This document shows positions 1 through 64,000 of a stretch of DNA of 64,000 nt, one piece after another. The DNA lies in contig DAOUAP010000035.1 of NCBI GenBank assembly GCA_034433165.1, positions 17,619 through 81,618 on the forward strand, in the 5' to 3' direction. The first letter of the stretch is position 1, and every line of letters starts with the position of its first letter. Origin of the DNA: Anaerolineales bacterium (GTDB taxonomy: Bacteria; Chloroflexota; Anaerolineae; Anaerolineales; Villigracilaceae). The notes under the pieces are model-generated. The model ran no database searches and was not told the DNA's origin. It saw only the letters and a program-made list of their open reading frames with translations. Made by a program: the position numbers and the translations under genes.

Positions 1-4
1 TTTT

Positions 5-1549
5 TTGGATGAAGAACAACGCCTGATCATGCCCTCGATGCCCGAAGAAGGCGCGGGGGTCGATATGGTTGCCGGGACACTCTCCGCCGGTCCGGCCCTT
101 AAGGTGGCATTGGTGGGGCTTTTGGAAGATGTCTCGCTGGGCAGCGCCCAGCAGTTGATGCGCAGCACGTACGGGCGGGTGGTTGAAACCATCGGGCTTA
201 ATGACCGGCGCAAACCCCACGAACAAATCGACAGCCTGACGCTGCACACACCCGATGTGGTGGTCATCACTGGCGGTACAGAACATGGCGCGAGTCGGTC
301 GGTGCAAAAGCTGCTGGAAATGATCGGGCTGGCCTGTTATGTGACCCCAAGCGAAAAACGACCCGCCGTGCTGTACGCCGGCAACAGCAAACTGACCGAA
401 GATGTCAAAAAATCCCTGCGTGGTTTGGCGCCCGCACTGCACATCAGTCCCAACATTCGCCCTTCGCTGGATGTCGAGGATATCAACCCGGCCCAGCGCG
501 CACTGGCGACTCTTTTCATCGAGTCGCGGCGGCGTCAGCTAAACGGTGTGGAGGAATTGCACGGTTGGTCGGGTGGAACCATGCTGCCAAACGCTTATGC
601 CCGCGGGCGGATGATCCGCTTCCTGGGCAACTTGTTGCAAGACAGCGCCCGTGGCGTGCTGGGTGTGGATGTTGGCGCATCCGCAGTAACAGTGGCTTCT
701 TCGTTCGAAGGCGGGCTGAACCTGAGCGTGCTGCCCCAATTTGGGTTGGGTGAGCCGCTTGCCAACCTGTTACGCTTCACCAGCTTGCCAGAGATCATGC
801 GCTGGCTGCCCATCGAAGTGCCCGATACAGTTGTCCGTGACTACCTGCTGCACAAAGCGATTTACCCGGAAACCCTGCCCGGCACAGCCGAAGACTTGGC
901 CATCGAAGAGTCCCTGGCGCGCCAGGTGCTGCAACTTGCAGTTCGCGCTGCCGGGCGCAGCTTCCCGCGCAAATTTGTGCCGCCTTCCGGGCTGCTGCCT
1001 TTCTTCGAACCGATAGTGGCGAGTGGGTCTGTCTTTTCCAATGCGCCTACATACGGGCAAAGCCTGCTCATGCTGCTGGATGCGCTCCAGCCGGCCGGTG
1101 TTACGCGCCTGGTGTTGGATAAAAACGACCTGCTGCCCGCGCTGGGGGTGGCCGCCGAGCGCAGCGCCGTTTTGCCAGTGCATGTGATCGAATCGTGGCC
1201 GTTCACCACCCTGGCAACCGTGATTTCACCAATCAGCGCCGCCAATTACGGCGCGCCAATTGTACGCGCGCGCATCATTCATGCTGATGGCAACGAAAGC
1301 AAAGCCGAAGTCAAACAGGGCGGTTTTGAAGTGCTGCCAATGACCAACGGGCGGTTGGCGCGTATTGAATTGCAGCCGCTGGGTCGCACCGACCTGGGAC
1401 AGGGCTATGGCAAGTCCTTCAAATTTGAGGCCGCCGGCGGGGTGATTGGCGTGGTGATCGACGCACGCGGGCGCCCCCTGCAATTGCCCCCGGACCCGGT
1501 GCGGCGGCGCGAATTGATCAAAAAATGGTTGTGGACGGTGGGAGGTTAG
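5..1549 (+). CDS. ASKHA (actin-like ATPase) fold protein, GlmL/MutL-like; 5-prime end probably cut by the window edge
   Basis: The frame is open from base 2, and TTG at 5 is only the first start-like codon, so the true start is probably upstream of the window. Segments VVVITGGTEHGASRS and GVDVGASAVTVAS resemble phosphate-binding loops of ASKHA ATPases of the glutamate-mutase accessory (GlmL/MutL) type (recalled similarity, not searched). The stop at 1547-1549 lies 1 nt before the next ATG. Confidence 0.55.
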   Translation: MDEEQRLIMPSMPEEGAGVDMVAGTLSAGPALKVALVGLLEDVSLGSAQQLMRSTYGRVVETIGLNDRRKPHEQIDSLTLHTPDVVVITGGTEHGASRSVQKLLEMIGLACYVTPSEKRPAVLYAGNSKLTEDVKKSLRGLAPALHISPNIRPSLDVEDINPAQRALATLFIESRRRQLNGVEELHGWSGGTMLPNAYARGRMIRFLGNLLQDSARGVLGVDVGASAVTVASSFEGGLNLSVLPQFGLGEPLANLLRFTSLPEIMRWLPIEVPDTVVRDYLLHKAIYPETLPGTAEDLAIEESLARQVLQLAVRAAGRSFPRKFVPPSGLLPFFEPIVASGSVFSNAPTYGQSLLMLLDALQPAGVTRLVLDKNDLLPALGVAAERSAVLPVHVIESWPFTTLATVISPISAANYGAPIVRARIIHADGNESKAEVKQGGFEVLPMTNGRLARIELQPLGRTDLGQGYGKSFKFEAAGGVIGVVIDARGRPLQLPPDPVRRRELIKKWLWTVGG

Positions 1550-1550
1550 C

Positions 1551-2606
1551 ATGCTGGCACCCGTTACCCATATCCTGCCACTCACCACCATTACCCGTGC
1601 GCGCCTTTTGCCTATTCCTGGCGAGGTTTCGGTGCGGGTTGGGCAAAAAGTGGCCCCAAGCGACGTGATTGCCGAAGCGACCATCCCGCGCGGGCATATC
1701 GTAATCGATGTGGCGCGCGAACTGGGTGAAGCCCCAGAGCAACTCGAGAAGCTCATCAAAGTCAAACGCGGCGACACGCTCGAAAAAGAGGATGTGATCG
1801 CCGAAATCTCCGGGTTGGGCGGGCGCGATGTGTTGTCCCCTGCCGCCGGGCGGGTGGCTGCGATTGGTGGCGGAAAAGTATTGCTGCAAACCAGACAGGA
1901 AAGCTTTGAAGTAAGAGCCGGGATGTCCGGCACAGTCACATCGGTGCTCAACAACCGCGGCGCGGTCATTGCTTCTGTGGGCGTGCTGGTGCAAGGCGTT
2001 TGGGGCAACGGTCAGATCGATGGCGGGTTGTTGTTCAGCCTGTGCGAAAAACCGACGGATACGCTCATCCCCGACCAACTGGATGTAAGCATGCGTGGTG
2101 CGGTGGTGCTGGCTGGGCATCTCGACAATCAGAAAACGCTTTCGATCATAGCTGACCTGCCCTTGCGAGGACTTATTCTGGGCAGCCTGGCGCCGGATCT
2201 GATCGCCGCGGCGGTGCAGCTGCGGCTGCCGGTGGTGGTATTGGATGGATTTGGCAAGCGCCCCATGAATGCCGCAGCGCACAAACTGCTCAGCACCAAC
2301 ATCAGGCGCGAGGTCTCAATCAATGCTGAGTCTTACAACCGGCTTGATGGCACCCGTCCGGAAATCATCATTCCCCTGCCTGCGGGGCAAGAGATTGCCG
2401 AAGCACCGGATGCTGTCGAACTGGCCGCCGGGCAAAATGTGCGCCTGTTGCGCGCCCCCCACCAGGGTGCCGTGGCCGTCATCGTCACCCTGCGGCCTGG
2501 CTTATCGCCACTGCCCAACGGGCTGCGCGCGCCGGCCGCCAATGTACGGCTGGAAACAGGTGAAATTATTCTGGTGCCATTATCCAACCTGGAAGTGTTG
2601 GGATAG
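1551..2606 (+). CDS. hypothetical protein with two barrel-sandwich hybrid (lipoyl/biotinyl-like) segments
   Basis: ATG 1551 has GGAGG at 1541-1545 and is translationally coupled to the previous ORF. VRVGQKVAPSDVIAEA and VKRGDTLEKEDVIAEISG...SPAAGRVAAIG look like hybrid-barrel motifs but lack an MKM lysine. No catalytic motif recognised. Confidence 0.6.
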   Translation: MLAPVTHILPLTTITRARLLPIPGEVSVRVGQKVAPSDVIAEATIPRGHIVIDVARELGEAPEQLEKLIKVKRGDTLEKEDVIAEISGLGGRDVLSPAAGRVAAIGGGKVLLQTRQESFEVRAGMSGTVTSVLNNRGAVIASVGVLVQGVWGNGQIDGGLLFSLCEKPTDTLIPDQLDVSMRGAVVLAGHLDNQKTLSIIADLPLRGLILGSLAPDLIAAAVQLRLPVVVLDGFGKRPMNAAAHKLLSTNIRREVSINAESYNRLDGTRPEIIIPLPAGQEIAEAPDAVELAAGQNVRLLRAPHQGAVAVIVTLRPGLSPLPNGLRAPAANVRLETGEIILVPLSNLEVLG

Positions 2607-2639
2607 GCGTATAATCTAAGCAACTTGAGGAGAAAAGCC

Positions 2640-3311
2640 ATGACATTCCCTTTCACCGATGACAATGACAAAGATGATGCTTTCAGAGAGCCACAGTACG
2701 GCGGGTTTGTCCCTGATGAAGAAGCGCAGTCTTCCGAAGCGGCAGGGGCTGAAGAAGAAGAGGAAGAGGAAGGCGAATCAAGCAATAATCGCACCTTCCT
2801 GATCGCCGCAGGCGTCATTGGCGGACTGATCCTGCTCTCGCTCATCTGCATGGCCGCCTACGCCCTGGTATTCCTGCCGCAGCAGCAGGCTGCCCGTGAA
2901 GCGCAACAGGCCCAGATCAACCTTCAGAATACACAGGTGGCCGCTGCATTCACCGCCACGGCCCAGGTGTTGCTATTCACCCCCACGCTGCCACCGGCTT
3001 CAGAGACACCCATTCCCACCAGCACCAGCACCCCGGTGCTGGCCGAAGCGACTGCCACCCCTGAGGCCGATACCCCCACTCCTGAGCCAATTACAGCCAC
3101 CGTAGCCGCAGCCTACACCCAGGCGGCCCTGCTCGAAAAGACCCTTGTGCCAACGGCTGAGGGGGTTTCGACAGCTTTTGCCGCGGTCACCGAGGTGCCG
3201 GATACCGGCTTCTTCGATGATGTGGGCTTGCCGGGGTTGGTGATCATGTCTGCAGTGTTCATGGCGGTCATCTTCCTGGCGCGCCGGCTGCGCTCAGCCC
3301 CGGTGCGATAG
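2640..3311 (+). CDS. acidic / Pro-Thr-rich membrane or surface protein with C-terminal sorting-signal-like tail
   Basis: The ORF track starts at TTG 2625. I prefer ATG 2640, which is preceded by GAGGAG (2627-2632). Acidic N-terminus with an EEEEEEE run, a TM helix (FLIAAGVIGGLILLSLICMAAYALVFL), a Pro/Thr-rich region, then VPDTG + hydrophobic helix + RRLR at the C-terminus. Confidence 0.6.
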   Translation: MTFPFTDDNDKDDAFREPQYGGFVPDEEAQSSEAAGAEEEEEEEGESSNNRTFLIAAGVIGGLILLSLICMAAYALVFLPQQQAAREAQQAQINLQNTQVAAAFTATAQVLLFTPTLPPASETPIPTSTSTPVLAEATATPEADTPTPEPITATVAAAYTQAALLEKTLVPTAEGVSTAFAAVTEVPDTGFFDDVGLPGLVIMSAVFMAVIFLARRLRSAPVR

Positions 3312-3328
3312 CCTGTCCCTTTCGCGCG

Positions 3329-3367
3329 AAAAAGAAGCTCCCGGTTCGCTGCCGGGAGCTTCTTTTT
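3329..3367. terminator. bidirectional intrinsic terminator between convergent genes
   Basis: GAAGCTCCCGG (3334-3344) pairs with CCGGGAGCTTC (3352-3362) around a 7-nt loop, flanked by A5 upstream and T5 downstream. Confidence 0.7.
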
Positions 3368-3408
3368 ATCGTCCGGGGAGGGTTTGCCCGGGTGGATTTC
3401 TTAACAAA

Positions 3409-4857
3409 CTATACCACGCTCTCGGCCACGGTTTTACCAAAGCCCAGCAATGCCTTTACCATGGACTGTGTGCGCCCTTCGGCATACACGCGCAGCACGG
3501 GTTCTGTGCCCGAGGGGCGAATGAGCAACCACGAATCATCGCCCATGATGTATTTGACACCATCCAGGCTGCTCACCTGGCTCACTTTTTCACCACCGAT
3601 CTCAGCCGGGGCCTCTTTGATGAGCATGTTCACCATTTCGTTTTTAGCCACCGGGCGGCTCAGGCGCAGGTCGGCGCGCTCGTAGAAAGCGGGGCCCACT
3701 TCGGACAGCAAGTCATCGACCAGTTCTCCCAGTGATTTGCGCGCCTGGGCAATGATCTCCACCAGCAACAGCCCCATAATCGGCCCGTCGCCCTCTGGAA
3801 TGTGTCCCTTAAAGGAGATGCCGCCCGACTCTTCGCCGCCGATAAGTACATCTTCGTTCATCATATGGTCGGCAATGTGGTTGAAGCCCACCGGGGTTTC
3901 ATACACTTTTAGCCCGTAACGGTTGGCCAGGCGGTCGATCATGCGCGTGGTTGAGACCGTTCGCACCACGGCGCCTGTCCAACCGCGTTTTTCGACCAGG
4001 TATCGCAAAGTCAGGGCCATAATTTTGTGTGGGTCTACAAAGTTGCCGCGCTCATCCATGGCGCCTATCCGGTCGGCGTCACCATCGGTCGCCAGCCCAA
4101 AATTTCCCATGCCTGCCCCCAGTGCCCCGGCCAGCGGGGTGAGGTACTTGGCGATTGGCTCGGGGTGTACCCCACCAAAGCCAGGGTTCATCTCGCCGCG
4201 GATCTCGGTGATCTCGCAGCCGGTGCCGTGCAGGAAAGATTTGATGGTGCCACGCCCGGAGCCGAACATCGAATCGATCACAAAGCGCTGTGGGTTGTCT
4301 GCAATAATATCGGTGTTGATGAGGGTGCGCAGGTGATCGAAGTAGACGGGCAGGGGATTGAATTTTTGGATGAGATCCATGGCGCGCGCGCGGTCGAAAT
4401 CCATCAGGTTGGGGCCACGCGCGCGTTCCTCGTTATCGTTGATGTACACTTCCACGCGGCGGCATTGCTCGGGCAGGGCAGATCCGCCATAAGCGGCCTT
4501 GAGTTTGACGCCATTGTAGCGCGGCGCATTGTGCGAGGCGGTGATCATCACACCTCCGGCGGCGTGGTGGTGTTTGATGGCGTATGAAATTGCCGGGGTG
4601 GGCGCATCAGATTGGGCCAAAAGCACGGTAAACCCGTTGGCGGCCAACACGCGGGCCACTTCGCCCGCGTAACGGTCGGAAAGGAAACGTGTATCGAAGC
4701 CAACCACGAATTTGCGCGGGTCAAAGTTATCGGCGCTGCGCCAGTGTTCTGAGGCGGCAGCGTCTGCGATGGCCTGGGCAACCATGCGCAGGTTGCCAAA
4801 AGTGAATGTGTCTGATATGACGGCGCGCCAGCCGTCGGTGCCAAAATGAATGGGCAT
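3409..4857 (-). CDS. phosphoglucomutase/phosphomannomutase (alpha-D-phosphohexomutase family)
   Basis: 482-aa ORF with the phosphoserine loop TASHNAPRYNGVK, metal loop TDGDADRIG and sugar loop GGEESGG. Confidence 0.9.
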   Translation of the reverse strand: MPIHFGTDGWRAVISDTFTFGNLRMVAQAIADAAASEHWRSADNFDPRKFVVGFDTRFLSDRYAGEVARVLAANGFTVLLAQSDAPTPAISYAIKHHHAAGGVMITASHNAPRYNGVKLKAAYGGSALPEQCRRVEVYINDNEERARGPNLMDFDRARAMDLIQKFNPLPVYFDHLRTLINTDIIADNPQRFVIDSMFGSGRGTIKSFLHGTGCEITEIRGEMNPGFGGVHPEPIAKYLTPLAGALGAGMGNFGLATDGDADRIGAMDERGNFVDPHKIMALTLRYLVEKRGWTGAVVRTVSTTRMIDRLANRYGLKVYETPVGFNHIADHMMNEDVLIGGEESGGISFKGHIPEGDGPIMGLLLVEIIAQARKSLGELVDDLLSEVGPAFYERADLRLSRPVAKNEMVNMLIKEAPAEIGGEKVSQVSSLDGVKYIMGDDSWLLIRPSGTEPVLRVYAEGRTQSMVKALLGFGKTVAESVV

Positions 4858-4908
4858 GCGTGTACTCCGTTGGTGGGGTTTGGCCGCCTCAGGCGGCCAG
4901 GGGCTGGT

Positions 4909-6276
4909 TTATGGGGTGGGGGTAAAGGTGGGCAGGTAGGTGGGCACGGCCGGGGTAGCCACTGAGAGGGCGCTTTGTACCACCCAACCTTCTATGTTGC
5001 GCCCGCCGCCCACCAGGGCAATGATGCGTACCCACACCACGCGGTTGATCTCCTGTACGTCGGGCAGCACCTGCACCAGGATGCCATTTTGCACGCTGGT
5101 GATGGCCGGGCTGTCAAACCCCGGCGCTTGCCGAATGGTGACCCCATCGCCGCCCGCTACAGCAATACGGGCATACACGGGAGTCGGCTCCGGGGTAATG
5201 GTGGCGGTGGGTGTTTCGGTGGGCGGGATGAGCAGCGTTGGGCTGGGCGTGAGCGTGGGGGGGCGCGGGGTAGCTGTGGGCGGCGGCAAGGAGGGTGTGG
5301 GTGTAGACTCTATCACTATAACGGGGGTTGGGCTGTTCGGCAGGGGTGTGTCGGTGGGGGTGGTGGTGGGTGGCAGCGTGGGAGGAAGCCCAGGCATGGC
5401 AATTTGGGCGGTGAAGGCTGTCCCGATTCCGCTAATGGCCAGGAAGGCTACCAGGATGATCAGCAGGATGGTGGTGCCAAAAGTGTACCCGGCAAATGTG
5501 AGCGGGCGGAACCCCATGACAAAAAAAGTGAAAACGCCCAGCAGGCTGGCAATTGCCAGGTGAATGCCAAATACGAGCAACCCATCGGGCCACAACCCGG
5601 ACTGTCCTACCCCCAACCCAAACCCGGCCGCGCTGAGCGGCAGGTACAGCTCATAAGCAAGCATCACGCTCGGCAGCAAGGGTTTTTCTTCTGAACGGAC
5701 AAAGGAGGCGACCAGCAAAACCGCGCCCACAATAAGCACGAAAAGGTCCGGCCACCAAAGCCGGGTGTGGTAGAAGGCCTGGTCGAGTACGCGCGGCATG
5801 AAAATGCGTGCGCCCAGCCCGGCGATGACTGCCGTACCAAAAACGATGAATCCGCCCATGAGAAAGCCGAGCATGGATTGGAAGAAATAGCGCGCTGAAC
5901 CGGTGACGGTGGCCAGCGCAATGCCCACCCATGGGGTGAAGATGGGCGCCAAAAGCGCAGCAAAAACGAGCAGGGCCTGCGCATCAACCAGGTAACCCAA
6001 CCCCATTACTGCGCCGGCAAGGGCAGAAAAAATGAAGAATTCATAGTTGGGGTAGGCGCGGCGGGCCATATTTTCCATGAACTCGGCGCGGGCGCTCACT
6101 TCCGGGCGTACCAAAACGGCCCGATTGCGCCGCCGGCTGCGTAATCGCGGCGAAGGCAGGTAGGGCGCTTCTTCGGGCAGGCGAATGGGTTGATCGAGGA
6201 AGGGGGATTCTTCGGCAGGTTTGCCGTTGGGTTGTGGCGTTTCTTCGGGCGGGGTGGGGGCGGGTGGCTGGGTCAT
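4909..6276 (-). CDS. polytopic membrane protein (DUF389-like hydrophobic core) with Pro/Thr linker and C-terminal SH3b-like domain
   Basis: Pro-rich N-terminus, about 6-7 hydrophobic helices, a long PT linker (PTLPPTTTPTDTP...PTATITPEPTP), and a C-terminal ~70 aa (YARIAVAGGDGVTIRQAPGFDSP...WVRI...GWV) resembling bacterial SH3. Confidence 0.65.
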   Translation of the reverse strand: MTQPPAPTPPEETPQPNGKPAEESPFLDQPIRLPEEAPYLPSPRLRSRRRNRAVLVRPEVSARAEFMENMARRAYPNYEFFIFSALAGAVMGLGYLVDAQALLVFAALLAPIFTPWVGIALATVTGSARYFFQSMLGFLMGGFIVFGTAVIAGLGARIFMPRVLDQAFYHTRLWWPDLFVLIVGAVLLVASFVRSEEKPLLPSVMLAYELYLPLSAAGFGLGVGQSGLWPDGLLVFGIHLAIASLLGVFTFFVMGFRPLTFAGYTFGTTILLIILVAFLAISGIGTAFTAQIAMPGLPPTLPPTTTPTDTPLPNSPTPVIVIESTPTPSLPPPTATPRPPTLTPSPTLLIPPTETPTATITPEPTPVYARIAVAGGDGVTIRQAPGFDSPAITSVQNGILVQVLPDVQEINRVVWVRIIALVGGGRNIEGWVVQSALSVATPAVPTYLPTFTPTP

Positions 6277-6292
6277 TTACGGAGGGTGACGA

Positions 6293-6745
6293 TCAGGCGC
6301 AGGGTTTTTCGAGCAGGTCGAGGGCATCGTTGATGGAAGGCGCAAGCACATCTGCAGCCAGCAGGGTTTCTATCGATAGCCCCTCGGTTGACATGACAGC
6401 GATGCCCAGTTGGGCGGTGTGGATCATGCCGGCATCATTGGCGCCCTGGCCAATGGCAGCCACTGCCTGGTTGCCCAAGCGCTTTACGAAATCTGTTTTT
6501 TGGGTGGTCTCATCGCCGGGCGTTAATCGAAAGGCGCGCAAGCCGAGTTGATGATCGATGCTGTCTTGACGATTGAAGGTGTTGGCGGTCAGCAGGTGGA
6601 TTTCAAGCCGGTCGCGCAGGGCGTTGATCCGGCGCGTAACACCTTCGATCACCACACCATCGACAGCCAGGGTGCCATTCACATCCAAAACCAAATGCTT
6701 GAGTCCGATTGCGTCACGCCCGGGAATGTTAATCTCGATCATCAC
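6293..6745 (-). CDS. small HAD-superfamily hydrolase (soluble P-type-ATPase-like phosphatase)
   Basis: 150 aa. LDVNGT resembles the DKTGT/DxDxT phosphorylation motif, and GQGANDAGM resembles the GDGxND motif. The size fits COG4087-type proteins. Confidence 0.7.
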   Translation of the reverse strand: MMIEINIPGRDAIGLKHLVLDVNGTLAVDGVVIEGVTRRINALRDRLEIHLLTANTFNRQDSIDHQLGLRAFRLTPGDETTQKTDFVKRLGNQAVAAIGQGANDAGMIHTAQLGIAVMSTEGLSIETLLAADVLAPSINDALDLLEKPCA

Positions 6746-6788
6746 TGTAATTATACTTTAACGCGTGTTTTTTCGTCGGGCAGCGGCA

Positions 6789-7961
6789 TTATTCTGGTGC
6801 GCCAAATAAGACAACCAGTATGTTTTGGTTCATAAAACGCGGCGCATCACCCGGCCCCAGCCCCGGAACAAACTGCCCGAGGGTATAGCCGCCCGCCAAT
6901 GGAGTCTGCCCGCCCAGGACCTCATTCACGGCGGCCAGTTCTGCGCCAGGCGTAGATTGCAGCAAGGTTTGCCAGGCGGTATCGACCAGCACCAGCCCAA
7001 AGACAGGTGTCCATCCGCCGAGCGCATCAAGGGCTTGCTGTGCGGCGCCGCGAGCCGCGGTGAGGCATGCATCCGGGCTGCCGACCATGAGGAAAACGTC
7101 TGTGCCGTCGCGAATGGGCGCATTGAGCCGGAAAGACCCATCGGCTTCTATGCGCAGCACTGAACGCAGCAACAGGTCGCTGGTGCCGCGGCCCTGCTCC
7201 AGCCCCAGCGGGTAGATGCGTGCCAGGGTATTGAGCGGTGGGAAACCCCAGTCGCGCGCAGAATATCCGAAGATCTGTGCGTAAGACTCGTTGGCGGGGC
7301 GTCCATCCAGGGTGCGCAACCAAAACCCGCGCGAACGGGTGACGCGAAAACGGCTGCCGATGGGAAGCCAGCCATGCCCGTAGCCTGCCCCAACCTTGAA
7401 CTGACCCCGGATGAATGCGGCGCTCAGGCTGCCCGAGCCGCTTTGGGAACCGGCAACCAGCGATGACACGCTGTTGGCGGCATCCCCGCTGGCCAACCCA
7501 CCCAGGAAAGGAATGCTGCCGGGCAGGGCCGCGCAAAACTCTCCGGCATTGCCGTTGAATCCATCACCCCAACCGAGCACCAGTTGGGCAGGGGTTTGTT
7601 CGTAACTGAGCAGTTGGAAAAGTTTTTCAGCCGCCTCTTGCGAAGACTGGGCGTATGTGGGGAACCAGTGCGTTTCGGCGCGAAAATCGCTGCCCCCCAG
7701 CAGGGCCACGACCACACCATGTGCATGCTGCCCCTGTTGGGTCAGCCCGGCGGTGGCGCTGAACCCGATCATGGGCACGTTGCCGAGAATGCTGGATACC
7801 CCGCTGACCACTTGCTGCGCCTCATAGCGATAAGGGATGATGATGATGGCCAAACCTACCGGGCTGTTGTCCAACTGGTTGAGCGCCTGGTTGGCGGCCT
7901 GCATGCCGGCCTCTCGCCCTTCAATGGAATTGGCATATCCTACGCTGGCCTTCATACCCAT
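6789..7961 (-). CDS. FIST (N+C) sensory domain protein
   Basis: 390 aa. The N-terminal pattern VGYANS..GREAG.QAANQAL.....P.L.III and GFSATAG is typical of FIST_N. It starts 3 nt after the stop of the upstream kinase gene. Confidence 0.7.
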   Translation of the reverse strand: MGMKASVGYANSIEGREAGMQAANQALNQLDNSPVGLAIIIIPYRYEAQQVVSGVSSILGNVPMIGFSATAGLTQQGQHAHGVVVALLGGSDFRAETHWFPTYAQSSQEAAEKLFQLLSYEQTPAQLVLGWGDGFNGNAGEFCAALPGSIPFLGGLASGDAANSVSSLVAGSQSGSGSLSAAFIRGQFKVGAGYGHGWLPIGSRFRVTRSRGFWLRTLDGRPANESYAQIFGYSARDWGFPPLNTLARIYPLGLEQGRGTSDLLLRSVLRIEADGSFRLNAPIRDGTDVFLMVGSPDACLTAARGAAQQALDALGGWTPVFGLVLVDTAWQTLLQSTPGAELAAVNEVLGGQTPLAGGYTLGQFVPGLGPGDAPRFMNQNILVVLFGAPE

Positions 7962-7964
7962 GGG

Positions 7965-10900
7965 TTAGTTCTCCGAAATGGGGACAGTGAAATGAAAAGC
8001 TGTGCCTTTTCCCTTTTCACTTTCGAACCAGATCATGCCGCCCTGCATTTCCACAAGGCTCTTGGTGATGTTCAGCCCCAGCCCGGTGCCAGTGGCCATT
8101 TCTTTCGAGTATTCGGTGCGGAAGTATTGCTGGAAAATGTTCTTCTGGTCTTCGGGGCTGATACCAATGCCGGTATCGCGCACCCATACGTGAACAACTT
8201 CCGAAGGCCCGTTTTGGTCCCAGAGGTTGTCTGTTTTTTGCGCCCCAATGGTGATGCGCCCCTGGGCCGGGGTGTATTTGTGGGCATTGCTTACCAGGTT
8301 AACCATCACCTGGATGACGCGGTTGCGATCGGCCCATATTTTTGGCAACGATGCCGCCACCTCGAGCTGTACGGTCTGCTGCTTGTCGTCAATCTGGTGC
8401 TTGGTCGAGCGGATGACGTCTTCCACGATCTCGGCAATATCGACCGATTTGAAATCCAGCTTAAGTTTGCCAGCTTCGATCTTGCTCAGGTCGCTCAGGT
8501 CAGAAACGATGGTGTTCATGCGGTCCACGTTGCTGCGCACCGTGGAAAGGAACTTGACCTGATTCTCGTTGACCGGGCCAGCCATGCCGCCAATAACCAG
8601 TTCAGTATAGCCCTTAATGCTGGCCATGGGATTCTTTAGTTCGTGCGCCACAAAAGAGACGAACTGACTTTTGGCATTGTTTGCATTCTGAACCTGGGCA
8701 TACAACTGCGAGTTGGAAAGCGCAATGGCTGCATGGTCTGAAAGGCGGCTCAAGAAATCTTGCGCTTCGGCTTGCAGCGCATCGGCAGACAGGCTCTCGA
8801 GCAGAAACAACCCAATAACCTGGGATTCGCGCCGAATGGGGACGGCCAGTTGGGCGCGTGCGCCGCACAGGAAGGACCGGTCAGTCTCATTGCCATCCAT
8901 GGCGAAGCGCAACGGCTGGCCATTGGCCAACACATCGCGCAGGGCGGGGTGCGCCGCCGGGACAAGGCTGTTTTGGAGCTTTTCAAATGTCTCGCCCAGC
9001 CCATGTTCAGCGATCATCTGAAGCCCATCCTCATGCACAACGCCAATAAAACCAGCGTGCGCCTTGGATTGACGCATGGCCCACTCAAGCGTAATGCGCA
9101 TGGCGCGGTTAACTTCCAGGCTGGCGTTCAGTTCACGGTCGATGCGCTGCATTACCGAAAGTTCCTCCACACGGGCGGCCAGTTCCTGGTCTGTGAGGGT
9201 GTAAAGGCGCGCATTTTCAATGGCAACCGCCGCCTGCCCGGCGAAAGCGGTTAGCAGGGTTTCGTCTTCGGCGATAAATGGCAAGCCGCCGCGCTTGTTG
9301 ATGATTTCGATGACACCGATGATGCGCTCTTTGACTTCCATGGGTACGGCCAGCAGGGCGCGAGTCTGGAAACCGGTTTGCCGGTCTGGGCTGGAATTCC
9401 ACTGGATGGAATTTTGCGCTTCATTGACGATGACAGCCTGGCGGCTGGCGACCACCCGCCCCACCACGCCGGTTCCGGGCGGCAGGCGTTGCCCCACCAG
9501 GTTGCTGGCCACCGGGCCAACGGTAACGCGGAAGACCAGTTCGCCGGTCTGCTCATCGATCAGGAAAAGGCTGCCCGCCTCAGAATCCAGAATGCTTACG
9601 GCGCTGTCGAGGATGCTTTGCAGCAACGGTTCCGGGTCGAGCGTGGAAGCCAGTTGCCGCGCAATAACGTTCAGGGTGCTCAACTGTTGGGCGCGGCGTT
9701 CGGTCTCTTGCAGCAGGCGCGATTTGACAATAGCACCTGCTGCCTGGTCGGCAATCGCTTGCAACAGTTCCATCTGGGCGGAGGTATAGATGACACCCGG
9801 GTTATTGGAGCCTGCACTTAATGCGCCAATGGTATCGGCGCCTGTATTCAGCGGCACCCCTACCCACGCACCAAGACCCTGTCGCGGTGAAACCACACGG
9901 TAAAACTGGCACTCGCGCTGGAAATCTTGCGTGATGATGGGTCTGCGCGCAGTGATGACTTCCTGCTCGAGGGTGGTTTTGGGCGCAATGGCCTTGTTCT
10001 CCAGGGCATCCAGGCGGTCGTTGTCTTCGATACAAAACGCATAATACGTGTAGCCGCCGGTCTTGTTGGCCAGCGCCAAGTGGAAATCGGTGCCGGGGAT
10101 GATCTGCATGGACTGGGCATAGATCAATTCCAGGATGTCATCAAAATTCAGGGTCACATTGATGCCCTGGGCAATGCGCGCCAGCGCGTTCAATTCCTGG
10201 ACGCGCCGCTCCATCGTGTTGATGGTTTGCGACCGGGCCAGGGCAACGGCGGCCTGGTCGGCAAATGAGTCTAAAAACTCCAGGTCTTGTCCGGTATAGC
10301 TTTCACCCGAAAGGCGTTCGCCCATGGCCAACCAGCCAATGAGGCGGTGTGGGCCGGGCAGGGGGATGAACAGGCTGGTTCCCAGCAAGGCGATGCGCGT
10401 ACGCTCGCTCGCCAACTCGGCAGAAACTTGGGTGTCGTCAATGAAAAGCGGGGCATCCTCTTTGCCCAACAGGCGAACCAGGGCGCTGCCAAGCCCAAAA
10501 CGCACGTCGCTGGTGGGGCGGCCGCTTGCATCTGCTGATGCGGCATACTGGTCACTGACCGGGTCGTAAATGTAAATGTGCAAGTGCACAGGCGCAAGCG
10601 CTGCGCCGATGTTCTCTCGCAGGGCTGTGGTAATGCCGTTGGTGGTATTGATTGTGGTTACCGCACGGGCAAATTCTTGCAAACGGCGCTGGTAGGCGCG
10701 CTGCCCGCGGAAGAAAACCGTATCGATCAGTTCCTGCAGGCGCTGGCGCACCGGCAAAAGCAGGAATACCGAATAAAAGACCATCACGGCAATCAGCAAC
10801 GGGCTGTCCACTGCCATAGCCTGGCTGGAAACCAGGTTAAACCCAATAGTCAGGATGATGAACCCGGCGATTGCCATCAGCGAAAGCAAAGCATACAAAG

Positions 10901-11960
10901 CGCCCCGGCTGATGACGTAATCGGTGCGCAGCATGCGATAACGTGTCACGGTGTAGCCGGTCATGATCGGGAAAACAACCACCGAGGCCATCAGCAGGGG
11001 TGTAAATGACTGCTGCCCAAACACATTCAGCATGAACCACACCACCATCGGGCTGAAGCCGAGCGATCCAATTAGAATGGTGTTGGACTGCTGTCTGACG
11101 ATCCGCGAATCGGAAAAAATGCGGCGCTGCACAACAGCCACCAGAAACGCCAGCCCGCCTACCCCGGCCAGCACAAACCCATTGCGCCATGCCGCAGCAT
11201 AAGACAGCGGGTTCTGACGATCTCCCATTACGAACCATGTGCTCAAAATAATGACTGAAGCAATGAGGTACCCCGCCCACGACAGGTAGCGGTTACTGCG
11301 CACCACACGCATTTCCTGTGGAAAGATCATGGCGAGGTGAATAAGCGCCCCACCCAGCAGCGGGATGGCCGCGCTCCAAATGTAGGCAAATACCCCGGTG
11401 CTGACAATATCTGCATAACCGCCTGCAGCAATGGCGACCGAAGCGGCAAACACAGCAAATGCGCGCCCGGCCGGTTCGCTGCGCCGCATGTTCAAAATCC
11501 ACAATCCAGATGCGAGAAAGACCAACCCAATAATAAAAGGCAGGATGAAATATGTCACCTGGGCATCCAGGGTGAAAACACTCAACTGCACCTGGAAAAC
11601 CTGCTGCCCTCCCTGGGGTGTGCGCATGAGTATGGGGATTGTTTCGCCCGGAAAGTAACCCCGTAGCACAGATTGCAGTTGCGCCGGGCTGGAGACTGCC
11701 TGGTCATTGACGGCAAGCACCTGGTAGCCAAACCCGACCCCCTGGCTGGCTAGGTCCCAGCCGGGTGTCGTACCTTGGGGCGTCGCACCATCGACCACAA
11801 GGTTGTAGTTATACAAAGCGCCAGTAAAAGGCGTGGTGACAAATCCCCCCACCAGGAAAATAGTCACCAGCAGGATGATTGCAGCAAGGATCTGATAGGC
11901 AAGTACCAGTCCCAACAAAACCTGGTCGAACGGCGCTCGTTTGTGATCAGGACTGTTCAT
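7965..11960 (-). CDS. sensor histidine kinase: PDZ-like + multi-TM + multiple GAF + HisKA/HATPase_c
   Basis: 1331 aa. PDZ-like GYQVLAVNDQAVSSPAQLQSVL, about 8 TM helices, several GAF-like repeats, H-box SFVAHELKNPMASI, N box NLVSNAHKYT, G boxes DTGIGI and GTGLGLNI. Confidence 0.9.
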   Translation of the reverse strand: MNSPDHKRAPFDQVLLGLVLAYQILAAIILLVTIFLVGGFVTTPFTGALYNYNLVVDGATPQGTTPGWDLASQGVGFGYQVLAVNDQAVSSPAQLQSVLRGYFPGETIPILMRTPQGGQQVFQVQLSVFTLDAQVTYFILPFIIGLVFLASGLWILNMRRSEPAGRAFAVFAASVAIAAGGYADIVSTGVFAYIWSAAIPLLGGALIHLAMIFPQEMRVVRSNRYLSWAGYLIASVIILSTWFVMGDRQNPLSYAAAWRNGFVLAGVGGLAFLVAVVQRRIFSDSRIVRQQSNTILIGSLGFSPMVVWFMLNVFGQQSFTPLLMASVVVFPIMTGYTVTRYRMLRTDYVISRGALYALLSLMAIAGFIILTIGFNLVSSQAMAVDSPLLIAVMVFYSVFLLLPVRQRLQELIDTVFFRGQRAYQRRLQEFARAVTTINTTNGITTALRENIGAALAPVHLHIYIYDPVSDQYAASADASGRPTSDVRFGLGSALVRLLGKEDAPLFIDDTQVSAELASERTRIALLGTSLFIPLPGPHRLIGWLAMGERLSGESYTGQDLEFLDSFADQAAVALARSQTINTMERRVQELNALARIAQGINVTLNFDDILELIYAQSMQIIPGTDFHLALANKTGGYTYYAFCIEDNDRLDALENKAIAPKTTLEQEVITARRPIITQDFQRECQFYRVVSPRQGLGAWVGVPLNTGADTIGALSAGSNNPGVIYTSAQMELLQAIADQAAGAIVKSRLLQETERRAQQLSTLNVIARQLASTLDPEPLLQSILDSAVSILDSEAGSLFLIDEQTGELVFRVTVGPVASNLVGQRLPPGTGVVGRVVASRQAVIVNEAQNSIQWNSSPDRQTGFQTRALLAVPMEVKERIIGVIEIINKRGGLPFIAEDETLLTAFAGQAAVAIENARLYTLTDQELAARVEELSVMQRIDRELNASLEVNRAMRITLEWAMRQSKAHAGFIGVVHEDGLQMIAEHGLGETFEKLQNSLVPAAHPALRDVLANGQPLRFAMDGNETDRSFLCGARAQLAVPIRRESQVIGLFLLESLSADALQAEAQDFLSRLSDHAAIALSNSQLYAQVQNANNAKSQFVSFVAHELKNPMASIKGYTELVIGGMAGPVNENQVKFLSTVRSNVDRMNTIVSDLSDLSKIEAGKLKLDFKSVDIAEIVEDVIRSTKHQIDDKQQTVQLEVAASLPKIWADRNRVIQVMVNLVSNAHKYTPAQGRITIGAQKTDNLWDQNGPSEVVHVWVRDTGIGISPEDQKNIFQQYFRTEYSKEMATGTGLGLNITKSLVEMQGGMIWFESEKGKGTAFHFTVPISEN

Positions 11961-11989
11961 GTCGCCCTCACCCGTTCTGATGTTGTGCG

Positions 11990-14931
<2,942 letters not shown>

Positions 14932-15037
14932 AATGTGTGATTCTACCACAGCCCCTTTTCGAACTGGTTTCGATGTCATAACAAAGGGTGCGTATAGCGC
15001 ACTTGGCCGTCTGACCCGCAAAAGGTACAATTTTGGC

Positions 15038-15847
15038 ATGACACAACACCGCTACCTGCCCGAAAGCGATCGCGTAAGCGTGCTTGTAGCAGTCATTTTG
15101 CTTGCTTTTGCACTGGTGCGGTTGATCGCGCTGCCAGAGTATCGCCTGGAGGCGCAATGGGGCACCCGTGACCTGGTCTTCACCCTCGACTTTGATGTTA
15201 TTGCCGCCTTCCTGATTGCCGGGCTGACCGCGACCGGGGCCGATTGGCTTTTGCGCAGTCATCCGGCGTTTCGCGGGGCGGCAGTGGAACACTGGCTGCT
15301 GCCGGCCCTTACCGCCTGGGCGCTGGGTATTCCACTCACCTCCCTGCCGGTAGGGCCGGTTTGGTGGGCTGCATTTGCGCTGGCGGGCGCGCTCATTGTG
15401 CTGGTGTTGCTGGCAGAGTATGTAGCCATCGACTCATCCGATTCCCGTTATGGCATTGCCGTGGCCGCCCTGACGGCGCTATCGTTTGCGCTCTTCCTCA
15501 TTCTCACCGTGGCACTGCGCTACACTGGCGCGCGCCTGTTTTTGCAGATCCCTGTGTTGGGAATTTTTGCCGCGCTGGTCAGTTTGCGCACCATGCACCT
15601 GCGCATGGATGGGCGATGGGAATACGGGTGGATGTCTGGAGTCGCCTTGCTGACGATCCAGCTGGGCGCAGCCGGGCATTACCTGCCTATGTCACCCATC
15701 CAATACGGGCTAATGCTGGCCGGTCCTACCTACGCCCTCACTGCCCTGGCGATTAATACCTATGAAGGTATTCCCCAACGCCGCGCTTTTATCGAGTTTG
15801 GGTTCACAGTGGTTCTGGTTGGGGCCCTGGCGTTTTTGATGGGATAA
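15038..15847 (+). CDS. polytopic membrane protein, unknown function
   Basis: The ORF track starts at 14933. I prefer ATG 15038 (MTQHRYLPE...). About 8 hydrophobic helices. Divergent from the previous gene across a 106-bp spacer. Confidence 0.6.
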   Translation: MTQHRYLPESDRVSVLVAVILLAFALVRLIALPEYRLEAQWGTRDLVFTLDFDVIAAFLIAGLTATGADWLLRSHPAFRGAAVEHWLLPALTAWALGIPLTSLPVGPVWWAAFALAGALIVLVLLAEYVAIDSSDSRYGIAVAALTALSFALFLILTVALRYTGARLFLQIPVLGIFAALVSLRTMHLRMDGRWEYGWMSGVALLTIQLGAAGHYLPMSPIQYGLMLAGPTYALTALAINTYEGIPQRRAFIEFGFTVVLVGALAFLMG

Positions 15848-15853
15848 GGATTC

Positions 15854-16261
15854 ATGCAACCCCCGCCCGCTCTGGCAATTCCAACGCCCTGCATGGCAGC
15901 GATGATTGCGCACGTCAGCCGCCTGGCGCCCCTGGAGGCGTGTGGCTTACTCGGCGGGCATGCGCAGCGGGTCGGCTTGGTGCTGCCCGTGGCGAATGCG
16001 CTGGCCAGCCCGGTGCGCTTTCGGATGGATGCCCGTGAGCAGTTGACAGCCATGGAACTCATCGAAGCGCTGGGAATGGACTTGCTCGGCATTTTTCACT
16101 CGCATCCCGAAGGACCGCCTGCGCCTTCAGCAACCGATATTGCCGAGGCGGCCTACCCGGTGGTCAACCTGATCTGGTTTCGCCAGGATCAAGGCTGGCG
16201 CGTGCGCGGCTTTTGGATCAGTGAAGGGGGCTTTCGTGACGTGCCGCTGCATTGGGTGTAA
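15854..16261 (+). CDS. Mov34/MPN/PAD-1 (JAB/JAMM) family metalloprotease
   Basis: JAMM motif EACGLL ... HSHPEGPPAPSATD (E, HxH, S, D). AAGGA lies upstream of the ATG. 135 aa. Confidence 0.8.
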   Translation: MQPPPALAIPTPCMAAMIAHVSRLAPLEACGLLGGHAQRVGLVLPVANALASPVRFRMDAREQLTAMELIEALGMDLLGIFHSHPEGPPAPSATDIAEAAYPVVNLIWFRQDQGWRVRGFWISEGGFRDVPLHWV

Positions 16262-16315
16262 CTTCTGGGATGCTTGTGTGTTTCCAAAGATGACCCAAAA
16301 AGGAGGATTTTGCGG

Positions 16316-17017
16316 ATGCAACTTTTGTTCGATCTCGGATTGGCTGTGCTTGGTTATGTGCTCGGTTCCATCCCGTTCGGGCTGATCATCGTCAAACTGC
16401 GCACAGGCAAGGATATTCGCCAGGTGGAAAGCGGGCGCACAGGCGGCACCAATGCCATGCGGGCTGCCGGTTTTTTTGCCGGGCTGCTGACCGCCATTGC
16501 CGATATTTTGAAAGGCGCAGTGGCTGTCTGGCTGGCGCGCGCATTGGGCGGCAGCGAACTGGCCCAGGTGCTGGCACCGGTGGGTTCCATTTTGGGACAC
16601 AACTACTCCCTGTTCCTCATGGAGCGAGATGGACAGGGGCGCATGCGGTTCCGCGGGGGCGCTGGCGGGGCGCCGTGCCTGGGCGGGGCGCTGGGGCTGT
16701 GGCCGCCAGCCGCGCTCATCATCCTTTTGGTAGGCGTGATCGTGTTCTTCGGCTCAGGGTATGCATCGCTGACCACCATCAGCGTTGGTCTGGCGGCGCT
16801 CATCATTTTTGCCGTACGCGCCGGGCAGGGGCTGGCGCCAGCGTGGTATGTGGTGTATGGGCTGATTGGGTTGGCGCTGCTGGTCTGGGCGCTGCGCCCC
16901 AACATCAGACGTTTGTTTGCGGGGCAAGAGCGCGTGGTGGGCATCAGCCTGCATGGGCGGCTAAAAGCGCGTAAAGCGCAACGCGCCGCCGCAGAAGCCT
17001 TCAAGGAAGTGGAGTAA
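16316..17017 (+). CDS. plsY: glycerol-3-phosphate acyltransferase PlsY
   Basis: GSIPFGLIIVKL..GKDIR..SGRTGGTNAMRA is the PlsY N-terminal signature in a multi-TM protein. ATG 16316 with AGGAGG at 16301-16306 is preferred over the ORF-track start at 16274. Confidence 0.85.
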   Translation: MQLLFDLGLAVLGYVLGSIPFGLIIVKLRTGKDIRQVESGRTGGTNAMRAAGFFAGLLTAIADILKGAVAVWLARALGGSELAQVLAPVGSILGHNYSLFLMERDGQGRMRFRGGAGGAPCLGGALGLWPPAALIILLVGVIVFFGSGYASLTTISVGLAALIIFAVRAGQGLAPAWYVVYGLIGLALLVWALRPNIRRLFAGQERVVGISLHGRLKARKAQRAAAEAFKEVE

Positions 17018-17030
17018 AACCTGGCTAAAC

Positions 17031-17070
17031 AAAAAGACCGGGGTTCAGTTCAACCGAACCCCGGTCTTTT
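17031..17070. terminator. bidirectional intrinsic terminator
   Basis: AGACCGGGGTTC / GAACCCCGGTCT stem flanked by A5 and T4, between convergent plsY and the MBL hydrolase gene. Confidence 0.7.
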
Positions 17071-17958
17071 CTATTCGTCGTTGTCGTCCATGCCTTTCTC
17101 GCTGGCCTGCCTGTAGAGTGCGCGCAGATTGCGCTGGTGCAGGGCTTCGGCCAACCCGCCCAGGTGCACGCGGCTCTTGCCGCATGTTTCAATTCCCACC
17201 TCTTCAAGGTATTCATCCGCAGACTTGCGCCGGATGGCTGTGCGCACCGCCTTTTTGATCGAAGAAATGTACGCCAGGTTTTCCTTCACCGCGCTTTCGA
17301 TCTCGCCGCGCAGGATGATATCGCCATGCCCCTGAACGATATTCTCCAACCCCATGCGCCCAATGCGTTTAATGGAGGCAGTGATCTCATCCACGTTACC
17401 GTCGACAATGTAAGGCAGGGGCATGAATGCATCCCCGGAAAAAAGGATGCGGTCCTCCTCGACAAGCACGGCAATGCCGTCCGGGCTGTGTCCAGGTGCG
17501 GGAAACAGGTTGAGGTTTTTCTTGCCAACCCGCAAGTTCAACTCGCCTTCTTCAAAGGTAAGATGGGGCAAAACGATTTTCACCTGGCGAAAGGCTGTGT
17601 TTTGTTTGCGAGTCGCCTCAAGTGAAGGGATGCCGCGTTCTTTAAGCAACTGGCGGCACAATGAATGTGAAATGATCGTTGCGCCCGGGAAGAAGCAATT
17701 ACCCCAGGTGTGGTCGGCGTGATAGTGGGTATTGATGATGTACCGGATGGGCACACCTAATTCGTGCTCCACATATTCACGGATGGCCAGGGTTTCTTCT
17801 GGCAGGGCCAGGGTATCTATCAAAACCGCCCATTGCGGGCCGGCAATAATGCCAGCAGTAACCTGCGCATACACTTCACTCTGGAACCAAAAAACATTTT
17901 CTGAAACGCGTTCTCGATGCATAAAATCCCTCAGGGTGTGATGGCATAAATCTAGCAT
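17071..17958 (-). CDS. MBL-fold metallo-hydrolase
   Basis: HYHADHTWGN (HxHxDH), later PGHSPDG and GD motifs. 295 aa. An alternative start at M13 is possible. Confidence 0.85.
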   Translation of the reverse strand: MLDLCHHTLRDFMHRERVSENVFWFQSEVYAQVTAGIIAGPQWAVLIDTLALPEETLAIREYVEHELGVPIRYIINTHYHADHTWGNCFFPGATIISHSLCRQLLKERGIPSLEATRKQNTAFRQVKIVLPHLTFEEGELNLRVGKKNLNLFPAPGHSPDGIAVLVEEDRILFSGDAFMPLPYIVDGNVDEITASIKRIGRMGLENIVQGHGDIILRGEIESAVKENLAYISSIKKAVRTAIRRKSADEYLEEVGIETCGKSRVHLGGLAEALHQRNLRALYRQASEKGMDDNDE

Positions 17959-18022
17959 ATTTGCAGATGAAAATCAAGTTTAAGCCCCCTGTCCTTTGAA
18001 ATGAACTTGCATTACGCATTGC

Positions 18023-18051
18023 TTGATTGCCCATTTGAGGCGTGATACACT
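18023..18051 (+). promoter_or_regulatory. sigma70-like promoter with extended -10, implying a near-leaderless transcript
   Basis: TTGATT (18023-18028), a 17-nt spacer ending in TGa, and TACACT (18046-18051). The ATG at 18061 is only 9 nt downstream and has no Shine-Dalgarno sequence. Confidence 0.4.
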
Positions 18052-18060
18052 GTATTTTGT

Positions 18061-19656
18061 ATGAGCGCAGATATCTTGGTCGTTACACCAAAGCCCAACC
18101 TGGGTGACTCCATCCGCAGTATGCTGTCGGGCGGGCGGTTCAACGTTCACATTACCAGTGATTTCAGCCAAGCCATCCGCCTGGTGCGGCAAACAGGCTG
18201 TCTGCTGGCCCTGCTCGATTCCGCGCTGGATGAGGTGGATATTTCGGTGCAGGATGTGGCCTACGCGCTCAAGCAGGTGAACGGGGACATCCACGTCGTC
18301 ATCCTGGCCAACACGTCAGATACACACAGTGCTGCTTCGTACGCTTCATACCCGGTGCTTTCCAAACCCATTCGCCTCGAAGACCTGCAGAGAATTGTCG
18401 CGCAAGTTTTCCCGCCCGAAGCGCCAGCCCCGGCAGCCATCGATACGCCTCCCACCCTCGAAGGCGACCACCCCTGGCTTACGGATGTGCGCCGCGCTGC
18501 ACAGCATCTTACCCGCCTCACGCTCGAATCGTCCGCACAAGCGGCGCTCATCACCAATGATAATGTGCTGTGGGCTTATGCCGGGCAGCTCTCGCAAGCC
18601 GCGGCCAACGAACTCTCGCAAATGGTCCAGCGTTACTGGGACTGGGGCAGCCACAACGACCTGTTGCGTTTTGTGCGCCTGGCCGCCACCGAACAGGCCC
18701 ACATGCTGTACGCCACACGCCTGACCACAACCATGATCCTGGCGCTGGTCTTCGACGGCGAAACGCCCTTCAGCACCATTCGCTCACAGGCGGGGCACCT
18801 GGCCGCATCGCTCGCATCGCAGCCCGACCCCGGCGAGGAGCCAGCCAACGACCTGCACGATGACGCGCGGTCCTTCCCGCACATTGCCACCCTGCTCGAA
18901 AACGTGCCGCCGCCCATCCCCGCGCCAAAGGCTGCGCCCACCCCGCCCCAGGCGGCAGAACCTGTTCCGGTTTCTGCGCACACCATGCGTCACTCGGTGG
19001 AATCGTCACCTTCTCAATTGCGAGGGGAAACAGCGCGCACAGAAATGCCGCCGCCCGCACGCCCGGCTGTGCTCGCTGCCGACCCTGAATCGCTGGCAGA
19101 AACGCGCCGCGCCACCCCGCTCGACGACCTGGCCGTCACCCGCAAGCAAGCTGCACGCCCGCCAGACTCCAGCCCGCAGGAATTGGCTAAAACGCGCCCC
19201 CAGCAGCCCGCTGAAGGGGATGTGCCGGTCAACCGAATCGTGCTCGAACCCGCTTCACCCGCCTTGTACAACTATAACTTCGCCTGCCTGCTCATCCCAC
19301 GTTTCGACACGCACCACCTGGTGGGCGACCTGGCTGACCGCCTGGGTGAGTGGGTTCCGCAGTTGTGTATCGCCTTTGGCTGGCGGCTTGAATACCTGTC
19401 CATTCGCCCAACCTACCTTCAGTGGGTGGTCAACGTACCGCCTTCGGTACCGCCCGGCTCGATCATGAAACAGGTGCGCCAGCACACCTCGGAGCGCATT
19501 TTCAAGGAATTTCCGCGGTTGAAAGATGAAAACCCCTCTGGCGACTACTGGGCGCCTGGCTATCTCATCATGGGGGGCTCCCAGCCACACCCGCCCAGGT
19601 TCGTCAAAGACTTTATTCAGCAAACGCGCCGGCGCCAGGGACTCGGCGAAAAGTAA
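18061..19656 (+). CDS. multidomain protein: receiver-like + Roadblock/LC7-like + Pro-rich linker + degenerate IS200-type Y1 transposase-like domain
   Basis: N-terminal ~115 aa have a receiver pattern (LLALLDS Asp, LSKP Lys-Pro, but VVTPKP instead of the acidic pair). The middle ~150-265 resembles Roadblock/LC7. About 270-400 is Pro/Ala-rich. The C-terminal ~130 aa align by eye to IS200/IS605 TnpA (YNFACLLIPRF, KEFPRLK, YWAPGYLIMGG), with RPTYLQWVV replacing the HUH segment and FVKDFIQQT replacing the catalytic-Tyr helix. Confidence 0.8.
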   Translation: MSADILVVTPKPNLGDSIRSMLSGGRFNVHITSDFSQAIRLVRQTGCLLALLDSALDEVDISVQDVAYALKQVNGDIHVVILANTSDTHSAASYASYPVLSKPIRLEDLQRIVAQVFPPEAPAPAAIDTPPTLEGDHPWLTDVRRAAQHLTRLTLESSAQAALITNDNVLWAYAGQLSQAAANELSQMVQRYWDWGSHNDLLRFVRLAATEQAHMLYATRLTTTMILALVFDGETPFSTIRSQAGHLAASLASQPDPGEEPANDLHDDARSFPHIATLLENVPPPIPAPKAAPTPPQAAEPVPVSAHTMRHSVESSPSQLRGETARTEMPPPARPAVLAADPESLAETRRATPLDDLAVTRKQAARPPDSSPQELAKTRPQQPAEGDVPVNRIVLEPASPALYNYNFACLLIPRFDTHHLVGDLADRLGEWVPQLCIAFGWRLEYLSIRPTYLQWVVNVPPSVPPGSIMKQVRQHTSERIFKEFPRLKDENPSGDYWAPGYLIMGGSQPHPPRFVKDFIQQTRRRQGLGEK

Positions 19657-19698
19657 GCCCAACCGGCGCTCCGGCGACATCCCTTCCCAGGAGCCGCC

Positions 19699-22524
19699 AT
19701 GTCTCCCACACTGTACCTCATCGACGGTCATGCACTCGCATACCGCACCTACTTCGCATTGACTTCCTCCAGCGGCGGGCGTTGGACCACCGCCAGCGGT
19801 GAACCGACTGCGGGCGTTTTTGGTTTTGCCAGCGTGCTGCTGCGCCTGTATGAGCACGACAAGCCCGACTACCTGGCGGTGGCTTTCGACACGGGCAAAA
19901 CCTTCCGCGACGATATGTTCCCCGAATATAAGGCCACACGCGCCAAAATGCCCGACGACCTGCGCCCGCAGATCGAGCGCATTCGCCATCTGGTGGATGC
20001 CTTCAACATCCCGCGCCTGGAAATGGAAGGCTACGAGGCCGATGATGTGCTCGGATCGGTGGCCAAAAAGGCGGCCGCCGAAGGTCTGAGCGTCAAGATA
20101 ATCACCGGCGACCGCGACCTGTTGCAACTGGTCGGCGAGCGCATCATCGTCAACCTGCCGGGCGGCAAACTGGCCGATGCCAAAGACTACGCCACCCCCG
20201 AAGCGGTGAAAGAGTATTTCGGCGTACGGCCCGAACAGGTGGCCGATTACAAAGGGCTGGTGGGCGACAGCAGCGACAATATCCCCGGCGTGCGCGGCGT
20301 GGGCGAAAAGACCGCCCAGTCCCTCTTCGAGGCGTACCCCACCCTCGATGAAATCTACGCCCATCTCGACGACCTCAAAAGCGCGGTGAAATCAAAACTG
20401 GCCGAGCAAAAAGAGATGGCCTACCTCAGCCGCGACCTGGCCACCATTCGCACCAACCTGCCTGTCAAACTGGACCTCGACCAGGCGCACACCGACCACT
20501 ACGACCCGGCCGTGCTCGAAGCCCTGTTCCGCGACCTGGAATTCCGCTCGCTGCTGCCGCGTCTGGCGGCCCTGCGCCCCAAAACGGAATCTACCCCTGC
20601 CCCGGTTGCCGCGCCCGGCCCGGCCCCTGTCTATGTCCAAAAACCCGGGCAGCAACTGGCGCTCTTCGACGCCACCCCGGCCACCATCCAGGTGACACAG
20701 CCGCCCGGCAAGATCGCGGTGCGCGTGGCCGATTCGCCCGAATCGCTGGATGAATTGGTGCGCACGCTGCGGGCGGCATCCGTGATCTCTTTCGATACCG
20801 AGACCACCTCGACGGACGAGATGACGGCCGGGCTGGTGGGCATCTCTCTGGCAACGGAGGCAGGCGCCGGGTGGTATGTTCCGGTGGGGCATGCGGCCGG
20901 GGCGCAATTGCCGCTGGAACGGGTGGCGGATGCGCTGCGCGGGCCGCTGACGGATTCCCGCATCCCCAAGATTGGGCACAACACTAAATACGATTACATC
21001 ATGCTGCTGCGGCATGGCATTCGGGCGGCGCCGCTGGCTTTCGATACCATGCTGGCGCAATGGATCCTGGACCCGGCCTCGCGCAGACTTGGTTTGAAGG
21101 ATATGTCCGAGGACCGGCTGGGCGAGGAGATGACGCACATCGAGAACCTGATCGGCAAGGGCAAGAACCAGGTCTCGATGGATCTGGTGGCGATTGGCGC
21201 GGCGGCGGCCTATGCGGCAGCCGATGCCGAAACCACCCTGCGCCTGTACGAGCTGCTGCGGCGCGACCTGGAACGGGCGGGGGGCATGAAGCTGCTGGAT
21301 GAGATCGAGATGCCGCTGGTGCCAGTGCTGGCCGATATGGAGATGACCGGCGTGCTGCTCGACCTGCCGTTCTTCGCGCAGACGTCGAACGCGCTGGGGC
21401 GGCGCATGCTGGAGATAGAAACGGAAGTGCACGGGCTGGTGGGGCAGCGCTTCAACATCAACTCGACCCAGCAGCTCTCAGATGTGTTGTTCAAGACCCT
21501 GGGGCTCGAGCCGCCCGACCGCACGCGCAAGACGGCCAGCGGGCATTATTCCACTGCGGCCGATGTGCTCGAGAACCTGCGCGGCAAACACCCGGTGGTG
21601 GACCTGGTGCTGGAGCACCGCGAGCTGGCCAAGCTGAAATCGACTTATGTGGACGCGCTGCCGCCGATGGTGGACGCCAGCGGGCGGGTGCATACCTCCT
21701 ACAGCCAGACTGGCTCGGTGACCGGGCGACTTTCTTCGAACAATCCCAACTTGCAAAACATCCCCACGCGCACCGAGTTGGGGCGGCGCGTGCGCAACGG
21801 GTTCATTGCCGCGCCAGGGCATGTGCTGCTCTCGGTCGATTACTCGCAAGTGGAACTGCGCATTGTGGCCCACATGGCCGGCGACCAATCCATGCTGGAC
21901 GCCTTCCGCCACGGGCAGGACATCCACGCCACCACGGCGGCTGCCATTTACGGCATTCCGCTTGTGGATGTGAATAAAGATATGCGCCGCCATGCCAAGG
22001 CCATCAACTTTGGGCTCATCTACGGCATGTCGGCTTTTGGGCTGACGCGCTCGACTGAGCTGACCCTGGCCGAGGCGGAGGATTTCGTTAAGGCGTACTT
22101 CCGGCAGTTTCCGGGTGTCAAGCGCTACCTGGATAACATCCGCCGCCTGGCCACCGAAAACGGTTACGTGGAAACGCTGCTGGGGCGCAAGCGCTACTTC
22201 CCGGCCCTGCAGGGCACAATGAATCCGCAAATGCGCAGCCGCGAAGAGCGCGAGGCCATCAACGCGCCCATCCAGGGCACCGCGGCCGACATCATGAAGA
22301 TTGCCATGATCCATATCCCTTCGGCGCTGGCGGAGGCGGGGCTGGCGGCCCGGGTGCTGCTGCAGGTGCACGATGAGTTGGTATTGGAGTGCCCCGCAAA
22401 TGAGCTCGAACAGACCGCCCGCGTGGTGCGCGGCGTGATGGAAACCGCCTACCCGCTCAGCATCCCACTTTCGACCGAGGCGCGCTTCGGTAAAAGCTGG
22501 GGCGAAATGCAGGTGCTGGGGTAA
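19699..22524 (+). CDS. polA: DNA polymerase I
   Basis: 941 aa. 5-prime nuclease (LIDGHALAYRTYFA, GDSSDNIPGVRGVGEKTA), 3-5 exo-like region (SFDTETTS), and polymerase motifs A (LLSVDYSQVELRIVAH), B (RRHAKAINFGLIYGM) and C (LQVHDELV). Confidence 0.97.
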   Translation: MSPTLYLIDGHALAYRTYFALTSSSGGRWTTASGEPTAGVFGFASVLLRLYEHDKPDYLAVAFDTGKTFRDDMFPEYKATRAKMPDDLRPQIERIRHLVDAFNIPRLEMEGYEADDVLGSVAKKAAAEGLSVKIITGDRDLLQLVGERIIVNLPGGKLADAKDYATPEAVKEYFGVRPEQVADYKGLVGDSSDNIPGVRGVGEKTAQSLFEAYPTLDEIYAHLDDLKSAVKSKLAEQKEMAYLSRDLATIRTNLPVKLDLDQAHTDHYDPAVLEALFRDLEFRSLLPRLAALRPKTESTPAPVAAPGPAPVYVQKPGQQLALFDATPATIQVTQPPGKIAVRVADSPESLDELVRTLRAASVISFDTETTSTDEMTAGLVGISLATEAGAGWYVPVGHAAGAQLPLERVADALRGPLTDSRIPKIGHNTKYDYIMLLRHGIRAAPLAFDTMLAQWILDPASRRLGLKDMSEDRLGEEMTHIENLIGKGKNQVSMDLVAIGAAAAYAAADAETTLRLYELLRRDLERAGGMKLLDEIEMPLVPVLADMEMTGVLLDLPFFAQTSNALGRRMLEIETEVHGLVGQRFNINSTQQLSDVLFKTLGLEPPDRTRKTASGHYSTAADVLENLRGKHPVVDLVLEHRELAKLKSTYVDALPPMVDASGRVHTSYSQTGSVTGRLSSNNPNLQNIPTRTELGRRVRNGFIAAPGHVLLSVDYSQVELRIVAHMAGDQSMLDAFRHGQDIHATTAAAIYGIPLVDVNKDMRRHAKAINFGLIYGMSAFGLTRSTELTLAEAEDFVKAYFRQFPGVKRYLDNIRRLATENGYVETLLGRKRYFPALQGTMNPQMRSREEREAINAPIQGTAADIMKIAMIHIPSALAEAGLAARVLLQVHDELVLECPANELEQTARVVRGVMETAYPLSIPLSTEARFGKSWGEMQVLG

Positions 22525-22567
22525 AATTGAATTAATAATAAACTGGCGCACCGAAACGAGAAACGAT

Positions 22568-24871
22568 ATGCCCGGACGCGAAGAAGTTTTCCAGAAAGCG
22601 ATGAACGAAGGCCACTCGGCCGCCTGGGACCAGGAATGGGAGCAGGCGGCGGCGGCGTATCGCTCCGCCCTCCAAGAGATTCCAGACAACCCAAAAGCGC
22701 TTGCCAACCTTGGGCTGGCGTTGTACCAGCTCCAGAATTTTGAAGAGGCGATGAAAATCTACATGCGTGTGGCGCGTCTGACTCCCGATGACCCGATCCC
22801 GGTCGAAAAGGTGGCGCAGATCTCGGAACGCCTGGGAAACCTCAAGCAGGCCATCGATGCGGCCCTGGTGGCTGCCGATCTGTACCTGAAACTGCGCGAC
22901 CCGGAAAAAGCCATCGAGAACTGGCTGCGGGTGACCAGTCTCAACCCGGAGCACCTCACCGCGCATTCGCGCCTGGCCATGGTGCATGAAAAAATGGGGC
23001 AGCCCAAACAGGCTGTTATCGAGTACATTGCCGTGGCCAGCCTGTTGCAGCGCGCCGGCAACCCGCAAAAAGCGTCCGAATTGATCGAACATGCCCTGAA
23101 GCTTAACCCGAACAGCGCCGAGGCCCGCCAGGCCCAGGGGCTGATCAAAACCGGGCAATTGCTCCCCAAGCCGGTGCGCGCCAGGGGCGCAACCGGCCCG
23201 CTGCGCGTGGCCCAAGTAAAAGCGGCCGAACCGCAAAAGCAGGCGGGCAGCAACGAAGACCCGGTTACGCAAGCGCGCAAAAAAGCCCTTACCACGCTGG
23301 CCGACATCCTTTTTGAACTGACCGATGAAAGCCCCGAGGCCCAAACAAGGCGCGGGCTGCAAGCGATTATGAAGGGCACCGGCATGCTCTCGCAGCAAAG
23401 CGACCAGACCAAGATCATGCTACACCTCAGCATTGCCATTGATGCCCAGACAAGGAACAACGAGACCCAGGCTGCCGAAGAACTCGAACGCGCCCTGGAA
23501 ACCGGTTTGAAGCACCCGGCCCTATATTTTGACCTGGGTTACCTGCGATCCAAGACAGACCGCATGGAAAGCGCGCATCGCTTTTTGCAGCAGTGCATCA
23601 AACACGAAGACTACGGGCTGGCCGCGCGCCTGCTCAACGGCGACATCCTCGCCCGCCTGGGCCGCCACAAAGAAGCCTCCATAGACTACTTGGAAGCACT
23701 CAAAATTGCCGACGCCATGGTGGTGCCTGCCGACCAGACCGATACCATTCGCCAGTTGTATGAACCGCTCGTCGAAGCGCAATCGCGTGAAGAAGACGAG
23801 GCCCGCCAAATGCAACTATGCAGAAACGTGCATGACCTGCTCATGAAACCTGGCTGGCGTGAAAGCATGCTCAAAGCGCGCCAGCAACTCCCCCGCTCTG
23901 AAAGCGGTCCGCTGCCGCTGGCCGAAATCCTCATCCAGGCCCAGAGCAGCCAGGTGCTCGAAGCCATGAACACCATCAACCAGATGGCCCGTTCCGGCTG
24001 TCTGCGCTCTGCCATGGACGAAGCATTCCATGCGCTCACTTATGCTCCCACCTACCTGCCCCTGCATACCCTGATGGGCGACCTGCTCATCCGCGAAGAA
24101 CGTATCCCCGATGCCATCGGCAAGTTTTCGGTCATTGCGCATGCCTATAGTGTTCGCGGTGAAGCCGGGCAGGCCATTGGACTTTACCGGCGCATCCTGC
24201 AGTTGGCGCCCATGGACCTCTCGATGCGCACCCTGCTCATCGAACAGCTCACAGCCCGCGGGCAGCAGGATGAGGCCATCGCCGAGTACATCGAGCTGGC
24301 TGACACCTACTACCGCCTCGCCGAGTTGGACATGGCCCGCAAGGCCTATACCACCGCCCTGCGCCTGGCCCAGCAACCCAATGCCGACCGCGGCTGGAGT
24401 CTGCGCATCCTTAACCGCATGGCCGACATTGACATGCAGCGCCTGGATTGGAAATCGGCCTTGCGGGTTTACGAACAGATCCGCACCATCAAGCCAGATG
24501 ATGAAACCATCCGCCGCAGCCTGATCGATCTTAACTTCCGTCTGTTCCAGCGCGCCCAGGCCGTGGCCGAGTTGGAAGGATATGTTGCTTACCTCGAAAC
24601 CAACCGACAGGGTGAAAAGGCCCTTGCTTTCGTGCAGGCATTGCTGGAAGAGGAACCCGATCGCACAGAACTGCGCCGGGTACTGGCCACGCTCCACCAG
24701 CGCGCCGGCAATATGGAAAAGGCTGTGGAACAACTCGACATGGTCGGCAATGCCCTGATGGATGCTGGTGACCGTGAAGGCACCATCGAAGTCATTACCG
24801 TCATACTCACCCTCAACCCACCCAACGCCGAGCAATACCGCCAGGTGCTGCAAGATTTGCAAGCGCGCTAA
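22568..24871 (+). CDS. tetratricopeptide (TPR) repeat protein
   Basis: 767 aa of repeated ~34-aa A/L/Y-rich helical units (for example AYRSALQEIPDNPKALANLGLALYQLQNFEEAMKIY). 43-nt gap after polA with no terminator. Confidence 0.85.
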   Translation: MPGREEVFQKAMNEGHSAAWDQEWEQAAAAYRSALQEIPDNPKALANLGLALYQLQNFEEAMKIYMRVARLTPDDPIPVEKVAQISERLGNLKQAIDAALVAADLYLKLRDPEKAIENWLRVTSLNPEHLTAHSRLAMVHEKMGQPKQAVIEYIAVASLLQRAGNPQKASELIEHALKLNPNSAEARQAQGLIKTGQLLPKPVRARGATGPLRVAQVKAAEPQKQAGSNEDPVTQARKKALTTLADILFELTDESPEAQTRRGLQAIMKGTGMLSQQSDQTKIMLHLSIAIDAQTRNNETQAAEELERALETGLKHPALYFDLGYLRSKTDRMESAHRFLQQCIKHEDYGLAARLLNGDILARLGRHKEASIDYLEALKIADAMVVPADQTDTIRQLYEPLVEAQSREEDEARQMQLCRNVHDLLMKPGWRESMLKARQQLPRSESGPLPLAEILIQAQSSQVLEAMNTINQMARSGCLRSAMDEAFHALTYAPTYLPLHTLMGDLLIREERIPDAIGKFSVIAHAYSVRGEAGQAIGLYRRILQLAPMDLSMRTLLIEQLTARGQQDEAIAEYIELADTYYRLAELDMARKAYTTALRLAQQPNADRGWSLRILNRMADIDMQRLDWKSALRVYEQIRTIKPDDETIRRSLIDLNFRLFQRAQAVAELEGYVAYLETNRQGEKALAFVQALLEEEPDRTELRRVLATLHQRAGNMEKAVEQLDMVGNALMDAGDREGTIEVITVILTLNPPNAEQYRQVLQDLQAR

Positions 24872-24950
24872 ACTTGCCGCCCCATGACCGGCAGCCCATT
24901 TTGCGGGCTGTATAACCCGCTTTGGCCATACCCGACACAAATCTACTCTC

Positions 24951-24982
24951 AGCCCGGGTGCGCAACCCCGGGCTCGTTTTTT
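24951..24982 (+). terminator. intrinsic terminator after the TPR gene
   Basis: AGCCCGGG (24951-24958) pairs with CCCGGGCT (24967-24974) and is followed by T6 (24977-24982). Confidence 0.6.
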
Positions 24983-24996
24983 GCAGCATTTTCACG

Positions 24997-26268
24997 CTAT
25001 ACGTATGTCATTAGTGCGTGCGCGATCTGTTCACTGGCTGCCGCCACCCCATCCTCTTCCCCCAGTTTTTGCGCCAATTCCCCTGCTCGATCCTGCATCC
25101 CCTCAGCTTGCATTTCAGCCAACGCCCCGGCCAACCTGTGCGCCGTCAGCGCCCGCTGCGGGATGGGGCGCGGCCCCACGCCCAGATCCCACACTCGCCG
25201 CCCCCAAAAGAACTGATCGACGGCCAGCGGCAGCGCCAGCGTGGGCAGGCCAGCCATCAGCCCGGCGGCGGTCGTGCCGGCTCCACCGTGATGGACCACG
25301 CCGCCCAGGCGCGGGAACAGCCAGGGGTGCGGAACGGGCGTGGCAAGCGGAAAAAGGAACGGGGGCAGGGGCAACGCCGAAAAGTCAGGCGGCACAGACA
25401 CCACAGCCCGCATCCCCAGCCGCCGTACCGCTTCAGTGATGAGACCCAGCATGCGCGCCATCTCGCGCGCGCCGGGCGAGCCAAAGGTAAAGTACAGCGG
25501 CGGGGGTCCATCGGAAAGAAAACTTTCCAGGGCGGGGTGTGCGAAATGGGGCAAGAGATTTTGGGGCAGGGTCCAGGCGCCGGTGACGTGCGCGCCGGGC
25601 GGCCAGTCGCTGGGTGGCGGGACGATGTGGCGGCTGAAGCCATAGATCAGTGTGTCGAGCCGGGCGGTGAAGTCGAAAGCGGATAGCGGATGCAACCCGT
25701 GGCGTTTGCGCCAGTCGTTGATCACGCCGCGCCACGGCAGGAAGGTGGCCTGCGCGGCCAGTGGGTAGGTCAGGCGGTTGGCGGACCGCCCCAGGCTGGA
25801 TGCGAACGGGATGAGCGGCGAGGGAAAATCCCCCGTGGGTGTGACCGGCTGGGTGAACGCGCCGATGAGCGGCAGGCCCAGCCACTCGGCGATGTGCGCG
25901 CCCCACACGGTCGGTAGCCCGATCACGAGAGCGCGGGCGTTGCGGCAGGCTTCGGCGGCGCTGGCCAGCATGCGCGCGTAGAGCGGGCGGGCGCGGCGCA
26001 GGTAAGCGCGCGTGGCCAGCAGGCTGCGGATGGGGTTGCCGTCGAACGTGAGCGCAGACTGGCCGCCGGGGGCGGCCATCAACTCGCTGGGGTTGCCGTC
26101 GATGGACGCAAAGGGGATGCCAAAGGATGTGATCCAGGCCCCGAAGGCGGGCGGCGCGGCAATGCGGACGGCCTCGCCCGCCTCGCGCAGGCCGAGCGCC
26201 AGGGCGATCACCGGCTGCACATCGCCGCGCGTGCCGGAGGCCAGGAAGACGAGCGGGCGCCGGTTCAT
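24997..26268 (-). CDS. GT1-family (UGT/MGT-like) glycosyltransferase
   Basis: N-terminal GTRGDVQP and a C-terminal UDP-sugar signature HHGGAGTTAAGLMAGLPTLALPLAVDQFFWG. Confidence 0.85.
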   Translation of the reverse strand: MNRRPLVFLASGTRGDVQPVIALALGLREAGEAVRIAAPPAFGAWITSFGIPFASIDGNPSELMAAPGGQSALTFDGNPIRSLLATRAYLRRARPLYARMLASAAEACRNARALVIGLPTVWGAHIAEWLGLPLIGAFTQPVTPTGDFPSPLIPFASSLGRSANRLTYPLAAQATFLPWRGVINDWRKRHGLHPLSAFDFTARLDTLIYGFSRHIVPPPSDWPPGAHVTGAWTLPQNLLPHFAHPALESFLSDGPPPLYFTFGSPGAREMARMLGLITEAVRRLGMRAVVSVPPDFSALPLPPFLFPLATPVPHPWLFPRLGGVVHHGGAGTTAAGLMAGLPTLALPLAVDQFFWGRRVWDLGVGPRPIPQRALTAHRLAGALAEMQAEGMQDRAGELAQKLGEEDGVAAASEQIAHALMTYV

Positions 26269-27062
26269 GCGCGGGTAAAGACCAGCATGCGGTAGGTCAC
26301 AGCTCCATCGCGTAGCGATTGCTGCAGGGCCATGGAGCCGAGCATGGACGGGACGATGGGGTGCGCCACAGCCAGGGGGCGGCCCATCGCAAGCAGCAAG
26401 CGGGCCAGCGGGTCGGCGAGCGCGCGCAGGCGCAGGTAAGGGGTCAGGTCGCGGTCGCGGGTCAGGGTGAGGCCGCGGGCGGCCGCCAGCGCTTCCATCT
26501 CCGAAATTGAACGCAAATTGGGCGCGTGCCAGCCATGCTGGTAGGCCGCCCGCCAGGCGGAATCAGTTTCGCCGCGGAAATCGTCGATGAGCACCAGTTT
26601 GCCGCCAGAGCGCAGGATGCGGGCTGCCCCGGCGAGGAATTGCTCCGCGCTGTGGGCGTGCACGAAGGCCTCGATGGCGTAGGCCAGGTCGAAGCCGGGC
26701 GCGAGCGGCAGGGCGTGGAAATCGGCTTCGAGGATGCGCGCGTTGGGCGGGGCGTGGCGCGCGGCCAGGCGGGCCTGCAGGGGTGAGATGGTCAGCCCCA
26801 CGCCGCTGGCGGCATTCAGCGCGGAAAGCAGGTGGAACAGGCTGGCGCCCACGCCGCAGCCCAGGTCGGCGATGCGCGGCGCGGCAGACAGGGCGCGGGC
26901 TTCCTGCAAAATAAGCTCATTGGCGGCGGCCAGGGCTTGCAGCAGGCGGGTGATGCCGGGCATCCACAGGGCGCGGTGGATGGAGGCGGTCTTGGCGGAG
27001 GAGCCAAAGCGCAGGAACAGGCGCGTGTTGGCCTCGTAATAACGGCGGATGGGGTCGAGCAT
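26265..27062 (-). CDS. class I SAM-dependent methyltransferase
   Basis: Motif I IADLGCGVGAS and post-I/II motifs (ILEADF, GGKLVLID). Its stop codon overlaps the glycosyltransferase start by 4 nt. Confidence 0.85.
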   Translation of the reverse strand: MLDPIRRYYEANTRLFLRFGSSAKTASIHRALWMPGITRLLQALAAANELILQEARALSAAPRIADLGCGVGASLFHLLSALNAASGVGLTISPLQARLAARHAPPNARILEADFHALPLAPGFDLAYAIEAFVHAHSAEQFLAGAARILRSGGKLVLIDDFRGETDSAWRAAYQHGWHAPNLRSISEMEALAAARGLTLTRDRDLTPYLRLRALADPLARLLLAMGRPLAVAHPIVPSMLGSMALQQSLRDGAVTYRMLVFTRA

Positions 27063-27121
27063 GGGGGAATTATAAGGGCAGTGATGCGTGAGGAGTGAGG
27101 TGTGAGATCAGCGCAATGGGC

Positions 27122-27160
27122 AAAAAAAGAGACCAGGGTCCAGTTCAAACCCTGATCTCT
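27122..27160 (-). terminator. intrinsic terminator of the acd-etfBA operon
   Basis: On the minus strand: GAGATCAGGGT..ACCCTGGTCTC (one mismatch) followed by T7. Confidence 0.6.
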
Positions 27161-27193
27161 CCGCTTACTTGTCGCTAATCTCTAATAACTGGC

Positions 27194-28153
27194 TTACTTC
27201 CCCAATCGCTTCTTGAACGCGGCGGTCAGCGCGGGCACAACCTGAAACAGGTCGCCAGCCACGCCATAACGCGCGAACTGGAAGATGGGCGCTTCGGCGT
27301 CCTTGTTGATGGCCACGATCAGTTTGGCGTTGCGCATGCCCACAATGTGCTGGATGGCCCCGCTCACGCCCGCGCCGATATACAGGTCGGGAGTGACCAC
27401 CTTGCCGGTCTGCCCCACCTGGTGGGCGTACGGGATGTACCCGGCATCGACGGCGGCGCGCGATGCGCCCACCGCCCCGCCCAGGGCGCCGGCCAGTTCA
27501 CCGATGAGCTTGAACCCGAGCCCCGGGTCATTGCTCACGCCGCGCCCGCCGGCCACCACCACCCCGGCGTCTGCCAGGTTGACGTTGGTTTCGGCCGCAG
27601 CGAAGCCCTCCACGCTGGTTTTGGCGTCTGCGACGGCGGCGGCTTTTGTGAGCGCGCCGCTGCGCCCGGTTTCGCGGGCCGGCTTGGGGAAGGCCCGCGC
27701 GCGCAGGGTGATAAACTGCGGGCTGGCGCTGCAGGTCACTTTTTCGATCACTTTGCCTTCATAGGCCGGGCGCGTGGCCACCAGCACGCCGCCGGACTGT
27801 TCGAGCGCGGAGGCATCGGTGATGACGCCGCTGTTCAGGTCCATGGCGGCCATGCCGGCCACCTCGCGGGTGCGGGTGGTGGTGGGCAGCAGGATCAGGT
27901 GCGGGGCGTGCGAAGCGGCCAGGGCCGACAGGGTGGAGGCGTAGGCCTCGACGCGGAAGTCGGCCAGGGCCGGGTCGTCGGCGACCATCACCTCGTCTGC
28001 GCCAAACTCGAAGGCGGCCTGCGCCACGGCATCCACGCCCGCGCCGAAGACGATGGCCGTCACCGGGCCGAAGCCCTTGCCCACGCCCAGCGCCTCCCAA
28101 GAGGCCGGGACGATATCGCCCTTGAAATGGTCAATGTAAACCCAGGTTTTCAT
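27194..28153 (-). CDS. etfA: electron transfer flavoprotein subunit alpha
   Basis: C-terminal FAD-binding signature PDLYIGAGVSGAIQHIVGM. 319 aa. 4-nt overlap with etfB. Confidence 0.9.
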   Translation of the reverse strand: MKTWVYIDHFKGDIVPASWEALGVGKGFGPVTAIVFGAGVDAVAQAAFEFGADEVMVADDPALADFRVEAYASTLSALAASHAPHLILLPTTTRTREVAGMAAMDLNSGVITDASALEQSGGVLVATRPAYEGKVIEKVTCSASPQFITLRARAFPKPARETGRSGALTKAAAVADAKTSVEGFAAAETNVNLADAGVVVAGGRGVSNDPGLGFKLIGELAGALGGAVGASRAAVDAGYIPYAHQVGQTGKVVTPDLYIGAGVSGAIQHIVGMRNAKLIVAINKDAEAPIFQFARYGVAGDLFQVVPALTAAFKKRLGK

Positions 28154-28920
28154 AGCACTTTCTCCGCGAGAATCTTATCGGCAAGCGCATCGGCGATGGC
28201 TTCTGGCGTGTCGCCGGTGATCATTTCGCAGGTGATGTTGCGCGGCGGCGGGTTGAACAGCTCGCTGCGCGTCACCACCGGCGCGGGCGCGGGCAGGCCC
28301 AGGTCGGAGAGCGTCCAGGCCGGGATCTCGGCCTTGGAGGCCTTTCGGATGCCCATGAAGGACGGGTAGCGCGGCTCGCCGATGCTTTGCACCACGCTCA
28401 ACACGGCCGGCAGGCTGGCGCTGACGGTCTGCTTGCCTTCTTCGATCACGCGCTCAACTGTGGCCCTGCCGCCGCCCACCTTGATGGAACCGGCAAACGA
28501 GAGCAGCGGCAGCCCGAGCGCGCGCGCCGTCTGCGAGACGGTGAGGCCGGTGCCATCGTCGAGGGTTTGGCGGCCAAAGATGACCATGTCGGCCCCGCCA
28601 ATCTTCTGGATGGCCGCAGCCAGCACGCGGGCCGCGCCCTGCGAATCGAGTTTTTCCAGCGCGGGGTCGCAGATCAGCACGGCGCTGTCGGCGCCCATGG
28701 CCAGGGCGTGCTTGAGCGCGTCCTTGGCGCTTTCGGGCCCGATGCATAGCGCAATTACTTCGCCGCTCTGGGCTTCTTTTTGCTGGAGCGCGCCTTCCAC
28801 GGCATATTCGTCGAAGGGGTTGATGACCAGCGTGGCCCCGCCCCAGTCTGGCTGGCCGTTCTGGGCGGTCACTTTGGCCTCAGAATCGGGCACTTGCTTG
28901 ATACAGGTGATGATTTTCAA
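28150..28920 (-). CDS. etfB: electron transfer flavoprotein subunit beta
   Basis: MKIITCIKQVPD N-terminus. TTG start with AGGAGG 5 nt upstream. 256 aa. Confidence 0.9.
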   Translation of the reverse strand: MKIITCIKQVPDSEAKVTAQNGQPDWGGATLVINPFDEYAVEGALQQKEAQSGEVIALCIGPESAKDALKHALAMGADSAVLICDPALEKLDSQGAARVLAAAIQKIGGADMVIFGRQTLDDGTGLTVSQTARALGLPLLSFAGSIKVGGGRATVERVIEEGKQTVSASLPAVLSVVQSIGEPRYPSFMGIRKASKAEIPAWTLSDLGLPAPAPVVTRSELFNPPPRNITCEMITGDTPEAIADALADKILAEKVL

Positions 28921-29165
28921 GGAAGCCTCCTTTTCGATTGCTGCAAAATATCTTCGATCTGCCCCAGGTGGTCCGCGGCGTAGGGGTCGTTGGCGGCCGG
29001 GTCGCGCGGCTGGAAGGTCACATCGGCATCGCCAGCGTCCGCCGCCAGGCGCGCCACCTCAGCGTACATGGCGTCCAGTTCGCAGCGCAGGTCGTCGCGA
29101 GTCAGTCCGGCGGCCAGGTCTGCCAGTTTCAAGCGGTTCTCGCGCACAGCCTGGTAATCGAGCAT
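28917..29165 (-). CDS. small hypothetical protein (82 aa) embedded in the acd-etf operon
   Basis: ATG lies 8 nt after the acd stop. Its 3-prime end carries the etfB RBS and overlaps the etfB start by 4 nt. GC-rich third positions resemble neighbouring genes. No motif recognised (faint resemblance to the first helices of DinB-like proteins). Confidence 0.4.
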   Translation of the reverse strand: MLDYQAVRENRLKLADLAAGLTRDDLRCELDAMYAEVARLAADAGDADVTFQPRDPAANDPYAADHLGQIEDILQQSKRRLP

Positions 29166-29173
29166 GATGGGTC

Positions 29174-30379
29174 CTAGTTCCAGTCTGCTTCGTTGTAGGC
29201 GGGCAGTTCGCAGCGCAGCGGACGGTCGCTGCGCTCGCCCAGGGCATAACCTGCCTGGATGAGTGTCTGGATCTCGCTGGAGCCTTCGTAGATGACAGCG
29301 CCCTTGGCGTTGCGCAGGTAGCGCTCCACCGGGTACTCGTCGCTGAACCCGTACGCGCCATGGATTTGAATGGCCTCGTTGGCCGCGTTGAACGAGGCCT
29401 CGGTGGCAAATTTCTTGGCAAATGAGGTTTCGCGCGTATTGCGCTTGCCTGTGTTCTTCATCCAGCCCACCTGCAGGTACAACAGGCGCGCAATCTCGTA
29501 ATCCTGCGACATTTTGGCAATCTTTTCCTGGATGAGCTGGTAGGCGGCAATGGGGCTGCCAAATGCGCTGCGCTCGCGGGCGTACTTCACGCTGGCTTCC
29601 ATTGAAGCGCGGATGAGCCCGGTGGCGCCCGCAGCCACGGTGTAACGCCCGTGGTCGAAGCCGGTCATGGTGATTTTGAAGCCTTCGCCCTCTTCACCGA
29701 TGCGGTTTTCAAGCGGCACGCGCACATTATCGAACCTGAGCCAGCCGGTCGAGCCGGCCCGCACGCCCAGCTTGCCGTGCAGGTCGCCGCGCGTCACGCC
29801 CGGCGCGGCCAGGTCCACAATGAAGGTGGACAGCGCCTCGGAGGGTTTCGCCGGGTTCGGGTCGGTGCGCACCGTCACCATGGCCAGGTCGGCCTTCGTG
29901 GCCAGCGAGATCCACATTTTTTCGCCATTGAGGATGTAGGCGTCGCCATCCCGTTTGGCGGAGGCGCGCATGGCGGCCACATCGGACCCCATGCCGGGCT
30001 CCGTGAACGCCCCGCACCCGATCTTTTCTCCGCGCGCGAGCGGCGCCAGGAAACGTTGCTTCTGCGCCTCGCTGCCCCATTGGAAGAGCGTCAGCCCGCA
30101 CAGCCCCACATGCACCGACATGGCCACGCGCAGGTGGGTATCGACCGCCTCAAGTTCTTCGCAGGCCAGCCCGAGCGAGATGAAATCCATGCCCTGCCCG
30201 CCGTAGCGCACCGGGAAACACAGCCCCAAAATGCCCAACTCGCCCATGCGGCGCAGCGAGAACGGCACCGGCTCCTGCTTGCGGTCATATTCGGCGATGA
30301 TGGGCGCGATCTCTTTCTGGGCAAAATCGCGCACCATTTTTTGCGCCATCACGTGCTCTTGTGAAAGTGAAAAATCCAT
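29174..30379 (-). CDS. acyl-CoA dehydrogenase
   Basis: 401 aa. CGAFTEPGMGSD and the C-terminal YEGSSEIQ catalytic-Glu segment. Short C-terminal extension. Confidence 0.92.
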   Translation of the reverse strand: MDFSLSQEHVMAQKMVRDFAQKEIAPIIAEYDRKQEPVPFSLRRMGELGILGLCFPVRYGGQGMDFISLGLACEELEAVDTHLRVAMSVHVGLCGLTLFQWGSEAQKQRFLAPLARGEKIGCGAFTEPGMGSDVAAMRASAKRDGDAYILNGEKMWISLATKADLAMVTVRTDPNPAKPSEALSTFIVDLAAPGVTRGDLHGKLGVRAGSTGWLRFDNVRVPLENRIGEEGEGFKITMTGFDHGRYTVAAGATGLIRASMEASVKYARERSAFGSPIAAYQLIQEKIAKMSQDYEIARLLYLQVGWMKNTGKRNTRETSFAKKFATEASFNAANEAIQIHGAYGFSDEYPVERYLRNAKGAVIYEGSSEIQTLIQAGYALGERSDRPLRCELPAYNEADWN

Positions 30380-30396
30380 GACATGCTCCTGTATGT

Positions 30397-30430
30397 ATTA
30401 TATCAAACCTACCAACCGTTCGGTAGGTTT
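30397..30430 (-). promoter_or_regulatory. extended -10 promoter (TGaTATAAT) abutting a 9-bp-arm palindrome; candidate operator of the acd-etf operon
   Basis: Minus strand reads GGTAGGTTTGATATAATacatacAGGAGcatgtcATG. Palindrome AAACCTACC(30405-30413)-N8-GGTAGGTTT(30422-30430). No good -35. Confidence 0.4.
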
Positions 30431-30622
30431 TTCTGACGCGTAGATGTTTGGAATCATTTTACCCGGGGCTTTTCCCAAATCATACAGAGCTAACCGCCAA
30501 GGTAGCCAAGCGAGCACAGTCCGCCAGTTTTTTTGATTTTCTTGGCGCCACTTTACAAAACATGGCGTTCTTGGCGGTAAAGGATTAACTTTAATCACAC
30601 CCTGTCATTTTATATACGCAGG

Positions 30623-30650
30623 TTGACAAAACCGTGAAAATGGATACAAT
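30623..30650 (+). promoter_or_regulatory. near-consensus sigma70 promoter of tRNA-Leu
   Basis: TTGACA (30623-30628), a 16-nt spacer, and TACAAT (30645-30650), about 35 nt upstream of the tRNA 5-prime end. Confidence 0.55.
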
Positions 30651-30685
30651 ACATCTCGCTCTACCCAGAGCGCCGAAAAACTGAT

Positions 30686-30770
<85 letters not shown>

Positions 30771-30774
30771 ACCG

Positions 30775-30802
30775 GGGGCTGTCCGAAAGGGCAGCCCCTT
30801 TT
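30775..30802 (+). terminator. intrinsic terminator after tRNA-Leu
   Basis: GGGGCTGTCC-GAAA-GGGCAGCCCC (one G-U pair) followed by TTTT. Confidence 0.6.
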
Positions 30803-30934
30803 CGTTAAGACCTGCGCCGCGGCTTTCTTAACGTGGTGGCGCGTCGCACCCAACGCACAGTGAACTTTACGAAAGCCCAGAGACCCGCATACACGGGTCT
30901 TTTATATTCTCCCACTACTGGGTAAAATAGATTT

Positions 30935-31321
30935 ATGAAAATCGGACCTGTTGAAGTAAAGCTGGAACGGATTTTTCTTTTTGCGGTGCTGGCGGTTGTG
31001 CTCTTCCTGGTCATGGATTTTAACGCCCGCCTCGAAGATCTGAACCGCAAACAAGACAAACTCAATGAAGCCGCTGCGCGCACCACTGCGCTGATACAGA
31101 CCCAGTCGGCCCTGCAAACCCAGGTGGCTTATGCCGGTTCCAATGAGGCCGCCGAGGACTGGGCGCGCAGCCAGGCTGGCATGGCGCAGCCGGGGGACAA
31201 CCCGGTCGTGCCGCTGCCTGCGCCAAACACAACCCCCATCGCCGAAAATACCATGCCCCAGCCCACTCCCACGCCCTTCACCCGCTGGGATTTTTGGATG
31301 CAGTTGCTTTTTGGGGATTAA
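30935..31321 (+). CDS. septum formation initiator (FtsB/DivIC-like) family protein
   Basis: 128 aa. N-terminal TM (IFLFAVLAVVLFLVMDF) followed by a coiled-coil segment (ARLEDLNRKQDKLNEAAARTTALIQTQSALQTQV), then a Pro-rich tail. Confidence 0.5.
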   Translation: MKIGPVEVKLERIFLFAVLAVVLFLVMDFNARLEDLNRKQDKLNEAAARTTALIQTQSALQTQVAYAGSNEAAEDWARSQAGMAQPGDNPVVPLPAPNTTPIAENTMPQPTPTPFTRWDFWMQLLFGD

Positions 31322-31367
31322 ACAACCCTGAGCGATATGATCCGTTTCCACCCACCATCCGTATTGA

Positions 31368-31397
31368 AAACACCCGCCTGAACAGTGGCGGGTGTTT
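31368..31397. terminator. bidirectional intrinsic terminator
   Basis: AAACACCCGCC (31368-31378) pairs with GGCGGGTGTTT (31387-31397), between convergent genes. Confidence 0.6.
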
Positions 31398-31435
31398 GAT
31401 TTTGCCAGCGGGGCTGCGTCATCGATACTTTTACA

Positions 31436-32608
31436 TTAGATTGGCCGCAGTGCGCCGGTATGCACTTTGATTGCCTTCTGGGAGATTTCGGCGGCTGCCT
31501 GCTTGAGGATCATGCTGGTCGTATCGGTGGGGAATTTGGTGGCGACCGGCACATGCAGGTTGTTTGCCAGGGTGAAGTTTTCCATCATGTAGGGTACAGT
31601 GATGCGAATTTCAATACCAATCTGCCCTTCTGCTTCCGTCTTCGACATACCCTGCAACCCCACCGCTCGGTTGAGGATGGGATAGATGCGGGTGCGGTCC
31701 ACACCCTGCGACAGCAGGTAAGCCAGCATGCGTTTGGTCAACTGCACAGAGCTTGTATCGGTGCCCACCACCAGCGCCACCGCCTCCGCCTTCTGGATGA
31801 GCGGCATGCTGATGCGCGAGAGTGTGCGCCCGAAATCGATCACCAGGTAGTTGAAGGCCTGGCGCATGCCAGCCACAAGATCGGGGATGCGCTCGGCATG
31901 TAAGCGGGAGGCAAGGTCTGGGTTGGGTGCGCCGGGCAGCAGGTGAAAACCCCAGCCGTGTGGCACCATCAGCGTCTTACGGAAGAAATCGCCATTTACC
32001 TCTGCCTGGGACATCTGGCTGGCTTCGACCACGCTGAATTTTTCCTCGGCGCCTACAATGGAGGCAATCGATCCCATAGGCAGCACCATGTCGAGCATGC
32101 TCACCGTCGATTGGGTCATGCTAAAGGCCAGGCTTTGGGCCACGTTGGCGCACAGCGATGAGGTGCCTACACCACCTTTGGCGCTCAGGAAGACACACAA
32201 CAGACCCTTGTCATCCTTTTTCTGTTTGTTGGCGCTCTCGAAAAGCAAGCGCGGCACAGATTCGGCTACGCCAAGCGCAGCCATGCCAGATTTGCCGAAG
32301 TATTCGTTGTAACCGGCCTTGATGCAACGCTCCATTTCGTCCGGCTCGTTTTGGTTGCTGATGGCGATGATGGGCGTCAGCCCAAAGCGCGGGTCGCGCC
32401 TGAAGTGCTGCACAAACTCCACTGGTCCATAGTCTGGCAGGGTGGTATCGCAAATGATGACGCTTGGCAGGTAATCGTTGGAGCGCATGATGCCATCTTT
32501 GCCGTTGGGCGAAGTGAACACCTTGTATCCCCGCTTGCGCAATAATTGGGCCAGCAAATTGCGGCTGGCTTCGTCCGAGTCGATGAGCAGGACAACGATA
32601 TCAGACAT
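31436..32608 (-). CDS. response-regulator receiver fused to CpaE/TadZ-like (MinD/ParA-type) ATPase
   Basis: ATG 32608 (MSDIVVLLIDSDE...) is preferred over the ORF-track start at 32632. Receiver residues are present (DSDE, VIICD, IIAIS, GK). Deviant Walker A SAKGGVGTSS has the signature Lys, but the GK[ST] Lys is replaced by Thr, as I recall for CpaE/TadZ proteins. Confidence 0.75.
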   Translation of the reverse strand: MSDIVVLLIDSDEASRNLLAQLLRKRGYKVFTSPNGKDGIMRSNDYLPSVIICDTTLPDYGPVEFVQHFRRDPRFGLTPIIAISNQNEPDEMERCIKAGYNEYFGKSGMAALGVAESVPRLLFESANKQKKDDKGLLCVFLSAKGGVGTSSLCANVAQSLAFSMTQSTVSMLDMVLPMGSIASIVGAEEKFSVVEASQMSQAEVNGDFFRKTLMVPHGWGFHLLPGAPNPDLASRLHAERIPDLVAGMRQAFNYLVIDFGRTLSRISMPLIQKAEAVALVVGTDTSSVQLTKRMLAYLLSQGVDRTRIYPILNRAVGLQGMSKTEAEGQIGIEIRITVPYMMENFTLANNLHVPVATKFPTDTTSMILKQAAAEISQKAIKVHTGALRPI

Positions 32609-32738
32609 GCAATTTCCTTTCTGACAAGGCAATAATTACGTGTGAATAATCTCTCTTAGTCTATACCAAAAAGATGAACGGAGTCAATCAAATTGGGAAT
32701 CACGTATGCGCTTGCAAGGAATCGGGGGTATTGCGCCG

Positions 32739-33401
32739 CTAATCGAGCGTGAGCAGGTGTCCGTTTTTCTTCAGCCAATCGCGGTGCGCGCGATAATCGG
32801 GCAGCATTGCTTCAACCTGCGACCAGAAAGCGGGCGAATGGTTGTGCACCTGAAGGTGGGCCAGTTCGTGAATGACCACGTAATCGATCACATCGAGCGG
32901 GGCCATCACCAGCCGCCAGGTGAAACTGAGCGTGCCCTTGCTGCTGCACGACCCCCAGCGTGTGCGCGCCGAACTGATGCGAATGGATTGAACCCTTAAT
33001 CCGAACTGTGCGGCATAGATTTTTACCCGCTGTGCCAGCACATCGGCAGCACGGGCGCGGTACCAGCGTTCGAAAACCTGGCGGGCGCGAGGCAAGGCCG
33101 CCTGCGCCAACAAAAATGCAGACCCCAGCCGCAAGGCAGGGCGCTGCACATCCGACACTTCGAGCGGGTAAGGCTGCCCCAGGAAGAGGAACCGCTCTCC
33201 GGGTACGAACTGCTTGGGCGTGTGCATTTGGCGCGCGAGTTGGGCCTGCTTGCTGGTGATCCAGCTTTGTTTGCTTTCAACAAAGGCGCGTATGGCGCGC
33301 TCCGGAAGTCGCAACGGGGCGCGCACCTCCACCTGACCATTGCTGTGTACAATGATGGAAATTGTTTTACGTGCCGAACGCGTGAGGGTATAAGCTGCCA
33401 T
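32739..33401 (-). CDS. YgjP-like (DUF45/M48-type) zinc metallohydrolase
   Basis: WGSCSSKGTLSFTWRLVMAP...VVIHELAHLQVHNHSPAFW (HExxH). Confidence 0.85.
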   Translation of the reverse strand: MAAYTLTRSARKTISIIVHSNGQVEVRAPLRLPERAIRAFVESKQSWITSKQAQLARQMHTPKQFVPGERFLFLGQPYPLEVSDVQRPALRLGSAFLLAQAALPRARQVFERWYRARAADVLAQRVKIYAAQFGLRVQSIRISSARTRWGSCSSKGTLSFTWRLVMAPLDVIDYVVIHELAHLQVHNHSPAFWSQVEAMLPDYRAHRDWLKKNGHLLTLD

Positions 33402-33486
33402 ACCTGTAAAACATGCGCCGCCTGCCCGGCATCAGTTGGGAACAGGCGGGCGCGATAAAGTCAGGAGAACCTGGAGGATATGCAAA

Positions 33487-35238
33487 TCACCTGACAAACA
33501 GGATGGCTTCATCGGCTGGAATGTCGTTGAGTACCACCCCAATAATGTTGGCGCCAGCCCAGGTGAGTTGATTCACCATCAGGCGGGTTACCTCGGGTGC
33601 GGTTTGTCCGGCGCGGATGACCAATATCACGCCATCTGCCTTGGCGGCAATAACCTGGGCATTGGCATCGGTAAGCGGCGGCCCATCCACGATTACCAGG
33701 TCGCCCAGCGGCTTGAACTTTTCGAGCAGTTCCTGCATTTTATCGCCATTGAGCAGCCCGAGCAGCTGGTTGCTCTGGCTGCCCGCAGTGATCAGAACCA
33801 GCCCGGGGTACGCAGCGGGATGGGTGATGCTTTCTTCAATGCTGGTCATGTCGCGCAGCAGGTTGCTCAATCCGTAGTTGTTTTCGATGCCCCACAGGGT
33901 GTGTAAATGGGGCTTGCGCAAGTCGGCATCCACCAGGGCGATATTTTTCCCGCTTTGGATGAACGCCCCGCTCAAGTTGGATGCCACGGTTGTTTTGCCG
34001 GAATCGGCATCGACGCTGGTGATGAGCAAGGTGCGGAGCGGTTTACTGGCATGCGCCAGACTGATATTGGATTGTAATGACCTGAACGCATCACTGATGG
34101 ATGAAAGCGGTTTTTGGACAACAAAAAGGCTCCCGGGCGCCATTTTTTTTATTTCCGGTATGTAGCCAATGGTAGGCAGCCCACACGCAGCCAGAACGTC
34201 TTCGGGGGTTTTAATGGAAATGTTCGGAATTTCCAGCAGGTAAACCAGGGCAGCTGATCCAATAAGCCCGATTATGCCGCCAAAGGCAATGTTTTGGAGC
34301 GGGCGGGGGCGCACAGGGCGGGTGGAAGGCTCGGCCTCTTCAAGAAGCACCAATCCCGGGGTATTTTGAAGCCGGACGAGGCGCAGGGATTCCATATTGT
34401 TCATCAGGCTCAGGTTCATTTGCTGATACATGCTGAGCGTGGATTGCAACTGGGCAATCTTGGGGTCGCGCGTATCAACCCCGGAGGTGGAAGGGCTACC
34501 CAGGAAGATGAGGTTGGCGCGAATCTGCTCATATTGGTAGAGCACAGGCTGCAACAGGTCGAGGGTGGCTTTTTTCTCGTTAAGCTCGATGCGATTTTGG
34601 GCAGTCAGCGGGGGGTCAAGCCGGGCAATATCCTTTTGCAGGATTGAAATTTCATCACGCAGCGTTGCGATTTGGGCATCCACTTCCTTGATCTGGTCTT
34701 CTACGCCTTTTTCGTAAATCTGGTCCAACTGCGCCTGCACCGTTTCAATTTGTTGCTGGATCTGTTCGCTTTGCAATTGCAGGGCTTCTTCAGTGGCGGC
34801 ATAGCGCCCTGCCTGGAGGGCTTCATTTTGCACTGCCATCACTTGTACCAGCGCATTGGCCACCCGGGCGGCGGTTTCCGGGTCGGTATCTGCTACGGTG
34901 ATTTGAATAATTTGCGTGTCGAGAATCTGCTCAACCTGGATGGAGCCCAGGTTGTTGGCGTCGTACCGCACACCGGTTTCGACGTACACTTGGTCAAGAA
35001 TGGGCTTGCTTTTGAATAACTGAATGTAAGTTTGGACAAGCTGCTGGTCGGTGAGGTAGTACATCGTGTCGGTTTCTGTCTCCTGACGGGTGCGGGTGGC
35101 AAGCACCTTGGTGGAGGCTGTATAAACCGGTGTTTGAAAGATGCTCAATACCACGCCGCCTACCAATCCGAGCAGGAAACCAATAATAATGAGCCACAAC
35201 CAGCGCTTGAGAATGATAAATAAACGCTTTAATTCCAT
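33487..35238 (-). CDS. polysaccharide chain-length determinant (Wzz) fused to BY-kinase-like P-loop ATPase
   Basis: N-terminal TM + Wzz-like region, long coiled coil, second TM. Walker A DADSGKTT, A-prime VDADLRKP, B VIVDGPP. No C-terminal Tyr cluster. Confidence 0.85.
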   Translation of the reverse strand: MELKRLFIILKRWLWLIIIGFLLGLVGGVVLSIFQTPVYTASTKVLATRTRQETETDTMYYLTDQQLVQTYIQLFKSKPILDQVYVETGVRYDANNLGSIQVEQILDTQIIQITVADTDPETAARVANALVQVMAVQNEALQAGRYAATEEALQLQSEQIQQQIETVQAQLDQIYEKGVEDQIKEVDAQIATLRDEISILQKDIARLDPPLTAQNRIELNEKKATLDLLQPVLYQYEQIRANLIFLGSPSTSGVDTRDPKIAQLQSTLSMYQQMNLSLMNNMESLRLVRLQNTPGLVLLEEAEPSTRPVRPRPLQNIAFGGIIGLIGSAALVYLLEIPNISIKTPEDVLAACGLPTIGYIPEIKKMAPGSLFVVQKPLSSISDAFRSLQSNISLAHASKPLRTLLITSVDADSGKTTVASNLSGAFIQSGKNIALVDADLRKPHLHTLWGIENNYGLSNLLRDMTSIEESITHPAAYPGLVLITAGSQSNQLLGLLNGDKMQELLEKFKPLGDLVIVDGPPLTDANAQVIAAKADGVILVIRAGQTAPEVTRLMVNQLTWAGANIIGVVLNDIPADEAILFVR

Positions 35239-35264
35239 AGGAGGGGGTCCTTTAAGAGCCGGGC

Positions 35265-36392
35265 TTACAGATTTTTCCGGACTGCCTGTACAACGGACAA
35301 AACATCTTCTTGTGAAAGGCGCGGATACAGCGGCAATGTTACCTCGCGCTCCACCACTGACTCGGTGACAGGCAAGCTGGTGTGGGTATATTGGTTGTAT
35401 GCAGAAAAGTGATGAATGGGCGGGTAATGAATACTGGTTTGTATGCCGCTTTCTTTCATGCGGTCCATAAATGCACGCCGGTCTACGCCGGCTGGCAGCA
35501 ACACAGGCATGATATGAGCTGCCGTAACACCCCGATGAGATTCAAAAGGAGCCAATACCTGGGGCGCAAGCTCTTGCAGGGTTTCACGATACTGTTGTAC
35601 CAGTTGCCTGCGACGCTCATTGAAGTGATCCAGCTTTTTCAGTTGCTCCAGCCCAAGTGCGGCGCGGATTTCATCAATGCGATAATTATAGCCGAGTTCA
35701 ACCACATCATAACTCCAGGCATGTCCCCGGTGGCGGTCCCAGGTCAGGCTTGTCATGCCGTGCGAGCGGAACAGGCGCAGTTTTTCATACAAGGCATCGT
35801 CGTTGGTAGTGACCATGCCGCCTTCGCCGGTGGTCATATTTTTGTTGGAAAAGAAACTGAAGCAGCCAATATGCCCCCACGTGCCCAGGTGGCGCGAATC
35901 GAGCCACGCGCCAGCGGCATGGGCGGCATCTTCGATCACGCTGAGTCCGTGCTTTTCTGCCAGAGAGAGGATTCCCGGCATGTCGCACGCATATCCGCCA
36001 TAGTGCACCACAATGATGGCGCGGGTACGCCCGGTAATGCAGGATTCGATCGATTCGGGCGATATGTTCAAGTTGCGCTCGCTGACGATATCGGCAAAGA
36101 CGGGGGTGGCGCCGGTATAGCGCACGGCATTGGCTGTGGCAACAAATGTAAGCGACGGCAAGATCACTTCATCACCGGGTTGAAGCCCCAGGGCAAGGCA
36201 AGCCATGTGCAGCCCGTCTGTGCAATTGGATACAGCCAGGGCGTGTTTTGCGCCGGTATACTGCGCAAACGCGGTTTCAAAACCCTGGGTGACACTGCCC
36301 ATGGTCAGCCATCCGCTTTGCAGCACGGACTGTACAGCCTGCATTTCTTCAGGTCCAAAGGATATATCAGAAAGTGGGATGCGCCAGTTCAT
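35265..36392 (-). CDS. DegT/DnrJ/EryC1/StrS-family sugar aminotransferase
   Basis: ATG 36392 (MNWRIPLSDISFGPEE...) is preferred over 36500, which would overlap the upstream gene. PLP-Lys segment FSFFSNKNMTTGEGGMV. Confidence 0.9.
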   Translation of the reverse strand: MNWRIPLSDISFGPEEMQAVQSVLQSGWLTMGSVTQGFETAFAQYTGAKHALAVSNCTDGLHMACLALGLQPGDEVILPSLTFVATANAVRYTGATPVFADIVSERNLNISPESIESCITGRTRAIIVVHYGGYACDMPGILSLAEKHGLSVIEDAAHAAGAWLDSRHLGTWGHIGCFSFFSNKNMTTGEGGMVTTNDDALYEKLRLFRSHGMTSLTWDRHRGHAWSYDVVELGYNYRIDEIRAALGLEQLKKLDHFNERRRQLVQQYRETLQELAPQVLAPFESHRGVTAAHIMPVLLPAGVDRRAFMDRMKESGIQTSIHYPPIHHFSAYNQYTHTSLPVTESVVEREVTLPLYPRLSQEDVLSVVQAVRKNL

Positions 36393-36399
36393 CTTGTCA

Positions 36400-37113
36400 T
36401 TAATCCATTTCTGGCAAGAACTGGCCGCGCATGTTCTCGAAATCCTGGGCTGCCACTTCGTAATCATCGGGGCGCCCCAGATCTTGCCAATAGCCTTCAA
36501 AGTTGTAACCTACCACCTTTTCCCCGGCGGAAATCAAAATGCGCACCAGGTCGGGGAAATCAAGGTATTCGCCGCGTGGTATGTACTGAATAACGCGCGG
36601 TTCGAACACATAAATACCCATGCTGACAGAGTAATCATAGGTGGGTTTTTCGATGTAACCGGTGATGCGCGACGTGCCGTCCCATTGAATGACGCCCAGG
36701 TCTATTTTTACCTGGCGATGGTGCACAGCAATGGTGGCTGCGGCCTCGTTTTCGCGGTGAAAGTGAATGAGTTCACGCAGGGGCAGGGTTGTGAGGACAT
36801 CGCCATTGGAAACCAGGAATGTATCATCCAGTCCATCGATCAGCGCAATGGGCCCGGCTGTGCCGAGCGGTTTTTCTTCGTAACTGTAATCGATGTGGGC
36901 GCCCCACTGGCTGCCATCTTGGAAAAAGGTGCGCAACAAGGTGGAAAGGTGCCCAACAGTCAGGATGAAGTGATCGACCCCGGCAAATTTCATTTGCCTC
37001 AAGATCACTTCGAGGATGGGCATCTCCCCAATGGGCATGAGAGGTTTAGGGAGGATTTTGGTGTAAGGTGCCAGGCGGGTTCCCTTACCGCCGGCCAAGA
37101 TGACCGCTTTCAT
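36400..37113 (-). CDS. sugar-phosphate nucleotidyltransferase
   Basis: MKAVILAGGKGTRLAPYTKILPKPLMPIG N-terminal NTP-transferase signature. Confidence 0.88.
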   Translation of the reverse strand: MKAVILAGGKGTRLAPYTKILPKPLMPIGEMPILEVILRQMKFAGVDHFILTVGHLSTLLRTFFQDGSQWGAHIDYSYEEKPLGTAGPIALIDGLDDTFLVSNGDVLTTLPLRELIHFHRENEAAATIAVHHRQVKIDLGVIQWDGTSRITGYIEKPTYDYSVSMGIYVFEPRVIQYIPRGEYLDFPDLVRILISAGEKVVGYNFEGYWQDLGRPDDYEVAAQDFENMRGQFLPEMD

Positions 37114-37132
37114 TTGTAATCACCTCTGGCTG

Positions 37133-38125
37133 CTAGACTTCGTAAACCCCAACCCGAAAACGTGCCAGGTTGGCGCGCACCCATGCGATGGTATGATCAA
37201 TGCCCTCTTCGAGGGTCACCTGCGGTGCCCAGCCCAGGCGATGCCGGGCCAGGGTGTTGTCTGAAAGCAACCGCATCACTTCAGAGTCTGCAGGGCGCAG
37301 GCGAGCAGAGTCCAGTTCAATTTTGGCACCGCTCCCGGTTTTGGCAACGATCAACTGCGCCAGGTGGCCAATCGTCACTTCGCGACCGGTACCGAGGTTG
37401 ATGGTCATGCCTTCAACATTATCAGACAGGGCGGCCTTGATGAAACCTTCCACCGTATCTGTTACATAAGTGAAATCACGGGTTGCATCCTGATTTCCCA
37501 GGCGAATGGTATCGTTAGCCAAGGCCTGGGTGATGATGGTGGGAATAACCGCCCTCGCCGACTGACGCGGCCCGAACGTGTTGAATGGGCGTACCGTAAC
37601 TGCCGGTAAGCTAAAAGAACAGTGAAAACTTTCCACCAGTTTATCAGCGCCAATTTTGCTGGCCGAGTAAGGCGATTGCCCTTGCAATGGGTGCGGTTCA
37701 TCGATTGGGGCATAGCGGGCAGTGCCGTACACTTCGCTTGTAGAGGTATGCACCAGGCGCGCTATGCCCTGGTTACGGCAGGCCAGCAGCATGTTCATGG
37801 TGCCCATTACATTCGTTTCTGCTACTTCGTAAGGATGCTGGTAAGAGTAAGGGATGGCAATGAGCGCACCAAGGTGAAATACGATGTCGCACCCCCTGAC
37901 AGATTGGCTGACAGCGTGTGGATCGCGCAGGTCGCCAGACGTCACCTCTACCCCGGCACGGGTTTTTTCATCAACGAGCGCCAGCAGCCCCGGGTCGTTG
38001 CGCGCATTGTAGCGCACAAAGGCGCGCACCATTGCGCCCAGTTGTACAAGCCGCTCTACCAGATGACTGCCAATAAAACCACCCGCGCCGGTGACGAGCA
38101 CGCGCTTGCTTTCTAAAGTGTGCAT
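37133..38125 (-). CDS. NAD-dependent sugar epimerase/dehydratase (extended SDR)
   Basis: VLVTGAGGFIGSHL and the catalytic YSASK. Confidence 0.9.
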   Translation of the reverse strand: MHTLESKRVLVTGAGGFIGSHLVERLVQLGAMVRAFVRYNARNDPGLLALVDEKTRAGVEVTSGDLRDPHAVSQSVRGCDIVFHLGALIAIPYSYQHPYEVAETNVMGTMNMLLACRNQGIARLVHTSTSEVYGTARYAPIDEPHPLQGQSPYSASKIGADKLVESFHCSFSLPAVTVRPFNTFGPRQSARAVIPTIITQALANDTIRLGNQDATRDFTYVTDTVEGFIKAALSDNVEGMTINLGTGREVTIGHLAQLIVAKTGSGAKIELDSARLRPADSEVMRLLSDNTLARHRLGWAPQVTLEEGIDHTIAWVRANLARFRVGVYEV

Positions 38126-38149
38126 CGGTGTATTCCCAAGGTTTTGAGT

Positions 38150-39700
38150 TTAATCGAAATTGAGGTTGGTGGCTTTCCGGTGGGTGGGGCGGGTAATTTG
38201 CTGGCCAAGCTTGTCGATCAGGTCACTGAGCAATACCAGGCGTACATTTTTCTCGCCGCACACCCTTTCGATGTGGTGATGCACTGCATCATTGGCGTGT
38301 GGGATGGCCATGACCACCACATCGATTTCATGTTTTGTGATGACATTTGGCAGGTCGCGCATGCCGCCCAGAACCAAACAACCACTCAGCCGCATGCCCT
38401 GCGCACTCAAGTCATCATCGGCAATTTGTCCCGCTATCGAAAAGGCGGGGGCAAAAATGCTGCGTTTAAGCAGCCAGTTGGCGATCTCGCTGCCCTCTCC
38501 CGATCCAACAATGAGAACCCGCTCGCTGGAAACCAACGATTTACGGCGGGAACGCATCCACAAGCTGCTGATGCCGGAAAGCAGCCGAAGGCGGTAGCGC
38601 AAAATGATGAAGCCTATCGATGAAATGATCCCGATGGTGAAAATCATCTGTGCAGGCAGGTTGGGATAGGGGATCCACTTTTCGTAAACACGCAAATACC
38701 CCAGGGCCAGCACGATGATCAGGGTGGCAGTGCTGGTGAGAACCAATCCGAGCGCGTCTTCGACATAGGCCTTGGACCAGTAAATGCGATTGAGTCCGAA
38801 CACCCCATTGAGTACGTTAAAAAACCAGGTGATCGCAAAAGATAGGAAGGCCAGCTGCCAGAAATCGAACATACCGCCACCGGTAATGCGCCACTCCCAG
38901 GCAGTGATGAGCGATGCTGCTAGCGCAGCGAAAAAGTCGAGCACGAACCAGGCTACGTAACGATTGAACAGGCGCGAAACCGGACCAGAAAAGAAGTGCC
39001 CGTCAGGGATGCCGCTGGAGGTCCAACGAGGTAACAGCACTACAAATGTCCAGAAAATGATGTCAATATCGGCGCCGAAGGAGCGGTTGCGCACATAGAG
39101 CATGTCTAGCCGCATTTTGTCTGGCAAAATGTCCTCGAAGTAATCTTCCATGACGTTTTCGCTGTTCATCAGTGTCTCTTCATCATGATAGAGGACACTG
39201 GCCGGGCTGGTAATGCCAGGACGCACCGAGAGGATCTCTTTGCGATTTTCTTCCGGCCATTCTTCAGCGATTTTAATATCTTCTGGGCGCGGGCCAACCA
39301 GGCTCATTTCACCGACCAGCACATTCCAAAGTTGGGGCAATTCATTGACCTTGGTGTCACGCAGCCATTGTCCCACCCGCGTGATGCGGTCATCACCTTT
39401 GGCGGTGACCCGCGGGCCGGCATAGGACCGCGCAGTTTCGTACATTGTGCGGAATTTGAGGATTTTGAACGGCTTCCCTTTGCATCCCATGCGCGGGCCC
39501 CAGTAAAAGACGGGGCCGGGCGAGTCGCGCTTGATGACAATGGCGATCCAGGCAAAGAATGGGAGAAGCAGTATCAGCCCAAGTAAGGCAGCCATGATAT
39601 CAAACAAGCGCTTGAGTGCATCTTCGATAAAACGGCGGAAAGCCGAGCGCTGGGTGCGTCGAATGCTTTGGACACTGAGGTACAGTGAGGAACGGATCAT
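38150..39700 (-). CDS. polyprenyl-phosphate sugar-phosphate transferase (bacterial sugar transferase family) with C-terminal TM + Rossmann-like extension
   Basis: ATG 39700 with AGGAG (CTCCT at 39706-39710 on +) is preferred over 39808. RLFDIMAALLGLILLLPFF, PGPVFYWGPRMG..GKPFKILKFRTM, NELPQLWNVLVGEMSLVGPRP. Then about 5 TM helices and RVLIVGSGEGSEIANWLL...DVVVMAIP. Confidence 0.85.
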   Translation of the reverse strand: MIRSSLYLSVQSIRRTQRSAFRRFIEDALKRLFDIMAALLGLILLLPFFAWIAIVIKRDSPGPVFYWGPRMGCKGKPFKILKFRTMYETARSYAGPRVTAKGDDRITRVGQWLRDTKVNELPQLWNVLVGEMSLVGPRPEDIKIAEEWPEENRKEILSVRPGITSPASVLYHDEETLMNSENVMEDYFEDILPDKMRLDMLYVRNRSFGADIDIIFWTFVVLLPRWTSSGIPDGHFFSGPVSRLFNRYVAWFVLDFFAALAASLITAWEWRITGGGMFDFWQLAFLSFAITWFFNVLNGVFGLNRIYWSKAYVEDALGLVLTSTATLIIVLALGYLRVYEKWIPYPNLPAQMIFTIGIISSIGFIILRYRLRLLSGISSLWMRSRRKSLVSSERVLIVGSGEGSEIANWLLKRSIFAPAFSIAGQIADDDLSAQGMRLSGCLVLGGMRDLPNVITKHEIDVVVMAIPHANDAVHHHIERVCGEKNVRLVLLSDLIDKLGQQITRPTHRKATNLNFD

Positions 39701-40241
39701 TGCATCTCCTTCAATAAAAAGCAAAAAAGCTTCCGGTTTTGGGGCAGGTTGCCCCATAATAATCAAAATAAATATAGCCGCGCCAAGGTGTGCTACCCCA
39801 GCGGGCATTTCGGCGGTCTGGCAGTCTCCGGTTAGAGACCCGTGACTTTGCGTCCTCTCCTCACGAAGAGTTTGCCTTTTTCGAAGCCCTTGATGTCATT
39901 TTGCTGGTATCTGTCCGAAGATGGGTCTTGCCTGGCGCCCACACAAAATTCCCTGCAAGCGCCTGCAGCGTTTCGGAAAAAATCGATAAAATAATTGCGA
40001 GCATTTTCTTCGGAAGATACGAATTCACTCCAGAGATTATTCTCAGGTTGCCAACGCATTAAAAATGGGTTTCATCACACATGACGGAATGGATTGCCAA
40101 TAGTTACAGTTTTCGTTGTTCACGCGCCTTTGCGCGGTTTTAAGATGTTTGATGCCGGTGTGCAAGTTTGTCACCACACCCACCCGGAGTAACCGGTCTT
40201 GAAGCAAAAAGCTCGCTTCAACAGGTAAGTGCGATAAGCTA

Positions 40242-41222
40242 TCAATCAGATACTTTATTACCAGGCTTGAGAAGATCGCTGTTGTGTTGGAGTATGGACT
40301 GCTTGTTGACCGCCAGGCACTCTGGCCAGGGCTGTGCATCGAGCGATTGCTGCCCGGCGAGATAATAATAGAGCATACCTTTGGCTTTAGAAAACAAGCC
40401 CATATTTTGGATGGCTTGTGGCATGCGCTCGGCTACTGCCAGTGTGTGTCGATTGGCAAACGGTTTTATTAAAGGATTATAAACAATTCTTTGCCGAACG
40501 GGATAGGACATATATCCCATGTAGAACTTGAAGCTATCCACCGAGGCGGGGGCATCCAATGAGTGCAGCCCGTAATGGATGGAACGCACTCCGGGCCGCT
40601 CCAGGGCGTTTTGTGTAACCTTGAAGGTTAGCACGTTATTGACACGGTAATTCAAAAAATCCCTGCTAGATTGTTGATACAGGATGTGATACCAGTCGTC
40701 AATTTGTACACTTAGCAGTGAGGCGCCCAGCTTTCCGTTTACGAATGCGCCCCAGGCTTCGAAGCCAGGCAATCCCTGTGCGGCGCGACAACGGCGCTGC
40801 CAGCTTTGTTTTGTTACGGCTGCGTTTCGCCCCTGGCGCGCCAGCGTATCTGACAACAGGTTCCAGCCTTCTTCTGCCAGGGTTTCAAAATCTATGGGTG
40901 TTACCTCGCAGTGCTGCAATCCCTGGCGCACATGGTTTCGCGCGTTGCTTTTCAGATCGACGAAGTCGTAGGTTGGACGGTTGTAAATGTTGTGGTAACT
41001 TACATAGCCTTCCGGGCTGTTGAGCGGCGTGGAATACCGCAAACCCAGTGCCTTATGCGCCCCAAACAGGAGCTTTAACTCACTTTCTTCTGGGCGCACC
41101 AACCAGTGGTACGGAAAAGCCTGAAAAACCCGCACAGATTGATTGAACCAATAACTGCTCTCGGTTCTTACAACAAGGTAACCCTGGCGCTTAAGCCATT
41201 CGGCAAAAGTTTCTGCGTTCAT
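40242..41222 (-). CDS. FemAB/CelD-like (GNAT-fold) acyl- or aminoacyl-transferase homologue, paralogue A
   Basis: 326 aa. 28 of the first 40 residues are identical to the next ORF. Layout (ARNHVRQG..., GFEAWGAF.NGKL.AS.L, SVDSFKFYMGY) resembles FemAB-type proteins. Confidence 0.6.
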   Translation of the reverse strand: MNAETFAEWLKRQGYLVVRTESSYWFNQSVRVFQAFPYHWLVRPEESELKLLFGAHKALGLRYSTPLNSPEGYVSYHNIYNRPTYDFVDLKSNARNHVRQGLQHCEVTPIDFETLAEEGWNLLSDTLARQGRNAAVTKQSWQRRCRAAQGLPGFEAWGAFVNGKLGASLLSVQIDDWYHILYQQSSRDFLNYRVNNVLTFKVTQNALERPGVRSIHYGLHSLDAPASVDSFKFYMGYMSYPVRQRIVYNPLIKPFANRHTLAVAERMPQAIQNMGLFSKAKGMLYYYLAGQQSLDAQPWPECLAVNKQSILQHNSDLLKPGNKVSD

Positions 41223-41227
41223 GGCGC

Positions 41228-42223
41228 TTAACCCTGTGAAAAATCTTCATCGACAAACCGCAGCGATCCGCCAGAGTCGCCGGTGCTTCCCAGAAAGTTA
41301 GCACGATGCTGGTTTAGAACCTTGGGCCACTCTTGCTGCGCCAATGCCAATTTGCCCTGCATATTGAACAGTAACATACCACTTCCTTTGGCTAAATGAT
41401 AATCTTTTGGAAAAACTTTTCGCAATTGTGTAAGCAGTAAATGACTAAGCGGGTTGGATAACGGCTCGAGCCAGGGGTGGAAGAGAACGCGCTGGCGCAC
41501 CGGAACAGGCTCATAACCCATCCGAAACTTAAACTCATCCACGCTGCCGGGTGCATCCAAAGACTGCAGGGTGTAAAAAATGGAGCGTATGCCAGGTCTT
41601 TGCAGTACAGCCCGGGTTACTTCATAGGTCAGCGCATGGTTGATGCGGTATTTCAAAAAGTCGCGATGTGACTGCTGGGAAAGGAATTCGCAACAATCGC
41701 CGATCTGCACAAGCAGAAGGGATGCCACCAACCGGCCGTCATAAGTTGCCCCCCAGGCTTCGAAGCCCGGAATTTCAGCCGCCAGTATACACCGTCGATG
41801 CCAGGCTTGTTCGGTATGGCTGCTGCGCCGCCTTTGTCGGTCCTCAGTATCTTTTTCTAAAAACCACCCTTCTTTGGCCAGGCGCTCAAAGGTGATTGGT
41901 TTAATAACACAGTGTTTCAAGCCAACCTGAATATTATGCCGGGTGCGCTTATCCAGGTCAACTACCGAATAAGAAGAATTCTCAAGGATCACGTGGTAAC
42001 TGATACATCCCTGTGACGCATCAATGGGGGTGGAATAGCGCAGAGCAACCACGCGCTTCGATTGTATCAGGTGTTCCAATTCAGCTTCTTCGGGGCGAAT
42101 AACCCAGTGATAGGGAAAAGCCTGCAGCACATGCGACTCTGTGTTATACCAATAGCTGCTTTCAGTGCGCACCACGGCATATCCCTGGCAGCGCATCCAT
42201 TCGGCAAAATTTTCCGGGTTCAT
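41228..42223 (-). CDS. FemAB/CelD-like (GNAT-fold) homologue, paralogue B
   Basis: 331 aa, tandem paralogue of 40242-41222 with a 5-nt intergenic gap. Same conserved blocks (VVRTESSYW, QAFPYHW, LRYSTP, PGFEAWGA, SLDAPxSVDxFKF, PVRQR). Confidence 0.6.
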   Translation of the reverse strand: MNPENFAEWMRCQGYAVVRTESSYWYNTESHVLQAFPYHWVIRPEEAELEHLIQSKRVVALRYSTPIDASQGCISYHVILENSSYSVVDLDKRTRHNIQVGLKHCVIKPITFERLAKEGWFLEKDTEDRQRRRSSHTEQAWHRRCILAAEIPGFEAWGATYDGRLVASLLLVQIGDCCEFLSQQSHRDFLKYRINHALTYEVTRAVLQRPGIRSIFYTLQSLDAPGSVDEFKFRMGYEPVPVRQRVLFHPWLEPLSNPLSHLLLTQLRKVFPKDYHLAKGSGMLLFNMQGKLALAQQEWPKVLNQHRANFLGSTGDSGGSLRFVDEDFSQG

Positions 42224-42237
42224 GCCATCTGCATCCT

Positions 42238-43239
42238 TTATAGTTGCCTGAGCACCCAGTTGCGATATTGTTCACTCTTGGGGGATTTCGCAAGATCAAT
42301 CAGCCTGCCAAGTACGGAGCTACTTGCCATGGATATTCGAAATATGTGAGCATCTTGGCAGCCAAATTTTTCCTTATATTGCTCGGCATACCCTCCAAAA
42401 TGCAACGTGTGGACTCCCTGGCGTTTAAGCATCTTAACGGTTTCCCAAGTCAGGAACTCGTTGGGGCGGAGGCACTGGTACTCATGCCAGCTGGCAGCGC
42501 CCCAAAAGACAGATGTGCTGTTTTGTACGAGAAATAGCCCTGTGGCAATACTTGGACCTTTAGTTAAGCGGACGCGCACCAACCACAGGCTGCCCGTTGG
42601 CAACATGGCGCGAATCATAAGTTTTACATTCTCAAGTCCAAATGCCGGGGCAAGCGCATGGCGGCGCATGACATCGCAATATTGGGCATAGTACTCGTCT
42701 GCAAATCCCGGGTCCTCAACCATTTCAACGACCAACCCATTTTTTTCTGCCTTGCGGATGTTTGTTCTGCAGGCATGTTTCATATTGCGGAAGAGAGCAT
42801 CTTCACTGGGGGTCAGGTCGAGCATGAACCACATCAGCGGCTCCACCCGATAGTGCAGACCTTCCATGTCATCCGAGCGGATATTGGGATCTATGATCTC
42901 AAGGTAATGACAGTGCAATTGGTGAAAAGCAAAATCGGGTAATGCATCCAGAACCGCCCGGCGTGAAATTTCTGGACTGAGATTAAAACCCATAAAGTAA
43001 GTGGTCCAGCCGCGAAAAGGGCTTCCTAATATGCGCACCCCAAACTTTTCGGCGATCAACCCAAAAAAATAGCCGCACAGATGCCCATCGTCGAGCACAG
43101 CGGCAACAACAGGCTCCAGCGGCTGTTTTTGAGACAAGAACCGCAGCCAGGCTGGCATTTGAAAAATGTTGGATTGTCCAAACTGCGCCGTCATCGCCCA
43201 ATCCAATTGTGAAAACTTGATGTGTTCGAACTTAATCAT
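42238..43239 (-). CDS. FemAB-family (peptidoglycan-bridge-type) aminoacyltransferase-like protein
   Basis: 333 aa. NMKHACRTNIRKAEKNGL, LFLVQNSTSVFWGAAS, LRPNEFLTWETVKMLKRQGVHTLHFGG resemble FemAB/FemX family blocks. Confidence 0.7.
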   Translation of the reverse strand: MIKFEHIKFSQLDWAMTAQFGQSNIFQMPAWLRFLSQKQPLEPVVAAVLDDGHLCGYFFGLIAEKFGVRILGSPFRGWTTYFMGFNLSPEISRRAVLDALPDFAFHQLHCHYLEIIDPNIRSDDMEGLHYRVEPLMWFMLDLTPSEDALFRNMKHACRTNIRKAEKNGLVVEMVEDPGFADEYYAQYCDVMRRHALAPAFGLENVKLMIRAMLPTGSLWLVRVRLTKGPSIATGLFLVQNSTSVFWGAASWHEYQCLRPNEFLTWETVKMLKRQGVHTLHFGGYAEQYKEKFGCQDAHIFRISMASSSVLGRLIDLAKSPKSEQYRNWVLRQL

Positions 43240-43318
43240 GCTTGTTTCCCCTTATTCTATGGCTTGAGAAAAAAGTGCACACTGGCATACATGGTAATAA
43301 CACCAGAAGTAATTGCTG

Positions 43319-44557
43319 TTACTTGCCCGATTTTTTGATGGTGATAACAGTCTCGAGTAGTTGCTCGATCGCCCTGGCGCCAGCCTGTGGAGAGTGAACG
43401 TTCTCGGCCCACATGCGCCCGTTTCGTCCCAGTGTCTCTCGTACGGCAGGTGCATCGCGTAATTGCAAAACAGCCTGCGCGAGGTCGCGCGGGGATTCCG
43501 GGTGAATGCAAATCCCTGCCTTGGCGCGCGTGATGAGATTCCAGGTTTCACTGTCTTCATCCACGCTGGCAATCACCGGGCGGCCGCTGGCCAAAATAGA
43601 ATAAGTTTTGGATGGCAAGGAACCATGGCCCACCCCGTGCCGCAAAGGGACCAGGGAAATATCGGCGCTTGCCAGGACGTCAGGCAGGCGTTCACGTGGC
43701 TGGAAGGGGATCAGACGCACATTGCGCAATTGACGGCGTGCAATTTCTGCAGCCAGCTTTTCGCGATTGGCGCCATCTCCCACAAAAACAAAGAGGAGGT
43801 CGGTGTGGACTGCCAACATTTCAGCGGCATCCAGAACATTCTCCAACCCCTGTGAAAGCCCGATATTTCCCGCATACATAACCACGCATTTGCCGTCCAG
43901 CCCAAATTCCTGAGAGAATGCATTACTTCGGGGCAGCGGGCGCACCAAGTCGGTGTCCACCCAGTCGTACACCATGGACATCTTCTCATCTGCGACGCCC
44001 AATTCGCGCAGGTTGGGGCGAAAAGATTCGGAGATGATTCTGACCAGGGTGGCACTACGCAGGCAGACTTTCTCCACGGCTGCCACTGCTGCGATGACTG
44101 GCTTGTGACGGAAGATGCCCAACTTGACGCCTACATGTGGGTACACGTCATAAACGGCATAAATGGCAGGCTTGCGGGGTAACGCCACCAGCGCGGTAAA
44201 AGCGAGCCAGACTGTAATCCCCGCGCCGCCGGCATACACAACATCATACGGTTTGCCAAGCATGCTGACAATGACCCCTACCTGATAGACCAGGAATTGC
44301 AAAAAACGGTACGCCAGTTTGGAACGGTCCAGTGAGGGCAGCCCCACGCGAATAACTTCCACGCCCTTTTCGGTGGATTTCCATAAAAACCGCCCACGAT
44401 AGGCGGGAGGAACCTGCCCGCTGGGATAGTGTGGCACCATGGTCGCCATGGTTACCTGATGCCCCAGCCTGACCAGGTTTTCACAAAGCATGGTGTAGAT
44501 GGGTGCACTGGGCCCCAGGTCTGGTTCATAGTGCCCGCCGAAGATAACAATCCGCAT
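43319..44557 (-). CDS. GT4-family glycosyltransferase (WcaI-like)
   Basis: MRIVIFGGHYEPDLGPSAPIY N-terminus and a GT-B C-terminal half (LPSKTYSILASGRPVIAS). Confidence 0.85.
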   Translation of the reverse strand: MRIVIFGGHYEPDLGPSAPIYTMLCENLVRLGHQVTMATMVPHYPSGQVPPAYRGRFLWKSTEKGVEVIRVGLPSLDRSKLAYRFLQFLVYQVGVIVSMLGKPYDVVYAGGAGITVWLAFTALVALPRKPAIYAVYDVYPHVGVKLGIFRHKPVIAAVAAVEKVCLRSATLVRIISESFRPNLRELGVADEKMSMVYDWVDTDLVRPLPRSNAFSQEFGLDGKCVVMYAGNIGLSQGLENVLDAAEMLAVHTDLLFVFVGDGANREKLAAEIARRQLRNVRLIPFQPRERLPDVLASADISLVPLRHGVGHGSLPSKTYSILASGRPVIASVDEDSETWNLITRAKAGICIHPESPRDLAQAVLQLRDAPAVRETLGRNGRMWAENVHSPQAGARAIEQLLETVITIKKSGK

Positions 44558-44625
44558 CCTGAATTCTCCCGGGCGATAACAATGATTTCAGTCGTTAGAT
44601 AACAAGCGCCAGCCAGTTTGCCAGC

Positions 44626-45237
44626 CTAAGGGTGGAGGATAGGGTATCTGTATAACCCGACATGCATGGCATAGGTTGTTCCACGGTGCAGTTCCAACGC
44701 TTGCTCAAACACGAATCCAAACCTGCGGTAAAAATGGATCGCTGGCAAGTTGCTCTGCTCGACAAAAAGGAATACCGAGTCGTACCCCCGGGTGCGGGCG
44801 TCCTCAACAAGGCGTGAAACCAGTTGATCGGCAATTCCCATCCCGCGATACGCAGGTAAAACCACAATCGGCCGCAACTCATATCCAGTATACACGCGTT
44901 CACCTTTTCTTGAGCGAAATAAACGCCCAAGACGATCAACCATGTAGCCTGGATCTGCCATGATATGCCTGAGCGCGTTGACCATGAGCATCATCCAATG
45001 CTCCGCAAGTCCGCGTTTAACCGCGGTGCGATTCCATACGCCGCACACATACCCGGCAAATTGCCCATCCACCCAGGCTGCAAACCCAACTGCCCCGTGG
45101 TGGGTTGCAATCGATTCGTATTGCAGTTTGAGCATTGCCAAACCTCCGGCAGTATGGATTGCGGAGGTCAGGTTTTCAAGATGCGCTTTAGCGGCCAGTT
45201 CGGCATCTTGTGGGCGCAACGGATGGATTTCGATCAT
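44626..45237 (-). CDS. GNAT-family N-acetyltransferase
   Basis: ATG 45237 with GGAG upstream is preferred over 45297. Acetyl-CoA motif LRPIVVLPAYRGMGIADQLV and FYRRFGF. Confidence 0.85.
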   Translation of the reverse strand: MIEIHPLRPQDAELAAKAHLENLTSAIHTAGGLAMLKLQYESIATHHGAVGFAAWVDGQFAGYVCGVWNRTAVKRGLAEHWMMLMVNALRHIMADPGYMVDRLGRLFRSRKGERVYTGYELRPIVVLPAYRGMGIADQLVSRLVEDARTRGYDSVFLFVEQSNLPAIHFYRRFGFVFEQALELHRGTTYAMHVGLYRYPILHP

Positions 45238-45460
45238 GGTTTCTTTCTCCGCAAGGCGGCAGTATGGCAACTGAACAAGTAGAAAACTCCTTGCCACGCT
45301 TTTGGTAAGCGCAGCACAAGCTTATATAACCGCAAAGCCACGCTTAAAACCGTGAGCGTTTGTTCGCCATAAGCGAAAAATTGTGTTGCGCACAACCCGG
45401 CTGCTCAAATAGTGCCAGGATTGTGCGCAGGCGCAGCGATTATTTCACCTCGCGGACTAA

Positions 45461-45492
45461 TAAAAACACCCTGCCCTACCAGGCAGGTGTGC
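45461..45492 (-). terminator. intrinsic terminator inside the long leader upstream of the GNAT gene
   Basis: Minus strand: ACACCTGCC-tggta-GGCAGG(G)TGT, a 9-bp stem with one bulge, followed by TTTTTATT. Confidence 0.5.
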
Positions 45493-45841
45493 ATTCATTG
45501 CGGGTCATTTGGGGCGGGCGTCGCGCGCAGATCGCACAGCGCTCTATGGATGAGGTTAAGATTTTTGTATGTATTGAAGGTAGTTTACCACGCAACATCA
45601 CGTCGCATAAGATGGGGAATCGTGCGCGGTCAAAAAGCCATCTCACAGGAAACTGGAAATATCATCTACCGAAATGATGCATGGAAACTCCTTTTTGTTT
45701 GCTGTATACTATTTTTGTAGTTTCAACCGGATGTAGCCTGGTGTTTTTGGCATTCGCCCTGTCCACCCATTATCGTGATGCCGATGGGATGCGGCCAGCA
45801 CCAGAAAACACTATTTGCAGGTAAATTGTTAGGAGACCTCT

Positions 45842-46372
45842 ATGCAAGCTGCCAAAGAATGGATTGACGCCATTAGCACCCGCCTGGAGCGTTCTGGCCC
45901 CGAAGGCGCGCGCGCCATGGACTACATCCGCAAACGGCGGATTAAGATTGGGTTCAAGAAGCAAAGCACCAGCACCGCCGCCATGTGGGATATTGACGGT
46001 AACATCTACCTGAACCCCAGATATTACAACGATAAAGACACCAGCGACCCGTACATGATCAGCCTGGTGGCCCACGAAGCCTGGCACCTGCGTCAGGGAA
46101 TCGTTGTGGCGCTTTCGGTTTATGGCGAGCTGGAGGCCTGGCAGTTGGGGTTCCGCATCTACCTGGCGCTTTCCGGGCGGCCGCTGCACCCGGCTGTGCA
46201 GGAATTGATGACCCTGCCCCTCAGTTACGATCGCGCGGTGCTGCGCCGCGCCGCCGAACTGATGCAGGCCTATGCTGGCAAGGGTTATCGCATCGACCTG
46301 CTGCCCACGTACCCGCTGCACAAAGAGATTGCCTGGTTTTTCACGCGCAAAGAACCAGCCATGCCCGGTTAA
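45842..46372 (+). CDS. hypothetical protein with HExxH motif (putative small zinc metallopeptidase-like)
   Basis: ATG with GGAG 7 nt upstream. 176 aa. SLVAHEAWHLRQG is the only recognisable motif. Confidence 0.65.
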   Translation: MQAAKEWIDAISTRLERSGPEGARAMDYIRKRRIKIGFKKQSTSTAAMWDIDGNIYLNPRYYNDKDTSDPYMISLVAHEAWHLRQGIVVALSVYGELEAWQLGFRIYLALSGRPLHPAVQELMTLPLSYDRAVLRRAAELMQAYAGKGYRIDLLPTYPLHKEIAWFFTRKEPAMPG

Positions 46373-46413
46373 AACCAACCGCCTTTGGGACGTGCACAAC
46401 CACGGAAACAAAA

Positions 46414-46441
46414 ACACGCCAGGGGCATTGCCCTGGCGTGT
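46414..46441. terminator. bidirectional intrinsic terminator
   Basis: ACACGCCAGGG (46414-46424) pairs with CCCTGGCGTGT (46431-46441), between convergent genes. Confidence 0.6.
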
Positions 46442-46451
46442 GGTTTATCGT

Positions 46452-47591
46452 TTACCCTATCCCCAATATCTTGCTCACCACCGCCAGCAGAATGCCCCCC
46501 GCCATCACGCTGCCCAGCTGCCCGGCCGTGTTCGCACCCATGGCGTGCATGAGGATGAAGTTGTCGTAGTCTTCTTTCTGGGCCATTTTGGCCACCAGCC
46601 GCCCGGCCATGGGAAAGGCCGAAATACCCGCCGCGCCAATGAGCGGGTTGATCTTGCCGCCGCTCACTACCGACATCAGCTTGCCGAACAACAGCCCGGC
46701 CACGGTGTCGAGCACAAAGGCCAGCAGCCCCAACGCCAGGATCATGAGCGTTTGCGGGCGCAGGAAGGCCTCGGCCTGCATGGTGGCGCCAATGGTCAGC
46801 CCCAGGAACAGGGTGGCAATGTTGATGATCTCGTTCTGCGCGGCCTTGCTCAACCGGTCCACCACGCCGCTGACCTTGAGCAGATTCCCGAGCATCAGCA
46901 TCGAAATGAGCGGCGTAGCCTCGGGCACCAGCAGTCCCACCACCAGCGTGATGACGATGGGGAAAGCCACCAGCGTGCGCTGCGAAATGGGTCGTGGCGC
47001 GTAATCCATGCGGATGCGGCGCTCTTTTTTGGTGGTCAGCAGTTTCATCAGCGGCGGCTGGATGATGGGCACCAGGCTCATGTACGAGTAGGCCGCCACG
47101 GCAATGGGTGCCAGCAACTCGGGCGCGAGTTTGGTGGCCACGAAAATGGAGGTGGGCCCGTCTATCGCGCCAATCGCACCGATGGAGGCCGCCTCGTTGA
47201 GCGGGAAACCCAGCAGGATGGCCAGCACCAGCGTACCGAAAATGCCAAATTGCCCGGCTGCGCCCAGCAGCACCATGCGCGGCTGCGCCAGCAGCGGTCT
47301 GAAATCGATCATTGCGCCCACGCCCACAAAAATGAGCAGCGGGAACAACTCGGTCTTAATGCCTGCGTTATACAACACGCCCATCATGCCTTCACTGGCG
47401 GCCGTCATACCCGCCAACGGGATGTTTGCCAGCAGGCAGCCAAACCCGATTGGCAGCAGCAGCACCGGCTCGAACTCGTAGCGCACTGCCAAAAAGATGA
47501 GCACCAGCCCGGCTGCGATCATAACCGCGTTGCCGGGGGTGAAGTTGGCCAGCCCCTTCAACAGCTCGGGGAGCAGCGCGCCTAGATCCAT
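46452..47591 (-). CDS. Na+-translocating decarboxylase beta subunit (OadB/MmdB/GcdB family)
   Basis: 379-aa polytopic protein with family-typical blocks (LLLPIGFG, GAMIDF, AAGISAFPMA, MHAMGANTAGQ). Confidence 0.92.
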   Translation of the reverse strand: MDLGALLPELLKGLANFTPGNAVMIAAGLVLIFLAVRYEFEPVLLLPIGFGCLLANIPLAGMTAASEGMMGVLYNAGIKTELFPLLIFVGVGAMIDFRPLLAQPRMVLLGAAGQFGIFGTLVLAILLGFPLNEAASIGAIGAIDGPTSIFVATKLAPELLAPIAVAAYSYMSLVPIIQPPLMKLLTTKKERRIRMDYAPRPISQRTLVAFPIVITLVVGLLVPEATPLISMLMLGNLLKVSGVVDRLSKAAQNEIINIATLFLGLTIGATMQAEAFLRPQTLMILALGLLAFVLDTVAGLLFGKLMSVVSGGKINPLIGAAGISAFPMAGRLVAKMAQKEDYDNFILMHAMGANTAGQLGSVMAGGILLAVVSKILGIG

Positions 47592-48028
47592 GCGGCTTCT
47601 CCGGCAGAAGCAAAGGTGAGCAGCGCTTGTTTGTGCGCCACGGTCTGCCCCTCGCTCACCAGCACTTCGGCGATCACCCCGGGGCGCGTGGAGCGGATGC
47701 TGTTCTTCATTTTCATTGCCTCGATGACCAGCAGCACCTGCCCGGTTTCGATCGGGTCGCCGGGTTTGGCAAAGATGGAGATGACGGTGCCCGGCAGCGG
47801 CGCGGTGAGGGTATCGCCTGCCAGGCTGGAGACGCTGGCGGCAGTCGGGAGGGCGGCCGGGGCTGCGGGCGTTGCCTTCATCGGGGCGGGCGCCGCCCGG
47901 GCCGGGGCGCCGTTCCCGGGCGTCACCTCGAACCGGTCGCCATCCACCACAGCCACGATGGGGCGCGCGTGGAGGTCTTCGATCTGCACGTCAAAGGTCT
48001 GGTCGCCAATTTTTACGGTTACGATCAT
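47582..48028 (-). CDS. biotin carboxyl carrier subunit of the decarboxylase
   Basis: ATG 48028 (MIVTVKIGDQTF...) is preferred over 48292. Ala/Pro linker and biotinyl domain with VIEAMKMKN. Confidence 0.88.
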   Translation of the reverse strand: MIVTVKIGDQTFDVQIEDLHARPIVAVVDGDRFEVTPGNGAPARAAPAPMKATPAAPAALPTAASVSSLAGDTLTAPLPGTVISIFAKPGDPIETGQVLLVIEAMKMKNSIRSTRPGVIAEVLVSEGQTVAHKQALLTFASAGEAAWI

Positions 48029-48369
48029 CGTCGTGTTTTTCCTTTTTGGGACATCTGGCGGGTGCGCATGCCCAGCTGCCAGGCGCTGACGATGGCGGTG
48101 GGTGGTGTGGGCAGCGGGTGCGCCGTGGAAAGCGATTGTTCGGCCAGCGCCACGGCTACGGCCGCGGCCGCGGCCCGGGCTTTGAAGTTGCTGCTGGTAA
48201 TGGGAGCCGGTTGCGGGGCGTCTGCTTCCGCTTGGGGCGCGGGGGCTTCCTTTTCGCGAGTGAGGGCGGTCAGGGCGGCCATCACGCCCCACAGCAGGAT
48301 GATCAATCCAAAAACGATGCCCATGCCCAGCAGGGTGATCTGGAGCGACAGCAGGATGTTCTCGGTCAT
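48025..48369 (-). CDS. decarboxylase small membrane subunit (OadG/gamma-delta-like)
   Basis: ATG 48369 is preferred over 48456. MTENILLSLQITLLGMGIVFGLIILLWGVM is an OadG-type N-terminal helix, followed by an Ala/Pro-rich tail. 4-nt overlap with the carrier gene start. Confidence 0.65.
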   Translation of the reverse strand: MTENILLSLQITLLGMGIVFGLIILLWGVMAALTALTREKEAPAPQAEADAPQPAPITSSNFKARAAAAAVAVALAEQSLSTAHPLPTPPTAIVSAWQLGMRTRQMSQKGKTRR

Positions 48370-48382
48370 TTTGTCTGCCTCG

Positions 48383-49936
<1,554 letters not shown>

Positions 49937-50191
49937 GGGGATTCCTTTTGGACGGACGATAAGATTGTGAATTTGGTCACAAATCGAGTATATCACGCCC
50001 GCGAGACTTGAATAGTGATGGCCGTCATGGGTGCGGGTGTGTCATTTGCCACATCTCGCCGGATGCGCGCCTGGCGAAACGGGCGGCTTATCGGTCACAT
50101 GTCTGCCAGGGTTTATACGCGCTCTTCGACGACGAATGCAGACAGGCTTGGTATAATTCCCGCCTACCTTATAGGTAACGCGAGGCATACG

Positions 50192-51529
50192 ATGAAATAC
50201 CATATTTGGACCGAAGGCTGCCAGATGAACGTCGCCGACTCACAACGCGTGGGCTCGGCGCTTGAGCATTTGGGCTACGCCAGCACAAAGAACGCCGCCG
50301 AGGCCGACGTCATCATCCTCAACACCTGCGTCGTGCGCCAGTCGGCAGAAGACAAAGCCTACGGGCGGCTCAGCTCGCTGCGCCCGCTCAAAAAACAGAA
50401 CCCCAACCTCATTATCAACCTGATGGGCTGCCTGGTGGGCGTGCGCGGGCACGAAAGGCTCAAAGCCCGCTTCCCGCATGTGGATGTCTTCTCCCCGCCT
50501 TCCGACCCGGGCCCCCTCATTGCGCACCTCACCCAGGGCGAAATCCGCTCCCTGGAGGATGCCGAAACCACCCGCCGCTTTCTCACCATGGATGAAGACT
50601 TCATCCTGCCCCTGGCCGAGCGCGGCAACCTGGTGGCTGCGCATGTCCCGGTCGTGTACGGCTGCTCGCACGCCTGCACCTTCTGCATCATCCCCTACAA
50701 GCGCGGGGTCGAACGCTCGCGCCCGGTAGGCGACATCGTCGGCGAGGTGCGCGCGCTGGCCGCCCAGGGTGTAAAGGAAGTGACCCTGCTCGGGCAGATT
50801 GTGGACCGTTATGGCAAAGACATCCCCGATGGCCCCAACCTGGCCGGGTTGTTGCGTCTTGTTCATGAGGTCGATGGCATCGAGCGCATCCGCTTCCTCA
50901 CCTCGCACCCCAACTACTTCGGCGAAGAGCTAATGGAAACCATCGCCGCGCTGCCCAGGGTCATGCCGCATATCGAGCTGCCCATCCAGGCGGGCGACGA
51001 CACCGTGCTGCAAAACATGAAACGCGGCTACACCCAGCAGCAGTTCCGCGACATTGTGGCAAAGATCCGCAGCATCATCCCCAATTCATCCATCGCCACC
51101 GATATCATCGTCGGCTTCCCCGGCGAGACCGCGGACCAGTTCATGCAGACCTACCAGGTGCTGGCAGACCTGCGGCTGGATGTGGCCCACCTGGCGCGCT
51201 ACTCGGTGCGCGAGGGCACGGTGGCCACCCGCCGCATGGTGGACGATGTGACCGAAGAAGAGAAGATGCGCCGCTTCCGCATGCTGGAAGAACTGCAGGA
51301 GCAGGTGGTGGGCAAGATCAACGCCTGTTACCTCGGTGAGTCGGTGGATGTGCTTTTCGAGGAAAAGGTGAAAGGCCGCTGGAAAGGCCGCACCCCCACC
51401 AACAAGCTGGTCTTTGTAGAGAGCGAAGACAACCTGCGCGGCCGCATCGAAAAAGTGACGGTCACCTGGACCGGCCCGTGGAGCATGCAGGCCCGCCTCA
51501 TGCGCCAGCCCGCGCCCATCTCTCTGTAA
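50192..51529 (+). CDS. miaB: tRNA-i6A37 methylthiotransferase MiaB
   Basis: ATG 50192 (MKYHIWTEGCQMNVADS) is preferred over 50015. Radical-SAM CSHACTFC followed by IPYKRG.ERSR. C-terminal TRAM domain. Confidence 0.88.
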   Translation: MKYHIWTEGCQMNVADSQRVGSALEHLGYASTKNAAEADVIILNTCVVRQSAEDKAYGRLSSLRPLKKQNPNLIINLMGCLVGVRGHERLKARFPHVDVFSPPSDPGPLIAHLTQGEIRSLEDAETTRRFLTMDEDFILPLAERGNLVAAHVPVVYGCSHACTFCIIPYKRGVERSRPVGDIVGEVRALAAQGVKEVTLLGQIVDRYGKDIPDGPNLAGLLRLVHEVDGIERIRFLTSHPNYFGEELMETIAALPRVMPHIELPIQAGDDTVLQNMKRGYTQQQFRDIVAKIRSIIPNSSIATDIIVGFPGETADQFMQTYQVLADLRLDVAHLARYSVREGTVATRRMVDDVTEEEKMRRFRMLEELQEQVVGKINACYLGESVDVLFEEKVKGRWKGRTPTNKLVFVESEDNLRGRIEKVTVTWTGPWSMQARLMRQPAPISL

Positions 51530-51543
51530 AGGGACACGCAATT

Positions 51544-51586
51544 CGTGACAAAAAATTCCCTCATAGCGAGGGAATTTTTTGTCACG
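51544..51586. terminator. 19-bp perfect hairpin, probable bidirectional terminator
   Basis: CGTGACAAAAAATTCCCTC (51544-51562), loop ATAGC, GAGGGAATTTTTTGTCACG (51568-51586). The A6/T6 tracts are themselves inside the stem. Confidence 0.65.
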
Positions 51587-51600
51587 AAAAACCATGGAAA

Positions 51601-51753
51601 TTACTTGGGAAGACTGCTATTAACCGTGCTGAACATATTGCCGATGACCGGACCCAAGATAGCAAGCACAGCGATGATAACAACAGCAACAAGAACAAGT
51701 ATGAGAGCGTACTCCACCAGACCTTGCCCGCGTTCACGGATAGACGATAACAT
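51601..51753 (-). CDS. Flp-family type IVb pilin precursor
   Basis: ATG 51753 with AGGAGG 9 nt upstream is preferred over 51816. 50 aa: MLSSIRERGQG/LVEYALILVLVAVVIIAVL contains the Flp G-xxxEY processing motif plus a hydrophobic helix. Confidence 0.7.
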   Translation of the reverse strand: MLSSIRERGQGLVEYALILVLVAVVIIAVLAILGPVIGNMFSTVNSSLPK

Positions 51754-51831
51754 AACCTTCACCTCCTTTCCCTGAAAGGATGGGGTTGAATGATTGATTT
51801 TACTACCGTACACCACCGTCTAGTAATTGTA

Positions 51832-52491
51832 TCAGGGATTGGCGACAAAATTACATTGCGCGCGCAATGGGCAACCCGGGCAATTGGGTTTGCGGGCGTT
51901 GCACACCTCGCGTCCCAGGCGGATGATGTTGAGATGGGCAGCGTAGTAGGTTTCGGGCGGCAGCAGTGACTCGAAGTAAGGGTGGGCGTCTTCCACGCTC
52001 ATTTTTTCCGGGCGCAGGCCCAGGCGGCCGGTCACGCGGTAAACGTGGGTATCCACCGGGAAGGCCGGGCGCCCCAGCGAAAAGCACAGCACAATGGCGG
52101 CCGTCTTGGGACCCACACCCTTGAACTTGGTCAGCCAGGCGCGCGCTTCTTCGATGGGCAGATCGTTGAGGAAGGTAAGCTCCAGGCTGCCGCGCTCGGT
52201 GGTGATCTCGCACAGCACCTGCTGGATGCGCGGACCTTTCTGGTTGGACAGACCGGCCGGGCGGATGCAGTCCATCACATCGTCCACCGGGGCGTCGCGT
52301 ACGGACTCCCAGGTCTTGAAGCGGGCCACCAGCGCGTCGAAGGCTTTGTCGCGGTTGATGTCGTTGGTATTCTGCGAGAGAATGGTCGAGACCAGTTCAT
52401 CCACTGGCGGCAAGGGGTTGCGCCAGACCGGTTTGCCGTAAAATGCGAGCAGGGTGTGGTGGATTTTAAGGGCGCGTTCAGCCAGATCCAT
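51832..52491 (-). CDS. nth: endonuclease III / HhH-GPD base-excision repair glycosylase
   Basis: HhH-GPD segment LTKFKGVGPKTAAIVL and the C-terminal 4Fe-4S ligand pattern CNARKPNCPGCPLRAQC. Confidence 0.88.
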   Translation of the reverse strand: MDLAERALKIHHTLLAFYGKPVWRNPLPPVDELVSTILSQNTNDINRDKAFDALVARFKTWESVRDAPVDDVMDCIRPAGLSNQKGPRIQQVLCEITTERGSLELTFLNDLPIEEARAWLTKFKGVGPKTAAIVLCFSLGRPAFPVDTHVYRVTGRLGLRPEKMSVEDAHPYFESLLPPETYYAAHLNIIRLGREVCNARKPNCPGCPLRAQCNFVANP

Positions 52492-53545
52492 GCGTCACCG
52501 CGGCACCTTGAAATGTAAAGTTGGGGCGACTTTCGCCGACCTCCAGCTTGCGGAAGTTGCGCAGGGTTTTGTGCGGGCCAAAGGCGGCTATTTGCGCCAG
52601 TTCTTCCCCAGAAAGTGCGCCCAGCAGGCGCAGGATTTCGAGCGCTGCGCCGTGGCGGGCCCGCCCGGATGGGTCGCCATCGCTTATTTTGAGGGCGATG
52701 CCGATGCCGGGTGAGTCTGGCCCGAGCGCGCCGGGCAGCAGCCCGATGCCCTGGTAGCCCTCTGCGCCGCCTTTAGCGACAATCTGCCCGGCGCCCACTT
52801 CCATCAGTGTGGTGTCGAAACGCTCCGGGCCGCCCACCATGCCCGGATGCGTGGTCATGGCGGCCGTGATGCGCCGGCAGGCGGCGGCGCGTTCGGCGGG
52901 CAGGCCGTGCGGATCGCACAGGCGGGCGTAGCCCAGGGCTGCGTTGTAGAGCGGAATGGCAAAGTTGGGCGCGGAGCAGCCATCGATGCCGAGCTCCACT
53001 TTTTCGGGGGCGATGTCGCACGTTTTTGCGAAGGCGTCCAAAATATTGCGCTGGATGGGGTGGTCAAAGGCAATGTAATTTTCGGTCGGCAGCCCGCGCA
53101 TTTTGGCATGCGCCAGCATGCCGGTGTGCTTGCCAGAGCAGTTATGGCGGTAGGGGGTGGGCAGTTCGCCACGCATTTTCATGGCATCGGCGGTGGGTTC
53201 GTGGTAGGGGTAGTGAAAGCCGCACATCAGGTCTTCGATGGTGACGCCAGCTTTGGATTGCATGGCTTTCACAGTTTCGACGTGTTCCTCGGTGCCGGAG
53301 TGTGAGGCGCACATGAGAGCGAGTTCTTTGGGGCTGAAGCCAAAGTGACTGTCGCCGCCGCGCTCGATGAACGGCAGCGCCTGGAACGGTTTGGCCGTGG
53401 AGCGCAGGTAGGTGACCAGGTTTGGGTCGCCATGCGCGGCCAGCAGTTTGCCGTGCGCATCCACCACGGCAAAAGCGCCATAGTGCTGCGATTCGACGAT
53501 GCGGCCGCGTGTCAGCTCGAACAGGGGTTCGCAGGCAAGGGTCAC
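52478..53545 (-). CDS. asparaginase II family protein
   Basis: GTG 53545 lies 2 nt after the upstream stop and has GAGGA upstream. The ORF-track extension to 54013 overlaps the upstream gene. Blocks LRSTAKPFQALP, MCASHSGTEEH, NCSGKHTGML, DGCSAPNF. Confidence 0.8.
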   Translation of the reverse strand: MTLACEPLFELTRGRIVESQHYGAFAVVDAHGKLLAAHGDPNLVTYLRSTAKPFQALPFIERGGDSHFGFSPKELALMCASHSGTEEHVETVKAMQSKAGVTIEDLMCGFHYPYHEPTADAMKMRGELPTPYRHNCSGKHTGMLAHAKMRGLPTENYIAFDHPIQRNILDAFAKTCDIAPEKVELGIDGCSAPNFAIPLYNAALGYARLCDPHGLPAERAAACRRITAAMTTHPGMVGGPERFDTTLMEVGAGQIVAKGGAEGYQGIGLLPGALGPDSPGIGIALKISDGDPSGRARHGAALEILRLLGALSGEELAQIAAFGPHKTLRNFRKLEVGESRPNFTFQGAAVTHGSG

Positions 53546-53547
53546 GT

Positions 53548-54405
53548 TTATTCCTCTTCTTCTTTGCCGCCGGCAAGGTAATGGCGTTTGTAGTAGTGGG
53601 TCAGCCCGTAGCGTAGGCGTTGGGTGTAATGGGCCAGCCGCCCGGGCGGAGACTTGAACGCCCCGGCCAGTTTTTGGGCGTAGGCATCCACGGCTTCGAG
53701 CGGGGCTTTTTGGGCCGCCAGCTTTTGCATTTCTTCGTGTACTTGTGACACCAGTTCGTATTGCGCGCGGATTGCTGTCTCTGCTACCACGCCGCCACGC
53801 CCGCTGACCACGGTATATTCTTTGTAGGAGGCGCTCATCAGCATTTCGAGTGATTCTTTCCATTGCGCCAGGTCTGCGGAGGCGAAGAAGGGCGGCTGCG
53901 ATTTCGATACCAGGTCGCCCACGAAGATGATTTCGTGACTCGGCAGAACGATCCAAATGGCGCCGGAGGCTGGCCCGGGGTGGTGTTCCATGACCACGCG
54001 CACCTCGCTCCATTCGAGAGCCAGCTGTCGGGTGAAAGTGAGCTCTGGCGGCGCCCAGCGAATGCTGCCCAGCCCGGACACCTGTTCCCAGTCTGCGCCT
54101 GTTTCATCGCCCTGGGTTTTGAAGGTGTTGGGGCGGCTGCGGAAGATGGCGGCTGTGCGCTCGTGGGCGATTACCGCGCAGTCCATGGCGCGCGCGCCCA
54201 GGGTGCGGTCTGGGTGGGCATCCAGGTTGACGAGCATGCGCTCGACGCCGCCACCCAGGTTGAGCAGGGTGGCGCGCCAGGTGCGGCTGTCTTCGGGCGA
54301 AGGCGGGGCATCAATCTGTATGAGTCCGTGCGGCAGGTTGATGGCGCCCAGGGTGACGCCGGGGTAAATATCTTCCATATAAACATTGGGGGCAAGTTCT
54401 TGCAT
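53548..54405 (-). CDS. MBL-fold protein with degenerate metal-binding motif
   Basis: NLDAHPDRT replaces HxHxDH. Later HHPGPASG and IFVGDLV match MBL motifs 3 and 4. Confidence 0.55.
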   Translation of the reverse strand: MQELAPNVYMEDIYPGVTLGAINLPHGLIQIDAPPSPEDSRTWRATLLNLGGGVERMLVNLDAHPDRTLGARAMDCAVIAHERTAAIFRSRPNTFKTQGDETGADWEQVSGLGSIRWAPPELTFTRQLALEWSEVRVVMEHHPGPASGAIWIVLPSHEIIFVGDLVSKSQPPFFASADLAQWKESLEMLMSASYKEYTVVSGRGGVVAETAIRAQYELVSQVHEEMQKLAAQKAPLEAVDAYAQKLAGAFKSPPGRLAHYTQRLRYGLTHYYKRHYLAGGKEEEE

Positions 54406-54438
54406 GGTTTCTCCGATTAATGTTGGAATAATGACGGT

Positions 54439-56001
54439 TCAACTTGTGTGGATGGGCAGGGTGAAGATGAAGGTTGCGCCTTGCCCAGGCTCGCTTTCCA
54501 CCCAGATGCGCCCGCCGTGGTTTTCAACAGCCAGGCGGCAAAACGCCAGCCCCAACCCCAACCCCGAGGGGCTGTTTTCTGACTGGAGACGCGCAAATTT
54601 TTCGAAGATGCGCTCACGGTCGATCTGCGGGATGCCCAGCCCGCTGTCTTTCACCCATACCTTCGCAAAGCCGCCTTCGCGCCGGGCCCCGGCTTCGATC
54701 TTCCCTTTGGAAGGCGTGTACTTGACGGCATTGTCCATCAGGTTGATGACCACGCGCCGGATCATGTCTACATCCATATCGATGTCTGGCAGGGCTGTAT
54801 CGAAGCGGATCTCGATGGTTTGCTTGCGCCCTTCCATCCCGGGCCGAATGGACTGGATGCCGTCTTCGAAGATGGACTTGAGTGGAAACGACCGCCGGTT
54901 GACCAGTGGCTGCCCGGCTTCGAGACGGTTGATGTCTAGCAGCGAACTGACCAGTCGCTGGATGCGTTCGATGGAGTGGCGGGCAATCTCCAGTATGGCG
55001 CGCACGGTGTCGTTCTCATGTTCGGTCAGGGTGGCGGTCAGAATATCGAGGCTGGAGACGATATTGGAGAGCGGCGAGCGCAGGTCGTGGTAGATCATCG
55101 ACATCAAGTCGTTGCGCAGCGAGTCGAGTTCGTGGCGGGAGGTGATGTCGCGGAAGATCCACTGCAGCGACTGGGTTTCCTCGAGATCCAGGCGGCGCAC
55201 ATACACCTCTACTGGAATGCTTTTGCCATGCCTCGACTGCAGGCTGGATTCGTAGACGATTGCAGCATCCACGCCGACATGTGCGTAGTCGCTGCCAAGT
55301 TTGTCGCTGTCGGCGGTGTGCATGCTGGTCACTGCCTGGCTGCGCAAGGTTTCGGCATCGCAGCCGCACATCTGGATGGCCCGGCGGTTGACTTCGGTGA
55401 TGCGGCCGCCCAGGTCGGTGATGATGATGGGGTCGATGCTGTCCTGGAAGAGTTCGTGGTAGCGGCGTTGGGCCGACTGGCTTTCAGCGTACAGGCGCGC
55501 ATTGAGCACGGCCACCCCGGCCTGGTCGGCGATGGATTGCATGAGGGCCAGGTCATCTTCGGTATATGCGTTGGGGGTGGGATGCACCAGGGTGAGCACT
55601 CCCACCAATTTTTTGCGCACCAGCAAGGGCACGCAAATGGACGATTTTGCCCCGGTACGGTCTTCGTCATCGTCTTCGCGGTGCAGCCAGCGGTCATCGT
55701 TGCTGGTGTTGGGCACAAAGGCCGGCTCATGGTTGCGGATAACCCACCCGGCCAATCCGCGCTCGATGGTGTCGCGCAGCTGACGGGTGGTATGTTCGTG
55801 AACCTGTATGCCATATACAATGGCGGCATCCACCGGGCGGGCGTTGTCGTCCAGCACCACAATGCTGGCGCGCTCGCCGCCCACGTTGTGGAGCGCGGCA
55901 AACAGCAGGCGGGTGAGCACCGTGCGCAGTTCGATGGCATCGGCCACTTCGCGGCTGATGCGGTAGAGCATTTCGATAATGGCTTGCTGGTCTTTTTTCA
56001 T
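54439..56001 (-). CDS. cytoplasmic sensor histidine kinase (GAF + PAS + HisKA + HATPase_c)
   Basis: H-box MIYHDLRSPLSNI, N box NLMDNAVKYT, G boxes DSGLGIP and GLGLGLAF. No TM helix. Confidence 0.88.
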   Translation of the reverse strand: MKKDQQAIIEMLYRISREVADAIELRTVLTRLLFAALHNVGGERASIVVLDDNARPVDAAIVYGIQVHEHTTRQLRDTIERGLAGWVIRNHEPAFVPNTSNDDRWLHREDDDEDRTGAKSSICVPLLVRKKLVGVLTLVHPTPNAYTEDDLALMQSIADQAGVAVLNARLYAESQSAQRRYHELFQDSIDPIIITDLGGRITEVNRRAIQMCGCDAETLRSQAVTSMHTADSDKLGSDYAHVGVDAAIVYESSLQSRHGKSIPVEVYVRRLDLEETQSLQWIFRDITSRHELDSLRNDLMSMIYHDLRSPLSNIVSSLDILTATLTEHENDTVRAILEIARHSIERIQRLVSSLLDINRLEAGQPLVNRRSFPLKSIFEDGIQSIRPGMEGRKQTIEIRFDTALPDIDMDVDMIRRVVINLMDNAVKYTPSKGKIEAGARREGGFAKVWVKDSGLGIPQIDRERIFEKFARLQSENSPSGLGLGLAFCRLAVENHGGRIWVESEPGQGATFIFTLPIHTS

Positions 56002-56008
56002 GGGGCCC

Positions 56009-57193
56009 CTACAGGTATTTCAAACCGCTGCCGGTGTTGAACAGCACAATGCGCTCTGCGGCGCCCAGCCAGCCTTGCGCGCGCAGGCGTTTGAGCGCAG
56101 CCAGTGTGGCCGCGCCTTCGGGGGCGGCAAAGATTCCTTCTGCCCGGGCAATTTCACCCTGGCAGTCGGCAATTTCAGCGTCGCTCACATCCAGGGCGGT
56201 GCCGCCGCTGGCGCGAATGGCGCGCAGGATGAGCCGGTCGGCAAAAGCGCCCGGCACGCGCAGCCCTGAGGCCATGGTCTGCGCCCCATCCCAAAAGCGG
56301 GCGCGTGGGGCGTCTTCGCGGAAGGCGCGCACGATGGGCGCGCAGCCGGATGCCTGCACACTGACCATGCGCGGGCGGGCGGGTCCGATCAGCCCCATTT
56401 GCTCCAGTTCATCGAAGGCTTTCCACATGCCCACCAGCCCGGTGCCGCCGCCAGTGGGGTAGATGATGACATCCGGCAGACTCCAGCCGAAGGCTTCGGC
56501 CAGTTCGAGCCCCATGGTCTTTTTGCCCTCGCAGCGATAGGATTCTTTGAAGGTGCTCACATCGCACCAGCCATGCTCGGCGGCCCGGGCTTGGGCCAGT
56601 TTGGCGGCATCGCTGATCAGCCCATTGACCAGGACCAGGTCTGCGCCCAGGATTTGCACCTCAGCCTGGTTGGGTCGCGGCGCATCCTGTGGCATGAAGA
56701 CATGCGCCCGGGCGCGCGCCCGGGCTGCATAGGCTGCCAGCGCGCCGCCCGCATTCCCGGCTGTGGGAATGACAAACTCGCGCGCGCCAAGTTCCAGGGC
56801 GCGTGCAACGGCCATCACCAGCCCGCGCGCCTTGAATGATCCGGTCGGGTTGGTGGATTCATCTTTTATGTAGAGATGGGGGAGTTCAAGTTGTGCTGCG
56901 AGCGCCTCGGCGTGCAGCAGGGGGGTATCGCCTTCGCCAAGTGTGATGCGGTTTGCAGGCTGGCGCACGGGCAGTATCTCGGCCCAGCGCCAGATCCCGC
57001 GTGGGCGGGCAGCCAGCGCGGCGGGGGTGAGCGTCTGGCGGGCCGCAGAGAGGTCGTAGCGGGCCAGCAGTGGCGAGGCGCACACCTGGCAAAAAGATTG
57101 CAGACGGTCTGCATCGACGCGTTGACTGCATTCAGGGCATTCAAGATGGGTGAGTGTGCTGTGGGGGTACTTCATTAAAGAAAAGTATAGCAT
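56009..57193 (-). CDS. thrC: threonine synthase-like PLP enzyme (fold type II) with N-terminal zinc ribbon
   Basis: CPECSQ...CQVC ribbon, PLP-Lys motif GSFKARG, and a glycine loop GGGTG. The start could instead be ATG 57175. Confidence 0.75.
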   Translation of the reverse strand: MLYFSLMKYPHSTLTHLECPECSQRVDADRLQSFCQVCASPLLARYDLSAARQTLTPAALAARPRGIWRWAEILPVRQPANRITLGEGDTPLLHAEALAAQLELPHLYIKDESTNPTGSFKARGLVMAVARALELGAREFVIPTAGNAGGALAAYAARARARAHVFMPQDAPRPNQAEVQILGADLVLVNGLISDAAKLAQARAAEHGWCDVSTFKESYRCEGKKTMGLELAEAFGWSLPDVIIYPTGGGTGLVGMWKAFDELEQMGLIGPARPRMVSVQASGCAPIVRAFREDAPRARFWDGAQTMASGLRVPGAFADRLILRAIRASGGTALDVSDAEIADCQGEIARAEGIFAAPEGAATLAALKRLRAQGWLGAAERIVLFNTGSGLKYL

Positions 57194-57268
57194 ATATGCC
57201 GGGAAGCCCCCCGAAACGAACTTATTCTTGTTGTTGTGTGCGAAAAATAGGACAGCTGTCTTGTCTCA

Positions 57269-57306
57269 ACGCGCCGCGCCAGGGGTCAACCCCTGGCGCG
57301 GCGCGT
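57269..57306 (-). other. 17-bp GC-rich hairpin downstream of the zinc-ribbon gene (possible terminator or processing site)
   Basis: ACGCGCCGCGCCAGGGG-tcaa-CCCCTGGCGCGGCGCGT. No adjacent U-tract on the minus strand. Confidence 0.4.
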
Positions 57307-57324
57307 GGTTTGGCTCGGGTGGGT

Positions 57325-58419
57325 TCAGCGAGCCGGGTTTACATCGATGATGTTGCCCAGCCAGCTTACGGACAATTCCCACCGGCTGCCGGGGGTAAAC
57401 CGCTGGAAGTCGCTGATATCGCCTGGGGTGTAGGTGCGGGGACCATCGTTTGTGGTGAATGTGACCTGCATGGTGATGGATGGATTGCCTTCGCGTTGTC
57501 CGTTGCCCAACGACGGGCGCGGGTAAACCGGGGAGGTGTCGTAGCCTTCCAGTTTATCTTCCCGAATGGTGCGCCACTCGCGGATATCGTAAGAACAATA
57601 GGTATCGGTTTCGGTGCGGCAGTCTTCCACCACTTCGGCGTAGCCATTGCCCAGGTCTACGGTGCGCTCGGTGCATACTTCCTGACTCTCGGTGCGGCAA
57701 TCCACGTTGTATGCGTCTGAGGGCGGGCTGCCGCGCTGGTTGGTATAGCTGACTTCGCGCTCTTCCTGCACCGGCACGCTGGTTTGCCAGTACGCGCGCT
57801 CGACGCTGGCTGTAACTGTATCGCGCGGCATGTTGGCCAGCGCAAAAAATACACCGCAGCAGCAACACAGCAGGAAGACGATGAGCGCGGCAATGAGGAT
57901 GTTGCGCCTGGAGAGGGGTTTCGCAGGTGGAGGGGGTTGGGCCCCGGCTTGTGGCGCAGCGACCGCAGCTGCCTGGGGTGCGGGTGGCGGTGCTGGTGGC
58001 GCGGCTTGCGCTCGTTGCAAGGGCGCGCCGCACTTGGCGCAGCGCACCCCCGCCGCCGGGTTGGTTTGCCCGCAGTTGTTGCAGGCGATCTCAGGTTGTG
58101 GCGTGGTGGCAGCTTCCAGCACGCGCCCAGACTGGCGGCGTAACCCCTCGGCCAGGTTGCCCCCACATTGCGAGCAGGTTTGGGCGCCGGACGGGTTACG
58201 CGCGCCACAGTAAGCGCAGTGGATGTCGGCCCCGGCTGCAGCGCGTTTGGTTTCGGTCTCGTCGGTGATAAAGTCGCTGCTGGCCCCGCGCTCAAATTGC
58301 ACGTTCTCTGGCTGCGGCGCGCCGCAACTGGTGCAGGTTTTTTGCGGGCCGGGGTTGCGTGTGCCGCAGTTTGGGCACGTCCACTCGAGGCGAATAAATC
58401 CTTTACTGCGCTGGCTCAT
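57325..58419 (-). CDS. membrane protein with three N-terminal zinc ribbons and a Cys-containing extracytoplasmic domain
   Basis: CPNCG..CTSCG, CAYCG..CSQCG, CNNCG..CAKCG. Ala/Pro linker, TM ILIAALIVFLLCCCCGVFFALA, and an outer domain with a duplicated DCRTE-x4-C. Confidence 0.7.
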   Translation of the reverse strand: MSQRSKGFIRLEWTCPNCGTRNPGPQKTCTSCGAPQPENVQFERGASSDFITDETETKRAAAGADIHCAYCGARNPSGAQTCSQCGGNLAEGLRRQSGRVLEAATTPQPEIACNNCGQTNPAAGVRCAKCGAPLQRAQAAPPAPPPAPQAAAVAAPQAGAQPPPPAKPLSRRNILIAALIVFLLCCCCGVFFALANMPRDTVTASVERAYWQTSVPVQEEREVSYTNQRGSPPSDAYNVDCRTESQEVCTERTVDLGNGYAEVVEDCRTETDTYCSYDIREWRTIREDKLEGYDTSPVYPRPSLGNGQREGNPSITMQVTFTTNDGPRTYTPGDISDFQRFTPGSRWELSVSWLGNIIDVNPAR

Positions 58420-58512
58420 GGCTGCTCCGTAGTGAATTAACCGTTTGGGCGTCGAAAGGCGCGCATGGTGCGGGTTTGTGGGCGCCTGTCTGATGCTGGG
58501 GGGAAATCTGCG

Positions 58513-59508
58513 CTAGAGGTTGTGATAGGCCCGCACGGCTTCGAGCCGCGCGCTTATGTCTGGCTCGCGGTACGGTGAAAGCGTTTCGGTATCCACACCG
58601 CCTGCTTCGCCAGTCAGGGCGGCCAAGACTGCATCCACGCCGCGCGCCAGGCTGCGCGGGTCGTAACCACCCTCCAGCACAAAGACGATCTTGCCGCGAC
58701 ACAACTCCCCGGCCAATTCCACCAGGCGGCGCGCCATGGCGTAGAACCCGGCCGAGGTCACCCCCAGCGAGGTGAGCGGGTCGCGCCAGTGGGCGTCGAA
58801 CCCGGCTGAAACCAGCATGAGTTGCGGGCGCCAGTGGCGTGCCATGGGGGTGATGATCGCGCGGGTGAGGGCCGCGAAGGCATAATCGCCGCTGTGCTCG
58901 GGCAGCGGCACGTTGACAATGCGCTGGCGGGCATGCGGGGCGTCTTCGATGGTGCCGCTGCCGGGGTAGATGTATTCCTGATGGCAGGAGAAGAACGCCG
59001 CGCGGGGGTTATCCCAGGCGTAGGCTTGTGTGCCGTTGCCGTGGTGCGCATCAAAATCCACGATCAGCACCCGTTCCAGCCCGCTTTGCAGCGCATCCTG
59101 CGCAGCGATGGCCACGTTGTTGAATAGGCAAAAACCCATGGCGCGGTCAGGTTCGGCATGGTGGCCGGGCGGACGGACAATGGCGAAGGCGTTGTGGGCC
59201 GCGCCGCCGGTCACGGCGCGTGTAACAGACAGGGCTGCCCCGGCCGCATGGAGCGCATCGCGGTACGAGGTTTGCGTGACGTACGTGGGGGCGTAATCGA
59301 TGATGCCGGGTTCGCGGCAGGCCAGGCGCACATGCTCGATCATGTCGCGGGTGTGCACCCGTCCCACTTCATCTGGTGTGGCAGGCGGCGGGTCAATCCA
59401 GTCCACGCCGCGCGCGCGGGTGTACACTTCGGCCAATCGGGAGGGGGCTTCGGGATGTCCGCGGTGGGCATGTTCACTGGCAGGAAGAAATGCGGCCAAA
59501 GTGGTCAT
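58513..59508 (-). CDS. histone deacetylase-family (class II HDAC / acetylpolyamine amidohydrolase-like) enzyme
   Basis: VRPPGHHA, DFDAHHGNGTQ, LEGGYD. Confidence 0.9.
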   Translation of the reverse strand: MTTLAAFLPASEHAHRGHPEAPSRLAEVYTRARGVDWIDPPPATPDEVGRVHTRDMIEHVRLACREPGIIDYAPTYVTQTSYRDALHAAGAALSVTRAVTGGAAHNAFAIVRPPGHHAEPDRAMGFCLFNNVAIAAQDALQSGLERVLIVDFDAHHGNGTQAYAWDNPRAAFFSCHQEYIYPGSGTIEDAPHARQRIVNVPLPEHSGDYAFAALTRAIITPMARHWRPQLMLVSAGFDAHWRDPLTSLGVTSAGFYAMARRLVELAGELCRGKIVFVLEGGYDPRSLARGVDAVLAALTGEAGGVDTETLSPYREPDISARLEAVRAYHNL

Positions 59509-59564
59509 ATTTTTATTTTACCCCTTGCTGCGCATCCGTCAAATGACAGAATGCGATTAACGGA

Positions 59565-59595
59565 CAACCCGGTATGTCTTGGACATACCGGGTTG
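59565..59595. other. 14-bp perfect hairpin with 3-nt loop in the HDAC upstream region
   Basis: CAACCCGGTATGTC-ttg-GACATACCGGGTTG. Confidence 0.5.
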
Positions 59596-59779
59596 CCTTG
59601 AGGGGGGAGGGACACCACCGGGGGTCGGCATGGGGGGGGCATGTCAACGCACTTACGGTGGACGACACCTGTTTTACCAATAAAGTGGGAGGGCAGGTAT
59701 CTTATTGATAATATACATCTTTTTTATCCAAATTACAATTAATAATTTATTAGAGTTTTTTCTATAAATTCGCCAGGGG

Positions 59780-60247
59780 CTATTGCCTGCCGAACAAACG
59801 CAGCCACTCATCCAGCTCGTCGTCGCTCATATCGCCCGGCGATTGGGAATTTCCTGCGGCGCCCTGCAATGTGTCGCTGACCAGGCGGGCAAAATCTTCG
59901 CTGGATATCACCTGCGCCTGCGCGGCCCGCCCTTCAGATTGCACCTGCCGGTCTGAAGTGACCAGCACCCAGTTCCGGGCGGCTTTGCCAAGCTGCTTAA
60001 GCCGCTGGCGCAGGGCTGCATCGGCAGTGTGTCCCTGGCGCACGAAGTGGGCTGTCACCGCCCCGGACTTGCGCATGCCAGCGAAGCCGGGCGGCGCACC
60101 ATCGAAGTACACCGTTACGCTTTTTTGCGACAGGCGGCAGAATGCCTGCAAACGGCTGATCAGGGCCTGCTCGTCATCGGGGTCGTTCAGGCACAGTCCC
60201 AGTTTGGGAATGAGGTTGTGGCCGTCCACCAGGTAAGGCATGGCCAA
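59780..60247 (-). CDS. YacP/Rae1-like NYN-domain ribonuclease
   Basis: YLVDGHNLI, VTVYFDG, LVTSDRQVQ. Confidence 0.75.
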   Translation of the reverse strand: MAMPYLVDGHNLIPKLGLCLNDPDDEQALISRLQAFCRLSQKSVTVYFDGAPPGFAGMRKSGAVTAHFVRQGHTADAALRQRLKQLGKAARNWVLVTSDRQVQSEGRAAQAQVISSEDFARLVSDTLQGAAGNSQSPGDMSDDELDEWLRLFGRQ

Positions 60248-60328
60248 ATTTTACCCGTTAAACACGCTTTCCTCTTTCTTCTTTGCCGGAAGCAAGGTGA
60301 AAGAGGAAAGCAGGCGCAGGTACAAGGT

Positions 60329-60757
60329 TTACGCTGGGGTCGCTTCCTTGGTAGTGACCGCAAAAGTGGGCGGGTTCTCGAAGTGCTTTTTCACTGCGCA
60401 CAATTCCGCCGAGCGGATGAGTGACGGGCGGTATTTTTCAGGGAAGCTGGGCGGCACCTGGATCTCCAGGTCGATTTGCTGTACCATGCCGCTAAACGGG
60501 TTGGTGTGCATACGCTGTACAATGCGGATGCCCTCGGTGGGCAGGCCGCGCTGCTGGCAAAAACCGAGCACGTAGATGCCAGCGCAGGTGCCGACTGAGG
60601 CCAGGAAGGTGGCAAAAGGTGTTGGCGCGCTGGCCGCGGGCGGTTGGTCGGTATGCACGGTGAAGGGTCCAAAGTGCGCATCCACGCGTGCGCCGCCAGG
60701 GAAGTCGATGATCATTTCCATACGGGTAAACTCCAGGGGTGGTATAGGTGTGTTCAA
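60329..60757 (-). CDS. OsmC-family protein
   Basis: About 130-142 aa with two conserved Cys contexts (SVGTCAG and AELCAVKK). An alternative start at ATG 60721 has GGAG 9 nt upstream. Confidence 0.7.
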   Translation of the reverse strand: MNTPIPPLEFTRMEMIIDFPGGARVDAHFGPFTVHTDQPPAASAPTPFATFLASVGTCAGIYVLGFCQQRGLPTEGIRIVQRMHTNPFSGMVQQIDLEIQVPPSFPEKYRPSLIRSAELCAVKKHFENPPTFAVTTKEATPA

Positions 60758-60867
60758 TGCATTGGATGCAGGCTGTGCGGGAAAGTTGCAGTGCGGTTAT
60801 CGAGCGCACATCGAATTGCTTGCGTATTCCGCAAACAGCCACACCGGGTTGAACCATTGGGCCTTGT

Positions 60868-60896
60868 TTGTCGCCCTTTTTGTTTCACGGTATAAT
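60868..60896 (+). promoter_or_regulatory. sigma70-like promoter of glyQS
   Basis: TTGTCG (60868-60873), a 17-nt spacer, and TATAAT (60891-60896), 48 nt upstream of the ATG. Confidence 0.4.
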
Positions 60897-60943
60897 CCTT
60901 TCGCCCCCTCACCCTGATCTCTAATCCCTATCCCCCGATCCCC

Positions 60944-63967
<3,024 letters not shown>

Positions 63968-64000
63968 TGGCACCCCGCTGCCCCCAAAGTGGCGTTTCCT

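Follow-up and report, generated by a model that had tools for sequence, protein, structure and literature searches.

A receiver–Roadblock protein of Anaerolineae with an IS200-type Y1 transposase domain that lacks the catalytic residues, encoded next to polA

Organization of the locus and domains of the encoded protein

Within the window (the whole stretch of DNA analysed, 64,000 nucleotides), the gene described here is flanked by a gene for an MBL-fold hydrolase and by polA, and the latter is followed by a gene for an all-TPR protein (Table 1). The encoded protein consists of an N-terminal domain of the receiver fold, a Roadblock/LC7-like domain, a disordered linker and a C-terminal domain of the Y1 (IS200-type TnpA) fold. 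This four-part architecture, which was the core of the original prediction, was borne out by an AlphaFold model and by Pfam, Foldseek and profile comparisons, and each of the motifs quoted at that time (YNFACLLIPRF, KEFPRLK, YWAPGYLIMGG, TYLQWV and FVKDFIQQT) was found in the 531-aa ORF. Unusually long members of the family (700–841 aa) were inspected for extra domains, of which there were none; their linkers are merely longer. In their source annotations, the homologues appear as ‘IS200/IS605 family transposase’, ‘transposase’ or ‘REP element-mobilizing transposase RayT’. A described system with the receiver–Roadblock–Y1 architecture, of which the original prediction already knew no example, was not found in the literature searched, and the architecture goes unmentioned in a survey of prokaryotic small GTPases and MglB proteins.

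Table 1. Features of the gene, its promoter region and its downstream neighbours (positions in the window)
Feature	Position	Strand	Remarks
-35-like hexamer TTGATT	18023..18028	+	Family consensus cTTGcc/TTGATT, 17 nt 5' of the -10 element in related loci
Extended -10 element, TGATACACT	18043..18051	+	Last base 9 nt from ATG
Whole gene	18061..19656	+	531 aa; probable pseudo-receiver, Roadblock domain, disordered linker and very probably inactive Y1 transposase-like domain
Receiver-fold domain, aa 1-117	18061..18411	+	D53, K102 and P103 kept; T9-P10 where the acidic pair is expected
Roadblock/LC7 (MglB-like) domain, aa 138-252	18472..18816	+	Most conserved part of the protein; AlphaFold and Foldseek
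Acidic Pro/Ala-rich disordered linker, aa 253-403	18817..19269	+	Conserved TR motifs T360-R361 and T378-R379
Short linear motif in the linker, FPHIATLLENVPPPIP	18877..18924	+	Family consensus LPPISELLGDVPPPxP
Y1 (IS200-type TnpA) fold, very probably catalytically inactive, aa 404-527	19270..19641	+	Pfam, PDB alignments and Foldseek; basic
HUH-position codons TAC CTT CAG (Y452-L453-Q454)	19414..19422	+	Compared with H-I-H (2f4f) and H-V-H (ISDra2)
Codon TTT (F518) at the nucleophile-Tyr position	19612..19614	+	Aligned with the Tyr of 2f4f and 2fyx and with Y132 of ISDra2
Gap to polA, 42 nt	19657..19698	+	GGAG Shine-Dalgarno sequence for polA; no hairpin or terminator
polA, DNA polymerase I, 941 aa	19699..22524	+	NCBIfam DNA polymerase I equivalog, 1079 bits
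All-TPR protein, 767 aa	22568..24871	+	Third gene of the conserved triad; Pfam: TPR families only
Terminator-like hairpin and T-run after the TPR gene	24951..24974	+	8-bp stem, 7 GC pairs

In the AlphaFold model, the receiver domain is composed of alternating β and α elements, with a pLDDT of about 95. In a single-sequence search it matched Pfam Response_reg with 19.7–21.6 bits, under the gathering score of 30.2, and a profile of the family matched solved receivers of the PDB with E = 1.5e-9, the pseudo-receiver FrzS also being among the matches. An hhalign comparison with E. coli CheY gave E = 3.5e-5 and placed D57 of CheY at D53, K109 at K102 and D12/D13 at T9/P10. This alignment and the residue counts agree with the predicted presence of the phospho-Asp and Lys-Pro positions and the predicted absence of the N-terminal acidic pair. 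In 97 diverse representatives, the position of Asp53 is occupied by Asp in 94, that of Lys102 by Lys in 53 and by Arg in 29, and those of the acidic pair by Thr or Ser in 91 and by Pro in 62, while the position equivalent to T87 of CheY (Thr or Ser in receivers) is variable in the family. Since the Mg-binding acidic pair is replaced by T/S-P in essentially all members, the domain is probably a pseudo-receiver, and the claim that the protein stands under signalling control has become doubtful. The nearly invariant Asp53 fits poorly with a purely structural pseudo-receiver. A gene for a GAF-HisKA kinase is located at 7965-11960, outside the conserved synteny examined.

The Roadblock/LC7-like domain, likewise predicted, is supported by its modelled structure, though it gave no Pfam Robl_LC7 sequence match even at E ≤ 10. 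The AlphaFold model of aa 130–262 has a pLDDT of 80 (80–90 within the domain) and the element order α-β-β-α-β-β-β-α. All 50 PDB matches listed by Foldseek were MglB, LAMTOR/p14/MP1, C-terminal domains of Rag/Gtr proteins or other Roadblock structures, with MglB (6hjm, 1j3w and 3t1r), LAMTOR and 3kye at the top (E about 5e-6, probability 1.0). The annotated neighbourhood (about 3.4–32.6 kb of the window) yielded no GTPase gene, nor did the annotated neighbours in the related loci L007 and L197–L199.

The linker contains 19% Pro and 15% Ala, has a pI of 5.0 and is modelled with a pLDDT below 50. Its predicted Pro/Ala-rich composition was thus correct, and its length had to be revised from about 130 to about 150 aa; across the family, linkers range from 90 to 455 aa. 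The short linear motif within it shares 57% identity with the window protein, versus 29% for the entire linker, and 87 sequences show no variation at its residues L279, P283, P285 and P287.

The Y1 domain and the distribution of the family

The assignment of the C-terminus to the Y1/IS200-type fold was upheld by both sequence and structure. Pfam Y1_Tnp (PF01797) matched residues 403–520 with E = 1.7e-9 and 38 bits (domain-only score, 42 bits and E = 1.2e-10), above the gathering score of 23, and the domain could be aligned by sequence to the IS200-type transposases of the PDB (2fyx, 2f4f, 2ec2 and 2xo6). In Foldseek, the modelled domain matched 2fyx, 2ec2, 2f4f, 2xm3 and 2vjv (IS200, ISDra2 and IS608 TnpA) with TMt values of 0.70–0.80. 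The NCBIfam IS200 equivalog NF033573 was matched with 45.3–49 bits, under its cut-off of 55. The structural core of TnpA, including W497, the G/S-Y motif and the basic helix, is kept, and Y1 is the sole basic domain of the protein (pI 9.3, family median 9.5; other domains 4.1–5.8). The conserved C-terminus, QTRQRQGL, was also considered as a β-clamp-binding motif; on visual inspection, it matches neither QL[SD]LF nor QxxLxxF.

The predicted loss of the HUH motif was confirmed by alignment to 2f4f and ISDra2, in which Y-L-Q takes the positions of H-I-H and H-V-H, respectively. Among 87 close relatives these positions are occupied by Tyr in 83, Leu in 83 and Gln in 84. The nucleophile Tyr is replaced by Phe in the window protein, as had been stated, and in 86 of the 87 close relatives, and the metal-ligand Gln (Tyr+4) is replaced by T522, which is invariant among them. 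The substitution of the Tyr does not hold for the family as a whole: among the 97 diverse representatives, the position is Phe in 62 and Tyr in 35, the latter always without an intact HUH motif. H-x-H occurs in just one representative, the same one having Phe at the Tyr position, and none of the 97 combines HUH and Tyr. The Y1 domain is thus very probably domesticated and catalytically inactive.

More than 2347 full-length homologues were collected at 90% clustering, with 401 clusters at 50% identity (E ≤ 1e-30). The gene was detected in 403 species genomes; the 80 listed ones are Anaerolineae/Chloroflexota MAGs, representing 80 different assemblies with one locus each. No relatives were found in 2.9 million viral contigs or, in a search of a plasmid collection, on plasmids. 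The relatives compared share about 46–78% full-length identity with the window protein, distributed unevenly over the domains (Roadblock 73%, Y1 71%, receiver 37%, linker 29%). As judged from these sequence comparisons, the gene is single-copy, vertically inherited and under strong purifying selection.

An active insertion sequence, against which the original prediction had argued, can be dismissed, and so can a decaying one. Neither a second copy nor a REP-like repeat family was found in a search of the window, tnpB is absent, there are no paired subterminal hairpins and none upstream of the gene, and the flanks are conserved among the 80 assemblies, in addition to the absence from viral contigs and plasmids. 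The single-copy gene is kept across Anaerolineae, nearly always beside polA, and therefore has the appearance of a transposase taken into the service of the host.

Promoter, gene order and the hairpin upstream of polA

The suggestion of a near-leaderless transcript agrees with a predicted promoter whose geometry recurs among the related loci. The element gTGATA(A/C)ACT is equally spaced from the ATG in 75 of 78 loci, and a Shine-Dalgarno-like GGAG, GAGG or AGGA at -18 to -3 is present in none of the 78. Since the extended -10 element stops 9 nt short of the ATG, the mRNA would be leaderless or nearly so. A generic sigma-70 scan overlooked this putative promoter because its score was just 8/12.

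The close linkage to polA, without a terminator-like site in the 42-nt gap of the window, was likewise confirmed, and polA lies directly downstream of the gene in 62 of the 80 related loci. The TPR gene comes next after polA in 47 of the 80 (many loci end before it), and its product reaches the cut-off of no specific NCBIfam model. The upstream neighbour is conserved in only 21. In one subclade the adjacency to polA is lost and the gene is convergent with radA. The transcription unit in the window is likely terminated by the hairpin that follows the TPR gene. Co-transcription with polA fits the clade of the window, since the window and its close relatives have no hairpin in the gap, but it does not extend to most relatives, in which a terminator-like hairpin with a T-run occupies the gap, or to one super-clade, in which polA has its own leaderless-type promoter. 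The gene–polA operon is therefore not universal. At the polA–TPR junction, a terminator-like hairpin is absent in most relatives.

The types of gap hairpin follow the clades. One conserved stem, CGCAGAG...CTCTGCG, spans several deep clades, and of its 116 exact occurrences in metagenomes, 106 are located in the gap between the gene and polA. The stems of other clades are unrelated to it, yet their Y1 domains are 55–70% identical. The terminators behind the TPR gene are far less conserved over the same clades. With one hairpin per locus and the exact copies concentrated in this gap, a REP-like dispersed element was ruled out, and the TATAAT of the hairpin loop is unsupported as a -10 box of polA, a TTG at -35 spacing being found in just 3 of 113 copies. 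No match to Rfam was obtained for the gap hairpin. The hairpin sequence, CGCAGAGTATAATCACTCTGCG, is a candidate substrate in its DNA or RNA form, and the hairpin might represent the relic of an IS right end reused for the control of read-through into polA.

Overall, the original interpretation has stood with regard to the architecture, the Y1 fold, the lost catalysis, the distinction from insertion sequences and the link to polA. Signalling control has become doubtful, and neither the replacement of the Tyr nor co-transcription with polA extends to the whole family.

Relationship to known systems and proposed role

In fold and sequence family, aa 404–527 resemble the TnpA proteins of IS200/IS605 elements (IS608, ISDra2 and the Sulfolobus IS200; 2vjv, 2xm3, 2f4f and 2ec2). 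Unlike these, the present protein has Y-L-Q in place of HUH, Phe in place of Tyr and Thr in place of Gln, Y1 accounts for just one quarter of a multidomain protein of 531 aa, and the single-copy, syntenic gene is accompanied by neither tnpB nor a pair of LE/RE hairpins. The REP-associated tyrosine transposases (RAYT/TnpA-REP) have been called the first domesticated prokaryotic transposase (PMC8266576), and in these proteins, too, the Y1 domain is encoded by a single-copy host gene rather than by a proliferating IS. RAYTs, however, are active nucleases with intact HUH and Tyr and with REP arrays alongside, whereas the present family has lost the catalytic set, has no REPs and bears receiver and Roadblock domains. 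Sequences without HuH/Y were left out as ‘non-functional’ in the 2018 classification of TnpA-Y1 proteins (PMC6006769). The closest single structure is that of DR_0177 from D. radiodurans (2fyx; TMt 0.80, rmsd 2.3 Å), in which HUH reads Y-V-H, the first His being replaced by Tyr as in the present family; DR_0177 differs as a stand-alone protein of 143 aa that has kept the second His and the Tyr. A precedent for an HUH-type fold that was retained, after the loss of catalysis, solely for DNA binding is given by SV40 large T antigen and papillomavirus E1, whose origin-binding domains have an HUH-like fold without the catalytic residues. These domains are viral and of the Rep type rather than the Y1 TnpA type; their targets are dsDNA origins, and their fusion partners are SF3 helicases.

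The middle domain shares the fold of MglB and other Roadblock proteins (6hjm, 1j3w, 3t1r and 3kye), from which the present protein differs in the lack of a Robl_LC7 sequence match and of an adjacent MglA-like GTPase, and in its fusion to a transposase-derived domain. The combination of receiver fold and Pro-rich linker resembles that of RomR, which acts with MglB and MglC in the polarity module of Myxococcus. The best full-length Foldseek matches were the Rag/Gtr GTPases (RagA/C and Gtr1/2; E about 6e-9), in which an alpha/beta domain is followed by a Roadblock domain; here, the N-terminal domain is of the CheY-like receiver fold and the protein has no P-loop. The TM-scores are low (0.17–0.33), because only the domain order is similar and not the arrangement, and the resemblance is to be taken as analogy rather than as a sign of homology.

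The best explanation as a whole, held at slightly less than even confidence, is that of a domesticated, inactive Y1 protein acting as a Pol I-linked adaptor; taken by itself, a Pol I-linked role as a nucleic-acid adaptor is quite possible, though on balance doubtful. From the ancestry of the Y1 domain and its basic charge, we infer a capacity to bind ssDNA hairpins. The basic Y1 domain would have lost DNA cutting and retained the ancestral TnpA binding of single-stranded or hairpin/fork-like DNA; TnpA of IS608 binds fork-like DNA and, non-specifically, dsDNA, localises to forks that have stalled, and has the beta clamp as an interaction partner (PMC5027513). The Roadblock domain would dimerise the protein and, together with the pseudo-receiver, form a protein-interaction platform, while short motifs in the linker may recruit partners, plausibly the TPR protein and/or Pol I. 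Such a protein would have no enzymatic activity and would link particular DNA structures (lagging-strand gaps, hairpins), as an adaptor or sensor, to Pol I-dependent processing. As far as the genome comparisons indicate, the only link of the gene to Pol I is its adjacency to polA. The lack of conserved co-transcription, the loss of the adjacency in one subclade, the nearly invariant Asp53 and the absence of a GTPase gene from the annotated neighbourhoods weigh against this explanation. The Y1 fold could also be a mere dimerisation or protein-binding module, and we consider it rather improbable that the dead TnpA domain, by still recognising DNA or RNA hairpins, serves as a structure sensor in replication or repair, either genome-wide, on lagging-strand hairpins or gaps where it would recruit or regulate Pol I, or locally at the gap hairpin.

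The labels given in the databases, together with the Pfam Y1_Tnp match, would favour an IS200/IS605 or RAYT transposase, either functional or recently decayed; this is extremely improbable for a protein in which HUH, Tyr and Gln are all substituted, with the substitutes conserved, and which scores below the NCBIfam IS200 cut-off. The same applies to its gene, single-copy and in chromosomal synteny across a bacterial class, without tnpB, paired subterminal hairpins or REP arrays and missing from the viral and plasmid collections. Another reading, which appears unlikely, is that of an atypical transcription factor of the response-regulator type, with the dead HUH fold as the DNA-binding output (on dsDNA or on an extruded hairpin) that controls the polA and TPR genes. 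A receiver fold at the N-terminus and a basic domain at the C-terminus constitute the classic response-regulator layout, and dead HUH-fold origin-binding domains occur in SV40 T antigen and papillomavirus E1. The site of action might be the hairpin between the gene and polA of most relatives, whose CGCAGAG...CTCTGCG form is specific to this gap across deep clades and much better conserved than the terminators after the TPR gene. However, the hairpin is missing from the window and its close relatives, is replaced by unrelated stems in other clades despite similar Y1 domains, and resembles an ordinary intrinsic terminator (A-tract, stem and T-tract), the TATAAT loop having no -35 partner; moreover, the acidic pair required for phosphorylation is absent.

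Quite unlikely, in our estimate, is a scaffold comparable to MglB/RomR that binds proteins only, serving polarity, the cytoskeleton or small-GTPase regulation in filamentous Anaerolineae. The Y1-like domain would then be no more than a second module for dimerisation or interaction, and the position next to polA would be a meaningless inheritance. A scaffold of this kind would account for a middle domain closest in structure to MglB (the GAP of MglA) and to LAMTOR/Rag Roadblock domains, and for the full-length matches to RagA/C and Gtr1/2, in which an alpha/beta switch domain precedes the Roadblock domain. Similarly, the partnership of RomR with MglB and MglC, the profile match to FrzS and the short conserved motifs in a long disordered linker, typical of hub proteins, are in its favour. 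The lack of a P-loop in the protein and of a GTPase gene in the annotated neighbourhoods given above argues against it, as does the polA junction, which persisted while the upstream junction was broken by rearrangement in most lineages. In addition, the Y1 domain is basic and conserved like the Roadblock domain, which suggests that it has its own ligand.

Many cases of transposase domestication have been described in eukaryotes; the recognised Y1 example among prokaryotes, RAYT/TnpA-REP, has remained an active nuclease. The family described here presents a class-wide, strongly conserved and very probably dead Y1 domain in a multidomain protein tied to DNA polymerase I by gene order. If the protein binds DNA structures, it would be a clear bacterial case of transposase exaptation, would offer a route to study lagging-strand and repair intermediates in Anaerolineae, and would provide a natural HUH module that binds hairpins without cutting, of possible interest for users of HUH-tags. 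Should hairpin recognition in particular be true, the protein would represent the first case in bacteria of an HUH transposase that has become a sensor of DNA structure, without catalysis, in replication or repair. Hundreds of database entries name the protein an IS200/IS605 or RayT transposase, and counts of mobile elements in Chloroflexota metagenomes are therefore inflated.

Domain structure and catalytic residues

Every motif quoted in the original prediction was present in the 531-aa translation, and the start codon is correct, as homologues start at the same Met. The receiver-like N-terminus was confirmed: residues 1-117 form a receiver fold in the AlphaFold model (pLDDT ∼95), and the family profile matched solved receivers (E=1.5e-9). 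Upon alignment by hhalign with CheY, D53 and K102 corresponded to D57 and K109, and the CheY acidic pair D12/D13 to T9/P10. Among 97 diverse representatives, Asp53 was present in 94, while the acidic pair was absent throughout, replaced by T/S and then P. The proposed signaling control needs qualifying: with the acidic pair missing, the domain is probably a pseudo-receiver, although the retained Asp53 fits poorly with a purely structural role.

The middle domain (residues 138-252) had no Pfam match. Its AlphaFold model (pLDDT 80; element order a-b-b-a-b-b-b-a) supported the predicted Roadblock/LC7-like identity, as did Foldseek, in which all 50 listed PDB matches were of Roadblock fold, led by MglB (E ∼5e-6, prob 1.0). 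The linker (residues 253-403) is acidic, predicted by AlphaFold to be disordered, and composed of 19% Pro and 15% Ala; conserved islands within it are two T-R motifs and FPHIATLLENVPPPIP, in which L279, P283, P285 and P287 are invariant. Only the C-terminal domain is basic, with a family median pI of 9.5, against 4.1-5.8 for the acidic remainder.

Residues 404-527 matched Pfam Y1_Tnp with 38 bits (E=1.7e-9), or 42 bits for the domain alone (gathering score, 23); the NCBIfam IS200 equivalog gave 45-49 bits, under its cut-off of 55. Both phmmer and the family profile matched solved IS200-type transposases (2fyx, 2f4f, 2ec2 and ISDra2 2xo6/2xm3), and the AlphaFold domain (pLDDT ∼90) superposed on the IS200, ISDra2 and IS608 TnpA structures with TMt values of 0.70-0.80. 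The Y1/IS200-type fold therefore stands, and the earlier structural reading was essentially right. In the closest solved structure, 2fyx (D. radiodurans DR_0177), H-U-H reads Y-V-H, with the same first-His-to-Tyr change as in this family.

In the alignments, the H-U-H positions are occupied by Y452-L453-Q454, the nucleophile Tyr by F518 and the Tyr+4 Gln by T522; none of the three metal-ligand and nucleophile positions keeps its catalytic residue. The replacements were kept in 87 close relatives (Y452 in 83, Q454 in 84, F518 in 86 and T522 in all 87). The predicted catalytic loss thus holds for the window protein, but the Tyr-to-Phe change is not family-wide, as the 97 representatives carry F in 62 cases and Y in 35. 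None of them combined an intact H-x-H with Tyr, the lone H-L-H sequence carrying Phe. On these grounds, the HUH motif appears to have been lost in the ancestor, and the replacement of Tyr by Phe appears to have come later and only in some members. We class the protein as a catalytically dead, domesticated Y1 transposase fused to signaling-type domains.

Family distribution and gene order

More than 2347 matches were found among 5.8 billion clustered proteins, and the best 120 of these were nearly all full-length (91-100% query coverage, 45-77% identity). When the C-terminal domain alone was used for an exhaustive scan of 50%-identity representatives (1.84 billion), 401 proteins reached E≤1e-30; in every match listed the Y1-like domain lay at the C-terminal end or close to it, and members of 700-841 aa merely had longer linkers. 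Source databases label members as 'IS200/IS605 family transposase', 'transposase', 'RayT/response regulator' or 'hypothetical protein'.

A relative is encoded in 403 genomes (GTDB, one genome per species), and each of the 80 loci listed is from a different MAG. Of these, 78 carry an Anaerolineae, Anaerolineales, Anaerolinea or Chloroflexota label; of the other two, L044 is an unclassified 'bacterium' and L080 a MAG under the name Syntrophothermus. The Firmicutes label of the latter, which carries a gene cluster otherwise restricted to Anaerolineae, probably reflects a binning error. Searches of 2.9 million viral contigs and 72,556 plasmids detected no relatives. The gene is a single-copy host gene under strong purifying selection.

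Features of the gene and its neighborhood, with synteny counts over 80 species-level loci
Feature	Position	Strand	Description
-35 element TTGATT	18023-18028	+	family promoter pattern
Extended -10 element	18043-18051	+	family promoter pattern
Whole gene	18061-19656	+	ORF, 531 aa
Receiver			37% identity to window protein
Roadblock domain			73% identity to window protein
Linker			29% identity to window protein
Y1 domain			71% identity to window protein
polA	start 19699	+	NCBIfam DNA polymerase I equivalog, 1079 bits; directly downstream of gene in 62/80 loci
TPR gene	22568-24871	+	767-aa all-TPR protein; after polA in 47/80 loci (many loci end before this position)
Strong terminator-like hairpin	24951-24974		in the window, only after TPR gene
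MBL-fold hydrolase gene			upstream of gene in 21/80 loci

The window and its close relatives (64-77% identity) share the entire gyrB...plsY-MBL-gene-polA-TPR block. Since polA is retained downstream far more often than the MBL-fold hydrolase gene upstream, the gene-polA junction has outlived the upstream one. In ∼10 loci with sufficient downstream sequence polA is missing; eight of these belong to closely related genomes, where a RadA/Sms-like gene lies convergent to it. This convergence of the gene with the DNA-repair gene was observed in L003-L007, L015, L017 and L024, with LysR-family and CCG/4Fe-4S genes upstream.

Promoter and gene-polA gap

A promoter pattern of cTTGcc/TTGATT, a ∼17-nt spacer and gTGATA(A/C)ACT ending 6-10 nt before the ATG was found in 75 of 78 loci, and a Shine-Dalgarno-like motif upstream of the gene in none of the 78. 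This geometry and the missing Shine-Dalgarno imply a leaderless mRNA conserved across the family, in line with the transcript having been called near-leaderless.

The original prediction also placed the gene 42 nt upstream of polA with no terminator, and a reading as an operon needs qualifying. Adjacency is conserved, and the 42-nt gap in the window contains a GGAG Shine-Dalgarno and no terminator-like site; the nearest relative likewise has a short gap, no hairpin and a Shine-Dalgarno for polA. Co-transcription, however, is not conserved, since in most other relatives the gap holds a terminator-like hairpin and T-run, and one super-clade (L008-L013, L019-L023, L027, L033 and L035) carries TTTTATGGTAAATTAAnCC directly before the polA ATG, which looks like a separate leaderless-type polA promoter. 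In a relative with 64% identity, the gap measures 161 nt and contains a hairpin that lacks a T-run. In the super-clade, a different conserved hairpin, CTTTCCTCTTTC...GAAAGAGGAAAG, precedes the TTTTATGGTAAATTAAnCC element.

The stem CGCAGAG...CTCTGCG is constant over seven protein clusters (>30% divergent), while its loops vary widely. It was seen in the gap in loci L030-L080 and L081-L196 (e.g., L077 2930-2949), with a compensatory change, GCGGAG/CTCCGC, in one locus. The pattern occurs once per locus, nearly always in the gene-polA gap, and is absent from the window (gap 19657-19698). The exact TATAAT-loop form had 116 metagenomic occurrences, 106 of them between a homologue of the gene and polA. 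Terminators following the TPR gene in the same clusters were much less conserved. The hairpin has the A- and T-tracts of an ordinary intrinsic terminator; no -35 partner for its TATAAT loop, no Rfam match and no counterpart upstream of the gene were found. We read it as the gene's putative terminator, one with unusual sequence conservation. The hairpin is also a candidate ligand of the Y1-like domain, but the stems of other clades are unrelated to it and the window lacks one.

Known systems and proposed function

The C-terminal domain shares the fold of IS200/IS605 TnpA, but the gene departs from that family in HUH, Tyr, Gln, equivalog score and IS organization; that it encodes a real transposase is exceedingly improbable, and we are confident that the product is domesticated and inactive. 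RAYT/TnpA-REP proteins, unlike this one, are active and REP-flanked. A 2018 survey of TnpA-Y1 proteins dropped sequences lacking HuH/Y as non-functional (PMC6006769). The best Foldseek PDB matches of the full-length model (window 18061-19653) were RagA/RagC and Gtr1/Gtr2, GTPases in which an alpha/beta switch (G) domain precedes a Roadblock domain, the same order as the receiver-Roadblock tandem. Because the window protein has no P-loop, the resemblance is an architectural analogy only. The origin-binding domains of SV40 T-antigen and papillomavirus E1 retain a dead HUH-type fold for DNA binding and form the nearest conceptual precedent. No description of the architecture was found in the literature searched.

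The earlier functional reading, an ssDNA-hairpin-binding module under signaling control, is a plausible hypothesis. IS608 TnpA binds fork mimics and dsDNA, localizes at stalled forks and has the beta clamp as a partner (PMC5027513). The Y1 domain may retain the TnpA capacity for single-stranded, hairpin or fork-like DNA, and the Roadblock domain may dimerize, like MglB and LAMTOR. Through its motifs the linker would draw in partners, possibly Pol I or the TPR protein; being acidic, it could in addition shield the basic Y1 domain. In this scheme, the protein would act without catalysis as an adaptor that couples DNA structures to Pol I-dependent processing, a mechanism we favor tentatively, at somewhat short of even chances. 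The protein might instead be a response-regulator-like transcription factor acting on polA-TPR, which appears unlikely. Slightly less likely still is a protein-only scaffold of the MglB/RomR type; MglB leads the Roadblock matches, but the widely kept polA neighborhood would have to be incidental.

Elsewhere in the window, a 1331-aa histidine kinase with three GAF domains (7965-11960, -) lies beside a FIST-domain protein (6789-7961, -), just past gyrB. A 398-aa protein (31436-32632, -) has an N-terminal receiver that passes the Pfam threshold, with no output domain recognized. Conserved membrane-protein-like ORFs of 372 aa (-) and 304 aa (+) at 13921-15847 have no match in NCBIfam; Pfam DUF5656 was found in a relative of the 304-aa ORF. 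Three tandem ORFs of ∼330 aa (40242-43239, -) look paralogous, the first two being linked by direct repeats (D3 and D5) with a spacing of 1001 nt.
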